The notes under the pieces: generated by a model | Told to the model about the DNA's origin: nothing | The model's input: only the letters and a program-made list of their open reading frames with translations | Database searches by the model: none | Shown: positions 1 to 64,000 of the stretch, in pieces | Layout of the letters: the number at the start of each line of letters is the position of its first letter | Numbering within the stretch: position 1 is the first letter of the stretch | Position numbers and translations under genes: made by a program | Source: Bacteroidia bacterium | Lineage (GTDB): Bacteria > Bacteroidota > Bacteroidia > AKYH767-A > 2013-40CM-41-45 | NCBI GenBank assembly: GCA_035341855.1 | Contig: DAOQWA010000002.1 | Coordinates: forward strand, 17,189 to 81,188 | Direction: 5' to 3' | DNA: 64,000 nt

Positions 1-162
1 ACCATCGTTCCGAACATTGGTGGGAACGAAACACTAAAATTAGTTCCGAAGAGGTCGTTCAATAAATCAGAAAATCCGGGATACATTTAAAAAATCTTTG
101 GGTGGCTGATACTTATAAGAATAAATGAAAGGCTCGCAGTTGATCTGCGCAGATTCTACCAA

Positions 163-1509
163 TTAGTTTTCAATTAATACACGCATATCCTTCTCAAGAA
201 TGGCTTCGACACTAAGGTCGTCACAAATATCATGTAAACTCACGTTTAATAGTTGATTGATTAAAGTTTTATCGTATGCCACATTAACCTTCACATAATT
301 GTCGGTGAAGCCATGCATTCTACCATTCTTTTGATCTGCTTCGAACAGCACTGTAGATGATTTACCTTTTTGAGTCGAGTAGAAATGACGTAGTTTTTTT
401 TCGGAGAGAATCCTTAGCATTTTATTGCGTTGCTTCCTTATATGAACCGGTACAATCCCTTTCATGCTGAATGCTTCTGTATTCTCTCTTTCAGAATAGG
501 TGAACACATGCAAATAGGATATATTTAATTCATTGAGATAATTGTAGGTCTCCAGAAAATCCTCCTCAGTTTCACCGGGAAATCCAACAATTACATCAAC
601 ACCTATACATGCATCAGGGATCATATTCCTAATTGTGTTGATTCTTTCCGAATATAACTCCCTTCGATATCGTCTCCGCATCAGTGCAAGGATCTTATTG
701 GAACCTGATTGCAAGGGAATATGAAAATGTGCAGCAAATCTTCTTGATTCGGATACAAACCGGATAATCTCGTCATTAAGTAAATTGGGTTCAATAGATG
801 ATATTCTGAATCTTTCAATGCCTGCAATTTCATCGAGTCTTTTGATGAGATCCAAAAAATTATATCGCCGGTTTACTTTGTGTGATTCATGCTCAGTACC
901 AAAGTCCCCGATATTCACTCCTGTCAGAACTATTTCTTTTATGCCTTTGGAGGCTATTTTTTCTGCATTGCTCAGTACGTTCTCAATAGAATCACTTCGA
1001 CTTTTACCTCTTGCCAAGGGAATAGTGCAATAAGTGCATGTATAATCACATCCATCCTGAACCTTCAAAAAAGCTCTCGTTCTGTCACCGAGAGAATATG
1101 AACTCACAAAAAAATCTGCATCGTCCACAGAACAAGAGTGTATCTCAGCATTACTATTCTTGCGGAATCCATTCAAATAGTCTTGAATTTTAAACTTCTC
1201 TGTCGCCCCAAGCACCAGATCAACGCCTTCCATCAAAGCAATTTCTTCCGGTTTCAACTGAGCATAGCAACCGATAACTGCAACAAAAGATTCAGGATTA
1301 TATTGAAGTGCTTTTCTAACAATGGCTCTGCACTCTTTGTTGGCATTCTCGGTTACAGAACATGTATTTATTACTACGACATCAGCACCATCTTCAAGGT
1401 CTATTTTTTCGAACCCGGCTTCCTTTAAAGTCCTTCCAATAGTAGAACTTTCTGCAAAATTTAATTTGCAACCAAGTGTATGAAAAGAAACCGTGGGTTG
1501 GATTTGCAT
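163..1509 (-). CDS. mtaB: MtaB-like radical SAM methylthiotransferase (MiaB/RimO family) for tRNA modification
   Basis: N-terminal VSFHTLGCKLNFAESS MTTase motif and CDYTCTYCTIPLARG radical-SAM cysteine triad. Start trimmed to the ATG giving MQIQPTVSFHTLGCK. Confidence 0.8.
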   Translation of the reverse strand: MQIQPTVSFHTLGCKLNFAESSTIGRTLKEAGFEKIDLEDGADVVVINTCSVTENANKECRAIVRKALQYNPESFVAVIGCYAQLKPEEIALMEGVDLVLGATEKFKIQDYLNGFRKNSNAEIHSCSVDDADFFVSSYSLGDRTRAFLKVQDGCDYTCTYCTIPLARGKSRSDSIENVLSNAEKIASKGIKEIVLTGVNIGDFGTEHESHKVNRRYNFLDLIKRLDEIAGIERFRISSIEPNLLNDEIIRFVSESRRFAAHFHIPLQSGSNKILALMRRRYRRELYSERINTIRNMIPDACIGVDVIVGFPGETEEDFLETYNYLNELNISYLHVFTYSERENTEAFSMKGIVPVHIRKQRNKMLRILSEKKLRHFYSTQKGKSSTVLFEADQKNGRMHGFTDNYVKVNVAYDKTLINQLLNVSLHDICDDLSVEAILEKDMRVLIEN

Positions 1510-1753
1510 GCGAGGTCGCAAAGTTAAGAAATGAAGGCAATTAGGCAATTTGAATTTGCCTGTTTGCTATTACACAGGAGAATCTAGCTACCGTCTATTT
1601 AACTGATTATGAGATTTATATATTTGATTAAGGGAATACTTTCGTATCAGGCTTCATAATATTCTGCAATATTGGTTTGTTAGTGATTTTCTAAGGTTAA
1701 TAATTTATCCTGACTGATGAGGGATCAATGATTCGAGAATATAGCTTTGCAGG

Positions 1754-3415
1754 ATGCGCAAATGCAAAATCATCTTAATACTTATAACGACGATTCTCAT
1801 ATCATGCAGTGAGGAGAAAACTAACAGTGAAAAAACTGTATTCAGGTATAATGAAGCGGCCGGAATATCTTCCCTTGATCCTGTTTTTTCAAAAGATCAG
1901 GCAAGTATATGGCCATGCACTCAACTGTTCAACGGACTGGTCCAGCTCGATAAAGATTTAAAAGTCGTACCATGTATCGCCAGGCAATGGGAAATTTCTG
2001 AAGATGGTAGAGTTTTTACCTTTCATCTACGAACGGACGTGTTTTTTCACGAGAATATACTGCTGAACCCGAATACTAAATCGTCCGAACCGGCGACACG
2101 AAATGTTACCGCTGAAGATTTCTTGTTCAGTCTGGGGAGACTCGTTGACCCTTCGGTTGCCAGTCCCGGAGCCTGGGTTCTCAATGCAGTAGAAAAAGAT
2201 AGTTTAGGGAAAATGATTGGCATAACCGTAATCAACGATTCAACACTGAATATTCGTTTGTCAGATCCATTTCCCGCCTTTCTTTCTTTGCTTTCGATGC
2301 CATATTGTTCCGTTGTCCCAAAAGAAGTTGTCATTCACCATGGACCTGATTTCAGGAAACATCCATGTGGAACCGGTCCATTTAAATTTTCAATTTGGAA
2401 AGAAGGTGTCAGTTTGGTGTTCTTGAGAAATGAAAATTATTTTGAATACGATGGTGAACATCGTCTTCCGTTCCTTGATGCGATACAGATATCCTTTATC
2501 AATGATAAACAAAGTGCCTTTATCGAATTTTTAAAGGGCAACCTGGATTTCATTTCCGGCCTGGATGCCAGCTACAAGGACGAACTGCTCACAAGAGATG
2601 GAAAACTTCAGGAGCGCCACAAAAATAATTTCCGGCTGGAGACCTTGCCTTATCTGAATACAGAATATCTAGGAATCTTAATGAAAGATCAAAGCAAAAA
2701 TTCTGAACAACATGCATTGCAAAATAAAAAAGTAAGGCAAGCCTTAAGCTTAAGCTTTGATAAAACGAAAATGATAACCTTTCTTAGAAACAACATGGGT
2801 ACTCCCGGTATATATGGATTCGTCCCTCCGGGGATGCCATTTTTTGATTCTCTGTCTGTAGTAGGATATCATTATGATAAGGCTAAAGCTCTGTCCTTGT
2901 TAAATGAAGCAGGTTATCCTAATGGGAAGGGGCTTCCGGAAATAGTACTGAGTACTACATCAACATATCTTGATATATGTGAATTTATTAAAAGCGAATG
3001 GGAATCTATAGGATTCAAAATAAAAATTGATGTAAATCAGGCAGCCGTTCACAGGAAAATGGTCGCAGAGCAAAAGTTGGAATTCTTCAGGGGATCATGG
3101 ATTGCAGACTATCCTGACGCCGAAAATTATTTAAGCCTTTTCTATTCTAAAAATTTTGCTCCTTCCGGTCCCAACTACACCCATTTCAAGAATGAAGAAT
3201 ATGATAAGTTATACGAACAAAGCTCTCTCGAAACGGATGATTCCTTAAGATCATTGCTATACATCAAAATGGATCAGATGATTATCGATGAAGCTGTTAC
3301 AATTGTTTTGTACTATGATAAAGTACTCAGACTAACACAAAATAATATCAGCGGACTCGAAAATAATGCAATGAATTTAATGGTGTTAAAAAATGTTGTC
3401 AAGAAAAAAAACTAA
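1754..3415 (+). CDS. ABC transporter substrate-binding protein, family 5 (peptide/nickel type) lipoprotein
   Basis: 553 aa, lipoprotein signal MRKCKIILILITTILISCSE, SBP_bac_5-like architecture. No adjacent permease or ATPase genes. Confidence 0.7.
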   Translation: MRKCKIILILITTILISCSEEKTNSEKTVFRYNEAAGISSLDPVFSKDQASIWPCTQLFNGLVQLDKDLKVVPCIARQWEISEDGRVFTFHLRTDVFFHENILLNPNTKSSEPATRNVTAEDFLFSLGRLVDPSVASPGAWVLNAVEKDSLGKMIGITVINDSTLNIRLSDPFPAFLSLLSMPYCSVVPKEVVIHHGPDFRKHPCGTGPFKFSIWKEGVSLVFLRNENYFEYDGEHRLPFLDAIQISFINDKQSAFIEFLKGNLDFISGLDASYKDELLTRDGKLQERHKNNFRLETLPYLNTEYLGILMKDQSKNSEQHALQNKKVRQALSLSFDKTKMITFLRNNMGTPGIYGFVPPGMPFFDSLSVVGYHYDKAKALSLLNEAGYPNGKGLPEIVLSTTSTYLDICEFIKSEWESIGFKIKIDVNQAAVHRKMVAEQKLEFFRGSWIADYPDAENYLSLFYSKNFAPSGPNYTHFKNEEYDKLYEQSSLETDDSLRSLLYIKMDQMIIDEAVTIVLYYDKVLRLTQNNISGLENNAMNLMVLKNVVKKKN

Positions 3416-4539
3416 TCGGGCAATTTAACCATGCAACTAATAGCATAATGATCTGACAGATCTTCCTTATGAGTTTTGTAATTAAAGGTTTGTAATTTTT
3501 CACTATGAAAAATATAATCTATTCTAAAACTTGGGAATGGACCGGCATAAGTTGTACCAAAACCCCGACCACTTTCTTTGAATGCATCTTTGAGATCTTT
3601 ACCTAAAATGCTATATGCAAACGATGAAGGGGTGTCATTAAAGTCGCCACATAAGAGCACAGGATAAGGGCTCGCTTGTATAGTATCATGCAGAACATTG
3701 ACCTGATCTGCTCTCTTTACATACGCTCTCTTCAGACGTCTGAGTATTTTCAATCCACCATCAAGTTCATCCTGCTGCACTTCATCATTGCCAAGATTTT
3801 CAATGAACTTATAGTCTTCCCATTTAAATCGTACACTCTCGAGATGAGTATTAAAGACTCTTATGGTGTCATTACCTTTAACAATATCAGTATAGATAAA
3901 AATATTTCCACCTTGCTCCTGAAAGTGAACGGATCTCTTCCTAATTATTGGGAATTTACTATAAGTAGCAATACCCCAATGATCTGTATTTCTTAGAGTG
4001 AGTGTGTATTCAATATGCGAATAGGCAGATAGAAGTTCTCGTAATTTAATATCATTCCGTAAATCACTTCCCTTTTTGTCAGAAGAATAAAACTCCTGAA
4101 AACAGATCACATCGGGAGATTCTTTGGCTAAAAAATCGAAGATCATATTCTTGGTTTCGGTATTGTGAAACCAATTGTACAGGTTGAATAATCTTACATT
4201 GAACGACATTACCTTAAAACTATTTTCAGCCATGACAGAATCGGCTTTGATCTCAGAACCTAAATTCAAGCGAAACATGCCCGGAATACGCGTGAAACTT
4301 ATTACAATTAGAAACAAAACCACAAATGCACGCTTTCTTCGCATAATTATCCAATAAAAAAAGAAAAAAATATTGCATAGAAACAAGGGTCCAAATGCAA
4401 GTCCAAAAAGCGCAAGCCACCAAATTGTAGATGGGCTGATATAAGCTGCAAGGAGCGAAAATATAAGTCCTGACATTGCCAGGATATTGCAGATCCAAAT
4501 GAACTTGTTGATCCAGGAAGTTTTAGGTCCTTTTGTCAT
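3412..4539 (-). CDS. endonuclease/exonuclease/phosphatase (EEP) family membrane protein
   Basis: N-terminal transmembrane helices, then EEP motifs (FNVRLFN, CGDFNDTP, SDHYAISC). Confidence 0.75.
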   Translation of the reverse strand: MTKGPKTSWINKFIWICNILAMSGLIFSLLAAYISPSTIWWLALFGLAFGPLFLCNIFFFFYWIIMRRKRAFVVLFLIVISFTRIPGMFRLNLGSEIKADSVMAENSFKVMSFNVRLFNLYNWFHNTETKNMIFDFLAKESPDVICFQEFYSSDKKGSDLRNDIKLRELLSAYSHIEYTLTLRNTDHWGIATYSKFPIIRKRSVHFQEQGGNIFIYTDIVKGNDTIRVFNTHLESVRFKWEDYKFIENLGNDEVQQDELDGGLKILRRLKRAYVKRADQVNVLHDTIQASPYPVLLCGDFNDTPSSFAYSILGKDLKDAFKESGRGFGTTYAGPFPSFRIDYIFHSEKLQTFNYKTHKEDLSDHYAISCMVKLPD

Positions 4540-4567
4540 ATACCCGAATGCTGATCTGCAGTGCTAT

Positions 4568-5509
4568 TTATTGATTGTCCTTACTTGCTTTGAATAGGTA
4601 GTCCTTTTCTTCCTGGCTCAAACTGCCATAACCGGATTTGGAAATTTTATCCAGAATATGATCCAATCGTTCTTCTCTTGACTTCTTCTTCATATTAAAT
4701 TCCTCATCACTTACACTTTTACCGTAATGAACTGTCATCCTTGGCTTTTGAGTTTTGTTAAAATAATCAAGAAGGCGAGTGAACCAGGCTGCAATATCCT
4801 TTCCCGAGCGGAGCTTTCTAACATAAACAAAGCCATACAAAGCACCACCCAAATGGGCAAGATGTCCGCCGGCATTCGAGCCACCTATACTTATCAGATC
4901 TGATATGACTATGATAAGTGCCAGCCATTTTAATTTCACCTCTCCGATGAGCAATAACCTTATTGGAAAATCAGGTAATAGCGTTGCTGAAGCAATCGTA
5001 ATAGCCAGTACACTTGCAGAAGCTCCTAATGCAAAAGAGTTCTCCAGGTTATTTGTAAACAGGGGAAAAATATTATAGGCAGCTATATACACTGCTGCAC
5101 CTGAAACTCCCCCTAATACATATGTACTCACTAACTTCTTATCTCCTAAATACTGTTGAAATATTTTACCCATCCAAAAGAGGAGGAGCATATTGAAAAG
5201 TAAATGGAAAAAATCCCAATGATAAAACATATATGTCAGGACAGTCCATGGCCGATACATCAAATTCGATAAATTTGCCGGGACTGCCAACCAATATGAA
5301 ATCGAAATCAGGCTAAAAGTCTTTGACATGAAAAGGCTTGAAAAGACCGATAAGAGTCTTACAAGCAAAAAAACACCAATGTTGATCATCAGTAATTTTT
5401 GGACTGTATCTGCGATCCTAAGGCCGGATTTAAATGAATTTGAAAAATCAGACATATTGTTTTTGAGAAGTTCGAAGCCGGTCATCAACACTTTGTGTAA
5501 AGGAAACAA
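4568..5509 (-). CDS. rhomboid family intramembrane serine protease
   Basis: Polytopic membrane protein with GxSG-like GASASV/GGVSGAAVY and catalytic HLAHLGGALYG helix. True start may be internal (MSDFS). Confidence 0.75.
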   Translation of the reverse strand: MFPLHKVLMTGFELLKNNMSDFSNSFKSGLRIADTVQKLLMINIGVFLLVRLLSVFSSLFMSKTFSLISISYWLAVPANLSNLMYRPWTVLTYMFYHWDFFHLLFNMLLLFWMGKIFQQYLGDKKLVSTYVLGGVSGAAVYIAAYNIFPLFTNNLENSFALGASASVLAITIASATLLPDFPIRLLLIGEVKLKWLALIIVISDLISIGGSNAGGHLAHLGGALYGFVYVRKLRSGKDIAAWFTRLLDYFNKTQKPRMTVHYGKSVSDEEFNMKKKSREERLDHILDKISKSGYGSLSQEEKDYLFKASKDNQ

Positions 5510-5532
5510 GATTAATGACTCTAAATAAAAAC

Positions 5533-6390
5533 TCAGAAATTCATTCTACGTTTATTTTTATTTTTCCAATAGAGAATTAAAATAATTCCTGTTACGAGTC
5601 CGCCAAGATGTGCAAAGTGCGCTACATTATCTCCGGGGACATTAGCAATTCCGGACCATAGTTCCAGGGCTCCATAAAGAATGACAAAATATTTTGCTTT
5701 GATAGGAATTGCAAAATAAAGATAGATAATACTATTCGGAAATATCATTCCATAAGCAAGAAGTAAGCCAAAAACTGCACCGGAAGCACCAACCACCACA
5801 GGAGCATTCAAAGCATCGACACGTAATTGCTTCATATACTCTACACTTAATTGTAATGCCTGATCCGGATTGCTTCCCAGCATAGCGTTAAACTCCCTTG
5901 TAAATGCATTGTAATGATCAATCATATCCGCAGAGGAGAAACTTCTGAATGCATCAGAACTAAGCAGGGTTTGCAGACTTTCAAAACTGGGGTTTGCGAT
6001 ATAACTATCAAAGAAAGCCAAAGCCGGTTGCATTGCGAAGTAGACTATTCCATAATGTGCAAATGCAGCACCTAAACCGGTGATGATATAAAAAGTAAGA
6101 AATCTTTTAGGTCCCCAGATATTTTCAATTGCTGCTCCGAACATCCAGACAGCAAACATGTTGAACAGAATATGCATGAAACTTCCATGCATAAACATAT
6201 ATGTTATCAATTGAAATACTCTGAACTTCTCAGAACTAAAATAATGTAAGCCCAGAATATCATTTAGATCAATTCCGCTATTCTCCAGGACCTTCATGGC
6301 AAGGAATAATATACCATTGATGATCAATAGATTTTTTACAACTTCAGGGAGTACTTTAAAGCTTCTGGGCCTGTATTGCTCGTAGTTCAT
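5533..6390 (-). CDS. rhomboid family intramembrane serine protease
   Basis: GASGAVFGLL serine motif and AHFAHLGGLVTG histidine helix. Sits in tandem with the preceding rhomboid. Confidence 0.8.
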   Translation of the reverse strand: MNYEQYRPRSFKVLPEVVKNLLIINGILFLAMKVLENSGIDLNDILGLHYFSSEKFRVFQLITYMFMHGSFMHILFNMFAVWMFGAAIENIWGPKRFLTFYIITGLGAAFAHYGIVYFAMQPALAFFDSYIANPSFESLQTLLSSDAFRSFSSADMIDHYNAFTREFNAMLGSNPDQALQLSVEYMKQLRVDALNAPVVVGASGAVFGLLLAYGMIFPNSIIYLYFAIPIKAKYFVILYGALELWSGIANVPGDNVAHFAHLGGLVTGIILILYWKNKNKRRMNF

Positions 6391-6467
6391 CTTTCAAATA
6401 AATAAATCGCTGCCTTGTTCTTAGAGTATTTTTTGATGCAAACGAAGCTATGAAGTTCAGAATTTTC

Positions 6468-8282
6468 TTAACGGAACCGATCTCTGAATTCTTCGGTTTT
6501 CAACAAAGTCATACACGGCTTACCGTTAATTCCATGCCCCGGTTTGGATGATTTTAAGAGTTCTTCAACTATGGTTTTCATCTCGGACTGTGACAATGCC
6601 TGTCCGGCCTTAATGGAAACACTCCGGGCCATTGAAGCTGCAAGGATCTCCTTTTTCTCTTTAAGTGAAGGCGATTCACCTGATTTATACTTCTCAAGTA
6701 TCTTTTCCAAAATTGTCTTTTCAGATCCTTTCAAAACCTCAGGAGGTGCACCGTGAAGAACAAATGAGTTTCCTCCAAATTCCCGGATATCAAATCCAAG
6801 AGAACGAATCTCAGTCTCAAGTTCGTGGAGCAGTGCGACATCGGCAACGGAGAAGTCGAGTGTCTCCGGGAAGAGGTCTTGTTGGGTAGAAGACACTTGT
6901 GAATCCAATCTTTGTTTATAAACCTCAAATAAAATTCTTTGATGTGCTGCTTCCTGATCTACGCAGAGTAAGCCTCCTTCCATTGTACAAAGTATGAATT
7001 GCCTTCCTAATTGAAAATAAATTCCATGTTGAGCGGCAAGTTCTACATTTTCCTTTTTTAAGTCGGTCTCGGGAGAATCGATCAGCACGGACTGGGTAAC
7101 AGTTTCCGAAGAAGCTGTGACTTTCTCATACATTTTTTCCCAGCCTGCAGATGCGAGAGCCTTATTAGAATCATTACGAAAGGGATTATAATTAGTATTT
7201 ACAGTTACCGTCGGTTGTGTCGGCAGCTGTGTCCGCATTGCGTGTGGCAGTTCAAAACTATTTTCTTTTTCAAAATCTAAAGCCGGTGCTATACTGTATT
7301 GCCCTAAAGAACGTTTGACGGCTGCTCTCACGATAGCATATACAGATCGTTCATCATCGAACTTAATTTCAGTCTTCGTCGGGTGAATATTAACATCGAT
7401 TCGTGAAGGTTCAATTTCTATAAACAACCAATATGATGCGTAGCTGTCTCTAGGCAAAAGTTCCTCGAAGGCATTGGTGACGGCATGATTCAGATATCCG
7501 TCACGGATATAACGCTTGTTAACAAAAAAGAATTGTTCTCCCCGGCTTTTTTTCGAAAATGCAGGTTTGCCTATGAAGCCTGATATTGACAGCAGTGAAG
7601 TTTCTTCAGCAACCGGCACTAATCGTTCGTTATAATGGCTCCCATAGATTCCTACGATTCGCTGGCGCAAATTTGAGGCCGCAAGCCTGAAAATTTCTAT
7701 TCCATTTTGGTTCAAAGACATTGCAACCTCAGGATGAGCTAAAGCAACGCGTTCAAATTCTTCAATAATATGTCTGGCTTCTACATTGTTTGATTTGAGA
7801 AAATTTCTACGTGCCGGAACATTAAAAAATAAATTCTTAATATTAATGATTGTTCCGTCATCCATAGCGACCGGAGACTGAGAAATTATTTCACTGCCTT
7901 CAATTATGATAGTGGTACCGATCTCGTCTTCTTTGCGTTTCGTCTTTAGTTCAACTTGCGCAATAGAAGCTATTGAGGCAAGGGCTTCACCTCGAAAACC
8001 TTTTGTTTGAAGCTTAAAAAGATCATCTGCATTCCGGATTTTGGAGGTTGCATGTCTGGAAAAACTCAGGCGGGCATCAGTTGGGCTCATCCCAAGTCCA
8101 TTGTCAACGATCTGGATGAGGCTTTTACCCGAATCCTTGATATAGAGTTCAATTCGTGTACTTCCTGCATCAACTGCGTTCTCTAATATCTCCTTGACTG
8201 CTGATGATGGTCTTTGAATGACCTCTCCTGCAGCAATTTGATTTGCCACAGAGTCCGGAAGGAGGCGAATAATATCAGACAT
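6468..8282 (-). CDS. mutL: DNA mismatch repair protein MutL
   Basis: N-terminus MSDIIRLLPDSVANQIAAGEVIQRPSSAVKEILENAVDAGST (GHKL ATPase), 604 aa, C-terminal dimerisation region. Confidence 0.93.
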   Translation of the reverse strand: MSDIIRLLPDSVANQIAAGEVIQRPSSAVKEILENAVDAGSTRIELYIKDSGKSLIQIVDNGLGMSPTDARLSFSRHATSKIRNADDLFKLQTKGFRGEALASIASIAQVELKTKRKEDEIGTTIIIEGSEIISQSPVAMDDGTIINIKNLFFNVPARRNFLKSNNVEARHIIEEFERVALAHPEVAMSLNQNGIEIFRLAASNLRQRIVGIYGSHYNERLVPVAEETSLLSISGFIGKPAFSKKSRGEQFFFVNKRYIRDGYLNHAVTNAFEELLPRDSYASYWLFIEIEPSRIDVNIHPTKTEIKFDDERSVYAIVRAAVKRSLGQYSIAPALDFEKENSFELPHAMRTQLPTQPTVTVNTNYNPFRNDSNKALASAGWEKMYEKVTASSETVTQSVLIDSPETDLKKENVELAAQHGIYFQLGRQFILCTMEGGLLCVDQEAAHQRILFEVYKQRLDSQVSSTQQDLFPETLDFSVADVALLHELETEIRSLGFDIREFGGNSFVLHGAPPEVLKGSEKTILEKILEKYKSGESPSLKEKKEILAASMARSVSIKAGQALSQSEMKTIVEELLKSSKPGHGINGKPCMTLLKTEEFRDRFR

Positions 8283-8548
8283 TGAAATATTTACTTTGCA
8301 TGTAAAGATAGGAACAAATACGAATTTTCAGTTTTGAATACTTTGGTAAGCCCATCTCACCAGCAGTTAAGGTTCTTGAATTCAGAACAATACAGAAACG
8401 GATAAATGAAAACCAGATGAAATTTCTTTTTGTCTATATAGCAATCTTCTACATCGCATAAAATATATGACAATGTAATCAGACCAACAAATCTCTCACT
8501 CAATTTCAGTTTATTTTTTTTATATTGGTCTTCATTAACAGATCTACA

Positions 8549-8911
8549 ATGCAGAAAAAATTTAATAAATCAGAAGCGGGTTATCATATGTTACAGTTAT
8601 TATCCGCCGTAGACGGGCAGTTTGGTCCGAAGGAAGATCAGGTTATTACAGAGTATTTAGTTGAGAATTATCCTTTCCGTGTAGAAATGGATGGTGCAAT
8701 GGATCAATTGAGTAAACTGAACCCTGATGATTATATCTTACATTTTCAAAAATGTATGGATGATTTCTTTCAGGATTCAGAAGAAAGTGAGCGTATTCGT
8801 TTTTTGAAATTCGCTGTCGACCTGGTCAAGGCCGATGACAAGGTCACCAATCATGAGAATGTTTTTCTGAAAACCTTATTTGATGCCTGGGATAGTGCAC
8901 ATCAGGAATAG
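8549..8911 (+). CDS. hypothetical protein, TerB-like (tellurite-resistance TerB fold) domain candidate
   Basis: Small acidic helical protein with an LLSAVDGQFGPKEDQVI pattern reminiscent of TerB. Start moved to the ATG (MQKKF). Confidence 0.5.
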   Translation: MQKKFNKSEAGYHMLQLLSAVDGQFGPKEDQVITEYLVENYPFRVEMDGAMDQLSKLNPDDYILHFQKCMDDFFQDSEESERIRFLKFAVDLVKADDKVTNHENVFLKTLFDAWDSAHQE

Positions 8912-8929
8912 AAGCAGACAACTTTACTT

Positions 8930-9586
8930 TTACTTTTCCTTTAACTTTGCCTTGAAAACCTTTTTAAACTTTTCAACTTTAGGAGCAACCACAAACTGGC
9001 AATAAGGCTGATTTCCATTTTCATTAAAATAGTTTTGATGATCCTCTTCAGCCTTGTAAAATTCCTTGAACTCTGATATTTCGGTTACGACGTCAGCGTC
9101 AAAGGCCTTTGAATCATTTAACTTTTGCTTGTATGACTCTGCTAATTCCTTTTGCTTGGAATTATGATAGAATATTACCGATCTGTATTGAGTCCCGACA
9201 TCGTTACCTTGTCTGTTAAGCTGGGTTGGATCATGTGAAAGCCAGAACGCTTCTAAAAGAGATTCATAATCCAGTTTTGAAGGGTCATATACCACCTGAA
9301 CAACTTCAGCATGTCCTGTTCTTCCTGTACACACTTCTTTATATGCCGGATTTTTAATCGTTCCTCCTGAGTAGCCCGATGTCACATTGATGACTCCGTC
9401 GAGAAGTTCAAATTGTGCTTCTGTGCACCAGAAGCAACCACCACCGAAAGTAGCAGTATCAGTTCCTGCAGGCAGGTCAGTTCCAACATTCATATCCTTA
9501 TTTGTTTTTTGTTCATCCAACTGAGCACATCCGGAAAATGAAATGTGCATGAGCAGAAGAGAGGTGATGATTAAATTTTTGATCAT
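8930..9586 (-). CDS. msrA: peptide methionine sulfoxide reductase MsrA, exported lipoprotein form
   Basis: GGGCFWCTEAQF active-site motif, preceded by signal peptide MIKNLIITSLLLMHISFSGC (lipobox). Confidence 0.88.
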   Translation of the reverse strand: MIKNLIITSLLLMHISFSGCAQLDEQKTNKDMNVGTDLPAGTDTATFGGGCFWCTEAQFELLDGVINVTSGYSGGTIKNPAYKEVCTGRTGHAEVVQVVYDPSKLDYESLLEAFWLSHDPTQLNRQGNDVGTQYRSVIFYHNSKQKELAESYKQKLNDSKAFDADVVTEISEFKEFYKAEEDHQNYFNENGNQPYCQFVVAPKVEKFKKVFKAKLKEK

Positions 9587-9679
9587 GGGCTAAGAAAGTG
9601 TATTCAATCGTAAACAACTGAAAGAGAATTTTGTTTCTGAATCAATTTCTATAGGTCCGAAATGCAAGGAATTGATATA

Positions 9680-10192
9680 TTATAATTTTTCTAAAGCTGA
9701 ATTAAAGCCTTTGGAACGACGCCAGGCCGACAATTGCGCCAGATGCATGGAAGAATGTTCAACGCACATAAAAGCTATCAGATCCCCTTGCGTCGGGAAA
9801 TGTTCCTTAAATCTCCAGCTAACCTCTCGATCCAGTTCTTCATCAGAAAGGGAAGATACAAGTTCAACAAGTGTATTCGTTCTCTTTCCGAGTAACTGCA
9901 TTAACTCATTGATAGGAGGGTATAGCTCAATATTATTCAAAGGAAGGGCAGGATCGCCGGGACCTTTTCTCCTAAATAGTTTTTCCCAATCTTCCGGAAA
10001 ATCATAAGGCCGGCCAAGATATTTGATAGTTAGACTGAGTGCACTTAATATATGTCCTGTTGTAAACATTGGATGGTTTTCCAGTCCGGGACCTCCTGAA
10101 TCGGCAAGCTGCTCTTCAGGTATTCCCTTCAACAATTCCTGAATATATTTCAGGTTAAACAACAAAGATCTTATGATATGCTGTCTCAGCAT
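9680..10192 (-). CDS. DinB/YfiT-like (DinB_2) metal-dependent protein
   Basis: About 170 aa four-helix-bundle pattern with spaced His residues (HPMFTTGHILSAL, HSSMHLAQL). Confidence 0.55.
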   Translation of the reverse strand: MLRQHIIRSLLFNLKYIQELLKGIPEEQLADSGGPGLENHPMFTTGHILSALSLTIKYLGRPYDFPEDWEKLFRRKGPGDPALPLNNIELYPPINELMQLLGKRTNTLVELVSSLSDEELDREVSWRFKEHFPTQGDLIAFMCVEHSSMHLAQLSAWRRSKGFNSALEKL

Positions 10193-10226
10193 GTCCGATT
10201 ATTTTCAGAATAATTTGCTATCGGAT

Positions 10227-10562
10227 TCACAAAGGTATATTTTCCAAACAAACCGGAATTGTCCCGTACAATCCTATCATCTCACCCGAGCCCTCAGCGA
10301 AAATCTCACCTTTTAATGCAAGTCCAAAAAGATCTGTATCAACATCATAAATGATCAGGTATCCCTCATCCGTTTTATCCGGTTCCAAATCAGCAACTAC
10401 CCAAAAATCTTCATAGTCCTGTGAAATAGGATTAAAAAAATTTCCTTCAAAGGGTTCTATGATACATTCATCAAATCTATCATACCAGACTTCCGGCCAC
10501 TCGAACGAATCACGTTCAGAAAGTTCTGCTTCAACAATTTTTTGAATATCCTTGGTTAACAT
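10227..10562 (-). CDS. hypothetical small acidic protein
   Basis: 111-aa ORF, highly acidic and W/F-rich. Codirectional with its neighbours. No recognisable motif. Confidence 0.45.
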   Translation of the reverse strand: MLTKDIQKIVEAELSERDSFEWPEVWYDRFDECIIEPFEGNFFNPISQDYEDFWVVADLEPDKTDEGYLIIYDVDTDLFGLALKGEIFAEGSGEMIGLYGTIPVCLENIPL

Positions 10563-10705
10563 TCTTTAAAATCAGTAATAAGTTAATTTACTAAATATCC
10601 TTGTAGATATTTCAATTGCAAAGATACTTGTGCGGAGTATATAAGATCTGATGGAAGGGGAATTTTTAAAAAATTTTAATCTGACAAAGAGAGAGCTATA
10701 ACAGC

Positions 10706-11140
10706 TCAGTTCTTTAGAATTTTAAAATTTCCTTCAGCAAGGATTTTCTCCTTATCGTTATTGTTGGTAATCACGATTTTGTAAGTACCGGTGTCGAAAA
10801 AATTGACCGCAGTAAGAGCATACGTTGACGTTTTCTTTACGTCCAGTAATCTTTCATCTACCCATTCATCCTTTCCTGAACTCATTTTATATGCAGTAAA
10901 AACCAACTTATATGCGTCAGGAAGTGATTCTGACGGAGTCACGTCGGCATAGAAAAGAACCTGAGTACCCTTATCTTCGATCATTACGAATTCATCCTTA
11001 GGTTCAGCCGGTTTAGGTTTACCGTAGCCAAATTTGCTGGATGCTGCGAGGTTGTCGGTTATGGTAAGTTTTGAGATCGTTTGTGCTTTAGAACTTTGCC
11101 ATGCCGCAAGGACAAAAATAAATGTGATGATCCTGATCAT
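10706..11140 (-). CDS. hypothetical secreted protein
   Basis: Signal peptide MIRIITFIFVLAAWQSSKAQ. Start trimmed to that ATG. No known domain recognised. Confidence 0.5.
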   Translation of the reverse strand: MIRIITFIFVLAAWQSSKAQTISKLTITDNLAASSKFGYGKPKPAEPKDEFVMIEDKGTQVLFYADVTPSESLPDAYKLVFTAYKMSSGKDEWVDERLLDVKKTSTYALTAVNFFDTGTYKIVITNNNDKEKILAEGNFKILKN

Positions 11141-11176
11141 AATTGAAATCCTAATTGTATACCAATTATACAAAAT

Positions 11177-11833
11177 TTAGATGGACGAAGCAACTGTAAA
11201 AAAGCTCTCTAATTGCAATATTTCGCCATCAGGGCTCTTGACTTCTTCCCTCAAAGCCTTGCTGGAAGGGTCTTTGAAGCCACTCCCTAAAAGTAATTGG
11301 TCTATGTCGGCAGAATCATAAAGTGAAAAACCATACTGTGCAAATGGCAATTTCATCATACTTGATTTCGATCTGTATACCAAATATAGCTTTCCGTTTT
11401 TCCTGAGAACTCTTTTTAATTCCTGCAAGTATGCTTCGATCGGATCCCAAAAATAGATCGTATTTACGGCAATGACAATATCAAATGATTCGGCTTCAAA
11501 GTGCATCTTACGACAGTCTCCTTCGGTGATGTCAACGACCTTGTTTTCAATCAATGAAAGATTGTTTTTAGTAGCTAATGCTACCATTTCCTTCGAATAA
11601 TCTATTGCAGTATATTTTAGTCCCTTTCCGGTAGAAACAATTTCAGCAATAAATTTTCCGTTTCCCGGACCAATCTCGAGTATGCAACTGTTATCTTTCA
11701 CCTGAAGCATGCCCGAAAGCTCAAGATAAAGCATTTCATTTGCCCGAGCCATGAACTCTCCGATCTCAAATGCATTTTGTCCGTGTGGTCTTTGAAGTTG
11801 GGCAGCAATTTCTTTATCACTCAGGTTTAGCAT
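11177..11833 (-). CDS. class I SAM-dependent methyltransferase
   Basis: Motif I LEIGPGNGKF and a Rossmann-fold pattern. Confidence 0.7.
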   Translation of the reverse strand: MLNLSDKEIAAQLQRPHGQNAFEIGEFMARANEMLYLELSGMLQVKDNSCILEIGPGNGKFIAEIVSTGKGLKYTAIDYSKEMVALATKNNLSLIENKVVDITEGDCRKMHFEAESFDIVIAVNTIYFWDPIEAYLQELKRVLRKNGKLYLVYRSKSSMMKLPFAQYGFSLYDSADIDQLLLGSGFKDPSSKALREEVKSPDGEILQLESFFTVASSI

Positions 11834-13013
11834 TTGTAGAAGCTTTTAATAAAAAGAAACCAAGAATTCCTGCAAATAAAGAAGAGGTAAGTATAGCAAG
11901 CTTGGCATTGAAAATATATTCAGGATCATCAAAAGCAAGTACAGCAATAAAAATGGACATGGTAAAACCAATTCCTCCAATGAAACCAACACCTAACAAT
12001 TGTTTAAGATTTGTTCCTTGAGGGATCCTGCTAACCTTAGTGTACAGAGCAAGCAGAATGAATCCGAATATACCAATAGGTTTACCAAGCAAAAGTCCTA
12101 ATGATATACCAAGACTCTCTGAAGTCTGTAGTCGTTCTAAAAGGCCTGTTCCCAATACAATTGCTGTATTGGCCAATGCAAACAAAGGCATGATAAGGAA
12201 GTTTACAGGAGTATGCAAAGCATGTTCAAGACGCAATAAGGGACTCTTGGTTTCAAATCCTCCAAGAGGTATAGTAAAGGCGAGAAGAACACCGGCAATA
12301 GTTGCATGAACACCACTCATTAAAACAAAATACCATAATACTAATCCCACCAAAAGATAAGGGAATACATATTTTACCCTGAATCTGTTCATCACTATGA
12401 GAATCAGCAATGGGATGCATGTCATTGCGAGGTAATACAATGAAATGGATTTGGTATAAAATATTGCGATAACAGCAACTGCACCCAGATCATCGACTAC
12501 AGCAAGTGCAGTAAGGAGAATTTTTAATGAAATTGGAACTCTATTTCCAAGAAGAGATAATATTCCAATTGCAAAGGCTATATCAGTCGCCATTGGAATT
12601 CCCCAACCTGAAGCTGTTGGTTCTCCGGCATTGAAGAAAAAATAGATTGACGCAGGTACGATCATCCCTCCAATGGCTGCTGCAAAAGGCAGCGATGCTC
12701 TCCTGAATGTAGATAATTCGCCTTCGAATAACTCTCTTTTGATCTCCAGGCCTACCAATAAAAAAAAGATGGCCATTAATGCGTCATTTATAAAATGACC
12801 AATGCCCATGCTTAGATTAAAGTCAGAAAAATTTATACTCAGATCCTTATGCCAAAAATGAGTATAAGCATCTGAAAAAACCGAATTGGCCAAAATAAGT
12901 GAGCTAACCGTACACAGAATCAGGAGGATACCGACAGCTTTCTGATTTTGAATAAATTCAGTGAATGCTTCCGAAAATATTGCACTTGTACGGATTATTC
13001 TTTTACGCACCAT
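11817..13013 (-). CDS. nhaA: Na+/H+ antiporter NhaA
   Basis: Polytopic protein with NhaA signature segments (FFLLVGLEIKRE, ALAVVDDLGAV), 398 aa. Confidence 0.88.
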   Translation of the reverse strand: MVRKRIIRTSAIFSEAFTEFIQNQKAVGILLILCTVSSLILANSVFSDAYTHFWHKDLSINFSDFNLSMGIGHFINDALMAIFFLLVGLEIKRELFEGELSTFRRASLPFAAAIGGMIVPASIYFFFNAGEPTASGWGIPMATDIAFAIGILSLLGNRVPISLKILLTALAVVDDLGAVAVIAIFYTKSISLYYLAMTCIPLLILIVMNRFRVKYVFPYLLVGLVLWYFVLMSGVHATIAGVLLAFTIPLGGFETKSPLLRLEHALHTPVNFLIMPLFALANTAIVLGTGLLERLQTSESLGISLGLLLGKPIGIFGFILLALYTKVSRIPQGTNLKQLLGVGFIGGIGFTMSIFIAVLAFDDPEYIFNAKLAILTSSLFAGILGFFLLKASTNAKPE

Positions 13014-13092
13014 GAAGATAAAAATGAATGTGATTTGCTGCTAAGTTCTTAAAAAATGACAATAAATTGATCCAGGTCAGAAGAAAATGTTA

Positions 13093-14475
13093 TTATTTGA
13101 TGAGTTCGCCTGATAATTGTTTCAGATATGTTTCAGCATACTTAGCCTCAAAGCGCACATTCACCAATCTATACATGGATTCTTCAAAATTTCTTTGAGC
13201 TTCTTTTAATTCGAGAATATTGCTGCTGCCGGTTTTAAATCTCTGCTGAGATATTGCCAGAATTTCTTTTGCGGCAATAATATTTTCTTCTTCCAGTTTT
13301 AAGATCTCAAGAAGATTCATGAATTTTTCAAAAGCAGAAAGCACTTCAGCGCTTAGTACCTGATTTGAGTTTTCCAATTGAAGTCTGGCATTCAAAAGCT
13401 CCAAACGTGCATTTTTAATCTGCGTGGAACGATTGAATCCGCCAAATAGTGGAAGGGTAGCAGTGACCCCATAATTCAAACCTTGATTTTTATTTTGACG
13501 AATAAATCCCGCATCATTTTTACTGTCTGAATATGCATAACTGCCATTTAATTTGATCTCAGGCCATCTGTCTGCTACTTTTTCTTTTAATGAATATTCT
13601 GAAATCAAAATTTGCTGGATCCGGTATGATCTTATACTATTTTTAGCAAGAGAATTTTTTTTGAGGTCATCCAATGAAGGCCTGAATTTGATCTCGACAG
13701 TGTCAGAGACTATAAATTCATTGTCAGGCGAATTTCCAATCAAACGATTAAGTTCAATTTTGGCATCCTTCAGAACAGATTTTTGTTTTTGTTCTGCCGA
13801 AAGCTTTGCATTGAGATTAGTCTTGATATGAAGCAGATCCAACTTAGCACCGGAACCGTTTGAAAATCTTCTTTCTGCCAATAGAACCTGTTCACGTGCA
13901 TATACAATTTCTTCACGAATACTCTTTAATAGCTGCTGCTGCCTTGTTATTTCGTAATAAGACCGGGTAACCTGAAGAATGATGTCTTCCATTTGGATTT
14001 TCAACTCGTACTTACCTTGCTCTGATAAAGCTGATAATTTTCTTTTACTGCTAAACATCTTAAAGCCATCGAAGATAGTCCAATCCAGACTGAGATCAGC
14101 ATTTAGGTTTTCGTTGATCGCACCTGTTCTATCCACTACTTCACCATTGGAGTAGAGTTGTTTTGTTGTGTTGTCTGCATGAGAATAACTTCCATTGACA
14201 CTTAGGTCGGGAAGCATTCCTGCCTCGCCAATGTGATCCCTGTTGTCAAGCATCTTACTTATATTTCTCGATATCTGAACATCAAAATTTTTCTCTAAGG
14301 CTAAAGTCACAGCATTCTCAATAGTAAGAGTTGAATCCTGAGCCGCAGATCCTAAGGACAGTAAGAAGAAAAGCAAAATCAAAATATAAGACAATATCAA
14401 TCTCGCCCCGGATGAAATTTGATGTGCTTCTTCACAAGGAAAAATATCAATAGATCTGATTGAACTACTCTCCAT
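13093..14475 (-). CDS. TolC-family outer membrane efflux protein (OMF) of an RND system
   Basis: Signal peptide, 460 aa, two-repeat coiled-coil/beta pattern. Overlaps the upstream RND pump gene by 11 nt. Confidence 0.8.
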   Translation of the reverse strand: MESSSIRSIDIFPCEEAHQISSGARLILSYILILLFFLLSLGSAAQDSTLTIENAVTLALEKNFDVQISRNISKMLDNRDHIGEAGMLPDLSVNGSYSHADNTTKQLYSNGEVVDRTGAINENLNADLSLDWTIFDGFKMFSSKRKLSALSEQGKYELKIQMEDIILQVTRSYYEITRQQQLLKSIREEIVYAREQVLLAERRFSNGSGAKLDLLHIKTNLNAKLSAEQKQKSVLKDAKIELNRLIGNSPDNEFIVSDTVEIKFRPSLDDLKKNSLAKNSIRSYRIQQILISEYSLKEKVADRWPEIKLNGSYAYSDSKNDAGFIRQNKNQGLNYGVTATLPLFGGFNRSTQIKNARLELLNARLQLENSNQVLSAEVLSAFEKFMNLLEILKLEEENIIAAKEILAISQQRFKTGSSNILELKEAQRNFEESMYRLVNVRFEAKYAETYLKQLSGELIK

Positions 14476-17400
14476 AAATTTTTTTCTTATTCGAAATGAA
14501 AGTATACATCGCGGGAATCACGTAGAGTGTGAGTACAAGTGAAAAGACCAATCCACCAACAACTGCAATCCCCATAGGCATTCTACTCTGTGCTCCGTTT
14601 CCGAGTCCAATGGCAATAGGTAAAGCTCCAAGAATTGTCGCAAAACTTGTCATCAGAATTGGTCTTAATCTTAAGGTTGCAGCTTCTATCACAGCAGTAT
14701 CAATACTTTTACCTAAAGCTTTCTGTTTGTTAGCAAACTCTACGATCAATATTCCATTTTTCGTTACCAGCCCGATGAGCATAATCATTCCAATCTGGCT
14801 AAAGATATTCAGAGTCTGGTTGAACATCCATAGAGTAAATACTGCCCCTCCAAGTGCAAGTGGTACCGTTAACATGATAATAACAGGATCGATGAAGCTT
14901 TCAAATTGAGCTGCAAGGATCAAATAGATCAATACCAATGCAAGGATAAATGCAAACAGTATGTTGGTATTGCTTTCCGCATAATCTCTTGATGGCCCTG
15001 TTAATTCTGTCTGAAAAGATTGGTCCAGTGTCTTAGTCGCAATTCGATTCATGGCCTCAATGCCGTCACCAATTGTTTTTCCCGGTGCAAGACCTGCTGA
15101 GATGGTTGCTGATTTGTAACGATCATGGTGGTAGAGTTGAGGTGGACTACTTTCCTCATTAATGCTGACGAGATTATCCATCTGAATCAATTCCCCCTCA
15201 TTATTCCGTACATACAATGATTTAAGATCCAAAGGTTCATCACGGTTAATTCTGTCAGCCTGAAGCACTACTTCATACTGTTTTCCTTGCATGCTAAAGT
15301 ATGAGATCCTGCTACCACTGTATGCAAGTTGCAGCGTTTGTGCAATGTCTCTGACTGAGATTCCAAGAGTGCTGGCACGTTCACGGTTAATGTGAACAAA
15401 TAGTTCCGGCTTATTAAATTTCAGATTCACATCAACACCCTGGAAGGTCGGATCCTGATAAGCTTCTTCAAGAAAACCGGGCAATTGTTCTTTGATCTTT
15501 TCAAAAGTTGGGTTCTGTATTACATATTGCACAGGCAATCCACCTCTTGAAATTCCACCGACGCTGATAGTTTGTTCCTGTATCACAAATGCTTTTCCTT
15601 CGGGAAAAGTCCTTAGCTGCTTACTCAAATAGTCTGCAATTTCTTGTTGTGAACGAACCCGGTCTTTTGATTCTATTAATGTCAATCTTGAGAATCCGGA
15701 ATTCACTGCACCGGATCCCGAAAATGAAGGCGCAGTAACGGTGAGCATAACCCTTTTTTCAGGTAAAGAATCTGTGACAAACTTGCTTATCCGATCCATA
15801 TAGGAATCCATATACTCATAGGAAGTGCCTTCTGGTGCAGACACAGCCAATCGTACCCAATTGCGATCCTCCAGCGGAGCCAGCTCCGATTGAAGAAGTG
15901 AACCAAAACCGAAGATCATTGCGATTGGAAGGAGCAGTAGTAGTACCGACCATCTTCTTTTCTTCATGAAATTAGTAAGTGATCGGCGATAGCTGTCATT
16001 CATCCTCTGGAAAAACGGCTCTGTTCTATGATAGAACTTTGAATGACCTTTATTCTTTCTGGTCAAAATAACATTCAGAACAGGCGTGAGTGTAAGAGAA
16101 ACAAATGCAGAAATAAGTATGGCACCTGCCATGACTATTCCAAACTCTCTGAATAACCTACCAACAAATCCCTCCAAAAAAATGATTGGCAGAAAGACTA
16201 CAGCCAGAGTGATTGATGTTGAAATAACTGCAAAAAATATTTCATTTGAACCTTCTCTTGCAGCATCAAGGGGCTTCATTCCTGCTTCAAGCTTCTTGTA
16301 GATATTTTCTGTCACGACAATACCATCATCAACCACCAGTCCGGTGGCCAATACAATAGCAAGCAAGGTTAGAATGTTAATAGAAAAGCCTGCAAGGTAC
16401 ATGATGAAAAATGCACCTATCAATGATACAGGTATATCTATCAATGGACGAAGGGCTATCAACCAATCTCTGAAGAAAAGGAAAATGATCAATACAACCA
16501 GAATAAAGGCAATCAGTAAAGTTTCCCCAACTTCTGCAATTGATTGCCTGACAAATAAAGTCTTGTCCAGTGCAATATTCAAGGTGAAATCTTTAGGGAG
16601 ATCAATCTTCAATTGCTCGTAGCGTTTATAAAACTCGTCTGCTATCTCAATGTAATTGGAACCGGGCTGCGGTACAATGGCAAGTCCGATCATTGGAGTG
16701 CCGCTTTCTTTCAGGATCGTTTCTTCATTCACTGTCCCAAGAACTGCATATCCAACTTCTTTTAATCTAACGGTCTGTTCACCGTTCGAAGATATAATGA
16801 GGTCATTAAAATCTGCTTCTGTACTTAAGCGTCCAATGGTTTTAACCATTAGTTCGGTAGTATTTCCGGCTAACTTTCCTGCCGGCAACTCGACATTTTC
16901 TCTCTGAATGGCTTGTTCGACATCCAGGGTACTTAGTTTGTATGCATTTAACTTCTGTGGATCTAACCTGATACGCATAGCGTACTTTTTCTCACCCCAT
17001 ATTTGGACCGTACTCACTCCGGGAATAGTTTGCAGTCTCTCAAGAATAATATTGGCTGCATAATCACTCACTTCAAGTTGTGTCCTTGTATTGCTCACAA
17101 CAGTCATTGAAATGATAGCATCGCTATTAGCATCAGCCTTGGTGACCACAGGAGGAGCATCTATATCCTGAGGTAGTTGACGTAATGCTTGAGAAACTTT
17201 GTCCCTTACATCATTAGCTGATGCCTCAAGATCAGATTCCAGTCCGAACTCAACAGTTATCACACTTGTTCCCTGATTACTTGCTGAGGAAATTGATCTA
17301 ATTCCAGCTATACCATTAATGGCTTTTTCTAATGGTTCTGTAATTTGTGATTCAATGATCTCTGCGTTGGCACCTGTATAATTAGTCCTGACAGTGATTA

Positions 17401-17530
17401 CCGGTGGATCAAGTGAAGGGTACTCCCTGACCCCTAAAAAGTCAAAGCCAATAAGTCCAAATAGCAAGATGATGATCGAAACCACCATTGCCAGAACAGG
17501 TCTTTTTAAACTTATTGAAGAGAGACTCAT
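14465..17530 (-). CDS. RND efflux transporter permease (AcrB/HAE1 family)
   Basis: 1021 aa, 12-TM architecture with large periplasmic loops and typical AcrB N-terminus MSLSSISLKRPVLAMVVSIIILLFG. Confidence 0.92.
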   Translation of the reverse strand: MSLSSISLKRPVLAMVVSIIILLFGLIGFDFLGVREYPSLDPPVITVRTNYTGANAEIIESQITEPLEKAINGIAGIRSISSASNQGTSVITVEFGLESDLEASANDVRDKVSQALRQLPQDIDAPPVVTKADANSDAIISMTVVSNTRTQLEVSDYAANIILERLQTIPGVSTVQIWGEKKYAMRIRLDPQKLNAYKLSTLDVEQAIQRENVELPAGKLAGNTTELMVKTIGRLSTEADFNDLIISSNGEQTVRLKEVGYAVLGTVNEETILKESGTPMIGLAIVPQPGSNYIEIADEFYKRYEQLKIDLPKDFTLNIALDKTLFVRQSIAEVGETLLIAFILVVLIIFLFFRDWLIALRPLIDIPVSLIGAFFIMYLAGFSINILTLLAIVLATGLVVDDGIVVTENIYKKLEAGMKPLDAAREGSNEIFFAVISTSITLAVVFLPIIFLEGFVGRLFREFGIVMAGAILISAFVSLTLTPVLNVILTRKNKGHSKFYHRTEPFFQRMNDSYRRSLTNFMKKRRWSVLLLLLPIAMIFGFGSLLQSELAPLEDRNWVRLAVSAPEGTSYEYMDSYMDRISKFVTDSLPEKRVMLTVTAPSFSGSGAVNSGFSRLTLIESKDRVRSQQEIADYLSKQLRTFPEGKAFVIQEQTISVGGISRGGLPVQYVIQNPTFEKIKEQLPGFLEEAYQDPTFQGVDVNLKFNKPELFVHINRERASTLGISVRDIAQTLQLAYSGSRISYFSMQGKQYEVVLQADRINRDEPLDLKSLYVRNNEGELIQMDNLVSINEESSPPQLYHHDRYKSATISAGLAPGKTIGDGIEAMNRIATKTLDQSFQTELTGPSRDYAESNTNILFAFILALVLIYLILAAQFESFIDPVIIMLTVPLALGGAVFTLWMFNQTLNIFSQIGMIMLIGLVTKNGILIVEFANKQKALGKSIDTAVIEAATLRLRPILMTSFATILGALPIAIGLGNGAQSRMPMGIAVVGGLVFSLVLTLYVIPAMYTFISNKKKIYGE

Positions 17531-17548
17531 TAAATAAAAATTGTTCTG

Positions 17549-18613
17549 TTAATTGATTGTGACCTTCACCGGCATGTCCGGTCTCAACTGCATTATTCCA
17601 TCGATGAGTACAGTGTCGCCGGGCTGAATTCCCGAAGTGATCTGAACAGTTGAATCATTTCTGATCCCAATTTCGACCTTGCCGGGTTTGGCGAGTCCGT
17701 TACGAAGTACAAAAAGTTTATATCCTTTTAACTCAGGTATAATTGCTTGTGATGGGATCATAAGAGCATCCGGAATGGTACGTAAGGGTACATTAACTGA
17801 TGCAAAAGAGCCGGGAGATAATTTCCCATCAGGGTTTGCAGCCTTTGCTCTCATAATGAGAGAACGTGTTTCAGGATCTACCTTTGGTTCTTTAGCATAA
17901 ATGCCGGCAGTAAATGTTGTGTTAGATGATTGCAGTGTGAACGAAACTTCCTGACTAACACTAATCATGGATAAATATTTTTCCGGAACTGAAAATTCAA
18001 GTTTTATAGGACTTATATCTTGCAGACTAACAATGGCGGAATACTGCGGAAGATATGCACCTTCATTGACTTGTTGAAGTCCGAGGACTCCCGAAAAAGG
18101 AGCTCTGATTTCAGTTTTCGAAATTTGAACCTGGAGGAGTGATATTTCCGCTTTTACAAGTTGCAAGGCATTTAAGGCTCTGTCGTATTCCTCTTTACTG
18201 ACACCATCGACAATGAGGAGATCTTTTTGTCTGCCTTCAACAAGTTCATTGAGATCTTCCTCAAGCCTAAGTTTTGTTAGGCGGGCTCTCAAGTCATCAT
18301 CATTGATTTTCGCAAGAAGTTCTCCTTCCCTGACGAAGGCACCTTCATTGAAATAAATTTTATCCAGTTTTCCGGCTATTTCATTTCTAATAAGGATTTC
18401 CTGGTTTGAAAGAAGTGAGCCTGTTACATTAATATTGTCAGTTATGGCAGATGCCCGGGATACAAACCCATTAACCAGCATTGCGGGTTTATTTCCCGAT
18501 CGGTTGCCGGTTGCTGTTTTGTTTTCAGGTGTGTTACACTTATTAATGTAAAGCACGACAGCAATAAAAACGATGGCAAGAAAGAATAATATTTTTCCCG
18601 GTTTCATAATCAT
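17549..18613 (-). CDS. RND efflux periplasmic adaptor subunit (HlyD/AcrA family)
   Basis: N-terminal TM anchor, coiled-coil hairpin, lipoyl and beta-barrel segments. Directly upstream of the RND pump. Confidence 0.88.
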   Translation of the reverse strand: MIMKPGKILFFLAIVFIAVVLYINKCNTPENKTATGNRSGNKPAMLVNGFVSRASAITDNINVTGSLLSNQEILIRNEIAGKLDKIYFNEGAFVREGELLAKINDDDLRARLTKLRLEEDLNELVEGRQKDLLIVDGVSKEEYDRALNALQLVKAEISLLQVQISKTEIRAPFSGVLGLQQVNEGAYLPQYSAIVSLQDISPIKLEFSVPEKYLSMISVSQEVSFTLQSSNTTFTAGIYAKEPKVDPETRSLIMRAKAANPDGKLSPGSFASVNVPLRTIPDALMIPSQAIIPELKGYKLFVLRNGLAKPGKVEIGIRNDSTVQITSGIQPGDTVLIDGIMQLRPDMPVKVTIN

Positions 18614-18668
18614 TAATAAATAAACAAAAAAATACGAGCCCGGAAGAAACTACTTTCTTACAACAATA

Positions 18669-19754
18669 TTAATCAACCCAATCAGCGATGAATAGATTTG
18701 TGTCCCGGGTACCTCCATTATTCCTGTTGCTCGAAAATACGATTTTCTTTCCATCAGGTGAAAAAACAGGAAAAGCTGCAAAAACTTTGTCGAAGGTAAT
18801 CTGCTCAAGATCACTCCCGTCTAAATTACACATCCACAAATTAAAATTATACCCTTTGCTGAGGTGATTGCTGGAAAAAATTATTTTCTTTCCATCCGGC
18901 GAAAAGAATGGTGCCCAATTTGCTCCACCCAGATTAGTAACTTTTTTCAGATCTGAACCATCAACATTGCAAGTATACAATTCCATATTTGTAGGCATCA
19001 CGAGGTCTTGTGCCAAAAGTTCTTTGTATTCTTGGATCTCAGCTTCGGTTTTCGGCCTGGACGAACGAAAGACAAGTTTTTTTCCGTCAGGTGAGAAGAA
19101 AGCACCACCATCATATCCCAGTTCATGTGTGATTTGCTTAACATTATTACCGTAGGCATCCATTGTGTAAAGTTCTAAATCACCGCTGCGTGTAGATGTA
19201 AAAACAATATTCTTTCCATCGGGACTTACGGTTGCTTCTGCATCATAGCCATCTTCTGTTGTTAGTTGTCGCACTATGTTTCCATTGAGATCAGCTACAA
19301 CAATATCAAAGGAAGGATACAATGCCCAAACGTATTTGTGGTCAGCACGAGGCGCAGGTTTAGGAGGGCAATTGGGACCACCCATATGTGTCGTAGCATA
19401 GAGTATCAAACTATCTCCGCCAAGAAAGTAAGAGCACGTTGTTCTGCCTTTTCCGGTACTCACCATAACAGGCGCAAAAGAATCAATTGGTGAATAAAAG
19501 ATCTGATCGCATTCTGCATTCAATTTCGGATTAGTAGCTTGAAAAACAAGCATCTGACTATCAAAGCTATAGTATGCTTCAGCATTATCACCACCAAAAG
19601 TCAATTGGCGAATATTTTTTAAGTGTTTCTCACCTTCGAAGTGTATGACCGTATCAGATGCCTGCGCAGGACCACCGGCATTGTTCAGATCATGAGCAGT
19701 GCCGAAATAAGCAAGTATCAATAAGAGGAAGATGTTGGAGCAGGTCTTTTTCAT
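18669..19754 (-). CDS. secreted PD40/WD40-like beta-propeller repeat protein (TolB-like)
   Basis: Signal peptide and repeated SPDGKKIVFSS / FSPDGKKL PD40 motifs. Confidence 0.75.
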   Translation of the reverse strand: MKKTCSNIFLLLILAYFGTAHDLNNAGGPAQASDTVIHFEGEKHLKNIRQLTFGGDNAEAYYSFDSQMLVFQATNPKLNAECDQIFYSPIDSFAPVMVSTGKGRTTCSYFLGGDSLILYATTHMGGPNCPPKPAPRADHKYVWALYPSFDIVVADLNGNIVRQLTTEDGYDAEATVSPDGKNIVFTSTRSGDLELYTMDAYGNNVKQITHELGYDGGAFFSPDGKKLVFRSSRPKTEAEIQEYKELLAQDLVMPTNMELYTCNVDGSDLKKVTNLGGANWAPFFSPDGKKIIFSSNHLSKGYNFNLWMCNLDGSDLEQITFDKVFAAFPVFSPDGKKIVFSSNRNNGGTRDTNLFIADWVD

Positions 19755-19923
19755 AATGTGCTTTGTACGAAATAAAAGCTAAGGACTTCAAAATTTGTCA
19801 CAAGAAAGCAAGAAATCAGATAAATTTAATCAAAGGTTAATATATTCCTAAAATATGTATGTGATTGAATTCAAATGAATGGATTTAATAGATTTGAGAC
19901 AAAATCTAACAAGCAATTCTTTT

Positions 19924-21990
19924 ATGAACCAGAAAACTATCAAGTACACAGCAACTTTTTTTTCAATCTTAGGAATTCTTTTCAGTGGATGTAGTCATAA
20001 CGTAGAAAAGGAACAAGCCAATAATGGTCATGATGATTTTCTTTGGCAATGGATCGATAGCACCTTAAATCCGGGTGATGATTTTTTCAAATTTGCAAGC
20101 GGCAACTGGATGAAAAACAACCCCATCCCTGAAAGTGAAAAACGTTGGGGAATAGCAAACCTTATATACAATGAAAATTATGAAAAGCTGTTAAGCATTT
20201 GTACTGATGCTGCTTCCGATGAGTCATCCAAACAGGGCAGTAACGCACAAAAGATTGGTGACTTCTGGACTACCGCAATGGATACATTGAAAATTGAAGA
20301 ACAGGGAATCACACCACTCTTACCGGTCTTCGAACAGATCGACGCTATAAAAAATAAACAGGATGTACTAGCTACAATAGCCGATTTACAAAAGTTTACC
20401 AGTGACCCTTTATACTATATAGCAATCTACCAGGATGAAATGAATAGCGAAAAAGTTGCTGTTCATTTATATCAGGGTGGTATCGGTATGCCTGACAGGG
20501 ATTATTACTTCAATAATGATCAGAGAACAAAGAAGATTAGAGAGGAGTATCAAATTCATTTGGAAAAAATGTTTTCACTCCTTGGAGAACCTGAAGCAAA
20601 GGCTAAAGCTGCTGCTGCTGTAGTTTACAGAATCGAGAAGCAACTGGCATCTGCATCACGCAAAATTGAAGACCTCCGTGATCCATATTTAAATTACACT
20701 AAAATGTCATCTCCTGAATTTGCTGCTTTCGCCCCGGAGATGGACTGGATGAAATTAAGGGAGCAATTAGATTTTAAAGGACTCGATTCAGTAATAGTCG
20801 CTCAACCTGAGTTCTTCAAAGAAGTGAACAAGAGCTTAAAGAGCACATCCATTGACGATTGGAAAACCTATCTCAAATGGAATGTTCTCAATAACTATGC
20901 TGATAAGCTCAGCTCTGCATTTGAAAAACAGAATTTTGAATTTTATGGCAAGGTATTGTCCGGAGTCACAGAACAAAGGCCAAGATGGAAGCGGGTTCTT
21001 GATGACCAGGAAAATTATCTGGGTGACGCCATGGGTCAGCTCTACGTTTCAAAATATGTTTCGGCCGGTATGAAAGAACGCTACGACAAACTGGTACAGA
21101 ACATGCTCGACACCTACAAAGAACGAATAGAAGGATTATCATGGATGAGCGATGTGACGAAGGAAAATGCAGTGCACAAACTTTCAAAGATCGGCCGCAA
21201 AGTTTGTTACCCTGAAAAATGGAAAGATTATTCTACCCTTGAGATAGCACGAGGATCATTTACGGAAAACGTGATGAATTGTAAGCGATGGCAGTATGCA
21301 TATTATATCAACAAATTAAATAAACCGGTTGACAGAACAGAATGGGAGATGACACCTCAAACGTATAATGCATATTACAATCCTTCCAACAATGAGATCG
21401 TACTGCCTGCAGCCATTTTCCTGATTCCGGGTCTCCCTGATTCACTTGCAGATGATGCCATAATCTATGGTTATGCTGCTGCATCTACGATCGGTCATGA
21501 GCTCACCCATGGATTTGATGATCAGGGAAGGCAATTTGATGCAGATGGAAATCTAAATAACTGGTGGACGGAAGAAGATTCAATAAAATTTTCAAAACAG
21601 GCATTGCTCTTAACAGAACAATTCAGCAATTATATAGTTCTTGATAGCCTCCATATTAATGGTGAAGCTACATTAGGAGAAAACATTGCTGACCTGGGCG
21701 GTGTAGTAATAGGCTATGCAGCTTTCAAAAAAACTGAACAATATAAAAAAGGAGAGAAGATCGATGGTCTGACACCTTCACAAAGATACTTTCTCGGATA
21801 TAGTATGGGTTGGCTCGGTCATTCACGTGATGAAGCTCTTGCAATGCAGGTAATGACCAATGTTCACTCGCCAAATTTCTTAAGAGTGAACGGTCCTTTT
21901 GCAAATGTTCCGGAGTTTTATGAAGCTTTCGGAATACAGGAAGGACGGGCCATGTGGAGACCTGACAGTCTGCGTGTGAGCATTTGGTAA
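19924..21990 (+). CDS. M13 family zinc metallopeptidase (neprilysin/PepO-like) lipoprotein
   Basis: HELTHGFDD zinc-binding HExxH and GENIADLGG motifs. Lipoprotein signal FFSILGILFSGCS. Start trimmed to MNQKT. Confidence 0.88.
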   Translation: MNQKTIKYTATFFSILGILFSGCSHNVEKEQANNGHDDFLWQWIDSTLNPGDDFFKFASGNWMKNNPIPESEKRWGIANLIYNENYEKLLSICTDAASDESSKQGSNAQKIGDFWTTAMDTLKIEEQGITPLLPVFEQIDAIKNKQDVLATIADLQKFTSDPLYYIAIYQDEMNSEKVAVHLYQGGIGMPDRDYYFNNDQRTKKIREEYQIHLEKMFSLLGEPEAKAKAAAAVVYRIEKQLASASRKIEDLRDPYLNYTKMSSPEFAAFAPEMDWMKLREQLDFKGLDSVIVAQPEFFKEVNKSLKSTSIDDWKTYLKWNVLNNYADKLSSAFEKQNFEFYGKVLSGVTEQRPRWKRVLDDQENYLGDAMGQLYVSKYVSAGMKERYDKLVQNMLDTYKERIEGLSWMSDVTKENAVHKLSKIGRKVCYPEKWKDYSTLEIARGSFTENVMNCKRWQYAYYINKLNKPVDRTEWEMTPQTYNAYYNPSNNEIVLPAAIFLIPGLPDSLADDAIIYGYAAASTIGHELTHGFDDQGRQFDADGNLNNWWTEEDSIKFSKQALLLTEQFSNYIVLDSLHINGEATLGENIADLGGVVIGYAAFKKTEQYKKGEKIDGLTPSQRYFLGYSMGWLGHSRDEALAMQVMTNVHSPNFLRVNGPFANVPEFYEAFGIQEGRAMWRPDSLRVSIW

Positions 21991-22122
21991 ATGCCCGTCT
22001 GAAAATTATTTAATCATATTAGTGAACATGATAAATATCAGCTGGTGAATGATGGAGGTCATTAGCCAAGATCAACTCACAATCTAATTTTGGGTTATGA
22101 ACAGAAACCACTAATTCCCAAA

Positions 22123-22686
22123 ATGATGAAAACTCAAAAACTATTTGTCTTTCTTATTGCACTTTTAGCTATCGGTATGATTAGTTGCTCTACAAATTCA
22201 ACCGAAGGAGAATCAGATATGAACGAAAATAATACTTCTGAAGTCCAAACCGGAGGTGGACAGTCTACTGTGCAGGATGATATTTCTCAACCCAATGTGG
22301 TAAAGATCGCAATTGGCTCTAAGGACCATACTACCTTAGTAAAAGCCGTAATTGCTGCTGAACTTGTTGATGCATTATCGAATAATGGACCTTTTACGGT
22401 TTTTGCTCCAACTGACGAAGCCTTTTCAGCATTGCCTGAAGGAGTGCTTTCCGATCTCATGAAAAAGGAGAAAAAAGGCGATCTGGAAAATGTTTTGTAC
22501 AACCACGTGATCGTCGGATCATTCAAAGCAGAAGACTTCCATGACGGACAGGAAATCACACTATTCGGCGGCAAGCGTGTTTTGTTCAGTGTAAAAGATG
22601 GAAAAGTACAAGTTAATGGAGCAAATATATTAGCGACAGTTCCGGCAAGTAATGGATATGTCTTGGTAGTTGACAAGGTACTTTAA
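22123..22686 (+). CDS. fasciclin (FAS1) domain lipoprotein
   Basis: FTVFAPTDEAFSALPEG and NGYVLVVDKVL fasciclin motifs with a lipoprotein signal. ORF-track start is an upstream TTG, trimmed to the ATG. Confidence 0.82.
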   Translation: MMKTQKLFVFLIALLAIGMISCSTNSTEGESDMNENNTSEVQTGGGQSTVQDDISQPNVVKIAIGSKDHTTLVKAVIAAELVDALSNNGPFTVFAPTDEAFSALPEGVLSDLMKKEKKGDLENVLYNHVIVGSFKAEDFHDGQEITLFGGKRVLFSVKDGKVQVNGANILATVPASNGYVLVVDKVL

Positions 22687-22736
22687 GTGTACCATCAAGG
22701 TTTTGAATATTGATTTAGGTTTGTAATAGATGGTGG

Positions 22737-22776
22737 AGCGCCCTTCCGATATTGGAAGGGCTCTTTATTTTTTTTC
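22737..22776. terminator. bidirectional rho-independent terminator between convergent fasciclin and tsaD genes
   Basis: GCGCCCTTCC-gatatt-GGAAGGGC stem followed by a T-run (tttatttttttt). Confidence 0.6.
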
Positions 22777-22799
22777 CATCGAAAACAGACATGAGTGGT

Positions 22800-23834
22800 C
22801 TAGAAAGGCATTCTGGCAACCGGTGCAATTGATAGGTCTGCGTAATCTCCTAGCTTATACTTATAATAGCCGGCAATTGCAATCATTGCAGCATTGTCGG
22901 TACAATACTCAAAAGGAGGAATGTATACCTTCCAATCATTTACTTCGCCTAAACGGAGCAGGTTTTCTCTAAGAAAAGAATTAGCACTGACCCCACCTGA
23001 GATGGCTATTTGACTGATACCCGTCGCAAATGCTGCTTTCTCCAGTTTTTCCAGAAGAATGTCTACGATACACTGTTGTATCGATGCACAAATATCTGCC
23101 TTATTTTTCTCAATAAAATTTGGATCTTTTTCCACCTCATTCTGAATAAAATATAAAAAGGCAGTTTTCAAGCCGCTGAAACTAAAATTCAGATCACTAA
23201 CGTTTGGTTTCGGGAAGCTATATCTTGCAGGGTTAGCATTTGTTGCAAACTTATCGATCAGAGGACCACCGGGGTATGCCAAGCCAAGGATCTTTGCTGC
23301 CTTATCGAAGGCTTCTCCTGCTGCATCATCCAAAGTCTCACCAAGGATCTGCATATCCATAGGGCTATTTACCTTTATGATCTGTGTATGACCACCTGAA
23401 ACGGTAAGACATAAAAAGGGAAAAGCGGGCTTTGAACCTGATTCAGAAGTATTACTTTCAAGAAAATGGGCAAGCACATGACCCTGCATATGATTCACCG
23501 CGATTAATGGAATTCCGAGCCCAAAGGCAAGTGATTTAGCAAAAGCAACCCCGACATGCAATGCCCCCATAAGGCCAGGACCAATTGTGACAGAAACAGC
23601 ATGGAGTTCGTTTTTGGTTATATTTGCCACACGTAAGGCCTCTTCTACTACTAAAACGACTTTTTGCTGATGAGCTCTCGAAGCTAATTCAGGGACAACT
23701 CCTCCAAAAAGACGGTGAATCATGTTCTGATTCGCAATGATATTAGAAAGTTCCTTTCTATTACAAGTTACAGCAGCAGCAGTCTCGTCGCAGGAAGATT
23801 CAATACCAAGGATATAAATCGGAGTGTCAGACAC
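22800..23834 (-). CDS. tsaD: tRNA N6-adenosine threonylcarbamoyltransferase TsaD
   Basis: N-terminus ILGIESSCDETAAAV and a Kae1/YgjD fold pattern, 344 aa. Confidence 0.92.
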   Translation of the reverse strand: MSDTPIYILGIESSCDETAAAVTCNRKELSNIIANQNMIHRLFGGVVPELASRAHQQKVVLVVEEALRVANITKNELHAVSVTIGPGLMGALHVGVAFAKSLAFGLGIPLIAVNHMQGHVLAHFLESNTSESGSKPAFPFLCLTVSGGHTQIIKVNSPMDMQILGETLDDAAGEAFDKAAKILGLAYPGGPLIDKFATNANPARYSFPKPNVSDLNFSFSGLKTAFLYFIQNEVEKDPNFIEKNKADICASIQQCIVDILLEKLEKAAFATGISQIAISGGVSANSFLRENLLRLGEVNDWKVYIPPFEYCTDNAAMIAIAGYYKYKLGDYADLSIAPVARMPF

Positions 23835-23908
23835 GGTATGATAGTTGCAATATTATAGTTAGCAGATTTTCAAAAACCAAAAGTATCAAAAAAATTAAGC
23901 GCTTTTTA

Positions 23909-26900
23909 TTGTGGACAATAGGAATAGTATTACTAATCCTTTGTAGCTTTTTTGTGCTTATACAATTTTCTCCATTTCAAACCTGGCTTGCAAAACAACT
24001 TACACAGTATTTATCGGATGAACTGAAAACTACTATAACAATTGACAAGGTGCATGTCGATTTTTTAGCAGGATTTACTCTAACAGGTGTTTATATGGAG
24101 GATCTGCATAAAGACACTCTGCTTTACGCAGATCAGATTGAACTTCGCGTAAAAGATTTTAGTTCTGCGGATCGAAAAATTATCATTAAACGAATTGAAT
24201 TAGACAAGGCGAAATTTCATCTTAATCTTTATTCAGGTGAGAAGCATGATAATATCTTTTTTCTGATTGAATATTTTTCAGGCAATGATACCACCACTCA
24301 AACGAGTGAAGCAGCTTGGGATATACGCTTTGAAAACATCAAACTGACGAATGTTTCTTTTAAACGTTGGATTGAAGGTGATAGCGTTTCACCTGTTGGA
24401 ATTAATTTTTCTGATCTGGCAATCAGGGATATTAATGGCGAAATGAAGAACATGTTTTTTTCAGGGGATTCTCTTTTTGTTGATATTAAAAAACTCTCAT
24501 TCTATGAAAAGAGTGGTTTTAAAATAGATGATTTTCATACTGATGCAAAAATCGCCTCGGATCAAATGAGCTTTCAATCACTCTATATAAAGTCTCCAAA
24601 TACAGAAATCAACGGAAACCTTATTTTCGAGTATGATAGTTTCGCCGACTTCAATTGGTTTACTAAGTTAATTCACTGGAAAGCCGACTTCGCGAACACA
24701 CATGTTTCCTTTCAGGACATTTCATATTTTGCTCATGATATATGGGGCATTAAGAATGTTCTTAGCCTGGAAGGAAACTTTAAAGGTACGGTCAATAAGT
24801 TCAAAGGTAAGAATGTAGAATTGCGTTGGGGTGAAAAATCATACCTGAAAGGAAACGTTGGACTATATGGTTTGCCCTATATCTCTGAAACCTTTATGGA
24901 TGTACAGGCTGATGAAATCCTGACAAATAAAAAGGATATCGAAATCTTTCCGACATACCCGTTCACGGAAGGCAAAACACTCAGGCTTCCGGATAATATG
25001 TCGGAATTGGGAGATGTAAAGTTCAATGGAAAGTTTACAGGATTCTATAGTGACTTCGTTGCATACGGAAACATTCGAACTGAGCTTGGATATCTTTCTT
25101 CTGACTTAAACTTAAAGCATGACCGCAAAACTTCAAATTACATATATCAGGGACATTTATCTGCCACACAATTTGATGTCGGAAGGTTAACGGCGATCCC
25201 GGATATAGGGAGTGTTTCATTCAATGCACAGGTAAAAGGAAGCGGCCTGCACCTTGAAAAAATTGATGCAAGAATGACCGGAACCATTCAATCTATTGAA
25301 TACCGGAAATACGCTTATCGCAATATCAAGGTTGATGGTGAACTTTCAAAAAGAATGTTCAATGGTGTTCTTTCGATCCATGAGCCAAATCTTGGTCTTG
25401 ATTTTCAAGGAGCAATAGATTTTAGAGACACGCTGCCACTTTTTAATTTCAAAGCTGTTGTTGATAAAGCAAATCTCGATTCACTGAACCTTCTCAAATT
25501 ACCAAATGAAAATGTACTTAGTACATCTATCACAAGTTCTCTAAGAGGAAATCGTTTGGACAATCTTGAGGGAACAGTTGATATTAGTAATTCCTATATG
25601 AGATCCGGCTCTTCAATGTATCATATAAGGAATGTCAGTTTATCCGCCCAAAAAGACGACGAGGTGAATAAAAGTTTAATTCTCAATTCTGACTTTATGA
25701 ATGCCAATATCAGGGGTCAATTTGAGTTGGCAACCTTGTTTGATGCATTCAAAGAAATACTCCCAAGATATCTTCCATCGGTAATATTGCCGGTCAACTC
25801 TGACCCCGGGAAGCAAAATTTTAAATTTGACATTCATTTAAAGAACACTTCCATTATTACTGAACTTTTCTTGCCGTCCTGGACATTAGACCCTATGACA
25901 ACTTTGAAAGGTGCAGTGAACACAAACAATAGCACTTTCAATTTACAATTAAACTCTCCAAGTATTCGATATAATAATCTGGCTTTTCAATCATTAGGGG
26001 TAGACATAAATGCAAACAACAGGGAGCTCACATTAAATGCTAATGTGGCCAGGTTTAACTTCACAGAAAATGCATTTATTCCTCAGATAACCATTCGTTC
26101 AAGTGCCAGAAACAATTTTGTTCAATCTGATCTCCAATTAGCCAACTCAGATTCCTTTCCTAATCGTGCGCACCTGAAAGCAGGTATGGAATTTTATTCA
26201 TCTAGCCGTTTTGATTTGAAATTTGATTCCTCGATAATAATCCTCAGAAATAAATTGTGGAATATCAATGCGGCAAATATTGTTGCATTTGATACCAGTT
26301 CAATCAGGTTTAGCAGCTTAAGCTTTAGCAATAGTCTGGAATCTGTCGAAGTTGATGGTATCATAGGAAAATCCATTGAAGAAAACCTGGGACTCACATT
26401 CCAAAATTTCGACCTTAATAATCTTGACCCATTGTTTCAACTGGGAAAAAGCAGGCTAGGAGGTACAATCAATGGGAATATGGTGTTGAACGAAGCTAGA
26501 AAAAACCTTAAAGCCGAGACAGATTTAGTCATTTCAAATCTTGTTCTTAACGGTGATACATTAGGAAACGCAAGTTTGGTTTCGCGCTACAATAATGAAC
26601 ATAAAATTGTTGTTGCTAATGTGGGTATTACCAAAGGTACGGCCAAGATCCTGGAGTTAAAAGGAAATTACTACGCTGCCAAGAAGGATGACAACCTTGA
26701 TTTTGACATGAAAATTTCAAACTTTTATTTACAAACCATTGAACCCTATATTGACGAAGTTCTCTCAGATGTGAGAGGAAAAGTGTCTGCGAACTTAAAA
26801 TTAACGGGAACTTTAGAAAAGCCGGTTATTGAAGGTAATGTTGATCTCATCAGAGCAACTTGTGTGGTCAACTATCTAAATACTAAATATAGCCTGAGCA

Positions 26901-28303
26901 ATACTGTAAAGGTGAAAAAAAACCTCTTTGATCTAAATGGAGTTACTGTCATTGATAAAGATAATAATGAAGCGAAAGTAAAAGGTAAAATCACACATGA
27001 TTTTTTCGATCATTTTGCCTTTGATGTTGAAGTATACCCGAATAACTTTCAAATGCTCAACACAAGTTATGCTCAAAACTCTCTCTATTATGGAAATGCA
27101 GTAGTATCCGGCTATGCACATTTCTACGGTCCTTTACAACTGATTGGAATGGATATTAACCTTGTACCCGCAAGAGGTACCATAATAAATATTCCTTTGA
27201 GTAATTCATCAGAGGTAACACAAAGTGATTTTATCACCTTTGTGGACCACTCCAAAAATTACGAATATGACGAAAAGCCTAGAACACTTGTCACTAACTC
27301 AGGTATTCGTCTGAATATGAATCTGGATATGAATCCTTCTGCTACTATCAACCTCATATTTGATGAAAAAATAGGTGACGTAATTTCAGGTACCGGTGAT
27401 GGAAGCATCAGAATGGATATAGATCAGAATGGTGTGTTCACCATGTATGGTACTTATACAATTTCAAAGGGTGAATACCTTTTTACTTTACAGAATCTTA
27501 TCAATAAGAAATTCAATATTGATTCGGGAAGCAGAATCACCTGGGCGGGAGACCCATATGAAGCAAACGTAGATTTATCTGCAGTTTACGTTTTGTACAC
27601 TTCCTCATTATACAATTTAGTTCAGGACTCTACTTATAAAAGAAGGTTACCTGTAGAATGTCGTTTGATGCTGAGTAATAAACTCCTTAACCCAACAATC
27701 AATTACGACATCAATGTCCGTGGATTAGACCCTGCAGGAGAAAGTATTGTAAAAAGTATACTTACTTCTGAGCAGGAGGTAAGCAAACAGATGTTTAGCC
27801 TCTTATTATTAAATCAATTTTCACCACCTTCCAACCAATCTGCTTCTTCCTCCAGGATCGATGCCGGTGCCGGTGCCGGTGCAAGTGCGTCAGAATTATT
27901 GAGTAATCAAGTCAGTAATTGGCTGGGAAGACTGAGTAAGGATGTTAACATTGGAATAAATTATCGGTCAAGAGATAATTATAGCAATGAAGAGATCCAG
28001 CTTTTATTTGCGAAATCACTTTTCAATGACAGACTTTTAGTTGAAGGCAATGTGGGATATATGAGTAATCAAAGTCAAAACACGAACGATCTTGTCGGAG
28101 ATTTTTATGCAGAATACAAAGTGAGTGAGGATGGTCGCTTTCGCTTAAAGGGATTCAACCGTTCAAACGCAGATAATGTCTTAAATTATTCAGCACCCTA
28201 TACCCAAGGATTCGGAATTTTTTTCAGGCAAGAATTTAATAATGCAAGAGATCTATTGCAACGATTAAAAATTATTAACAGGAAGTCTGATGGTGAAAAT
28301 TAA
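23909..28303 (+). CDS. tamB: translocation and assembly module protein TamB (DUF490/AsmA-like)
   Basis: 1464 aa with N-terminal signal-anchor and a long beta-rich body. Typically found divergent from tsaD. Apparent non-ATG (TTG) start. Confidence 0.8.
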   Translation: MWTIGIVLLILCSFFVLIQFSPFQTWLAKQLTQYLSDELKTTITIDKVHVDFLAGFTLTGVYMEDLHKDTLLYADQIELRVKDFSSADRKIIIKRIELDKAKFHLNLYSGEKHDNIFFLIEYFSGNDTTTQTSEAAWDIRFENIKLTNVSFKRWIEGDSVSPVGINFSDLAIRDINGEMKNMFFSGDSLFVDIKKLSFYEKSGFKIDDFHTDAKIASDQMSFQSLYIKSPNTEINGNLIFEYDSFADFNWFTKLIHWKADFANTHVSFQDISYFAHDIWGIKNVLSLEGNFKGTVNKFKGKNVELRWGEKSYLKGNVGLYGLPYISETFMDVQADEILTNKKDIEIFPTYPFTEGKTLRLPDNMSELGDVKFNGKFTGFYSDFVAYGNIRTELGYLSSDLNLKHDRKTSNYIYQGHLSATQFDVGRLTAIPDIGSVSFNAQVKGSGLHLEKIDARMTGTIQSIEYRKYAYRNIKVDGELSKRMFNGVLSIHEPNLGLDFQGAIDFRDTLPLFNFKAVVDKANLDSLNLLKLPNENVLSTSITSSLRGNRLDNLEGTVDISNSYMRSGSSMYHIRNVSLSAQKDDEVNKSLILNSDFMNANIRGQFELATLFDAFKEILPRYLPSVILPVNSDPGKQNFKFDIHLKNTSIITELFLPSWTLDPMTTLKGAVNTNNSTFNLQLNSPSIRYNNLAFQSLGVDINANNRELTLNANVARFNFTENAFIPQITIRSSARNNFVQSDLQLANSDSFPNRAHLKAGMEFYSSSRFDLKFDSSIIILRNKLWNINAANIVAFDTSSIRFSSLSFSNSLESVEVDGIIGKSIEENLGLTFQNFDLNNLDPLFQLGKSRLGGTINGNMVLNEARKNLKAETDLVISNLVLNGDTLGNASLVSRYNNEHKIVVANVGITKGTAKILELKGNYYAAKKDDNLDFDMKISNFYLQTIEPYIDEVLSDVRGKVSANLKLTGTLEKPVIEGNVDLIRATCVVNYLNTKYSLSNTVKVKKNLFDLNGVTVIDKDNNEAKVKGKITHDFFDHFAFDVEVYPNNFQMLNTSYAQNSLYYGNAVVSGYAHFYGPLQLIGMDINLVPARGTIINIPLSNSSEVTQSDFITFVDHSKNYEYDEKPRTLVTNSGIRLNMNLDMNPSATINLIFDEKIGDVISGTGDGSIRMDIDQNGVFTMYGTYTISKGEYLFTLQNLINKKFNIDSGSRITWAGDPYEANVDLSAVYVLYTSSLYNLVQDSTYKRRLPVECRLMLSNKLLNPTINYDINVRGLDPAGESIVKSILTSEQEVSKQMFSLLLLNQFSPPSNQSASSSRIDAGAGAGASASELLSNQVSNWLGRLSKDVNIGINYRSRDNYSNEEIQLLFAKSLFNDRLLVEGNVGYMSNQSQNTNDLVGDFYAEYKVSEDGRFRLKGFNRSNADNVLNYSAPYTQGFGIFFRQEFNNARDLLQRLKIINRKSDGEN

Positions 28304-28330
28304 TAAAGGAATAGTCTTTTATTGAAAACA

Positions 28331-28362
28331 AAAAAACCGAACCTTAGGGGGTTCGGTTTTTT
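28331..28362 (+). terminator. rho-independent terminator of tamB
   Basis: AACCGAACC-ttaggg-GGTTCGGTT 9-bp stem followed by a T-run. Confidence 0.75.
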
Positions 28363-28541
28363 GTGATCAACCTGATTAGGTTGTCATTTGTGTTCAACCA
28401 TATGTGTTTCTGTTTGCGTTTATACAATGATACAATTTGAAAAAAAACTTGTCGGCCATTTTTGTCCTTTATCTTACACTAATAAAAATATATTTCATCT
28501 CCCAGAATTTTTTAACAGCAATGGAATGGTACAAAAAGAAC

Positions 28542-28600
28542 AAACGCTGCCGAGCCTTACGGGGCTGTGCAGCGTTTGAGAGTAACCTTACGGGGTTACC
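28542..28600 (+). other. candidate structured RNA or cis-regulatory element: two adjacent hairpins with identical TTACGG loops
   Basis: AAACGCTGC...GCAGCGTTT 9-bp stem enclosing AGCC-TTACGG-GGCT. Immediately followed by GTAACC-TTACGG-GGTTAC. Lies in a 550-bp ORF-poor spacer. Confidence 0.3.
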
Positions 28601-28856
28601 GGTAAACCATACGCTTTTGTCTAGGTTTATAATACAATGATAAGGCATCAGAAACAGGCCATGTCAGCCATCAGAAGCATTTCATTACAGATGCAAGCAA
28701 TTTTCAAATACTGATTGAAATACACCTAAAATTCCTCTATTTACTCCAGGAAAACGAAATTTGAGAAATAATGGGTCAAAACATCCTGCAAGATTTCATT
28801 AATTAGAAGAGAAAATAGCTATAAAAAATTAGAAAAACTGTTCCACAGAACTTTGC

Positions 28857-28864
28857 TAACTTTG
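28857..28864 (+). promoter_or_regulatory. Bacteroidetes sigma-A -7 box (TAnnTTTG) upstream of ribBA
   Basis: TAACTTTG lies 22 nt upstream of the ribBA ATG at 28886. Confidence 0.4.
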
Positions 28865-28885
28865 CAGCAACATTATATTCAATCT

Positions 28886-30100
28886 ATGTTCCAGCTAAAT
28901 ACAATTGAAGAAGCAATAAATGACCTGAAGGCAGGTAAGGCAATCATTGTCGTTGATGATGCCAACAGAGAAAATGAAGGTGATTTTATCGTTCCTGCTG
29001 AAATGGCTACTCCGGAGATAATAAATTTTATGGCCACTCATGGAAGAGGTTTAATCTGTGTTGCACTAACCGAAGAACGATGTCAGCAATTAGATCTCAA
29101 TTTGATGGTTCAAAAGAATACATCCTCACACGAAACACAATTTACTGTATCTGTGGATCTTTTGGGGTTTGGAACAACGACGGGCATTTCCGCAAGCGAT
29201 CGGTCAAAAACCGTTCGTGCGCTAATAGATCCAAAAACTAAAAAAGAAGATCTAGGTCGGCCCGGGCATATTTTTCCTCTGATTGCCAAGAAAGGTGGAG
29301 TCTTACGCAGGACCGGGCATACCGAAGCAACAGTAGATCTTTCCAGGCTGGCAGGATTTCAACCTGCAGGGGCACTTGTTGAAATCATGAACGAGGATGG
29401 CACAATGGCCCGCCTTCCGGATTTGATCAAAATTTCTGAAAAGTTCGATTTGAAAATTATCAGCATAGAAGATTTGATAGCGTATAGGTTAAAAAAGGAG
29501 AGCCTTATTGAAAAAGAAGTTACTGTTAAACTTCCAACTACCTGGGGTGATTTTAATTTACATGCCTACCGGCAAATTACAACCGGGCAGGAACATCTCG
29601 CCCTTGTAAAAGGAGAATGGAAATCTGATGAGCCTGTTCTTGTAAGAGTTCACTCTTCCTGTCTTACCGGTGATATCTTCGGATCATGCCGCTGTGATTG
29701 TGGGCCGCAACTACATGCCTCAATGACCATGATCGAGAAGGAAGGACGAGGCGTAATCGTCTACATGAATCAAGAGGGCAGGGGTATTGGTCTTTTGAAT
29801 AAACTCAAAGCCTATAAACTCCAGGAAAACGGATTGGATACTGTCGAAGCAAATATTGAGTTAGGCTTTGAGAGTGATGAAAGAGACTATGGTGTTGGCG
29901 CACAAATACTCCGAGACCTTGGCGTTTCAAAGATGCGCTTGATGACCAACAATCCTAAAAAAAGAGCAGGACTTATCGGTTACGGTTTAGAGATTACTGA
30001 AGTTGTACCGATTGAAATGGAGTCAAATCAGTATAATCATTCCTACCTTCAGACAAAGCGGGATAAGCTGGGACATGATATACGTATGGTGAAAGATTGA
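28886..30100 (+). CDS. ribBA: bifunctional 3,4-dihydroxy-2-butanone-4-phosphate synthase / GTP cyclohydrolase II
   Basis: DHBP synthase motifs (RENEGD, GHTEA) followed by GTP cyclohydrolase II motifs (CxCxxxxxxxC-like [16 protein letters not shown]). Confidence 0.93.
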
Positions 30101-30106
30101 TTTGCA

Positions 30107-31324
30107 TCATACATCCTGAAGGACTGAGTCAAAGCAGAGTTGCTCATAAAACGCTGCAAGCTTTTGACCAATTACTTCGTTTGAATAATTTTCAGCAGCA
30201 AATTTTCTTCCGTTCAATCCAATTTTATGACAACGTTCCGGATCGCTGAGACAATATTCAATTTTTTCAAGAAATGATTTTGGATCATCTGCTATAAGGA
30301 TATTCTGACCATTTGTTACTTCAATTCCCTCTGCACCTATGCTTGTAGAGATGATCGTTTTGCCAAGCGCTAAACCCTGAATTATTTTTACTCTCATTCC
30401 ACTGCCTGAAAGCAAGGGTACAATCATGATCTGCTTGTCTTCCATAAAACAATTTGCATCCACTACCTTACCTTGCATTTCAACTCCGGGCACCTGAATT
30501 GCCAGCAGATCTTCAGGAAAACCTCTGCCGGCGAGATGGAGGCGAAGTGCAGGAAATTTCTTATGTATTGACGGCCAAACAGAGAACAGAAACCACCTAA
30601 TCGCTTCCTGATTTGGTAACCAGTCCATAGATCCAAGATGAAATACGGATAAATCAGGATTAAACTTTTGCAATGGATACTGTTCCATATCTATTCCCAG
30701 AGGTACAGTTAAAACAGGTCCGGAATATCCTGAATACTTAAAAACAGCGGCATCAATTTTAGTAATAGGAATGATGGCGTCAATTTTGTTGAGTACATCC
30801 ATCTCATAATTCTTCAACCTTGATGCTAGAAAAGTCAGGTACCATTTTTTGAATGGAGAAGATTCCAATTTTGACAAACGCTCCCAAATGATATGTTCAC
30901 TGTTATGCGCCCGGAGAACAATCTTCGCTTTACTGTTCTTGCGAATTACATCAATGTATGGGGTGGTGAAGAGGGTCTCAAGCTGAATTACGTCAAACTG
31001 TTCCTTTTGTAATATCGCAGTAAGGCTTTGCTCGATGTCACTGCTAAAAAATCTGTCGACATTATAAGAACTCCTGGAAAAGAAATTTTTTATTGCCCCC
31101 CTCAGGGTCACCTTGGTGTTAATTTTTTCTGTACTAAAATTAAAATCTTTTTTAAAAAAGGAAGGAAGGTCATTCGGATCGACAAAATGTTTTACGGTAT
31201 TCAATGCAAATATTTGCACATCACATCCGGAAATCTTCAAACTTTTTGCCATGTTCAGCATGGCAATATTTCCTCCGTCGAGTGGAGGAAAAGGTATACG
31301 GTGACAGATCTGAAGAATTTTCAT
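30107..31324 (-). CDS. glycosyltransferase family 4 (GT-B fold)
   Basis: N-terminus MKILQICHRIPFPPLDGG and a C-terminal EGFGLxxLEA-like region typical of GT4. Confidence 0.75.
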   Translation of the reverse strand: MKILQICHRIPFPPLDGGNIAMLNMAKSLKISGCDVQIFALNTVKHFVDPNDLPSFFKKDFNFSTEKINTKVTLRGAIKNFFSRSSYNVDRFFSSDIEQSLTAILQKEQFDVIQLETLFTTPYIDVIRKNSKAKIVLRAHNSEHIIWERLSKLESSPFKKWYLTFLASRLKNYEMDVLNKIDAIIPITKIDAAVFKYSGYSGPVLTVPLGIDMEQYPLQKFNPDLSVFHLGSMDWLPNQEAIRWFLFSVWPSIHKKFPALRLHLAGRGFPEDLLAIQVPGVEMQGKVVDANCFMEDKQIMIVPLLSGSGMRVKIIQGLALGKTIISTSIGAEGIEVTNGQNILIADDPKSFLEKIEYCLSDPERCHKIGLNGRKFAAENYSNEVIGQKLAAFYEQLCFDSVLQDV

Positions 31325-31344
31325 TCACTTATTATCTTTTTGAT

Positions 31345-32796
31345 TTAAAAGGTCTTTCTCTTTGAAAATCTCTTAATGAAACGCAGATAGGAATCACGAT
31401 CAAACAATGCAGAATCTGTTGTTGCCTTATAAGTAAGAAAAATACCTACCGGCAATAAGATGATCGAAGACATCCACATACCTTCGAAAGGTGTCAAAAC
31501 TCCTTCTCTGGCAAATTTTTCTGCACTAATAGAAATAACATGATAAGAAACAAAGAGAATGATAGAAACAACAACAGGCAATCCTAGACCTCCCTTTCTT
31601 ATAATAGCTCCCAATGGCGCTCCGATAAAAAACAAAATCAGGCATGCAAAGGAGAGTGTGAATTTTCTATGCCATTCGATCCTGTGTTTCGCTAATACCC
31701 GGGATCTTCCATCCAGATCATCAATAATATCTGAAGTAATGCTAGCCATATTTCGGGCTGACAATAATGCCGAATTCAGGATCATACCTCGCTTTTCAGG
31801 TTCAAAATTTTTCAGGATATCGTCTTCTTTTAGCTCCAGCACCGATGAATAATTCATTTTATTCATGGAGTCAGGAACAATTGCATAGCTAATCTTTGCC
31901 CGATGGTATAAATCCTCTAATTTTTGATCAAGTTTATTCTCAATACTATCAGCAGCCTGCTCTAACTGGCCTAGATTCAGCATCTGATAATTGTCTTTAA
32001 ACAGTTGCTCATTTGTTCTGGTCATTTTAAACGAACTGAGATCAAAACGAACGACTTGCTGTTCAAATTCCGACCTCATCAAAGGCCTGTTATTTTTACC
32101 CGGAGAGCTCGGCTTTTCTTCATAGCTGGTGCCGTTATTTAATGTAAGAATGAGGAATCTTTCATCGTCAGACATCACCATCGAACCGGATTCAGCCATG
32201 ATGAGATTAGTATTCCCACGGTTCTCCCGATGGTCATAAATCATTATATCGTGTAAAGTTTTCCCGTCGGAACTTTTCTCACCGATCTTGATCGAGTAAC
32301 CATCTATGCCGTTATAGAAAACACCCTCCTTGATATAAAGTGCAGGTTTTTGTTGACGAACATCGTATAAGAGAGCATTCATTTTTAAATTTGCCATAGG
32401 TAATATGACGTTTGAAAAGAAAAATGCCGTAATACAAATTAAAATGGCAGTAACTATCAGCGGTCGCATAATTCTCTGTAGAGACATGCCGGCTGATTTA
32501 CAGGCTGTGATCTCAAAATGTTCAGCCATATTACCAAATGTCATGATGGATGATAATAATATGGCTAATGGTAAAGCAAGAGGTACCAAAGTAATCGAAA
32601 CATACACCATTAATTTACCGATGATAATCCAGTCCAGACCTTTACCTACCAGATCATCGATATATTTCCAGAGAAATTGCATCAACAAAACAAACAGGGA
32701 TATTAGGAAGGTCAGGACCATAGGACCTGCAAAAGCACGAAGTACGAGGAGAGTTAATTTCTTCACACTATCTTTGACAAAAAGAAAACGGTGCAA
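31345..32796 (-). CDS. LptF/LptG family permease (YjgP/YjgQ)
   Basis: KKLTLLVLRAFAGPMVLTF N-terminal pattern, 6-TM topology with periplasmic beta-jellyroll, 483 aa. Confidence 0.8.
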   Translation of the reverse strand: MHRFLFVKDSVKKLTLLVLRAFAGPMVLTFLISLFVLLMQFLWKYIDDLVGKGLDWIIIGKLMVYVSITLVPLALPLAILLSSIMTFGNMAEHFEITACKSAGMSLQRIMRPLIVTAILICITAFFFSNVILPMANLKMNALLYDVRQQKPALYIKEGVFYNGIDGYSIKIGEKSSDGKTLHDIMIYDHRENRGNTNLIMAESGSMVMSDDERFLILTLNNGTSYEEKPSSPGKNNRPLMRSEFEQQVVRFDLSSFKMTRTNEQLFKDNYQMLNLGQLEQAADSIENKLDQKLEDLYHRAKISYAIVPDSMNKMNYSSVLELKEDDILKNFEPEKRGMILNSALLSARNMASITSDIIDDLDGRSRVLAKHRIEWHRKFTLSFACLILFFIGAPLGAIIRKGGLGLPVVVSIILFVSYHVISISAEKFAREGVLTPFEGMWMSSIILLPVGIFLTYKATTDSALFDRDSYLRFIKRFSKRKTF

Positions 32797-33414
32797 GTTA
32801 CAAAATTGGAATTTACTCCTGAGGAATTAGAAGTTTTGAATAACGGGCAATTTTTTGCTGTTAAATTGTCTGCTACCAGGAAGATCATGTCAATTTTCGG
32901 ACAGCTTGAAAAAGAATTAAAAGATGAGCTGAAAGTCAGAGATTTTAGGCAGAACGAGGGCATCAACATAGATTCCGGAAAAATATTCAGAGGTGAAAAT
33001 TACCTCAATTTACCTTATATCTTGCTTGATTTTCCGAGATTGTTTAATACGAAGTCCGTGTTTGCATACCGGAATATGTTTTGGTGGGCACATGGGTTTT
33101 CATTTACTCTCCATTTACAAGGAGATGCCTGGGAAAGAAGAAGGAATAGTATTCAGAAAAGGATTCACAAGCTAAAAGGACAGGACTTTCTGATTTGCGT
33201 GAATGAGTCACCTTGGCAATATCATTTTGATGCAACAAATTATATCGATCTTGACATTTTTCTTGAGCAAGGTAGAGTAGAAACTCTAAGTACCAAGGGC
33301 TTCATTAAACTATGTACCCGATTTGAGACAGCCAGGCATGAGAAAGTAATAGCCGCTTCGAAAAGTACTTTTAGAAAGCTGATAAATTTGACTGAAGATC
33401 AGGATCCGATATGA
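32791..33414 (+). CDS. hypothetical protein
   Basis: 207-aa ORF with no recognised motif. True start may be the internal MSIFGQ, which would remove the 6-nt 5' overlap with the divergent lptF/G-like gene. Confidence 0.45.
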   Translation: MQVTKLEFTPEELEVLNNGQFFAVKLSATRKIMSIFGQLEKELKDELKVRDFRQNEGINIDSGKIFRGENYLNLPYILLDFPRLFNTKSVFAYRNMFWWAHGFSFTLHLQGDAWERRRNSIQKRIHKLKGQDFLICVNESPWQYHFDATNYIDLDIFLEQGRVETLSTKGFIKLCTRFETARHEKVIAASKSTFRKLINLTEDQDPI

Positions 33415-33890
33415 TGCATGAGACTATGGATCTGACTATTCCAAAGTAACATGTCTTCTTCTTTTTCATCCGGAGTGGAAAAGTCTGTCACAATCAGCGC
33501 AACGTCTGAAGTGATTTCGTCCTGTACAATTTCAAATTGAAAGTAGGTATCATCATCTACCTGATCAGTTTCATCGATCCACTTGAAGCGGATCATCTGA
33601 TTATCCTTTTTACTCACAATTCGTGCACGTTGTTCGCTGCCTTCCCAGGTAAAAATAAGATCACCTTCACGAATATTCACCTTATCGGCAAACCACTCTT
33701 CGAGGCCGCTGGCATTGCTCAAATAATTATATAAAATCTTTGGGGATGATTTTATCTCAAACTCTAAAGAGTATTTAACTTTATTCGTTGTCTTTGACTC
33801 GGTCTTCACGATTGATATAAATAAAATATAAAATGAATTAGTCCCGGCATCAGCCAGAGCGTCAATATAGCGATTATTTACTATTTTCAA
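33399..33890 (-). CDS. SRPBCC/START-like (AHSA1-like) domain protein
   Basis: EWFADKV...GDLIFTW...IRFKW pattern typical of the Bacteroidetes START-like fold. N-terminal extension uncertain. Confidence 0.5.
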   Translation of the reverse strand: MKIVNNRYIDALADAGTNSFYILFISIVKTESKTTNKVKYSLEFEIKSSPKILYNYLSNASGLEEWFADKVNIREGDLIFTWEGSEQRARIVSKKDNQMIRFKWIDETDQVDDDTYFQFEIVQDEITSDVALIVTDFSTPDEKEEDMLLWNSQIHSLMHHIGS

Positions 33891-33950
33891 TTCAAAAAAA
33901 TTGGTCTTTTTTTTAGTTCTGAATTTTGGATTACCTTCGGCACCCTCAAT

Positions 33951-34694
33951 ATGGCATTAATTCACTCCCTCGAAAATGATGGCAACTGGCTCTTTAAGCG
34001 AAGAGGGCAGATTCCGGTAGTTCTCTTCATTCTGGCTATTCCGGCTGTTTATGTGACGAATTATGATGATTTTGACCCCCGTATAGCCAGCTTCTTAAAC
34101 TACTCAGCTGCCATTTTAAGTATTTTGGGAGCAGTAATCAGGGCATATACTATTGGTACCACACCTCGGGGCACTTCAGGAAGGAACACCCATGCGCAAG
34201 TAGCAGAGAGCCTTAACACAAGTGGTATTTATTCTATTGTGAGACATCCTTTGTATCTGGGAAACTATCTCATGTGGATAGGCATAGTATTATTCACCAG
34301 GAATATTGAATTTACGATCATCGTAAGTTTATTGTACTGGATCTACTACGAAAGAATAATGTTTGCCGAAGAAAGGTTTCTTGAACGAAAATTTGGCGAC
34401 GTTTATTTGGATTGGTCAAAAAAAGTACCGGCATTTTTTCCAAAGATTTCTCAGTTTAGAAAAAGTGAAACCGGCTTTTCAATGAAGAGCGTGTTAAGAC
34501 GAGAATATTCAGGGATTCTGGCCACAGTGTTCGGTTTTCTCTATGTCGAACTGCTAATGTCCTGGTTCAGATGGGAAACAATTTCCATAGGAAAAAATCT
34601 CATTTATTTATTCATCGCAACGCTACTGATTACCATAGTTTTGCGAACGTTAAAACACAACACCAAACTTCTGGAAGAAGAAGGAAGATCTTAA
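33951..34694 (+). CDS. isoprenylcysteine carboxyl methyltransferase (ICMT)-family membrane methyltransferase
   Basis: Multi-TM protein with RHPLYLGNYLMW and EExxLxxxFG motifs. Confidence 0.7.
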   Translation: MALIHSLENDGNWLFKRRGQIPVVLFILAIPAVYVTNYDDFDPRIASFLNYSAAILSILGAVIRAYTIGTTPRGTSGRNTHAQVAESLNTSGIYSIVRHPLYLGNYLMWIGIVLFTRNIEFTIIVSLLYWIYYERIMFAEERFLERKFGDVYLDWSKKVPAFFPKISQFRKSETGFSMKSVLRREYSGILATVFGFLYVELLMSWFRWETISIGKNLIYLFIATLLITIVLRTLKHNTKLLEEEGRS

Positions 34695-34745
34695 ATATTT
34701 CTTGGCAGAAATAAAATCAATGTTCATATTTGCAGCCCCAAAGAC

Positions 34746-34819
34746 GGCGAGGTAGCTCAGATGGTTAGAGCGCAGGATTCATAACCCTGAGGTCGGGGGT
34801 TCGACTCCCCCTTTCGCTA
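34746..34819 (+). tRNA. tRNA with CAU anticodon (Met, or Ile2 if lysidinylated)
   Basis: Manual cloverleaf fold: GGCGAGG acceptor, GCTC/GAGC D-stem, anticodon loop TTCATAA with U33 and A37, T-loop TTCGACT between GGGGG/CCCCC. Acceptor stem carries three G.U pairs and the anticodon stem an A31.C39 mismatch. Confidence 0.75.
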
Positions 34820-34828
34820 CTTATTTTT

Positions 34829-34871
34829 AGTGCACTGTGTAAAGTTACTGTATACAGTGCACTTTTTTTTT
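34829..34871 (+). terminator. rho-independent terminator downstream of the tRNA
   Basis: AGTGCACTGT-N15-ACAGTGCACT perfect 10-bp stem followed by T9. Confidence 0.8.
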
Positions 34872-35332
34872 AATTCTTAGGATATCAATTTTCGAGAGAA
34901 TTATTTTCCATTCATTCCAATTTAATCTTGTTCGCCGGAACTAATACAGTTCTGGTTTTATAGAATTCACTCCGTTTTTTCAGGAGGAATTCAACACCAC
35001 AAATGTTTATCACTAAGTGAAGGAGAACTGTAAGTAAACAGGAAGCTGATCCCGGCCAAAGCAAACTCCAGGGATCCTTGAAAACCTCCTTAAAAGTTCA
35101 GGCTTAAACCTTTTTTAGAAAATAATCTGCAAATGGTGAGATACCCGATGTCTTCAATTCAATTTTTCTGTACTGCAATGTGCGGGGTAGAGGAGACTAT
35201 GTAATCCGTCCATCCTTTTATCTAAAACTATCAGCTAAAATGAACATGACTTATAAATATTCTAAAAAGTAACAGATAAACTTCCAATTAAATCTGCCCA
35301 TTACGCTTCACAATGAAATTTGAAATAAAAAA

Positions 35333-35359
35333 AACCCGGTCTAAAGCCGGGTTTTTTTT
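35333..35359 (-). terminator. rho-independent terminator of the histone-like gene (bidirectional hairpin)
   Basis: AACCCGG-tctaaag-CCGGGTT stem flanked by an A-run on one side and a T-run on the other. Confidence 0.7.
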
Positions 35360-35370
35360 ATAATTGAAAA

Positions 35371-35574
35371 TTACATTCCTGTGCCGCCCGGCTGAGGAGT
35401 GTCACTTTTCTTAGCTGCCTGAATAGCGTCACGCATATCCTGACACGCACGCTTAATATCCTGTAGTCCTTTGCGTACACGAGTTCCGGCAGCAGCATTA
35501 CCTTTCTCTGCAAATTTGATTACATCTTCTTCAATCGCTGCGACGAGCATTTTAATTTTTTCGTATTCTTTCAT
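35371..35574 (-). CDS. histone H1-like DNA-binding protein (Bacteroidetes small basic protein)
   Basis: 67 aa. EKGNAAAGTRVRKGLQDIKRACQDMR matches the conserved KGNKAAGTRARK core of Bacteroidetes histone-H1-like proteins. Confidence 0.75.
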   Translation of the reverse strand: MKEYEKIKMLVAAIEEDVIKFAEKGNAAAGTRVRKGLQDIKRACQDMRDAIQAAKKSDTPQPGGTGM

Positions 35575-35650
35575 TGTCGTTTTTTTTTAAAGATTAATGT
35601 TGAATTGATTAGGAGCTAATTTATTTAGGTTCAGTTTGACTATACAGAAT

Positions 35651-36892
35651 TTAAAATGCAGCAATCTTGTCAGACATATACTCGCCGGCTTTCAACTTCA
35701 CATAAGCTTTTTTAAAGGCATCTATTGTGTACTCTACATCCTTCAAAGTATGTGCAGCAGTCGGAATTAATCGAAGGATGATAACATCTTTAGGTACGAC
35801 AGGATAAACTACGACAGAGCAGAAAATGTCAAAATTTTCCCGTAAGTCATAGATCAGATTTGTTGCTTCACCAATACTTCCATTCATAAATACCGGAGTT
35901 ACCGGACTCTGAGTCTTACCTATATTAAATCCTGCATTCTTTAGTCCTGTCTGTAATGCATTGACGATTGTCCAAAGGTCATCTTTCAATGACGGATTGC
36001 TGCGTAACAATTCCAGGCGTTTAAGAGCTCCCATGACCAGGGGTGATGGGAGAGTCTTGGCAAAAATTTGCGAGCGCATATTGTATCGAAGGTATTCGAC
36101 AACATCTTCATTACTGGAAATGAACCCACCTATCATTGACATGCTTTTTGCGAAAGTAGAGAAGTAGATGTCTATTCCATCTTGAACACCTTGTTCTTCT
36201 CCTGTCCCTGCACCGGTTTTACCCATGGTACCAAATCCGTGAGCATCATCTACAAAAAGACGAAAATCGAATCGTTCTTTCAAGGCTACGATCTCTTTTA
36301 ATCTTCCCATATCTCCACTCATTCCAAATACACCTTCAGTGATCAAAAGTATAGCACCTCCGGTTTCCTTCACTATTCGTCTTGCCCGCTCTAATTGCTT
36401 TGCACAGTTTTCGATATCATTATGTGGAAACACAAATCTCTTACCCATGTGAAGACGAACTCCATCAATAATACAAGCATGACTTTCGCTGTCATAAACA
36501 ATTACGTCGTGTCGGTCAACCAGACAATCAATTGCAGAGACCATTCCCTGGTAACCGAAGTTCAATAGTATTGTATCGTCCTTTTTGACAAAAGCCGATA
36601 GTTCATTTTCGAGCTGTTCATGATGATTTGTATTGCCCGACATCATTCTGGCTCCCATAGGAGAGGCAAAGCCATATTCAGCAGCGGCATCAGTATCGGC
36701 TTTTCGAACTTCAGGATGATTTGCCAGGCCGAGATAATTATTTAGGCTCCAAATCAAACGTTCTTTTCCTCTGAACATCATCCTGGTCCCGATATCACCT
36801 TCCAGCTTCGGGAAAGTGAAGTATCCATGAGATTCTTTCGCATGCTGACCTAATGGTCCACGGTTCTTCTTTAGTTTTTCGAATAAATCCAC
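35651..36892 (-). CDS. alpha-oxoamine synthase family PLP enzyme, serine palmitoyltransferase-like (Spt/Kbl/BioF family)
   Basis: PLP lysine context FSTFAKSMSMIGG, glycine-rich GVFGMSGD and VDDAHGFG motifs. Confidence 0.8.
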   Translation of the reverse strand: MDLFEKLKKNRGPLGQHAKESHGYFTFPKLEGDIGTRMMFRGKERLIWSLNNYLGLANHPEVRKADTDAAAEYGFASPMGARMMSGNTNHHEQLENELSAFVKKDDTILLNFGYQGMVSAIDCLVDRHDVIVYDSESHACIIDGVRLHMGKRFVFPHNDIENCAKQLERARRIVKETGGAILLITEGVFGMSGDMGRLKEIVALKERFDFRLFVDDAHGFGTMGKTGAGTGEEQGVQDGIDIYFSTFAKSMSMIGGFISSNEDVVEYLRYNMRSQIFAKTLPSPLVMGALKRLELLRSNPSLKDDLWTIVNALQTGLKNAGFNIGKTQSPVTPVFMNGSIGEATNLIYDLRENFDIFCSVVVYPVVPKDVIILRLIPTAAHTLKDVEYTIDAFKKAYVKLKAGEYMSDKIAAF

Positions 36893-36952
36893 CTTGATAT
36901 GTTGGTTTTGATTGTTTTTAAAAATAAATTAATTTTAAATTCATTCATGAAA

Positions 36953-37071
36953 ATCGAAATAAGATCAAACTCAAACTTTATTTTTCGCTAAATCGAATTC
37001 CAATAAACACATTTTTTTTGATCGAATTTAAACAAAAGTAAGTATTTTGACTTTAAACCAAAGAATTCGAC
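36953..37071. promoter_or_regulatory. array of ATCGAAWT repeats in the promoter region upstream of the SPT-like gene
   Basis: ATCGAAAT (36953), ATCGAATT (36993), ATCGAATT (37021) and an inverted GAATTCGA (37064), all in a 540-bp AT-rich divergent intergenic region. Confidence 0.25.
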
Positions 37072-37436
37072 CAAATTCTGAAGAAATTAATTAACAGGCT
37101 TAATTGCCCAAAAACGAAGGCTTCCGTTGCAATTAATATCAGCAAACTTAGCAAATCTACTTTAGATAATTATATCTATATATCTTATAACTAGGTGAAT
37201 ACAATTTATTCTCAACAAATGCTTCAAGTCATTGAAATCCGGAATTTAGGCTATCAACCTTAACATTTTTTCAAATCGGTTGAAAACTCACAAAAAGCCT
37301 GAAGTGATTTTTAGGCATGATTTCTCTGAAAACTGATTATAATTTGAATGTCATATTCCGGAATAGGTATTCTTAATAATAGAAGAATACTTGTGTATAT
37401 CGTGGAATCATTCGTTCTTGCACAAAAAAAAAATAA

Positions 37437-39824
37437 ATGAAATCGCTATTAGTAGTCGCAAGTATATTATTCACACAATTCATTTCGGCTCAAAATCTTC
37501 AATTTAGAAGTAACCTGTCTTATGGTTCTACAGCCTTGGCAAATATTGGCGGGTACACTGACAGTCTTGACAATGAATATGCCTTAGTTGGAACGGAAGA
37601 AGGTTTAGATATTGTTGATGTCACAGATCCTGATAATCCTGCTATAGTTTTTTCTGTCCCGGGACCAACAAACACCTGGAGAGAAGTAAAGACCTATAGA
37701 AAATTTGCATATGTGACAACAGAAGGAGGAGGCGGCTTAACAGTAGTAGATCTAAGCCAGCTACCGGCTAATGTTTCTTATCATCAGTATACAGGAGATG
37801 GACTGATTTCAGGGCAGCTTAGTTCGATACATGCTTTACATTGTGATACTGCCATGGGATATCTCTATTTATATGGCAGTAACATTGGCCAGGGTCATAC
37901 CTTGTTTCTCGATCTTAATGACCCGGCCAATCCGGTTTATGCAGGAGAATATATATTTCCCGGAGGTGGTAATGACTCTTATGTGCACGATGGCTATGTT
38001 GAAAACGATACCATGTATGAAGGACATATATATGGTGGCTTTTTTGCAGTCGTTGATGTGAGAAATAAATCAAATCCTGTCCTGCTTGCAACACAAACGA
38101 CCCCAACAGCTTTTACACACAATACCTGGCTTTCTGATGATCACAAAACATTGTTCACCACAGATGAAAATAATTTTTCTTTCCTGGGAGCATTCGACAT
38201 TTCTGACTTGTCTAATATTCGTGAGATCTCAAGATTCCAGACGGCTTCCGGCACCGGTGCAGTAGTCCATAATACACATATTCTTAATGATTTTGCAGTG
38301 ACATCATGGTATAAAGAAGGAGTAGTAATTACGGATGTGAGTCGTCCTGCTAATCCTATTGAAGTTGGAAAATATGATACCTATGCACAAGGTAGCGGCA
38401 CCGGACAGGTGGGCTGCTGGGGTGTCTATCCTTATTTGCCTTCCGGAACTATCGTAGCTTCTGACATGGTGAACGGACTCTATGTATTAACTCCAACCTA
38501 TGTTCGTGGATGTTATTTGGAAGGAATTGTAAGTGATTCAGTCTCTTCTGTAATTATTCCGGGAGCAACAGTTCAGATCACTGGTACCTCTGCGATTCGC
38601 ACTACCAATTCAGGTGGTGAATATAAAACGGGGCTTGCCGATGCTGGATCATACGATGTCGAAGTTTCTAAACCGGGCTACATTACAAAAACTATTAGCG
38701 GAGTGTCTTTGGTGAATGGTGTTCTCACAACCCTTGATGTTGAACTTTCTCCCATACCAACATTTGCAGTGACCGGAACTATTCTGGATAGCTTATCGGG
38801 AATGCCGATAGAGAATGCATTCGTTCAAATCGAAAATAGTGATTTCAATTTCAGTGCCATGACTGATGCAGCCGGACAGTTTACAATAAATGGTCTGATC
38901 TCAGGAACATATGATATAACCAGTGGCAAATGGGGATATGTATCGAAGTGTTTCACACAAAACTTTAGTGGTGCAATGCCACTACAAATGGAACTACTCA
39001 TTGGCTACTACGATGACTTTACTTTTGATTACAACTGGACTGTTGGAGGCTCATCTGCCAATGCATGGGAAAGAGGAGTACCGATTGGTAGTTTTGATGG
39101 AGGAGCGAATATCATCAATCCTGACGTGGATGCATCTGGAGATTGTTCCAACAAATGTTATGTGACGGACAATGGAACAGGACCCTATAGTAATCATGAT
39201 GTCGACAACGGTAATACGATGCTCACATCTCCAATTTTTGATGCAACGATCTATGTAAATCCGAGCATCGAATATGCTCGCTGGTTTGTGAATACAGGCG
39301 GTAGCGGATCACCAAACGATTCAATGAATATTTATTTGTCCAATGGAACGGATATTGTTCTCATCGAATCAGTAACACTTTCATCGCCGGGAGTTGCATC
39401 ATGGTATGATAGTAATCATCTTATCAGTAGTTTTCTGACTGTAACTCCGACAATGCAGGTAATGGTTGACGTTAATGATGGAAATCCGGGACATATCCTG
39501 GAAGGAGGGCTAGATCATTTCCGTATCAGCGGTATGTTGAATGTGGGTGTGAAAAACTTTGCCACTCCAAATTTGGCACAGATAAATGTCTACCCGAATC
39601 CGTTCGGTTCCTCTACTATTATACGATTTAGCAAGCTTGATGCATCTGCAGACAGTAAGATTGAATTACTTGACGTACTTGGACGCACACTCGAATCTCA
39701 TCCTATCCTCAGAAAAGCTGAGGGAGAAATATCAGTTGGTGAAGATTTGACTGCCGGCATTTATTTCGTAAGGATCCTGTCCGGTGGCACGTATTCTGAG
39801 AGTGCAAGGATTATCAAAAACTGA
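37437..39824 (+). CDS. secreted T9SS cargo protein with LVIVD-repeat beta-propeller, carboxypeptidase-regulatory-like domain and C-terminal T9SS sorting domain
   Basis: Signal peptide, LVGTEEGLDIVDVTDPDNP-type LVIVD repeats, C-terminal VYPNPF...GIYFVRI Por-secretion tail. Confidence 0.75.
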   Translation: MKSLLVVASILFTQFISAQNLQFRSNLSYGSTALANIGGYTDSLDNEYALVGTEEGLDIVDVTDPDNPAIVFSVPGPTNTWREVKTYRKFAYVTTEGGGGLTVVDLSQLPANVSYHQYTGDGLISGQLSSIHALHCDTAMGYLYLYGSNIGQGHTLFLDLNDPANPVYAGEYIFPGGGNDSYVHDGYVENDTMYEGHIYGGFFAVVDVRNKSNPVLLATQTTPTAFTHNTWLSDDHKTLFTTDENNFSFLGAFDISDLSNIREISRFQTASGTGAVVHNTHILNDFAVTSWYKEGVVITDVSRPANPIEVGKYDTYAQGSGTGQVGCWGVYPYLPSGTIVASDMVNGLYVLTPTYVRGCYLEGIVSDSVSSVIIPGATVQITGTSAIRTTNSGGEYKTGLADAGSYDVEVSKPGYITKTISGVSLVNGVLTTLDVELSPIPTFAVTGTILDSLSGMPIENAFVQIENSDFNFSAMTDAAGQFTINGLISGTYDITSGKWGYVSKCFTQNFSGAMPLQMELLIGYYDDFTFDYNWTVGGSSANAWERGVPIGSFDGGANIINPDVDASGDCSNKCYVTDNGTGPYSNHDVDNGNTMLTSPIFDATIYVNPSIEYARWFVNTGGSGSPNDSMNIYLSNGTDIVLIESVTLSSPGVASWYDSNHLISSFLTVTPTMQVMVDVNDGNPGHILEGGLDHFRISGMLNVGVKNFATPNLAQINVYPNPFGSSTIIRFSKLDASADSKIELLDVLGRTLESHPILRKAEGEISVGEDLTAGIYFVRILSGGTYSESARIIKN

Positions 39825-39945
39825 TCCCGGTGCATCCTCTGATTTACCGAAAATAAGCAGCTTCTCTTGATCAAATTATTGTTCATTTCCTGCGTTCAAG
39901 CCTTGATTTTGAATGGGAAAGGAATAGAAAATTGATTACCTTTGC

Positions 39946-40776
39946 ATGCTAATGAAATTAAAAATATCATTTATCTTATTGATTTTCAGCGTATTGACTG
40001 TCGGATGTAGTAATTACAACCGGGTCCTGAAAGGCAATGATATGGATGCCAAAATGGAAGCTGCCATTCGTTACTACAATAAAGGCGATTATTATAAGGC
40101 CCTTCCATTATTTGAAGAGTTGAATGCTGTTTACCGGGGTACCAGAAAAGCTGAGAAAACTTATTACTATTTCGCTTATACAAATTACCGCCTTGGAGAT
40201 TACCAGTCTGCTGCATATGATTTTGACATATTCTCCAAAACATATCCAACGAGTGAGTACGCGGAAGAATGTGCTTTCATGCATGCATATTGCTATTATG
40301 AGGACTCTCCTGAGTATTCACTTGATCAGACAAACACGTATACAGCAATCAACGAACTACAGTTATTTGCCGATAAATATCCGAGAAGCACCAGGATACC
40401 TGAGTGCAATAAGCTCATAGATCAGCTTCGCGAAAAACTTGAAACAAAAACGTACGAGACAGCACGCCTGTACTACAACATGGAGTATTATAAAGCTGCA
40501 ACAACAACTTTTCAAAATCTATTGCATGATTTTCCATCCACCAAGTACAGAGAAAATGCATTATTCCTTTCATTCAAGGCGGCTTACCTTTATGCTGAAG
40601 GAAGTATAGAAACAAAAAGAGAAGGGCGGTACAACGATGCCCTCAGATCATTTGGAGAATTCAATGTAGCCTTTCCTGAAAGTAAGCATATGAAGGAAGC
40701 AATGGATATTTCTGAACAAATAAAAAGGAAACTGGATAAAATCCCGTCAGATGACGGAGTAAGCTCTATAAACTAA
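39946..40776 (+). CDS. bamD: outer membrane protein assembly factor BamD (TPR lipoprotein)
   Basis: Lipoprotein signal LTVGCS and TPR-like YYNKGDYYKALPLFEEL. bamD-rpoZ-coaBC synteny. Confidence 0.8.
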   Translation: MLMKLKISFILLIFSVLTVGCSNYNRVLKGNDMDAKMEAAIRYYNKGDYYKALPLFEELNAVYRGTRKAEKTYYYFAYTNYRLGDYQSAAYDFDIFSKTYPTSEYAEECAFMHAYCYYEDSPEYSLDQTNTYTAINELQLFADKYPRSTRIPECNKLIDQLREKLETKTYETARLYYNMEYYKAATTTFQNLLHDFPSTKYRENALFLSFKAAYLYAEGSIETKREGRYNDALRSFGEFNVAFPESKHMKEAMDISEQIKRKLDKIPSDDGVSSIN

Positions 40777-40794
40777 AATAATAATCGCCATACC

Positions 40795-41118
40795 ATGAGT
40801 TACAAATCAGACGTTACAACTACTGTAACAAGAAACATTCCTGAGTTCGATGCAGAAACAGGAAATCTATATGAATCTCTCGTTGTCATAGCCAAGCGTG
40901 CAAATCAAATCTCTTCAGAAATGAAAGAAGAACTGAATGCGAAGCTGTCTGAATTCAATACCAGCTCCGACAATCTTGAAGAAATTTTTGAAAATCGCGA
41001 GCAGATAGAAATTTCTAAATACTATGAGCGTTTGCCAAAACCGACGCTGATCGCAATCCAGGAGTTTCAGGAGGATAAAATATACTTCCGTAAACCTGCA
41101 AATGAAGAGATCATCTGA
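40795..41118 (+). CDS. rpoZ: DNA-directed RNA polymerase subunit omega
   Basis: NLYESLVVIAKRANQI matches the omega core (RYxLVxxAAKRARQ). Position between bamD and coaBC. Confidence 0.7.
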   Translation: MSYKSDVTTTVTRNIPEFDAETGNLYESLVVIAKRANQISSEMKEELNAKLSEFNTSSDNLEEIFENREQIEISKYYERLPKPTLIAIQEFQEDKIYFRKPANEEII

Positions 41119-41209
41119 TCCATGAATTTTATTTGTTGATCAGATAAAAAATCCAAGACCCATGTTTTGGATTTTTTTAATTGAAGTCAGCAAGAGCATA
41201 GAATTATCA

Positions 41210-42403
41210 ATGCAAGGAAAAAAAATAATCGTAGGTCTAACAGGAAGCATCGCTGCATATAAATCTGCCATGCTGGTGCGATTATTGATCAAAGCCGGGG
41301 CTCATGTAAAAGTAATCATGACACCTGCGGCGAAGGATTTTATCACTCCGCTAACTTTATCGGTTTTATCCAAGGATGATGTTCTAACCGACACATTTGA
41401 TGACAAGACCGGAAGATGGACGAATCATGTTGATCTTGGATTGTGGGCAGATGCAATGATTATCGCACCTGCAACTGCAAATACCATTGGCAAGATGACA
41501 AGCGGTGTCTGCGATAATTTACTCTTGATGACTTATCTTTCTGCAAGATGCGACGTCTTTATTGCACCGGCAATGGATCTTGACATGTGGAAGCATGTTT
41601 CTACCCAACACAATTTAAAAACACTAGCAGATCGGGGAGTTAAAGTAATCTCGCCGACTGAAGGAGAATTGGCCAGTGGCTTGTCTGGTGAAGGCCGAAT
41701 GGAAGAACCTGAAGCGATTTTTAACCAACTGAATTTTCAATTTCAAAAAGGACTTCCGCTGTCAGGAAAAAAGGCAATGGTGACTGCAGGACCAACCTAC
41801 GAAGCCATCGACCCTGTCCGTTTTATTGGCAATCGATCTTCAGGAACAATGGGATTTAAAATTGCTGAAGAACTTGCAAGACAAGGTGCTTCAGTCACCT
41901 TGATCTCCGGTCCGACTAGCTTACATTTGGCAAATCCGCGTATACAGAGAATTGATGTTGAAACTGCAGATGAGATGCTATTAGCCTGCCGGAAATTTGC
42001 TCCCGAAGCTGATTTGATAATTATGTCTGCTGCCGTTGCCGATTACAGACCTTCCGAAGTATCAGAAACAAAAATTAAAAAGGGAATAAAGCCACATGAA
42101 ATTGAGTTGGAGACAACTGTCGATATTCTTACTGAGCTCGGAAAAACAAAGAAGAAAGGACAAGCATTGGTTGGCTTTGCTCTTGAAACTAACAATGAAT
42201 TAGAGAATGCCAAAGGCAAATTGAAGAAAAAAAATCTTGATTACATCATTTTGAATTCTCTGAATGATGAAGGTGCCGGGTTTGGAACCTCAACTAATAA
42301 AATAAGCATTATTGATCAGTCAGAAAATGTTACTGCATATGACATCAAATCAAAATCTGAGGTTGCACGAGACATCGTGGATTACCTCATAACAAGAATA
42401 TAG
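41210..42403 (+). CDS. coaBC: bifunctional phosphopantothenoylcysteine decarboxylase / phosphopantothenate-cysteine ligase
   Basis: KKIIVGLTGSIAAYKS flavoprotein N-terminus and a C-terminal CoaB domain. Start trimmed to MQGKK. Confidence 0.9.
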   Translation: MQGKKIIVGLTGSIAAYKSAMLVRLLIKAGAHVKVIMTPAAKDFITPLTLSVLSKDDVLTDTFDDKTGRWTNHVDLGLWADAMIIAPATANTIGKMTSGVCDNLLLMTYLSARCDVFIAPAMDLDMWKHVSTQHNLKTLADRGVKVISPTEGELASGLSGEGRMEEPEAIFNQLNFQFQKGLPLSGKKAMVTAGPTYEAIDPVRFIGNRSSGTMGFKIAEELARQGASVTLISGPTSLHLANPRIQRIDVETADEMLLACRKFAPEADLIIMSAAVADYRPSEVSETKIKKGIKPHEIELETTVDILTELGKTKKKGQALVGFALETNNELENAKGKLKKKNLDYIILNSLNDEGAGFGTSTNKISIIDQSENVTAYDIKSKSEVARDIVDYLITRI

Positions 42404-42474
42404 TTTTAATCATTTAAAGACAGGTACACGTTTCAAAATTATCTATTACGTTGTCCATACTTAAACTCATACAC

Positions 42475-43389
42475 ATGCAAATAGATGCAAAGAAATTTTT
42501 AAGTATTATTATTTGTTTCATTTATTTCAATGGAAGTCAGGCTCAGGAACTCAACTGTTCTGTTTCAGTTTTATCTCCTCAAATTCAAGCAAGCGATAAA
42601 ACTATCTATGAAACTTTGCAGACTTCAATTCGGGAATTCATGAATAACAGAACCTGGACTAATGATCAATTCCTCAACCAGGAAAGGATTGAATGCAGTA
42701 TCATCATTACCATTTCAGAGCGTACATCTGTAGATGCTTTCAAGGCGAACATTCAGATCCAGTCAAGACGTCCGGTTTATCAGTCTTCGTTTTATGCTCC
42801 ATTATTCAACCATCAGGATAATGATTTTTCCTTTAAATATATTCAGGATCAGGTTCTGGAATTGGATGAGGCAGACATCACCTCAAATCTTACGGCAGTT
42901 CTGGCATATTATGCCTACCTGATAATAGGCTTGGACTATGACTCCTTTTCACCTGAAGGTGGAACGCCTTATTTTGTGAAGGCCCAAAATATTGTCAATA
43001 ATTCAACCCGACTGGCTGAACGTGGATGGAAGGCATTTGAAAGTTCAAGAAACCGTTACTGGATTACCGAAAATTTGCTAAACTCTTCTTTTAGTCCCCT
43101 CAGAATTACTATGTACAATTATCACCGCCGGGGTCTTGATAAGATGACAGATAATGCTTTAGAAGCCAGACAAGTCATCTCTGAAAGTCTGAAAGACCTC
43201 AGAAGAGTATATGCGGATAAGCCAAATTCATTTTTGATGCAAGTTTTTTTCAATGCCAAAGCTGATGAAATTGTAAACATCTATTCTCAGGCTCAAATTG
43301 ACGAAAAGAATCAGATTGTTCCGATATTATCCTTAATAGATCCGGCAAATACATTAAAATACCAGGGAATCCTGGCTAGCGGACAATAA
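42475..43389 (+). CDS. DUF4835-like secreted protein (hypothetical)
   Basis: Signal peptide. Conserved position downstream of coaBC in Bacteroidetes. Identification from memory only. Confidence 0.5.
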   Translation: MQIDAKKFLSIIICFIYFNGSQAQELNCSVSVLSPQIQASDKTIYETLQTSIREFMNNRTWTNDQFLNQERIECSIIITISERTSVDAFKANIQIQSRRPVYQSSFYAPLFNHQDNDFSFKYIQDQVLELDEADITSNLTAVLAYYAYLIIGLDYDSFSPEGGTPYFVKAQNIVNNSTRLAERGWKAFESSRNRYWITENLLNSSFSPLRITMYNYHRRGLDKMTDNALEARQVISESLKDLRRVYADKPNSFLMQVFFNAKADEIVNIYSQAQIDEKNQIVPILSLIDPANTLKYQGILASGQ

Positions 43390-43421
43390 TAAATTAAATT
43401 AAAATTTAGAATACAGAAATT

Positions 43422-44522
43422 ATGGCCTTGAGATGTGGAATAGTGGGACTACCAAACGTTGGAAAATCTACACTTTTTAATTGTCTATCGAATGCAAAAG
43501 CCCAGGCGGCGAACTTTCCATTTTGTACCATAGAACCTAACGTTGGGGTCATTACAGTTCCGGATGAGCGACTGGTAGAATTGGAACGCTTAGTAAAACC
43601 ACAAAGAGTTTTACCAACTACCATCGAAATAGTTGATATTGCAGGTCTCGTAAAAGGTGCCAGCAAAGGCGAGGGCTTAGGTAACCAATTTCTCAGTAAC
43701 ATCAGGGAATGTGACGCAATTATCCATGTAGTACGTTGCTTTGAAGACCCAAATGTGGTTCACGTTGATGGTAAAATTAATCCTGTCAGAGATAAGGAAA
43801 CGATAGATACTGAGCTCCAGTTAAAAGATCTTGAATCTGTTGACAGGAAGATCAGCAGAATGGAAAAAGTTGCAAAAGCCGGAACAGATAAAGAAGCAAA
43901 AAAAGCTCTGGAAGTTTTAGCCATTTATAAACAACATCTTGAACAAGGAAAATCTGCCAGAAGCGCCGATGTGAGTCAGGATGATCAGCGTTTCATAGCC
44001 GACATTTTTTTACTTACTGCAAAACCTGTGATGTATGTTTGTAATGTTGATGAAGCATCAGTCATCACCGGAAATGCTCTTGTGGATCAACTGAAAGAAT
44101 CGGTAAAAGGTGAAAATGCGGAAGTCCTGGTAATCGCTGCAGCAATTGAAGCTGAGATCACAATGCTTGAGAGCTTTGAAGACCGTCAGGCATTTCTTTC
44201 TGACCTTGGATTGAAAGAATCAGGGGTGACAAAACTTATTCGTGCTGCTTATCGATTATTGAATTTACAGACTTACTTTACTGCTGGAGAAAAAGAAGTA
44301 AGAGCCTGGACCATTACAAAAGGTATGCTGGCTCCTCAGGCTGCAGCCGTGATCCATACTGATTTTGAAAAAGGATTTATTAAAGCTGAAGTAATCCATT
44401 ACGAGGACTTTCTAAAATATGGATCAGAAGCCGGTTGCAGGGATGCAGGGAAGTTAAGTATAGAAGGAAAGGAATATCTGGTTGATGATGGAGACATTAT
44501 GCATTTCCGCTTCAATGTATAG
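43422..44522 (+). CDS. ychF: redox-regulated ribosome-binding ATPase YchF
   Basis: GIVGLPNVGKSTLFN P-loop, 366 aa, TGS C-terminal domain. Confidence 0.92.
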   Translation: MALRCGIVGLPNVGKSTLFNCLSNAKAQAANFPFCTIEPNVGVITVPDERLVELERLVKPQRVLPTTIEIVDIAGLVKGASKGEGLGNQFLSNIRECDAIIHVVRCFEDPNVVHVDGKINPVRDKETIDTELQLKDLESVDRKISRMEKVAKAGTDKEAKKALEVLAIYKQHLEQGKSARSADVSQDDQRFIADIFLLTAKPVMYVCNVDEASVITGNALVDQLKESVKGENAEVLVIAAAIEAEITMLESFEDRQAFLSDLGLKESGVTKLIRAAYRLLNLQTYFTAGEKEVRAWTITKGMLAPQAAAVIHTDFEKGFIKAEVIHYEDFLKYGSEAGCRDAGKLSIEGKEYLVDDGDIMHFRFNV

Positions 44523-44530
44523 TCCGGTTT

Positions 44531-45166
44531 TTGACTAACACTATGAAATTAACTTTACTTATCATCATTGTAACTTCTGCTGTATCGATTTTGGCCTTCC
44601 AAAACAGAAGTTTGATGGATCGATATATTTTCAATCCTTTTATCATTCAGAACAGAAAAGAATGGTTCAGATTTATAAGTAGCGGTTTTCTTCATGCCGA
44701 TTGGATTCACTTATTGGTGAACATGTTCGTGCTCTTTTCATTTGGTTTTGTTTTGGAAGATTATTTTCAGGTGCTCTTTGAAGGACGGGCAGAAGTATAT
44801 TTTCTGCTACTATACATCGGTGGTATGATGAGCTCTGTACTTCCGACCTATAAAAAGCAAAAAGATAATCCTGCATACAATGCCTTGGGTGCATCCGGGG
44901 CTGTATCTGCAATAGTCTTTTCATTTATACTCTTTAACCCCTTACAAAAATTATGTCTTTACGGAGTGTTATGCCTCCCTGGAATTATTTTTGGTGTCGC
45001 ATATCTCGTCTACTGTTACTATATGGCCAAAAAGGGTGGAGGAACCATAAATCACGATGCTCATCTCTGGGGTGCTCTTTATGGATTTTTCTTTACAATA
45101 ATATTGAAACCGGTACTCTTTCTTAATTTTATACAGCAGTTAATCCATACCACAAATGCACTTTAG
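44531..45166 (+). CDS. rhomboid family intramembrane serine protease
   Basis: GASGAVSAIVF serine motif and HDAHLWGALYGFF histidine helix. Confidence 0.78.
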   Translation: MTNTMKLTLLIIIVTSAVSILAFQNRSLMDRYIFNPFIIQNRKEWFRFISSGFLHADWIHLLVNMFVLFSFGFVLEDYFQVLFEGRAEVYFLLLYIGGMMSSVLPTYKKQKDNPAYNALGASGAVSAIVFSFILFNPLQKLCLYGVLCLPGIIFGVAYLVYCYYMAKKGGGTINHDAHLWGALYGFFFTIILKPVLFLNFIQQLIHTTNAL

Positions 45167-45650
45167 CCAACGGAAAGTCATATTTTTGGATCGTGATGGT
45201 GTGATCAACAAAGAAAGAGGGGAGTTTACCTGGAAACTGGAGGATTTTATTTTGAATGATCATCTCTTTGAAGCTTTAAACATTCTAAAAAAAAATGCTT
45301 ACGAATTTGTCATCATCAGTAATCAAAGTGGCATAGCACGGGGGCTATATAATTTTGATGACGTCGAATTCCTGCATCATCAACTTATTAGAATTGCAGC
45401 ATCCAATGGCATAAAATTTCTCGAAATTTATTATTGTCCTCACCACCCGGATAAAAGCCGCTGTATATGCCGTAAGCCCGGATCTTTAATGTTGGAAAAA
45501 GCCATAGCACGATTTAATGTTGACAAAACTAAAAGTTGGTTTATCGGTGATGCAGAGAGGGATATCGAGGCTGCAAACAAAGCAGGAATTCAATCTATTC
45601 TAATTCAAGCCAATTCATCACTATTGGATATTGTACCTCTTCTCCAATAA
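45156..45650 (+). CDS. gmhB: HAD-IIIA phosphatase, D-glycero-D-manno-heptose-1,7-bisphosphate 7-phosphatase-like
   Basis: FLDRDGVIN motif I, CPHHPDKSRCICRKPG zinc-binding loop, GDAERD motif. Confidence 0.7.
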   Translation: MHFSQRKVIFLDRDGVINKERGEFTWKLEDFILNDHLFEALNILKKNAYEFVIISNQSGIARGLYNFDDVEFLHHQLIRIAASNGIKFLEIYYCPHHPDKSRCICRKPGSLMLEKAIARFNVDKTKSWFIGDAERDIEAANKAGIQSILIQANSSLLDIVPLLQ

Positions 45651-45732
45651 ACTTAGCACGTAAAAATAGTTGATTATTTTTTTTTAGGGTCGCGATATTA
45701 CCCGCAGACTCATGTACCTTTGTATATAGATT

Positions 45733-46593
45733 ATGCAGGGGCAAACTTTCATCAATTTCAACGGGAATATCATAGATTCAACACAACCCGTTTTTTCTTC
45801 TTCAAACCGGGCATTCCGGTATGGCGATGCGATCTTTGAGACGATCAGAATTATGAATGGAGAAATTCTGCATTTTGAAAGACATTTAAAACGCATGCAA
45901 AACAGCATGGACCTGCTGGGAATGCTGCCTCATGATGATCTTACGTTTCATAATTTGTATTTGTCTTTTCGCCACCTTGATCAGATAAATAATCTGAAAG
46001 GAAACGGCAGAATTCGCCTTGAAATATTCCGGAACGATGGTGGCTTATATACCCCTCAAACCAATGAAGTTTCCTACCTTATAGAAGCAAGTCCACTTGC
46101 AGCCCTGCGTTATGAAATGAATGATTCCGGAATCAGGATCGAAGTGTATAATGAAATACAAAAGCCTTTAAGCAAACTAAGCAACCTCAAATCATCGAAT
46201 GCACTATATTATGTAATGGCAGGATTGCATAACAGGAAGAGCGGAGGAGGAGATTGCCTTGTCTTAAACACACACGGAAGAATTGCTGAAGCAATTAGTT
46301 CGAATGTGTTTTTATTATCCGGAAAAAAAGTTTTAACACCGGCTCTCACCGAAGCTTGTGTTTCCGGGATAATGAGAGAAACCTTAATTGATCATCTTGC
46401 ACAACAAGGTATAAAAGTTGTAGAGACCGGAATCGAAATAGAACATCTTCTTGAAGCTGATGAAATATTTCTTACTGACGTGATCCATGGCATGCGTTGG
46501 GTAAGTGCCTTCAGAAAAAAAAGGTACTTCAATAAATATTCTAAGAAATTACTCGAAGAAATACAAGTTGGGTTAGACATAAAAAAAGCCTGA
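45733..46593 (+). CDS. class IV aminotransferase (aminodeoxychorismate lyase / BCAT fold)
   Basis: FRYGDAIFETIRI N-terminus and a fold-type IV PLP pattern. Confidence 0.7.
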   Translation: MQGQTFINFNGNIIDSTQPVFSSSNRAFRYGDAIFETIRIMNGEILHFERHLKRMQNSMDLLGMLPHDDLTFHNLYLSFRHLDQINNLKGNGRIRLEIFRNDGGLYTPQTNEVSYLIEASPLAALRYEMNDSGIRIEVYNEIQKPLSKLSNLKSSNALYYVMAGLHNRKSGGGDCLVLNTHGRIAEAISSNVFLLSGKKVLTPALTEACVSGIMRETLIDHLAQQGIKVVETGIEIEHLLEADEIFLTDVIHGMRWVSAFRKKRYFNKYSKKLLEEIQVGLDIKKA

Positions 46594-46614
46594 GTGAAAA
46601 TCTCAGGCTTTTTA
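46586..46614. terminator. bidirectional rho-independent terminator between convergent genes
   Basis: AAGCCTGAG-tgaaaat-CTCAGGCTT stem flanked by an A-run and a T-run. Confidence 0.7.
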
Positions 46615-46630
46615 ATGTGTGGTATGAAGA

Positions 46631-47203
46631 TTACTTCTTAGCAGTAGGCTCCATAGTCTTAGCTAACTCATCAGCTGCAGCCATGTTTTGATCGCAAGAA
46701 CTTTTTGCCTCAGCATACGCTGTGTTCCAGCTTTCGAATCTGGCTTGAGCATCGCTCATTTGAGTTTTGAAATCAGCAAGACCTTTGATAGCATCTTGCG
46801 GGTTGATTTCACCTTTGCTAACTTTTGCCTGCCACTCGTTAAATTTCTGAGTAGTCTCATCCCAGGTAGTCTTGAAAGTTGAAAACTCACTTACCATGTT
46901 GTTCAGCTTAGAAGCATCTTCAGAAGATACTCTGGACATTTCAGCAATCTGATTTTTGATGGCTTCATCTTTAATGTTTGCTGAAGCGTTGATCATCTCA
47001 GCTTGTCTGGCAGAAAATTCAGTAGCCTGAGTAGCTGTTTCAGTCAATTGCTGGCTCCAAGTAGTGGCTTGCTCACCAAGAGCAGTCCATTCTGTGCCGA
47101 ATTGAGTGATTTCACTCATAGTTTTTTCGTCAATTTTGTTGGTGCAAGCCGAAAAGCTTAATGCACCGGCAATAATAAATGCTGCAATTGCTCTTGTTTT
47201 CAT
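46631..47203 (-). CDS. hypothetical coiled-coil lipoprotein
   Basis: Signal peptide with SACTN lipobox. Helical Q/E/A/T-rich body. Confidence 0.55.
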   Translation of the reverse strand: MKTRAIAAFIIAGALSFSACTNKIDEKTMSEITQFGTEWTALGEQATTWSQQLTETATQATEFSARQAEMINASANIKDEAIKNQIAEMSRVSSEDASKLNNMVSEFSTFKTTWDETTQKFNEWQAKVSKGEINPQDAIKGLADFKTQMSDAQARFESWNTAYAEAKSSCDQNMAAADELAKTMEPTAKK

Positions 47204-47319
47204 TTTTTAGTTTGTTTTGATGGTTTTTTGGTGATATTTAGGTGAGTTATAGGGTACAAAGTTATAAATTCAAGCGTTTTACCTGAGTTTTTCTTAAAAT
47301 GTTATTGACAATCTGACGT

Positions 47320-47922
47320 TTATTTCTTCTTAGAGTCCGGAAATATATTTCTGATATTGTCTATAGTACCATTTATTGCAGCCTTTTTGGGGAAAACACC
47401 TTGATTAGCCGCCCTGATGTCTTCTATGGAGTAAAAGGCTGATGGATTATAGCGCTGTATTATCTTGCGAATAAGCTCAATATCCTTTCTCTTAATGATT
47501 GTAAAAATGATCTTCACCGGACCTACAGCCCCTTGTCCGTCAATGATCGTAACCCCAAAATTCTCAGCTTTCAGGCCTGCAATTAGTTCCTCAGAATCCT
47601 GATGGATAATAATTCTCATGACCTGCATACCCAAGGCAAGCCTTCGTTCAACAAACATACCAACATATGTTCCTGCGGCAAATCCTGCAGCGAATCCAAG
47701 ATAGCAAAGTGGATTGTCCAGATGTTGCATAATCTGGCGCATAGAGATCAGCCAAATTAAAACTTCGAAAAAACCAATGATGGGTACTATGTTCTTAAAG
47801 CCTTTTGAAATAAAAACATTTCGCAATGTGCCTAATGTTACATCCGACATTCGCGCAAAGAATATCAGGATCGGAAGAACAACCCATCTGAAAAATTCAC
47901 TGTCTATAAAGCTTGCATCCAT
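47320..47922 (-). CDS. DUF2179 / UPF0316-family membrane protein (YitT-like)
   Basis: N-terminal TM helices plus a C-terminal DUF2179-like soluble domain. Confidence 0.6.
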   Translation of the reverse strand: MDASFIDSEFFRWVVLPILIFFARMSDVTLGTLRNVFISKGFKNIVPIIGFFEVLIWLISMRQIMQHLDNPLCYLGFAAGFAAGTYVGMFVERRLALGMQVMRIIIHQDSEELIAGLKAENFGVTIIDGQGAVGPVKIIFTIIKRKDIELIRKIIQRYNPSAFYSIEDIRAANQGVFPKKAAINGTIDNIRNIFPDSKKK

Positions 47923-47985
47923 TAACTCAATTCAATTTGTTATTTTAAATTAATTTCAAATTTTCATCCAAATAAATAATGAAGA

Positions 47986-48675
47986 TCATTTCTCTGCTTC
48001 AAGTAATTGTTCAACAAGTTGAGGAACTCCGATGCCGGCTTCCTTTTGAATAATGGTAAACCCGTGTACTCTCCCGGAAGCTTTCGGGTCGACAAGAAAC
48101 TTCTTACAGTGCGGTGGAACATAGTGGATCAATCCTGCTGCAGGATAAACTGCAAGTGATGTCCCTACTACCAATAAATAATCAGCCTCAGACATAATTT
48201 GTGCAGCTACTTCCAATTCAGACACGACTTCACCAAACCAAACAATGTGCGGTCTTAGTTGCGAACCCAATTCACATGTTTGTCCAACAAGAATATCTTC
48301 CCCTCCAATGTCATAGATTAATGATTCGTCAACCGAACTTCTAGCCTTTGTGATCTCACCATGAAGATGAACAATTCTTCTCGATCCTGCGCGCTCATGC
48401 AGGTCATCAATATTCTGGGTTATCACATAAGTTGAAAAATACGTTTCCAGGCCGGCAATAGCAATATGTGCCGCATTGGGAGATGCTGCAACAACTTGTC
48501 TTCGTCTGTGATTATAAAAATCCAGTACCAGTTTTGCATTTTTATGCCAGGCTTCAGGAGTAGCTACATCCTCAATCCGATGCTTCTCCCATAAGCCATC
48601 ACCGTCCCGAAAAGTCTGAATTCCACTTTCCGCACTTACTCCCGCACCGGTAAATACAACCAGATTTTTCATCAA
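47986..48675 (-). CDS. NAD-dependent protein deacylase (Sir2/CobB family)
   Basis: GAGVSAESGIQTFRDGDGLW NAD-binding motif, Zn-binding Cys pairs, 229 aa. Confidence 0.9.
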   Translation of the reverse strand: MMKNLVVFTGAGVSAESGIQTFRDGDGLWEKHRIEDVATPEAWHKNAKLVLDFYNHRRRQVVAASPNAAHIAIAGLETYFSTYVITQNIDDLHERAGSRRIVHLHGEITKARSSVDESLIYDIGGEDILVGQTCELGSQLRPHIVWFGEVVSELEVAAQIMSEADYLLVVGTSLAVYPAAGLIHYVPPHCKKFLVDPKASGRVHGFTIIQKEAGIGVPQLVEQLLEAEK

Positions 48676-48761
48676 AGCAAAAGTCAGAAAAACAGATTTA
48701 TTGGATGACCCAATTCCGGGATGTTATCAACAAAATCAAATGAATAAGAAGAGGATAAAAA

Positions 48762-49730
48762 TCAGCTTCGTAAACTCCAATGACCTTCAAGTTTAAACCC
48801 GTTCAAAAAATCTTTTACGACAACTTTATTTCTGCCTGCTAATTGAATTTCTTCGAGCTCTAGGTAGCCTCTTAAGAAGTATATCCTGAGATAGCTTTTA
48901 TTATCAGACTCGATAGTGCCGGGATTGAAATTATGGGAATACTCTTTTGCCTGAGACTTGAAAATTTTAATTGTTATACTTAGTCCTGATTCCCTGTTAT
49001 ATAATTCGGCATAGGCAGCAGGATAAGGTGAAAGCCCGCGAATAAAATTATAAGCATCCGAAAACAGCATTTTGCAATTTAGTCTGGTGTTTTCTTTATT
49101 TAACTTAGGAGCCGATCTTAAAGGTGTATCTGAATTTCCGGATTGACTTTTTAGTTTGAAGGCTGAATCTGAAATAGCACAGGCTGTTTTAACAACAAGT
49201 TCTGCTCCAATTAGTTTTAATCTGTCATGTAGCTCTCCTGCCGTTTCATCATGGCCGATGGAAGTTTTTTCCTGAAAGATAATATCTCCTGTATCAATTT
49301 CATGTTGGAGAAAAAATGTAGTCACCCCTGTTTCTGTTTCACCGTTCATAATTGCCCAATTGATGGGTGCAGCTCCACGGTATTGTGGTAATAAGGATGC
49401 ATGTAAATTAAAGGTACCTTTACCTGGAAGGCGCCATACCTTCTCAGGCATCATCCGAAACGCAACAACAATCTGAAGATCGGGATTGATCTCTTTGATC
49501 TGTTCTATAAAATCATCGTCTTTCATGTTGTTCGGCTGAAGAACAGGAATGTTTTTCTCCAGAGCAAATTCCTTAACTGCAGAATGCGTGAGCTTTTGGC
49601 CTCGACCGGATGGTTTATCAACTGAAGTGACTACTGCTACAATATTAAACTTATTCTCTACCAAGGCACTTAATGAAGAAACTGCAAATTCGGGTGTGCC
49701 ATAAAAAATGATTCGTAAGGGAGAACTCAT
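48762..49730 (-). CDS. fmt: methionyl-tRNA formyltransferase
   Basis: LRIIFYGTPEFAV N-terminus and HASLLPQYRGAAPINW catalytic motif. Start trimmed to MSSPL, which removes the overlap with the upstream MATE gene. Confidence 0.9.
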   Translation of the reverse strand: MSSPLRIIFYGTPEFAVSSLSALVENKFNIVAVVTSVDKPSGRGQKLTHSAVKEFALEKNIPVLQPNNMKDDDFIEQIKEINPDLQIVVAFRMMPEKVWRLPGKGTFNLHASLLPQYRGAAPINWAIMNGETETGVTTFFLQHEIDTGDIIFQEKTSIGHDETAGELHDRLKLIGAELVVKTACAISDSAFKLKSQSGNSDTPLRSAPKLNKENTRLNCKMLFSDAYNFIRGLSPYPAAYAELYNRESGLSITIKIFKSQAKEYSHNFNPGTIESDNKSYLRIYFLRGYLELEEIQLAGRNKVVVKDFLNGFKLEGHWSLRS

Positions 49731-49740
49731 AAGTTTTTTT

Positions 49741-51072
49741 TTAAAGTTCAATTTTCTTCCATCGGTCACCACGAAGATAAATATAAGATGCCATGCCGGT
49801 AACTCCCCAATATATTATTTCAGAGAACCATACGGTTTCAACTTTTTTTGAAATAATAAATGTGCTTATATAGACATAGATCAAATAAATGATGATTGAT
49901 GCGATCTCAATATATAATGCAATCTTAGTTGCTCCAGTTCCACTTACTGCACTTATGCATACTATTGCGAAAGAAAAGAAAAACATCGCGATATTTATTA
50001 CATAAAAAACTCCGAAAGAATCGCTTATTAGTTCCAAATCCGAAGTAAAGATCCCAAGAATCTTATGTGCAAAAATCAAATTTAACAACACCATTATTAC
50101 AGTACATGAGAATGTCAACTTCAGAATACGGTGGAGCAGAAGGAGTACTTCCTCTTTCTTTCCTTGACCGATTACATTGCTGATCATACTATTTGCTGCT
50201 ACTGAAAACCCCCACATTGGTGTCATACTTAACATATAAGCCGCTCTTACAATATTAGATATTGCCAATTCGTGTGCGCCTATTTTCTCTATGAATAGAA
50301 AGAATACCAACCATGCACCCATGGACAGCAGGTTCTGCATAATGATCGGAGCCGATAAATTAACAATACTTGAGAAAAGCTCATGCTGCCATTTCCTTAT
50401 CTTGAATAAGTTAAAATTCTTTATGTCAGGCTTAAAGAAGGTGTAAACTACAAGAATGACCAAAGAAAGGAATTCTGCGAGGCTAGAAGCAAGTCCCGCC
50501 CCGGCAATTCCCATCTTTGGCAGTCCTCCATGTCCAAAGATCAGCAGATAACATAGCACTATATTAAATGCAGCCATTATAAATGCATACCATCCGAATA
50601 CTTTTGGCTGAGCAATTCCGACATAGAATGATCGATATGCAGTAGCGATCATCAGAAACACAAAACCGAACGATCTGAATTTCATAAACTCTGCTGCAGC
50701 TTCGGCAATTGAAGGCGAACCAATAACCTGTTTTAATAGAAAAGGAGAAAGGAAATATAAGGCCAGGAATAAGGAAAACCCTATTGATAAAAATATGACC
50801 ATGCTATGATCGAAAATCTTTCCAATTTCCTGTTCATTTTTTTCTCCTGCGCGGCGGGCTATTAATATTTGTGTGCCAATACCTAAAGAAGTACCTATCA
50901 TTGCCAGGGCGAAATATAATACACCGGCAATTGCCGAAGCACCTAGTTCAACCTCACCAACTCTTCCTAGAAATGCGGTGTCAGTTGCATTCAGGACAGT
51001 AGTCGCTAACGCACCAACCATTACTGGATAGGATATTCGTAATATCTCTTTATATGTTATGCCTACTTGCAT
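49741..51072 (-). CDS. MATE family efflux transporter
   Basis: 443 aa, 12-TM, typical MATE N-terminus (ILRISYPVMVGALATTVLNATDTAFLG). Confidence 0.85.
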   Translation of the reverse strand: MQVGITYKEILRISYPVMVGALATTVLNATDTAFLGRVGEVELGASAIAGVLYFALAMIGTSLGIGTQILIARRAGEKNEQEIGKIFDHSMVIFLSIGFSLFLALYFLSPFLLKQVIGSPSIAEAAAEFMKFRSFGFVFLMIATAYRSFYVGIAQPKVFGWYAFIMAAFNIVLCYLLIFGHGGLPKMGIAGAGLASSLAEFLSLVILVVYTFFKPDIKNFNLFKIRKWQHELFSSIVNLSAPIIMQNLLSMGAWLVFFLFIEKIGAHELAISNIVRAAYMLSMTPMWGFSVAANSMISNVIGQGKKEEVLLLLHRILKLTFSCTVIMVLLNLIFAHKILGIFTSDLELISDSFGVFYVINIAMFFFSFAIVCISAVSGTGATKIALYIEIASIIIYLIYVYISTFIISKKVETVWFSEIIYWGVTGMASYIYLRGDRWKKIEL

Positions 51073-51120
51073 TTCACTTACTGAATTTCATTAATGAATT
51101 GTGAAACCTATTCTTTTAAT

Positions 51121-52305
51121 TTATTCGACATACAATGCCAGGCCCTTAAGATACTCACCTTCCGGATGAAAAACTGAAACCGGATGATCCGGACCTTGGC
51201 TAAGTTGATGGAGTATTTTGACGTTTCGTCCACATTGCGCAGCCGCTTGAAAAACAATCTTTCGAAACATCTGTTTGTCGATAACTTGTGAACAGGAAAA
51301 GGTAAACAATATTCCTCCCTTAGAAATTCTCTTTATACCTTCTGTGTTTAAATTGCGATATCCAATAATCGCTTTTTTTGCCGAACTTAAATGCTTTGCA
51401 AATGCAGGTGGATCTAAGATTATCACATCATAATAATCCTGACTTTTTTTTAGAAAATCGAATACATCTTCCTTAAAAAAGGTATGTCTTGCCTGGCCGG
51501 CATTTAACTCTGCATTTCTCACAGCCCACTCCTGAGCCTTAGCAGAACTATCAACTGAATGTACCTGAGAAGCTTCTGCGTTCAAAGCATACATTGAGAA
51601 GCCGCCTGAGTAAGAAAAGGTGTTGAGCACTCTTTTACCACTTGAATATTTTTGAATCAGCTTACGATTTTCACGTTGATCAATGAAGAAGCCGGTCTTT
51701 TGTCCTTCATCCCAATTGATATAAAATTTTATTCCGTTCTCCATGACAACGTCATCGAGTTTGCTACCATGCAGCAAAGAATTTGAACTTTCCGCAGCAG
51801 CATTCTTGCGAAGAGTATCATCGCTCTTATTGTAGATGGTATTAATGCCAAGTTCCGGAAAACTCAAAATTGTTGAACTAATGTCTGTCATAGCATTATA
51901 CATCCCGATCGTATGTGCCTGTATGACAGCTGTAGTTCCATACACATCAACTATCAAACCCGGCAGACCATCGCCTTCAGCATGTATAAGACGATAAATA
52001 TTAGTGGACTGATTACCTACCAACCCTACTGATTTCCTTAATTCGATTGCCCTGCGAAACTTATCCAGCCAAAAGTCTTTACCAAATTCAGTTTTCTCAA
52101 ATGAAAAAATTCGGACTTTAATCGATCCCTCATGATAATGACCGGTTGCAAGATAATTCCCATCACAGGAAAACACTTCTACAACATCTCCTTCACGCAC
52201 AGCGGGAGCTACAGATTTTACTGCTCCTGAAAAAACCCATGGATGGAATAAACGTACTGATCGCTCTTTAGCAGGATGGAGGACGAGCTGTGCAAAATTA
52301 TTCAT
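51121..52305 (-). CDS. class I SAM-dependent rRNA methyltransferase, RlmI/RlmK-like (PUA-like + MTase)
   Basis: PUA-like N-domain, then a Rossmann fold with VLNTFSYSGGFS and ILDPPAF motifs. Confidence 0.75.
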   Translation of the reverse strand: MNNFAQLVLHPAKERSVRLFHPWVFSGAVKSVAPAVREGDVVEVFSCDGNYLATGHYHEGSIKVRIFSFEKTEFGKDFWLDKFRRAIELRKSVGLVGNQSTNIYRLIHAEGDGLPGLIVDVYGTTAVIQAHTIGMYNAMTDISSTILSFPELGINTIYNKSDDTLRKNAAAESSNSLLHGSKLDDVVMENGIKFYINWDEGQKTGFFIDQRENRKLIQKYSSGKRVLNTFSYSGGFSMYALNAEASQVHSVDSSAKAQEWAVRNAELNAGQARHTFFKEDVFDFLKKSQDYYDVIILDPPAFAKHLSSAKKAIIGYRNLNTEGIKRISKGGILFTFSCSQVIDKQMFRKIVFQAAAQCGRNVKILHQLSQGPDHPVSVFHPEGEYLKGLALYVE

Positions 52306-52324
52306 ATCGGTAAAGAAAAAGAAA

Positions 52325-52936
52325 TTATCCGGATGCCAAATCCAATTTTTCCAAATGCCTGTGGTTCACATAGAAACGATAGGGTAAAAGTGCATCCTTC
52401 CCTGCATAAGCAACTCCAATCCTGTGTCCGCTTTGTATTAAGCTTCTGTCTTTGAGATATGCCTTCCCGGTGATATAGATTTTACTCTTGTTCAAGAGTG
52501 TCCCATTCTCATTTATAGTAATACCTAATCCCTTTGTCATATTACCCGGACCAACACAAAGCTGTGAATCAGCAATTGATGTCCCCGACCTTCTTTTTCT
52601 AATGGTTCCTATGCCTGTCACCGGATAAATTGAACGAATGAGTATTGCATCCGGGATATCTTTAGCATTCGTTACGATATTGAACAAATGGTGGATCCCA
52701 TAACACAAATAAACGTAGATTGTGCCTGCTTCCTGATACATAACTTCAGTCCTTGCTGTTCTTCTTCCTCCAAAAGCATGACTGGCCCTGTCTTGTATAC
52801 CTGAATATGCTTCCGTTTCTGTAATGATCCCACCCGTTTTGATATTATCGAAATTGCTATAAATTAATTTACCGATCAATTCTTGGGCTATGACGGTTAC
52901 ATCTTTCCTTTTGAAAAAACTTTCGCTAATCAGCAT
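52325..52936 (-). CDS. DNA-3-methyladenine glycosylase (Mpg/AAG family)
   Basis: About 200 aa. N-terminal FFKRKDVTVIAQELIGKLI matches the Mpg-family start. Confidence 0.75.
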   Translation of the reverse strand: MLISESFFKRKDVTVIAQELIGKLIYSNFDNIKTGGIITETEAYSGIQDRASHAFGGRRTARTEVMYQEAGTIYVYLCYGIHHLFNIVTNAKDIPDAILIRSIYPVTGIGTIRKRRSGTSIADSQLCVGPGNMTKGLGITINENGTLLNKSKIYITGKAYLKDRSLIQSGHRIGVAYAGKDALLPYRFYVNHRHLEKLDLASG

Positions 52937-52950
52937 ATCAATATTAAAAA

Positions 52951-54879
52951 TTAGGAATTATCTTCCTGCATGGTATTCCATGCAAGCATATTCCCTTTCG
53001 AATAGATAATTTTTTCATTATCCAACAACCATTCTAATACCTTTAAACTTATTTCTTCCTTTGAACCCTGAAGGTGACCAACAAGTTCGTGAATGGAATA
53101 CTTTTTATTTTTAAGCAAGGCTTCAACATTCTTACTGACCTGTTCAAATTCAAGATCGCTCACACCGGTTTTATTCCTGCCCAGACAATAATCACATACT
53201 CCGCAACGATGCCATGTCTCTTCTCCGAAATAGGCTAACAACATCTGACTCCTGCACCTTGATTTTTCCGTAGCATAATTCAAGACAGCTTTTCCGCGCT
53301 TCAGATATCTTTCTTTTCTTTCTTCCAGATTTTTTTTATCAATAGCCAGAGTTTTTGAATCTTGTCTAGGTTCAAGAAAAGTAAGTTGGGGTGTATCCTT
53401 CGCTGGAAGGTATGAGATAATCTTTAACTGCTGGAGATGTAAAAGATGCTTGATAACTTCTGCAGGGGATATATCTGCTCTTTTGGCAATCTGATCTTCA
53501 TGAATAAAAACATAATCATCAAATAATCCTTCATATGACCTAAGTATTACCTTTATAAAGTGATCGAGTATAGGATTCTTAACCTGAAAATCGTAAAGTT
53601 GATCACGATGTGTGGTAAAGTGTATCCTGGACTGAAGTTCAACACTTCCGGTATATTCAATAAGTCCCTGCAGCTCCAGTATCTTAATACAATTGTATGT
53701 TTCATTCACCTGAAAATTATATTGGGCACAAAAATTTGAAAGATGGAAATCGAAACTAATACCTTGTCCGGTACCGTTGGCCAGGCTGAAAAAATTTCCC
53801 AGACTCTGATAAACACCCCGTATTTGTTTTATAGAAGGAAAATTTGATCTGGCCCTTTGCTCCATTTCTGCTTTGTCTGATTCATTAAAAAGCAAGACTG
53901 CATAAGCCCTTTCTTCGTCACGTCCTGCGCGTCCGGCTTCCTGATAATAGGCCTCTAAGCTCTCCGGCAAATCCAGGTGAATAACAAACCGAACATTTCC
54001 TTTGTCTATGCCCATACCAAAAGCATTTGTTGCTACAACCACCCGCATGCTACCACTCATCCATTGGTCCTGAACTTTAGTTCTTTCTGATGCACTAAGC
54101 CCGCCATGGTAAAACCCCGCACTAATATTATTTCTTTTGAGAAACTCTGCGATCTCTCTTGTTTTCTTTCTGGTTCGGACATAAACCACTCCTGTACCGG
54201 GAACATTATTTATTACTTTCACCATACGGTGAAGTTTATCATCTTCCCTTAATACAACATATGATAGATTCTTCCTTTCAAAACTCTTTCGAAACAAAGC
54301 GCTGTTTCGGAATGCTAATTGTTTTTGAATATCCTTCTGAACTTCAGGGGTTGCTGTGGCAGTGAGTGCGAGAACAGGTACATCAGGAATATACGTTCTT
54401 ACCTCAGAAATTTTCAGGTAGGACGGACGAAAGTCATATCCCCATTGCGAAATACAATGAGACTCATCAATGGCCAACAAACTAATATTCATATTTTGAA
54501 CTCGCTCGATAAATAGAGGAGAGGAGAGTCGTTCAGGACTGAGGTATAAAAATTTTATATTCCCATGAATACAATTATCCAGAGCTATATCAATTTCATT
54601 CCGTGTCATTCCGGAAACGACGGACACTGCCGGAATACCTTTTCGCCGTAGGCCTTCTACCTGATCTTTCATCAACGCAATGAGTGGGGAGACCACCAGA
54701 CAAAGACCTTCTTTAGCCATGGCAGGAACCTGGAAGCAAATTGATTTCCCGCCTCCTGTAGGCATCAGTGCAAGCGTATCTTTGCCTTCCAAAACGGAAA
54801 GAATGATATCTTCCTGGAGGCTTCGAAACCGACCATATCCCCAGTATTGAGAAAGTATTTGTTGGATTTTAGTTTTCAA
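52951..54879 (-). CDS. recQ: ATP-dependent DNA helicase RecQ
   Basis: FRSLQEDII N-terminus, DEAH-box DESHCIS, zinc-binding CxxCDxC (CGVCDYC), RQC/HRDC tail. 642 aa. Confidence 0.92.
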   Translation of the reverse strand: MKTKIQQILSQYWGYGRFRSLQEDIILSVLEGKDTLALMPTGGGKSICFQVPAMAKEGLCLVVSPLIALMKDQVEGLRRKGIPAVSVVSGMTRNEIDIALDNCIHGNIKFLYLSPERLSSPLFIERVQNMNISLLAIDESHCISQWGYDFRPSYLKISEVRTYIPDVPVLALTATATPEVQKDIQKQLAFRNSALFRKSFERKNLSYVVLREDDKLHRMVKVINNVPGTGVVYVRTRKKTREIAEFLKRNNISAGFYHGGLSASERTKVQDQWMSGSMRVVVATNAFGMGIDKGNVRFVIHLDLPESLEAYYQEAGRAGRDEERAYAVLLFNESDKAEMEQRARSNFPSIKQIRGVYQSLGNFFSLANGTGQGISFDFHLSNFCAQYNFQVNETYNCIKILELQGLIEYTGSVELQSRIHFTTHRDQLYDFQVKNPILDHFIKVILRSYEGLFDDYVFIHEDQIAKRADISPAEVIKHLLHLQQLKIISYLPAKDTPQLTFLEPRQDSKTLAIDKKNLEERKERYLKRGKAVLNYATEKSRCRSQMLLAYFGEETWHRCGVCDYCLGRNKTGVSDLEFEQVSKNVEALLKNKKYSIHELVGHLQGSKEEISLKVLEWLLDNEKIIYSKGNMLAWNTMQEDNS

Positions 54880-54941
54880 CGCCGGTTTTTTATCTCTGAT
54901 TTTAATTGCATAAATATCCGAAATAAAGGATTAGGTTGATC

Positions 54942-54985
54942 CAAAAAAAAATCGAACCAGGCACAAGGACCGGTTCGATTTTTTA
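54942..54985 (-). terminator. rho-independent terminator downstream of clpB
   Basis: ATCGAACC...GGTTCGAT 8-bp stem with flanking A8 on the + strand (U-run on the clpB transcript). Confidence 0.6.
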
Positions 54986-55050
54986 TATTTCATCAGGTTT
55001 TACTTGACCACCATGGCCTTAGTAAGGAGAAGTACAATTTTACACCGACG

Positions 55051-57663
55051 TTAAACTTCTACTTCAGATTCAACATTTGTAAAGACGAACTCCTTATTTT
55101 TATCAATATCGAGTTTGATATGATCATTGTTTCTCACCTTGCCGCTCAGGATCTGTTTAGATAATTCGTTTAACAGTTTTTTCTGCATCACCCTCTTTAA
55201 TGGTCTGGCTCCAAACTGAGGATCAAAACCAAGTTGTGCAATCCAATCGATAGCCTCGTCGCTGGCTGAAATGCTAAAACCATTAGCTTTCAGCATAGTT
55301 TGTACATGTTTGAATTGCAATTCGACAATTTCTCTGACTTCTTCCCTTGTCAAAGGCTGGAACATGATGATCTCGTCGATCCTATTCAGAAACTCAGGCC
55401 TTATGGTCTTACGCAATAGATCGTAAACCTGAGCTTTGGCTTTGGCAACAACTGATTCACGATTTAATTCGGTCATGTCTTCAAAGCTATCCTGGATCAA
55501 ATGCGATCCTATATTGGAAGTCATTATGATAATAGTATTTTTAAAATTAGCTGTTCGTCCCTTATTATCAGTAAGTCTTCCATCATCCAATACTTGTAAC
55601 AGAATGTTGAATACATCAGGATGCGCTTTCTCAATTTCATCCAGTAAAATTACAGAGTACGGACGTCTTCTTACAGCTTCAGTAAGTTGCCCGCCTTCAT
55701 CATATCCTACGTATCCTGGAGGGGCTCCAATCAGCCTTGACACTGCATGTCGCTCCTGATACTCACTCATGTCAATGCGGGTCAGTGCATTTTCATCATT
55801 AAATAGAAATTCTGCTAAAGCTTTCGCCAATTCAGTCTTACCTACACCAGTTGTTCCAAGAAAAATAAATGAACCAATTGGTTTGCGTGCATCCTGTAAC
55901 CCGGCCCGACTTCTTCTTACAGCATCACTCAAGGCTGCAATTGCATCGGATTGTCCAACAACACGCTTATGTAATTCTTGTTCAAGATGTAATAGTTTTT
56001 CTCTTTCACTTTGTAGCATTCTGCTAACCGGTATACCGGTCCAACGAGACACCACTTCTGCGATATCTTCTGCATCCACTTCTTCCTTAATCAGGGCTTT
56101 GTCATTTTGTATTTCAGATAACTTCTTTTCCAATTCTAAAAGCTTGGTTTCAGATTCACGAACCCTACCATATCTTATCTCTGCAACTTTCCCATAATCT
56201 CCGGCCCGTTCAGCTTGTTCAGCTTCAATCTTTAAGTTCTCCAGAAATTCTTTGATATTTTGAATCCCCTGAACAATCTCTTTTTCAGATTCCCACTTGG
56301 CTCTGATCTGACTTCTTTGTTCATTCAGATTTGCTATCTCTTCATTTAGTTCAGCCAGCTTTTTTTCGTCCTTTTCCCTCTTGATTGCTTCTCGCTCAAT
56401 CTCCAGTTGCATAATACGGCGATTCATCTCGTCAAGTTCCTCAGGTACAGAATCGATTTCCATCCGGAGCTTCGACGCTGCTTCATCCATAAGATCAATA
56501 GCCTTGTCGGGTAAAAAACGATCAGATATATAGCGTTCACTTAATTCAACAGCGGAAATAATGGCCTCATCCTTAATCCTTACTTTATGATGGGTTTCAT
56601 ACTTTTCCTTTAGTCCTCGTAAAATTGATATCGCGTCTTCTGTACTCGGTTCTTCAACAACAACTTTTTGAAATCTTCTTTCCAGAGCCTTATCTTTTTC
56701 AATATATTTCTGGTATTCACCAAGAGTCGTTGCGCCAATTGCACGAAGCTCACCTCTCGCTAATGCCGGTTTAAGTATGTTTGCTGCATCCATGGCACCT
56801 TCGCCGGCACCTGCTCCAACAAGAGTATGGATCTCATCAATAAATAATACAATATCTCCATCTGCACTTATTACCTCTTTAATAACCGCTTTTAATCGCT
56901 CTTCAAACTCACCTTTGTATTTGGCTCCTGCTATCAATGCGCCCATATCAAGAGAATAAACCAGCTTGGATTTCAAATTCTCAGGGACATCACCATCAAT
57001 AATCCGGTGAGCGAGTCCTTCAGCGATAGCTGTCTTTCCTACACCGGGTTCACCAATAAGTATTGGATTGTTCTTCGTTCTACGTGAAAGTATTTGCAAT
57101 ACACGTCTAATTTCTTCATCCCGACCAATAACCGGGTCGAGCTTACCTTGCCGGGCAAGTTCATTCAAATTTCTTGCATACTTGGAAAGTGAATTATACG
57201 ATTCTTCAGCACTGGCACTGGTGACTTTTGATCCCTTACGCAATTCCCCGATTGAAGCTTTTACTTCTTTTTCATTTAGACCTTCATTTCTAAGTAGGGT
57301 ACCTGTCTTATCTTTTGATGATAAAATTGAAAGAAGGAGATGCTCAAGAGCTACGAATTCATCACCAAGATCCTTAGCCAGATTTAAAGCTTTCTGAATA
57401 ATTTTGTTTGAATCATCACTGAGATAAATTCGACCGCCGCTTACTTTGGGATAGGCTTGAATGATAGTGTCAAGTTGGGTCAGGATTTTATCTTCGCTTA
57501 CGTTGACTTTTTTGAATATAAAAGGAATAACATTCTCATCTACCTGTAACATCCCTTTCAAAATGTGAGCAGGTTCAATAGATTGTTGTCCCAGACTCTC
57601 AGCGTACTGCTGTGCCTGCTGAATAGCCTCCTGTGATTTTATTGTGAATTTATTAAAGTCCAT
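55051..57663 (-). CDS. clpB: ATP-dependent chaperone ClpB
   Basis: 870 aa, two AAA+ modules ([17 protein letters not shown]), a long middle coiled-coil and a Clp N-domain. Confidence 0.95.
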
Positions 57664-57759
57664 TTGAATAGATATTTATGTTTTCACACAGCATATCAAT
57701 TAACCTTCCATACTGAAAAAAATAACCAATTCCGTACATTTTGACATAAAACTGTTTTA

Positions 57760-57790
57760 TTCTTTGTCACTTTGACGTAGTGACAAAGAA
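57760..57790. promoter_or_regulatory. perfect 12-bp inverted repeat TTCTTTGTCACT-N7-AGTGACAAAGAA (candidate operator) in the divergent clpB promoter region
   Basis: Palindrome read directly from the sequence. Lies between the clpB start (57663, minus strand) and the 57869 plus-strand gene. Confidence 0.4.
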
Positions 57791-57843
57791 AAGTATGGCA
57801 CATTAACATGATATAAAACATCTTTATTGTAAATCATTCTCCA

Positions 57844-57851
57844 TAAATTTG
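57844..57851 (+). promoter_or_regulatory. Bacteroidetes -7 box (TAAATTTG) for the 57869 gene
   Basis: TAnnTTTG match 17 nt upstream of the ATG. Confidence 0.35.
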
Positions 57852-57868
57852 TAGATAAACTTAAAACT

Positions 57869-58276
57869 ATGGACATCAAATTCGATAAAAGCACAAAGCT
57901 TTCAAAGTTACAAACGGATTTTCAACAGCGATTCAATTTTCTAAAAATTGAATTTTTTCGTGAAAAATCTGAGCCGAATGCTCAATACACAGCGAAGGAT
58001 ATTCTTCCCAATACACATAGTATAGGCGAAGTATCGTCAGGTTTGGAAGCAGAACCGTTGCACATTGGTGGTGGGATGAAGGTGAGAGATGTAGAGAAAG
58101 ATTTTTCTGAAAAGCTTGGACTGTACGTACAAATTTTTCGGAAATCAGGAAAGGTCTGGCTAATTACTTCTTCAACAGACCACCTTACCTTAGATCAACT
58201 CGACAAAGAAGCCAAGGCAAAGGAAACACAACCGGACACAAATTCGGAGACAATTGACTACCACGAACAAGAATAA
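57869..58276 (+). CDS. hypothetical protein
   Basis: 135-aa ORF with a -7 box upstream. No recognised domain. Confidence 0.5.
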   Translation: MDIKFDKSTKLSKLQTDFQQRFNFLKIEFFREKSEPNAQYTAKDILPNTHSIGEVSSGLEAEPLHIGGGMKVRDVEKDFSEKLGLYVQIFRKSGKVWLITSSTDHLTLDQLDKEAKAKETQPDTNSETIDYHEQE

Positions 58277-58330
58277 ATTTATTTTTTCATCTAATAAAAT
58301 CTCCGGAATTGAGTTTTTTTAGATATGTAA

Positions 58331-59833
58331 TTAATACTGTGTCCGCAATTCTACACGACGATTTTTCGACCTGCCGGAAGCCGTATTATTATCATCAATC
58401 GGATGAGATTGCCCAAACCCTGTAGCCGATAACCTGTTCGCATCAATACCTTTCGAAATTAGATAGGTCTTAACAGATTCACATCTCTTTTGCGAAAGTA
58501 TTACATTCCGTTCGGCATCACCGGTATTATCTGTATGTCCTTCAATGATTAGATTTGATTCAGGGTATTTCGAAAGTATGTCTGAGAGATCATCGAGCTG
58601 AGCTATGGAGGATGGTCTTAATTTATCACTTCCGCTTTCGAAAAATATCTTGCTTGCTATTTTGGTTAATTGTGAGATTACCTCTTTAGGTAGTTCCGGA
58701 CAGCCATTGTTTTCCGGAATACCCGCGAGGTCTGGGCAGCGGTCATCCTTATCTGCAACACCATCATTATCCCGGTCAGGGCATCCCTTAAGAACTGCTG
58801 AACCCTTCTCTGCAGGGCAGTCATCTTCTTCATCAACAATTCCATCATCATCTTTATCAAACGGACAGCCGGTCTCATCCACTTTATATCCTGCTTTTGT
58901 GTTAGCACACTTATCATCGGTATCTGCGATTCCGTCAGCATCTGAATCAGGACAACCATCAAGATCCATTAGCCCGGCGACGTCAGGACACCTGTCTGTA
59001 ATATCAGCAACACCATCTCCATCTTTATCCGGACAACCTTTCAATGCCGGTTTACCTGCCAGCAATGGACAATCATCCTGATAGTCTGCTACACCATCTT
59101 TGTCAGTATCCAATGGGCAACCGTCTTCATCAACTTTTACCCCTGTCGAAGTGTCTGCACATTTATCCCTTTTATCTCCAACACCATCCCCGTCAGAATC
59201 CCTTCCTTCTCCTAAATTGAGAATGAGTCCAATTGAATGTTCAAGGAATTGATCTTTATCTCCGGATTTATTTGCATCCCAGGTATTGTCAGAAGGCAAG
59301 TGCAAAGCTGTTTGCCAGTCAAGACTTACATAGTCAGATATTCGTATCCGGATTCCTGCACCGAGTAAAAGGTCAAGCTGAGTGATATTATCTCTGACAC
59401 TGCCCTCACTTAAACCGACAGCATTCACCTCGGCTTTCAACGATCCGACTCCGCCTGTTACATAAGGTCCAATAATGGCATCCTCATTAAAAATATAGCC
59501 ATTGTACAGTTTAAAACGAAGTTTAAAAACTCCGGCATAAAATCTATCATCCATGCGATAATTCCCAAACATTTGCTCCATTCTTCCATGGCTAAAGCAA
59601 AGCCCAAGGTCAAAGGAAGGATTGAGATAACGACTCAATGATAATTTCTGTCCAAATGTAATTCTGTTTATCTCAAAGCTGAAGAAGTCATCAGCAATGC
59701 TCGTCTTAGGTTCAATTATAGTTCCATGAAATCCCAAAGACCATTTTAGCTCTGAGTTCTGTGCCTTTGCAGGACCTGATAGTTGACAAAGGAATACCAG
59801 GAGAAAGCAGAAAAGAAAAGATCCGGATTTCAT
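58331..59833 (-). CDS. OmpA family outer membrane protein with thrombospondin type-3 (TSP3) calcium-binding repeats
   Basis: Signal peptide, N-terminal beta-barrel, repeated DxDxDGxxDxxD motifs, C-terminal OmpA peptidoglycan-binding domain (NRRVEL). Confidence 0.85.
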   Translation of the reverse strand: MKSGSFLFCFLLVFLCQLSGPAKAQNSELKWSLGFHGTIIEPKTSIADDFFSFEINRITFGQKLSLSRYLNPSFDLGLCFSHGRMEQMFGNYRMDDRFYAGVFKLRFKLYNGYIFNEDAIIGPYVTGGVGSLKAEVNAVGLSEGSVRDNITQLDLLLGAGIRIRISDYVSLDWQTALHLPSDNTWDANKSGDKDQFLEHSIGLILNLGEGRDSDGDGVGDKRDKCADTSTGVKVDEDGCPLDTDKDGVADYQDDCPLLAGKPALKGCPDKDGDGVADITDRCPDVAGLMDLDGCPDSDADGIADTDDKCANTKAGYKVDETGCPFDKDDDGIVDEEDDCPAEKGSAVLKGCPDRDNDGVADKDDRCPDLAGIPENNGCPELPKEVISQLTKIASKIFFESGSDKLRPSSIAQLDDLSDILSKYPESNLIIEGHTDNTGDAERNVILSQKRCESVKTYLISKGIDANRLSATGFGQSHPIDDNNTASGRSKNRRVELRTQY

Positions 59834-59891
59834 AGATATAAGTTTTGCTTAAATAATAATTCTATCATTATAACCTAACTAATTTAGGTTT

Positions 59892-60662
59892 TCAGAATAC
59901 ACGCTTGATCAAACGAAGCTTGTGCGTATACTTATTTATTTCAGAATTGTAAATTCCTTCGTGATCCAGGGTGTCCACCCGAACTTTTCCACTCGCATGA
60001 ATTATTTTTTGATTTTCCAGAATGATCCCGACGTGAACGATCCTTCCTTCTGCATTATCAAAAAAGGCCAGATCTCCGACTTCAGCTTCTTCTATCATAT
60101 TTATAGTTGTTCCCTGTTCGGATTGCTGAGCAGCATCTCTCCAAAGTTTTATTCCGCAAAATTTCATTATAATTTGAGTGAAGCCGGAGCAATCAATCCC
60201 AAATGGCGAACGCCCTCCCCATAAATAAGGAGCATTCAAATATTTCATTGCATAATTTAAAAGATCAGTTCCCTTGCCTGCAGAAGGTTTAATCGAACTA
60301 CCGCCGAAAGTAAAAGTCATATTCGAAAATTTCAAATCATTCTTAGAAGATAAGAACAAAGAGCTGCCCATCACCAAGGGCATCTGATTTCCGTCCGTCA
60401 AACCAATTGATTGAAAAATTTCGGATGAAAGGTGCAGGGGAGAAGCCATCAACACTGATAGATCTTCATTCGAGATCGGAGTGCACTGTTTTTTATCAGC
60501 CCAGCCGATATAGCCGTCATAATCAACCTTTAATTTAAACCAGGAATTTTTCTCTTCAATCACCTCGGCAATTTCACCAAAGAGCAATTGTGAAACCATT
60601 TCACTTCGGTCACTATCTTCCTTTCTTAAAGGAATCTGACTTAAATGGCAAATACATTTCAT
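59892..60662 (-). CDS. C40 family peptidase (NlpC/P60) with N-terminal SH3-like domain
   Basis: YLWGGRSPFGIDCSGF catalytic Cys motif and a downstream His. Confidence 0.82.
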   Translation of the reverse strand: MKCICHLSQIPLRKEDSDRSEMVSQLLFGEIAEVIEEKNSWFKLKVDYDGYIGWADKKQCTPISNEDLSVLMASPLHLSSEIFQSIGLTDGNQMPLVMGSSLFLSSKNDLKFSNMTFTFGGSSIKPSAGKGTDLLNYAMKYLNAPYLWGGRSPFGIDCSGFTQIIMKFCGIKLWRDAAQQSEQGTTINMIEEAEVGDLAFFDNAEGRIVHVGIILENQKIIHASGKVRVDTLDHEGIYNSEINKYTHKLRLIKRVF

Positions 60663-60707
60663 GGACCGGAAAATTTAGGTTTATCTTGGCCTTCTCAATT
60701 TATCAAA

Positions 60708-61889
60708 TTAGTCGATCAACTGAACAACCATTGCTGAAGCGCCACCACCACCGTTGCAAATTCCTGCAGCACCAATTTTACCACCTTGATGTTTTAAAAC
60801 ATTCAGCAGTGTTACTATTATCCGGGCTCCGGAGCAACCAAGAGGATGACCCAGAGAAACTGCACCGCCATGAACATTCACTTTTGCCGGATCAAGTTTC
60901 ATCAAATTGTTGTTTGCAATTGCAACCACAGAAAATGCTTCGTTGATCTCGTAGAAATCTATCTTATCAGCGCTAAGTCCGGCTTTCTGTATTGCTCGTG
61001 GCAAAGCTTTTGAAGGAGTAGTAGTAAACCATTCAGGAGCTTGTTGAGCGTCTGAAAAACTTAATATTCGTGCTATAGGTTTTATATTCAGTGATGCAGC
61101 CTTCTCTTTACTCATCAATACGAGGGCAGCAGCACCATCGTTTAATTTAGAGGCGTTTGCTGCTGTAACACTTCCATCCTTTTTAAATGCAGGTTTCAGG
61201 GTTGGCACTTTCTCCGCGCGAAGATTTTTATACTCTTCATCATCAGTAACAATAACAGGATCTTTTCCACGTACAGGAACAGAGACCGGAATTATTTCAT
61301 CCTTAAAAAGACCTTTCTTATGGGCTTCAGTCGACCTCCTGTAAGATTCTAATGCATATGCATCTTGTTCTTCACGACTGATCTTACATTCTGTTGCACA
61401 CAATTCCGCTGCAACACCCATATGAAAATCCTTGTAAACATCCCATAGACCATCCTTAACCAATCCATCAATGATGGTACCGTTTCCAAGGCGATATCCG
61501 TTTCTTGCCTTATCCAGATAATATGGTACATTACTCATGCTTTCCATACCACCCGCAACAACGCATTCATTCTCACCGGTCATAATCGAAGTCGCTGCAA
61601 GTGCAATGGCCTTCATACCTGATGCACATACTTTGTTTACTGTCGTCCCCGGAACTGTGTTTGGGATTCCCGCCCAAATGGAAGCTTGTGTTACAGGAGC
61701 TTGTCCTAGACCTGCAGAAAGCACATTCCCCATATAAACATCCTGGATCTCCTTTGGGTCAAGATTAATTTTCTCCAAAGCAGCTTTTATGGCTTCAGAT
61801 CCCAATTGAGTAGCAGTCAAGGGAGAAAATACACCGCCAAAACTTCCAATCGCTGTGCGTACTGCACTGACAATAACAACTTCTTTCAT
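60708..61889 (-). CDS. acetyl-CoA C-acetyltransferase (thiolase II)
   Basis: MKEVVIVSAVRTAIGSFGG N-terminus, VNKVCASGMKA active-site Cys, C-terminal GLGGGxA-type NGGGGASAMVV. Confidence 0.93.
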   Translation of the reverse strand: MKEVVIVSAVRTAIGSFGGVFSPLTATQLGSEAIKAALEKINLDPKEIQDVYMGNVLSAGLGQAPVTQASIWAGIPNTVPGTTVNKVCASGMKAIALAATSIMTGENECVVAGGMESMSNVPYYLDKARNGYRLGNGTIIDGLVKDGLWDVYKDFHMGVAAELCATECKISREEQDAYALESYRRSTEAHKKGLFKDEIIPVSVPVRGKDPVIVTDDEEYKNLRAEKVPTLKPAFKKDGSVTAANASKLNDGAAALVLMSKEKAASLNIKPIARILSFSDAQQAPEWFTTTPSKALPRAIQKAGLSADKIDFYEINEAFSVVAIANNNLMKLDPAKVNVHGGAVSLGHPLGCSGARIIVTLLNVLKHQGGKIGAAGICNGGGGASAMVVQLID

Positions 61890-62028
61890 TTTATGGATTT
61901 TAGATTTAAAATTCCCGCAATTTACTCAAATTAATAAACCTTAAGAAAACAGTTGATATATTTGACCTGAATCAGAGCTTATTCAAAAACTGAATAAAAA
62001 CACTGCTTCTTTTAATTGAACGCCAACA

Positions 62029-64000
62029 ATGAAAAGCTATTTCATACGTCTTTCTAATAAACACGAAATTGTATTCAAATTCGCTTTAATAGCACTGACT
62101 ATATTACTGATTGTTATAGCATTACCGAAGGAGACCCAGTTCAATTATTCCTTTCAAAAGGGAAAGCCTTGGGCATTTGAAAATTTAATGGCGCCTTTCG
62201 ATTTTGCAATAAATAAATCAGAAGCTGATCTCAACGAAGAAAAGGCTGAGGTCATGAGAAACTCCCAACCTTTTTATCGCTATGAAGAAAAAATTCTTGA
62301 CAGAAAAATAGAATCTTTTAAAAGTGAACTCGACGAAGTTTGGGCCAAAAGATTCATACTTCAAAAAACGCATCCAAAAGAAGTTGCTCAACTCGAAAAA
62401 TTAAAAAATCTTCAATATGAGATCGGAGCCAATATCCTGAAAATGGTTTATGAGAAGGGTGTGATCCTCATTAATGACAAAGGCAAAGATAACAGGCCAT
62501 CGCAAAACATTACCACCATTCACAACAACCTTGCAGAAGAACATAAAATATCTGACTTTTTTACAATTCAGTCTGCATACGAGTTTATCAATACTGAACT
62601 GGAGAAAATTTCACAATCCGACCATGAACTTCTTTCTCCTTTGCTTGAAAATGCCCTCAGTCACAATTTAATATATGACGATGAAGCCACCCGTAAATGG
62701 ACTAAACAAGCTTTAGACAAAATATCATTATCCCGAGGTCTTGTACAAAAGGATGAAGTAATTATTCTTAAAGGTGAAGTGGTTGATGAAATAAAATTTC
62801 AAAAACTTGAAAGTCTTAAGAATGAAATGAAAAGTCAGGAGTTCTCTCAATCTTCAAGATGGATGCTCTTTCTTGGTCATTTTATCCTTGTTAGTCTGGC
62901 ATTGGGAATGTTGATTCTCTACTTATATCAGTTCCGAAAAGAAATATTTGATGACAATTCAAGAATTCTATTATTGATGCTCTTGATTATACTCATCACC
63001 TACATGTTCTTATGGGCAAGAAAATTAAACATGTTCGACCTTTACCTGGTGCCTGTTTGCATTTTACCCGTTGTAGTAAGAGCATTTTATGATACACGAA
63101 CAGCACTGTTTACTCACATCATTACTCTGATGATCATTGGATTTGAAGCCCCGGCAGGATTTGAATTTATGTTCATTCAAACAATAGCCGGAATGGTTGC
63201 AATATTTAGCATTGTAAGTATGAGTCGGAGAGTGCAATTCTTCATATCCATTCTTATGATATTTTTGAGTTATTCAATATCATTTATTGGTGTCACAATT
63301 ATTCATGAAGCTAACTTTAAAAGCATTGATTGGTTAAACTTAAAGTGGTTCCTGGGAAATTCGATCATCACACTTTTTGCATTCCCATTGATCTTCATAT
63401 TCGAAAAAACTTTTGGATTTCTCTCTGATGTTTCATTGATGGAGTTGTCGGACTCCAATGCCCCTTTATTAAGAGAATTATCTCTCAAAGCTCCCGGTAC
63501 TTTTCAACATTCATTGCAAGTTGCAAATCTTGCTGAAGCGGCAATCTTTCAAATTGGAGGAAATCCACTTTTGGTCAGAGCAGGTGCGATGTATCATGAT
63601 ATCGGTAAGGTTGATATGCCAATGTATTTTATCGAGAATCAAAATTCAGGTTCCAATCCTCATGACGAATTAGCTTTTGAAGAAAGTGCAAGGATCATTA
63701 AGAGCCATGTCATAAGAGGCATTGAGAAAGCTAAGAAACATTCAATTCCTGAACCGATCATTGATTTTATAAGAACTCATCATGGAACATCTCTTCTTCA
63801 ATACTTTTACCATTCCTTTCTAAAAAATTTCCCGGAAAAAGTTCCCGATGAGGATGTATTCAGATACCCGGGTCCCTTACCGTTTTCCAGAGAAAGTGCA
63901 GTACTCATGATGGCTGATTCAGTTGAAGCTGCCTCGCGGAGTCTTCAAAACCCGGACGCAAAAGCGATTAATATTTTAGTCGATACCATAATTGATAACC
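62029..64000 (+). CDS. 7TM receptor with intracellular HD/HDIG phosphohydrolase domain (PgpH-like), 3'-truncated by the window edge
   Basis: Not in the ORF track (no stop within the window). Manual translation of frame 1 from the ATG at 62029 gives MKSYFIRLSNKHEIVF..., multiple TM helices, then AMYHDIGK (HDIG motif), with no stop through 64000. Confidence 0.7.
   Translation, partial: MKSYFIRLSNKHEIVFKFALIALTILLIVIALPKETQFNYSFQKGKPWAFENLMAPFDFAINKSEADLNEEKAEVMRNSQPFYRYEEKILDRKIESFKSELDEVWAKRFILQKTHPKEVAQLEKLKNLQYEIGANILKMVYEKGVILINDKGKDNRPSQNITTIHNNLAEEHKISDFFTIQSAYEFINTELEKISQSDHELLSPLLENALSHNLIYDDEATRKWTKQALDKISLSRGLVQKDEVIILKGEVVDEIKFQKLESLKNEMKSQEFSQSSRWMLFLGHFILVSLALGMLILYLYQFRKEIFDDNSRILLLMLLIILITYMFLWARKLNMFDLYLVPVCILPVVVRAFYDTRTALFTHIITLMIIGFEAPAGFEFMFIQTIAGMVAIFSIVSMSRRVQFFISILMIFLSYSISFIGVTIIHEANFKSIDWLNLKWFLGNSIITLFAFPLIFIFEKTFGFLSDVSLMELSDSNAPLLRELSLKAPGTFQHSLQVANLAEAAIFQIGGNPLLVRAGAMYHDIGKVDMPMYFIENQNSGSNPHDELAFEESARIIKSHVIRGIEKAKKHSIPEPIIDFIRTHHGTSLLQYFYHSFLKNFPEKVPDEDVFRYPGPLPFSRESAVLMMADSVEAASRSLQNPDAKAINILVDTIIDN

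Follow-up and report, generated by a model that had tools for sequence, protein, structure and literature searches.

Two tandem candidate small RNA genes with an invariant hairpin loop in the tamB–ribBA spacer of a Bacteroidota bacterium

Organization of the tamB–ribBA spacer

In the window (the whole 64-kb stretch of DNA that was analyzed), tamB and ribBA are both located on the plus strand and are separated by one 582-nt spacer (28304–28885), which had been put at ~550 bp in the preliminary description. tamB (23909–28303) is an open reading frame whose orthologues carry the Pfam domains TamB and TamB_N; ribBA, taken together with its own −7 box, spans 28857–30100 and contains the Pfam domains DHBP_synthase and GTP_cyclohydro2. 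The ribBA −7 box (TAACTTTG, 28857–28864, plus strand) had been noted before; it is located 21 nt before the ATG at 28886 (22 nt by the earlier count), and the ribBA promoter block GAACTTTGCTAACTTTGCA is conserved in relatives. The promoter region also contains one tandem AACTTTGC repeat (GAACTTTGC-TAACTTTGC, 28849–28865), in effect two overlapping −7-like boxes, which is kept in relatives despite their diverged spacers. Rfam scans gave no match to the FMN riboswitch (RF00050) in the window, nor at any of 26 additional ribBA loci from Bacteroidota (among them one set of 16 loci and L119, L121, L122, L124, L127 and L130–L133); classical riboswitch control of ribBA seems absent in the scanned lineages.

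Three hairpins are present in the spacer, all at the positions previously given and with loops as described there. The tamB terminator hairpin, AAAAAACCGAACC-TTAGGG-GGTTCGGTTTTTT (28331–28362, both strands), has one perfect 13-bp stem, flanked by an A-run on its 5′ side and a T-run on its 3′ side; its loop is CCTTAGGGGG in the window and CCTTACGGGG in most relatives. The second is one nested, 38-nt hairpin (28541–28578) of the arrangement CAAACGCTGC/CG/AGCC-TTACGG-GGCT/GT/GCAGCGTTTG, and the third is the 18-nt hairpin GTAACC-TTACGG-GGTTAC (28582–28599); the loop context of both is CCTTACGGGG. Exact CCTTACGGGG occurs only twice in the 64-kb window, both times in this spacer. With one mismatch allowed, four sites were found, compared to 0.94 expected. 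When 28525–28650 was folded, both strands beat 200 of 200 dinucleotide shuffles, with z values of −3.8 (plus) and −3.1 (minus). The plus strand folds 5.7 kcal/mol better than the minus strand (−42.3 versus −36.6 kcal/mol), and its hairpins gain one extra U·G pair that closes a UACG tetraloop.

We compared the window with Rfam 15 (4227 models). At the gathering threshold, the whole window gave only one tRNA; at E values up to 10, region 28250–28950 gave only sub-threshold chance matches centred on the terminator, none of them credible. Scanning of 12 other loci that carry the element described below and of one phage locus gave no family match at the gathering score; the 12 loci gave only tRNAs. 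One simple hairpin-plus-T-run scan, which is crude and misses even the tamB terminator, picked 10 other candidate terminators in the window. As none of the 10 has a CCGUAA loop (the minus-strand reading of TTACGG), this loop was rejected as a general terminator feature of the genome.

Conservation in relatives

The second and third hairpins are located in one conserved block of ~110 nt (28532–28642), hereafter unit B or the element. This block is 95–98% identical in relatives in which the ribBA DNA is 74–80% identical, the adjacent spacer is only ~52% identical and the flanks are unalignable. In the closest relative among the GTDB species representatives (L001, RibBA 87% identical), one identical 104-nt block is present in the same spacer, again between unalignable flanks. 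All relatives found by the RibBA protein alone carry the block: L114–L120 (RibBA 94%, 92%, 91% and 88% identical), L121 and L122 (85% and 83%) and three NCBI MAGs, L137–L139 (82–83%). The covariance model R1, built from unit B only, scores unit B with 92–131 bits in every examined relative with a RibBA identity of 82% or more, and one exact-pattern scan of metagenome contigs added eight distinct members. Among the carriers are MAGs that come from a large number of public metagenome samples. The element is absent from the other 79 GTDB ribBA loci, in which RibBA is 77% identical or less. As RibBA identity falls, element identity falls from 98% to 72%.

The element is located upstream of ribBA, in constant orientation, at 15 of the 17 pattern-carrying loci; in 14 of them it lies 213–280 nt from the ATG. 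In L119, the ribBA ATG was not placed, and the ribBA −7 box is found at the usual 246 nt. The position upstream of ribBA is also kept where tamB is not next door and a rhodanese or a membrane protein gene takes its place (L127, L130, L131, L137 and L138); in L125 and L126, the element is present with no ribBA downstream. In the window, R1 matches only unit B and the related unit A described below; in the loci of relatives, up to 21 kb in size, it matches only the syntenic site.

Pairing between the 5′ domain of the predicted RNA and the translation-initiation region of ribBA in the same genome was also considered and rejected; in 14 of 15 genomes, the duplex energy is no better than that of random windows. 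Because ribBA keeps its own promoter, lacks an FMN riboswitch and pairs with the RNA no better than random, the linkage of the element to ribBA looks like conserved divergent synteny. As a side observation, the tamB-like gene of L126 (12700–12745) ends with GGC CTT ACG GGG GAG, which places one CCTTACGGGG string inside coding sequence before the stop; this is probably a coincidence.

Covariation and loop invariance

Alignment A2 holds 14 distinct sequences and was read on the minus strand. RNAalifold predicts both hairpins on A2; 99.2% of the 264 cells are standard pairs, and 9 of the 19 pairs are changed on both sides. None of the 500 shuffled controls reached the observed values, and pairing with slid partners dropped to 18–47%. 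Compensatory changes, which the preliminary description had proposed to look for in orthologous spacers, are thus present in both hairpins.

Ten nucleotides, CCCCGUAAGG, which comprise the loop and its two closing pairs, are invariant in both unit B hairpins. Nine of the 14 sequences were found by a pattern that requires both loops and ACCATA, and loop conservation in these nine is by construction. However, five members found by RibBA or synteny alone (L121, L122, L137–L139) keep both loops exact, whereas their stems are changed; the search pattern alone therefore does not account for the invariance of the loops. Indels of 1–2 nt occur between close relatives and no ORF is conserved, as expected of non-coding DNA. 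The 63- and 67-aa ORFs listed for the spacer both exist.

Strand, promoter-like box and upstream palindrome of unit B

Directly after the large hairpin, one U-rich run is present on the minus strand in all members and on the plus strand in none. The G·U pairs are also distributed unevenly; the stems contain six G·U cells when read on the minus strand, compared to one that would be G·U on the plus strand. One box of the family TATnaTTG is present in all members, 20–26 nt upstream of UAUGGU, and its TTG is invariant in A2. Compared to the Bacteroidota −7 consensus TAnnTTTG, the box is one position off and its position 5 is never T; the −33 TTTG is not conserved. We infer that the box functions as a promoter, and one weak box without −33 element fits a promoter that depends on an activator.

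Further upstream, one 14-bp palindrome with the consensus CTTACA-NN-TGTAAG has its best match 40–41 bp from the box in all 17 sequences, and the intervening sequence is unconserved. In 16 of the 17, it deviates from the consensus at 0–2 positions, and no more than 6 of 500 shuffles are as good; L124 is the exception, with four mismatches and 120 of 500 shuffles as good. The distance from the palindrome to the ribBA promoter varies (186 to 246), and elsewhere in the 64-kb window the palindrome occurs at chance level only. For an activator that binds as a dimer, a site centred near −60 is the classic location, and the 6-2-6 format is reminiscent of the sites bound by PrfA and other regulators of the Crp/Fnr family. 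In L138, one Crp/Fnr-family gene (cNMP_binding and HTH_Crp_2; 129–752, GCA_016721775.1) is located ~2 kb upstream of the element; its product is a possible binder of the CTTACA-NN-TGTAAG palindrome.

The U-run, the box, the phasing of the palindrome and the wobble pairs all point to the same strand, and the RNA is most likely encoded on the minus strand. The preliminary description placed the hairpins correctly; it missed the minus strand, the extension of the conserved block to 28642 and the putative operator at 28684–28697. In minus-strand order, unit B begins with this palindrome (CTTGCATCTGTAAT in the minus reading), presumably the site of a dimeric transcription factor at about −60. The promoter-like box TATCATTG (28635–28642, minus) forms the right-hand edge of the conserved block. 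It is followed by the predicted sRNA B (28532–28629, minus), which would be ~98 nt in length, with an approximate 5′ end set from the position of the box.

The 5′ part of sRNA B may form one stem-loop (28603–28629, minus), in which UAAACC and GGUUUA enclose an A-rich loop; it contains the near-invariant UAUGGUU (plus-strand 28605–28611). TATGGTT is invariant in A2, and one variant, UAAGGUU, is found in L137. The proposed stem shows one compensatory change, A-U to U-A, in L125/L126. Because the box is only 2 nt away from this stem in L124 and L131, its full inclusion in the RNA is uncertain. Hairpin 2, GUAACC[CCGUAA]GGUUAC (28582–28599, minus), has all of its cells paired, with compensatory changes in two of five pairs. 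The terminator hairpin (28541–28578) contains one 2 × 2 internal loop and the loop CCGUAA, and half of its pairs (7 of 14) have changed in a compensatory way; together with the following UUCUUUUUG (28540–28532), it occupies 28532–28578 on the minus strand.

UAUGGUU, which is preceded by the A-rich loop, also opens one tiny reading frame, AUG GUU UAC CGG UAA (28597–28611, minus), shortened to AUG GUU UAA in most of the distant members. We dropped it as a candidate mini-ORF; as the AUG is lost in L137, it is probably not coding.

A second, paralogous unit

A second unit, unit A, was located first by nhmmer and then by R1, which matches 28316–28434 on the minus strand with 57.5 bits (E 7e-11). 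R1 also matches the equivalent place in seven relatives (L114, L116, L119, L120, L121, L128 and L133), and over the window and these relatives the E values are of the order of 1e-11. Like unit B, unit A contains an upstream site, a box and a predicted RNA in the same order. At the upstream site (28473–28486), 40 bp from the box, only the promoter-proximal half-site TGTAAGA (minus) is well kept; nine unit A copies preserve (T)GTAAG(A/G) at this 40-bp distance. The promoter-like box TATCATTG (28425–28432, minus) has GTATCATTGTAT in common with unit B, and in relatives it reads TATCATTG, TATTCTTG or TATTATTG. The predicted sRNA A (28325–28419, minus) would be ~95 nt in length; it comprises UAUGGUUGAACAC, the short hairpin CAACCUAAUCAGGUUG (28383–28368), the terminator hairpin 28362–28331 and then UUUUUUUGUUUU. 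The short hairpin covaries, and in L121 it also has one exact CCTTACGGGG loop.

Judged by these sequence comparisons, unit A is a more degenerate paralogue of unit B, located immediately to its left. The R1 match and the CCTTACGGGG terminator loops of the relatives indicate that the three similar loops of the spacer belong to two paralogous genes. The hairpin at 28331–28362 is thus interpreted as a bidirectional terminator, common to tamB on the plus strand and to the predicted sRNA A on the minus strand; the tamB terminator reported earlier is present, but as the 3′ end of the second unit rather than as a third independent hairpin. Two weak R1 matches, at 54899–54995 in the window and at 3212–3334 in L002, are ordinary terminators and were discarded.

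A phage counterpart of the double hairpin

We scanned IMG/VR for two CCTTACGGGG loops 15–30 nt apart and obtained 33 loci; 11 distinct sequences form one family (L086 at 1300–1408, L081, L083, L087–L089, L105–L107, L110 and L113). In this family, one short hairpin and one terminator hairpin, both with CCCCGUAAGG-type loops and with covarying stems, are located after the T4-type major capsid gene and before phoH. In the orientation of the phage genes, the transcribed strand of the same double hairpin carries the U-run and the mRNA reads CCGUAA, the same order and strand as in the 3′ half of the predicted bacterial sRNA. As the scan pattern required both loops, loop conservation is partly by construction here; order, spacing and strand are not. 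R1 scores the phage modules with 40–55 bits, and the CCTTACGGGG motif is found nowhere else in the fetched phage loci.

The phages are uncultured, T4-like and related to Flavobacterium phage vB_FspM_immuto. This nearest cultured relative has one ordinary UUCG terminator after its capsid gene and no double hairpin. The phage module could be mimicry, or a transfer, of the host RNA module; the capsid gene that it follows is the late gene with the strongest expression.

Alternative explanations

The preliminary description had left three options side by side: one separate sRNA gene, a long structured leader and short repeated palindromes. In 15 of the 17 loci, the element keeps its orientation and, roughly, its distance to ribBA, even where the upstream gene is not tamB. 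The same might be expected of a plus-strand cis-regulatory leader or riboswitch-like element of ribBA, whose transcription would start at an unrecognised promoter further upstream or continue from tamB by read-through. The fold is also more stable on the plus strand, with UACG tetraloops, and since no FMN riboswitch is found at the scanned ribBA loci, another control element is plausible. We nevertheless consider a leader quite unlikely. The element is located upstream of ribBA's own strongly conserved promoter, 21 nt from the ATG, and the ~200 nt between the two are unconserved; on the plus side, the hairpins are preceded by no conserved sequence except the A-run, and no U-run, terminator, antiterminator or alternative pairing is present. 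Moreover, the palindrome and the box are phased to each other and not to ribBA, L125 and L126 have the element without ribBA downstream, and on the plus strand the tamB terminator would have to be the start of unit A. It is also unlikely that the hairpins act only as terminators or insulators, which stop or stabilize neighboring transcripts without any separate functional RNA. The large hairpins with their U-runs look like intrinsic terminators of the textbook type, the hairpin at 28331–28362 terminates tamB, and in the phages the double hairpin just follows the 3′ end of the major capsid gene. However, unit B carries its U-run on the minus strand, where no gene precedes it, so its terminator can act only on RNA whose synthesis begins within the spacer. 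A terminator role would also give no reason for the conservation of the 5′ domain, for the box and the phased palindrome, or for the 95–98% identity over all 110 nt, and the other terminators of the window lack this loop.

With several similar palindromes in one spacer, dispersed REP- or MITE-like repeats come to mind, and so close a match of the block between diverged genomes might reflect the recent transfer of a mobile segment. Both are very improbable: exact CCTTACGGGG is confined to this spacer (two copies in 64 kb), R1 matches only the two units and, in loci of up to 21 kb, the syntenic sites, the divergence of the element tracks that of its hosts, and no terminal repeats or transposase are present. 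A gene for a small protein or toxin across the hairpins is hardly credible. ORFs of 59–67 aa do overlap the block, and one public gene call in L116 is a 99-aa minus-strand hypothetical protein (2493–2792, about 28470–28650 in the window), to which the minus-strand 59-aa ORF of the window (28469–28648) is comparable; however, 1–2 nt indels shift the frame between close relatives, ORF starts and upstream parts are unconserved, conservation is uniform at all codon positions, substitutions are compensatory across the stems, and no Pfam match is on record for the L116 ORF. The 99-aa and 59-aa ORFs look like annotation artefacts over a non-coding element.

The separate sRNA gene is thus the option that is supported, in the form of two minus-strand units; the leader is disfavoured and the repeats are rejected. 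We regard it as probable that the spacer contains two tandem paralogous, regulator-dependent sRNA genes on the minus strand, which would be transcribed towards tamB and away from ribBA. The reading builds on conservation, covariation and paralogy, on the fixed spacing of the parts and on the strand asymmetry of the U-run. From these, we infer that both units are transcribed and that they depend on one dimeric activator near −60.

Comparison with known RNAs

Conservation at the locus is confined to one promoter-to-terminator intergenic unit, whose structure is backed by covariation, as in an sRNA gene; intrinsic terminators are found on the minus strand in both units and, at 28331–28362, also on the plus strand for tamB. 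Stand-alone trans-acting sRNAs are known as tandem paralogue pairs or sets, such as OmrA/OmrB, PrrF1/PrrF2 and Qrr. Like the OmrA/OmrB-type sRNAs, the units described here are intergenic, ~95 nt in length and present as a tandem duplicate. Each has its own predicted promoter with one regulator site upstream, contains stem-loops, ends in a Rho-independent terminator and is conserved only between promoter and terminator. Different from these sRNAs, the most conserved parts here are the two hairpin loops, not the seed, and no sequence or Rfam kinship to described families is seen. The literature on the loop sequence and on Flavobacterium sRNAs and ribBA gave nothing relevant. The predicted RNAs form a new family, absent from Rfam 15 and from the searched literature, of a well-known kind of element.

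The GacA box, TGTAAGN6CTTACA, is the palindrome upstream of Csr/Rsm sRNA promoters (PMC8523701). Like CsrB, CsrC, RsmY and RsmZ, the predicted RNAs have repeated hairpin loops with one conserved short motif, a Rho-independent terminator and a promoter with one upstream palindrome of the same two hexamers, TGTAAG and CTTACA. However, the GacA box itself is absent; here the hexamers are in reversed order and 2 bp apart, compared to 6 bp. In addition, the loops (CCGUAA closed by CC/GG) contain no ANGGA/AGGA or GGA, and there are two motif copies per RNA. By analogy, the likeness to Csr/Rsm is thus one of shared logic, not of membership.

The TwoAYGGAY RNA motif of Rfam also consists of two adjacent hairpins with the same conserved loop hexamer. 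It resembles the element in its paired hairpins with identical loop motifs; the loop here is CCGUAA and not AYGGAY, the taxa are different, and Rfam gave no match at E values up to 10. Like intrinsic and bidirectional terminators, the large hairpins are G+C-rich and are followed by a U-run, with A- and T-runs flanking 28331–28362. Ordinary terminators, however, do not have one 10-nt loop that is invariant across genomes, or one phased promoter and operator ~100 nt upstream. The FMN riboswitch (RF00050) usually controls riboflavin genes in cis, and the element shares with it the location upstream of a riboflavin biosynthesis gene; different from the riboswitch, it gives no family match, precedes the ribBA promoter and reads best on the opposite strand.

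Proposed mode of action

In the model that we propose, each unit would consist, in minus-strand order, of one palindromic or half-palindromic operator, a gap of 40–41 bp, one weak −7-type box (TATnaTTG) and one RNA of ~95 nt. Binding of a dimeric activator to CTTACA-NN-TGTAAG near −60 would switch on expression of the unit. Each RNA would contain an A-rich 5′ region with UAUGGUU, one short hairpin and one intrinsic terminator hairpin with its U-run.

The loops are the most conserved part and are duplicated within the RNA, which suggests that they are recognized by a protein. In unit B, the twice-repeated invariant loop CC[CCGUAA]GG could be the docking site of an RNA-binding protein, in a sponge or in an RNP-type sRNA; the single-stranded UAUGGUU region at the 5′ end is a possible base-pairing seed. 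Judged by the alignments, constraint on the loops rather than on a single-stranded seed is unusual for a base-pairing sRNA. One bolder version of the model, which we find rather doubtful, is that the RNAs are Csr/Rsm-like, regulator-switched sRNAs that sequester or deliver a host factor, and that T4-like Flavobacteriales phages copied the module onto the 3′ end of their major capsid mRNA to recruit or titrate this factor.

To our knowledge, Bacteroidota lack both Hfq and ProQ, so the mode of action of an sRNA in this phylum cannot simply be assumed, and we know of few conserved sRNA families described in Bacteroidota outside the gut Bacteroides. Post-transcriptional regulation in Bacteroidota is poorly understood. 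The predicted family is conserved and sharply defined, with its operator, box, 5′ domain, two identical docking-like loops and tandem paralogue. If the loops bind a host factor, a new RNA-binding protein would be indicated, and with it a case of phage mimicry; if they bind none, the family would still be a clean addition to the sRNA catalogue. For annotation, the locus calls for some caution: gene callers place spurious ORFs on the element, and the shared hairpin at 28331–28362 would pass as the tamB terminator only.

Follow-up and report, generated by a model that had tools for sequence, protein, structure and literature searches.

A helically phased 11-bp dyad upstream of a sigma-54-type promoter at clpB and other chaperone genes of Bacteroidota

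Upstream of clpB in the window (the whole 64-kb stretch of DNA analysed here, from an uncultured Bacteroidia MAG) a perfect palindrome overlaps the distal of two copies of an 11-bp dyad, GWCA-WWW-TGWC, which precede a putative sigma-54-type (-24/-12) promoter. The dyad and the promoter are conserved at clpB across Bacteroidota, their spacing follows the helical repeat of DNA, and the same arrangement recurs at other chaperone genes. The dyads and the -24/-12 promoter probably constitute the control module of clpB, on which a dimeric regulator acts, the likeliest candidate being a sigma-54 enhancer-binding activator. The 12-N7-12 palindrome itself, which had drawn attention to the region, is a local feature of a single species.

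The palindrome, TTCTTTGTCACT-TTGACGT-AGTGACAAAGAA, occupies 57760-57790 (arms 57760-57771 and 57779-57790, axis 57775). It is, as the original prediction had it, a perfect inverted repeat with a 7-nt spacer, all 12 of 12 arm bases being complementary. The predicted distances also hold, with the palindrome 97-127 nt upstream of the clpB start codon (ATG at 57663, minus strand) and 54-84 nt upstream of the -7 box (TAAATTTG) of the divergent 135-aa gene. Its axis is at about -91 from the predicted clpB start site. The sequence is the sole match in the 64-kb window at up to three mismatches and none of 100 shuffles contained a match; neither a second copy nor occurrences of the half-site TTGTCACT beyond chance were found in the window. 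The other spacer-containing perfect inverted repeats in the window that reach 12 nt are all A-run/stem/T-run terminators; the palindrome alone is not of this type. The clpB/135-aa intergenic region is identical over its full length in an independent metagenome contig (L008), so the palindrome is not an assembly artefact.

The distal dyad, GTCACTTTGAC (57766-57776; GTCAAAGTGAC in the clpB sense), corresponds to the left arm plus spacer of the palindrome. It is a perfect match to GWCA-N3-TGWC and has its own axis at 57771, not at 57775; this centre is at -61 from the T of the promoter TGG and at about -87 from the predicted start site. Its central bases contain G/C (AAG/CTT), which is rare among the dyads described below. 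The proximal dyad, TACATTTTGAC (57735-57745; GTCAAAATGTA in the clpB sense), matches at 7 of 8 specified bases and is centred on 57740, that is at -30 from the T of TGG and at about -56 from the predicted start site. The proximal copy is the one nearer clpB, and the two centres are 31 bp, or three helical turns, apart. The right arm of the palindrome generates an extra dyad-like copy, GACGTAGTGAC (57774-57784, 7/8), which overlaps the distal dyad; its centre at -69 from TGG is off the 10.5-bp phase. One other match to the dyad pattern occurs in the window (47307-47317), which is within chance and is not accompanied by a -24/-12 element.

The clpB gene (55051-57663, minus strand, 870 aa) was identified by Pfam and by NCBIfam TIGR03346 (1316 bits against a cut-off of 1232). 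Upstream of it, the element TGGAAGGTTAATTGAT (57710-57695, minus strand) carries GG at 57709/57708 and TTG at 57699-57697. Sigma-54 (-24/-12) promoters have this geometry, with exactly 8 nt between TGG and TTG. The distance from TGG to the clpB ATG is 47 nt; setting the GG at -25/-24 places the predicted start site at ∼ 57684 and gives a leader of ∼ 21 nt. A housekeeping promoter (-33 TTTG / -7 TAnnTTTG) for clpB was not found, the minus strand lacking TAnnTTTG throughout 57664-57868.

We compared this element with the upstream regions of 80 clpB loci (ClpB 66-74% identical) among the matches listed from a genome-collection scan, which belong to the Flavobacteriales, Bacteroidales, Sphingobacteriales, Cytophagales, Chitinophagales and Marinilabiliales. 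TGG-N8-TTG is present on the sense strand within 200 nt of the ATG at 65 of these 80 listed loci; in the same set other TGG-TTG spacings (N4-N12) occur at 2-11 and antisense TGG-N8-TTG at 7. Most of the exceptions differ from TGG by one base (AGG, CGG or GGG) or come from loci with an archaeal label. The clpB promoter logo, TGG[T/A/C]A...TTG followed by A (67%) or C (15%), matches TGGCAC-N5-TTGC except at -12; position -22 is A in 71% of the promoters, as in canonical TGGCAC. Characterised sigma-54 promoters almost always carry the GC doublet. Its C at -12 is not conserved here, since the window, like 67% of the clpB promoters, has A in its place. Such a systematic, phylum-wide A at -12 may reflect lineage-specific recognition. 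The occurrence of TGG-N8-TTG at clpB is in line with a computational survey in which sigma-54 promoters were predicted to be enriched at chaperone genes of Bacteroidota and Planctomycetota, namely those for GroEL/ES, DnaK/J, GrpE, IbpA, HtpG and COG0542 (Clp ATPases) (PMC12316311).

A graded series of 135-aa homologues led to ten distinct orthologous loci with the same divergent arrangement of clpB and the 135-aa gene, and their intergenic regions were aligned. The notion that the palindrome is a conserved unit does not survive this comparison. It is missing in all ten (L005, L010, L006, L007, L001, L002, L003, L004, L012 and L019), including L005, which is 90% identical to the window over the N-terminal 200 residues of ClpB and 87% identical in the 135-aa protein. 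What is kept at its place in the ten regions is an 11-bp core, exemplified by CAGGTCAAATTGACCTG in L002 and GACAAATTGTC in L004. The latter core is shared with L012; GTCAAATTGAC is found in L005 and L002 and is extended in L002 to a perfect CAGGTCAA-A-TTGACCTG; GACAGATTGAC, GACAGTTTGAC and GACAGAATGAC occur across L010, L006, L007 and L001, and GACAAAATGTC in L019. The proximal copy is kept in the close relatives as TACAWWTTGWC, ∼ 31 bp nearer clpB, and a third block, TGGnnnGTTnnTTGAT, is kept on the clpB strand at the position of window 57710-57695. Judged from these alignments, the palindrome is specific to the window's species, and the left arm plus spacer, rather than the full palindrome, would be the conserved functional core. 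The 12-N7-12 symmetry is then best regarded as a species-specific local elaboration that would add a third, out-of-phase half-site.

The position of the dyads relative to the promoter was analysed in 75 clpB upstream regions, which were anchored on TGG and in which every 11-mer was scored against GWCA-N3-TGWC. Within 100 nt upstream of TGG there are 51 perfect dyads, and all of them fall on a 10.5-bp ladder (-19, -30, -41, -51, -61, -72), with 19 at -18 to -20, 4 at -29/-30, 1 at -41, 4 at -50/-51, 19 at -59 to -62 and 4 at -70 to -73. Dyads with 7/8 matches accumulate at the same positions. Position -61, that of the distal dyad of the window, holds 14 perfect copies and 9 with seven of eight matches and is one of the two modes. 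The Rayleigh resultant of the dyad positions is 0.93 at 10.5 bp as against 0.08 at 12 bp, and the background rate of perfect dyads is 8.9e-5 per nt (1.04 Mb of fetched sequence). When all 883 TGG-N8-TTG sites of all loci are considered, a dyad of at least 7/8 lies in phase at 84 and off phase at 9, an equal number of positions having been used for the off-phase control. The sampled genomes are related and the counts are not independent events; the pattern nonetheless holds across six orders.

The three central bases of the dyad, which were unconstrained in the search, are ∼ 97% A/T, and the flanks are symmetric (c-w-GWCAWWWTGWC-w-g). Both properties argue for a genuine protein-binding motif. 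The usual pairs are -19/-61 in Flavobacteriaceae, -19/-51 in Bacteroides rodentium and -30/-61 in the clade of the window. The two copies are 31 or 42 bp, three or four helical turns, apart on one helical face upstream of the promoter. The dyads never overlap the -24/-12 element and lie one to six helical turns upstream of it. They are kept upstream of clpB in the 10 close relatives and in most of the 80 listed Bacteroidota genomes. Conserved in orthologues and paired on one face of the helix, these upstream sites have the sequence characteristics of a UAS.

A strict scan for TGG-N8-TTG accompanied, at in-phase positions, by a perfect dyad or by two dyads of 7/8 or better was run on both strands of 167 loci and the window (about 1.1 Mb). 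It returned 57 sites: 53 at clpB, one at dnaK, one at hsp20 and two that adjoin no ORF. The dnaK site (L144, Chitinophagaceae) has a perfect GTCAGATTGTC at -19 and the hsp20 site (L109) is from Flavobacteriaceae, both genes having been assigned by Pfam. Three dnaK loci that were added, from Cytophaga, Sporocytophaga and Chondrinema, carry the promoter and, at -19, -22 and -30, dyads or sites that resemble them. In Chondrinema a perfect GACATAATGTC lies at -19 from TGGCATAACCATTGA, in Cytophaga GCCAATATGTC lies at -30 from TGGCACAGCTATTGC, and in Sporocytophaga the promoter is present with degenerate dyad copies. The dnaK promoters of Cytophagales are nearer the canonical sequence and include TTGC (TGGCACAGCTATTGC, TGGCATAACCATTGA). 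The module is therefore found at dnaK in four genomes (L144, L168, L169, L170), and its support outside clpB amounts to five loci. No other chaperone gene and no regulator gene is among the annotated ORFs of the window. The original prediction had called for a search of other stress genes in relatives, and there the dyad was indeed found, at dnaK and hsp20. Its broader claim of a conserved heat-shock cis-element thus stands for the dyad at clpB, dnaK and hsp20 and falls for the 12-N7-12 unit and its axis. The presence of the same module at several chaperone genes, clpB, dnaK and hsp20, probably marks a heat-shock regulon.

The divergent 135-aa gene (57869-58276, plus strand), which shares the intergenic region with clpB, belongs to an uncharacterised family and has a Bacteroidetes-type -7 box, TAAATTTG (57844-57851, plus strand), indicative of a housekeeping-sigma promoter and not of a -24/-12 promoter. 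The box is kept as TAAATTTG or TAAATTCG in L005, L006, L010 and L001 and differs in L007. A plus-strand block, ATGGCACATTAACATGA, was considered as a sigma-54 promoter of this gene and rejected, as its GG is lost in L010 and L006 and its spacing is wrong. The protein has no match in Pfam or NCBIfam. The family numbers 1,934 representatives in a 50%-identity library (E up to 0.001); the motif FRKSGKVWL is invariant, and there is a DYHEQE tail at the C terminus. Its members adjoin clpB in the close clade; elsewhere they adjoin hsp20 and two ∼ 270-aa ORFs, which we take to be universal-stress-protein genes, or a DnaJ/CbpA-like gene. An AlphaFold model of the protein (pLDDT 77) consists of two beta-alpha-beta units and a helix; it contains no helix-turn-helix and gave no significant fold match in the PDB. 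Homologues located away from clpB are without the dyad/promoter module in the strict scan. We rejected the 135-aa protein as a candidate for the regulator on the basis of the missing domain match, the missing helix-turn-helix and the distant homologues that lack the module. It looks like an uncharacterised stress-cluster protein, not the regulator.

The arrangement at clpB resembles that of characterised sigma-54/UAS systems. These systems (NtrC, and NifA with TGT-N10-ACA) likewise have a -24 GG and a -12 TTG at exact spacing, and at glnAp2 two NtrC dyads, about three helical turns apart, are located upstream on one face as at clpB. In contrast to the NtrC and NifA systems, the -12 base at clpB is mostly A and not C, the dyads have another sequence and are much closer to the promoter (∼ -45/-56 and -87), and the regulon is that of heat shock. 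The core of the dyad, GWCA plus three bases plus TGWC, is identical to that of the RegA/PrrA/ActR boxes (GCGWCA-N3-TGWCGC) of Alphaproteobacteria, whose flanks are GC-rich, whereas those of the dyad are A/T-rich (c-w/w-g). RegA is a redox regulator that acts on sigma-70 promoters, and the resemblance is one of sequence only. NtrC-type enhancer-binding proteins share the Fis-type helix-turn-helix domain of RegA. RegA sites defined by ChIP include GTGACAATTTGTCCC, GCGTCAAAGTGTCCA and CGGACAAAATGTCGC (PMC5359404).

The boxes of the classical heat-shock repressors (CIRCE/HrcA, HAIR/HspR and CtsR) share with the dyads an inverted or repeated structure and a location upstream of clpB and other chaperone genes, and the HAIR spacer is 7 nt, as in the 31-bp palindrome. 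However, the classical operators overlap sigma-70-type promoters and repress, whereas the dyads are located upstream of a -24/-12 promoter. That the palindrome is not CIRCE was confirmed: TTAGCACTC-N9-GAGTGCTAA has no match in the window at up to three mismatches. The sole match to HAIR (CTTGAGT-N7-ACTCAAG) at three mismatches, at 56380, is inside the clpB coding region and there is none at the palindrome; HAIR matches in the window are fewer than chance predicts. CtsR boxes (RGTCAAA-NAN-RGTCAAA) are absent from the intergenic region, and 8 occur elsewhere in the window at three mismatches against 12 expected. Relatives such as L002 have a GGTCAAA half-site in inverted orientation, whereas CtsR boxes are direct repeats. 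RprY is a response regulator of the OmpR type, and OmpR-type regulators usually bind direct repeats. In the literature that we found it is the sole regulator experimentally shown to bind at Bacteroidota chaperone promoters, those of clpB, groES and dnaK in Porphyromonas gingivalis (PMC3646045); the RprY reports (PMC3646045, PMC5706477) give no binding motif.

Two other explanations of the palindrome were considered. The full 31 bp could be a lineage-specific site in its own right that happens to overlap the conserved dyad, for example an operator for another regulator such as one of the divergent 135-aa gene, or else it could have arisen neutrally, through template switching in which one arm was rewritten as a copy of the other. 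Chance does not account for twelve perfect pairs, and the axis of the palindrome (57775) differs from that of the dyad (57771). Relative to the predicted start of the 135-aa gene the palindrome is at about -70 to -100. Both arms differ from L005 at many positions with the length unchanged, which fits a single conversion event or a lineage-specific site. However, the palindrome is known in one species only and the two contigs that carry it are identical, so they offer no evidence of selection; it has no second copy or half-site enrichment in the window, and the dyad accounts for everything conserved in the region. We therefore regard this explanation, in either form, as improbable. The reading of the palindrome as an RNA hairpin within a leader transcript, which the original prediction had itself raised, fares worse still, be it as a thermometer or an attenuator, and so does that of a terminator. 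The predicted fold is strong (-15.1 kcal/mol, z-score -4.6 against shuffles), but a strong RNA fold is trivial for any perfect DNA palindrome. The palindrome is upstream of both predicted start sites, ∼ 57684 for clpB and ∼ 57858 for the 135-aa gene, which makes a leader hairpin unlikely; an Rfam search gave no match at E up to 1 and no hairpin is conserved in any aligned relative. As for a terminator, the stem is AT-rich, no T-run follows it and no terminator was called at the site. Taken together, a role in RNA seems to us very improbable indeed.

A more serious alternative, though one we still consider unlikely, is that the dyads are operators of a heat-shock repressor, with a logic like that of HrcA/CIRCE or HspR/HAIR; a heat-shock operator was what the original prediction had proposed. 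Beside a -24/-12 promoter such a repressor would either keep a DNA-independent sigma-54 activator from working or draw the two dyads together in a DNA loop, and it would leave the DNA on protein unfolding. Repressor operators account for most of the palindromes that have been characterised at chaperone genes in bacteria. The proximal dyad, at -45 to -56, abuts the holoenzyme footprint, and the distance of 31 or 42 bp within a pair would suit a loop. RprY of P. gingivalis, which binds the clpB, groES and dnaK promoters, behaves as a repressor (PMC3646045, PMC5706477). Many sigma-54 activators of Bacteroidetes are reported to lack a DNA-binding domain (PMC3372290), and promoter specificity could consequently come from a repressor; with activators of this kind, a different protein, possibly a repressor, could be the one that binds the dyads. 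It should also be noted that the dyads, at ∼ -45 to -56, are nearer the promoter than classical enhancers, and that the -12 base is non-canonical, both of which speak against an activator. Classical enhancers are found at -80 to -150. A gene for an activator with the GAFTGA motif was not found in the 167 fetched loci, and neither rpoN nor sigma-54 activator genes are present in the window or any fetched locus.

Against a repressor, no dyad reaches into the -24/-12 element or the predicted start site, and the strict helical phase of the dyads is to the promoter and not only to each other, which is the signature of an activator. Moreover, sigma-54 promoters are silent without an activator, so that a repressor is not needed. 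We favour an activator because sigma-54 promoters require one, because the dyads never overlap the promoter, because both dyads face the promoter alike and not merely each other, and because the GWCA-N3-TGWC core equals that of the RegA boxes, albeit as a resemblance only. A fixed helical face without promoter overlap is expected of an activator that contacts the holoenzyme and not of a repressor that occludes the promoter. The original description of the site as an 'operator', which implies repression, would accordingly need to be amended: a regulatory site it is, and its context points to an upstream activator site.

From this arrangement we infer the use of sigma-54, activation over repression, and the type of protein involved, and suggest the following model. 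The palindrome overlaps the distal of two dyads that lie upstream of a sigma-54-type clpB promoter. A dimeric DNA-binding regulator would occupy both dyads, at ∼ -56 and ∼ -87, on one face of the helix, and once bound would control open-complex formation by the sigma-54 holoenzyme at TGGAAGGTTAATTGAT. The regulator is likeliest to be a sigma-54 enhancer-binding activator with a Fis-type helix-turn-helix, and the dyads would function as an enhancer (UAS) and not as a repressor operator. The same module would drive clpB across Bacteroidota, as well as dnaK and hsp20.

Sigma-54 control of chaperone genes in Bacteroidota has already been predicted (PMC12316311). An earlier description of phased GWCA-WWW-TGWC dyads was not found in the searchable literature, which yielded only that survey and the unrelated RegA sites, although databases beyond it may contain one. 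The induction of chaperones is poorly understood in Bacteroidota, a phylum that includes dominant gut, oral, soil and marine bacteria and that, to our knowledge, is without sigma-32. An 11-bp dyad with fixed promoter phasing makes heat-shock control in this phylum directly testable: the dyad can be used as bait for the regulator, as a query for genome scans that define the regulon and as a template for phase-shift and point mutants. A further possible use is as a compact heat-inducible promoter module for the engineering of Bacteroides and Flavobacterium. We tentatively speculate that sigma-54 promoters of a relaxed (TTGA) type, together with one to three phased dyads, might run the core heat-shock regulon of Bacteroidota as a single module. 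Such a regulon could comprise clpB, dnaK, hsp20 and probably more, with a Fis-type helix-turn-helix enhancer-binding protein perhaps acting from unusually close and strictly phased sites at -45/-56 and -87. If true, this would be a third major heat-shock logic in bacteria, beside sigma-32 and the HrcA/HspR/CtsR repressors.

Between the 12-N7-12 palindrome of the clpB upstream region (57760-57790) and the promoter of the divergent 135-aa gene lies a block, ATGGCACATTAACATGA (57795-57811, plus strand; core ACATGAC), that is kept in close relatives and sits ∼ 30 nt from the distal dyad. We rejected this block as a candidate sigma-54 promoter because two of the compared loci from other genomes (L010 and L006) have lost the GG. 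A pattern search of the 64-kb window for the 11-bp dyad (GWCA-N3-TGWC) gave, besides the clpB site, a sole further match, GTCAGATTGTC (47307-47317, minus strand); the two matches found, against 2.25 expected, are within chance expectation. This second site has no -24/-12 element; the ORF that follows ∼ 105 nt downstream (190 aa) probably encodes a signal peptide and has an ordinary -7 box (TAacTTTG).

In a Salegentibacter locus (L166), the module of dyads and TGG-N8-TTG promoter may be used bidirectionally. There, the two clpB dyads are shared with a divergent gene for a monothiol bacilliredoxin (BrxC/YtxJ, 3058-3632). This gene has its own TGG-N8-TTG element (TGGAAAAATTTTTGA) on the opposite strand, which departs by 4 bp from the usual phase. 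On the other side of clpB, a dienelactone hydrolase gene separates clpB from the RecQ-type helicase gene in the relatives L001-L004; it is missing from the window (54880-55050).

Bacteroidota-type clpB genes, each preceded by a dyad and the promoter typical of Bacteroidota, were also found in three MAGs labelled Burkholderiales, Kuenenia and Bifidobacteriaceae (L088, L141 and L164); these contigs look mis-binned. The complete archaeal genome of Methanospirillum stamsii Pt1 (L100, chromosome NZ_CP176366.1, 2518212-2528797) encodes a ClpB with 71% identity to that of the window, which may have been acquired by horizontal transfer from Bacteroidota. Neither a -24/-12 element nor dyads were found upstream of this archaeal clpB.

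The 135-aa protein itself (57869-58276, plus strand; homologues in L001-L087) has no match in Pfam or NCBIfam and belongs to an unannotated family of 1,934 representatives at 50% identity, in which an FRKSGKVWL motif is invariant and the C-terminal tail carries DYHEQE. Its AlphaFold model (pLDDT 77) contains two beta-alpha-beta units and gave no significant fold match in the PDB. In two distant lineages, a motif common to L046 (∼ 1880-1940) and L074 (∼ 1420-1480), GAT(G/A)AGGATCAGTTT(T)G(C/G)..C.GAG.CGC, is placed between the 135-aa homologue and hsp20; it may represent another kind of regulatory site for stress genes. Genes of the family neighbour clpB, a DnaJ/CbpA-like gene, or hsp20, in the last case with two flanking ∼ 270-aa ORFs that we take to be usp genes. 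These neighbourhoods suggest that the family represents an uncharacterised stress- or chaperone-associated protein.
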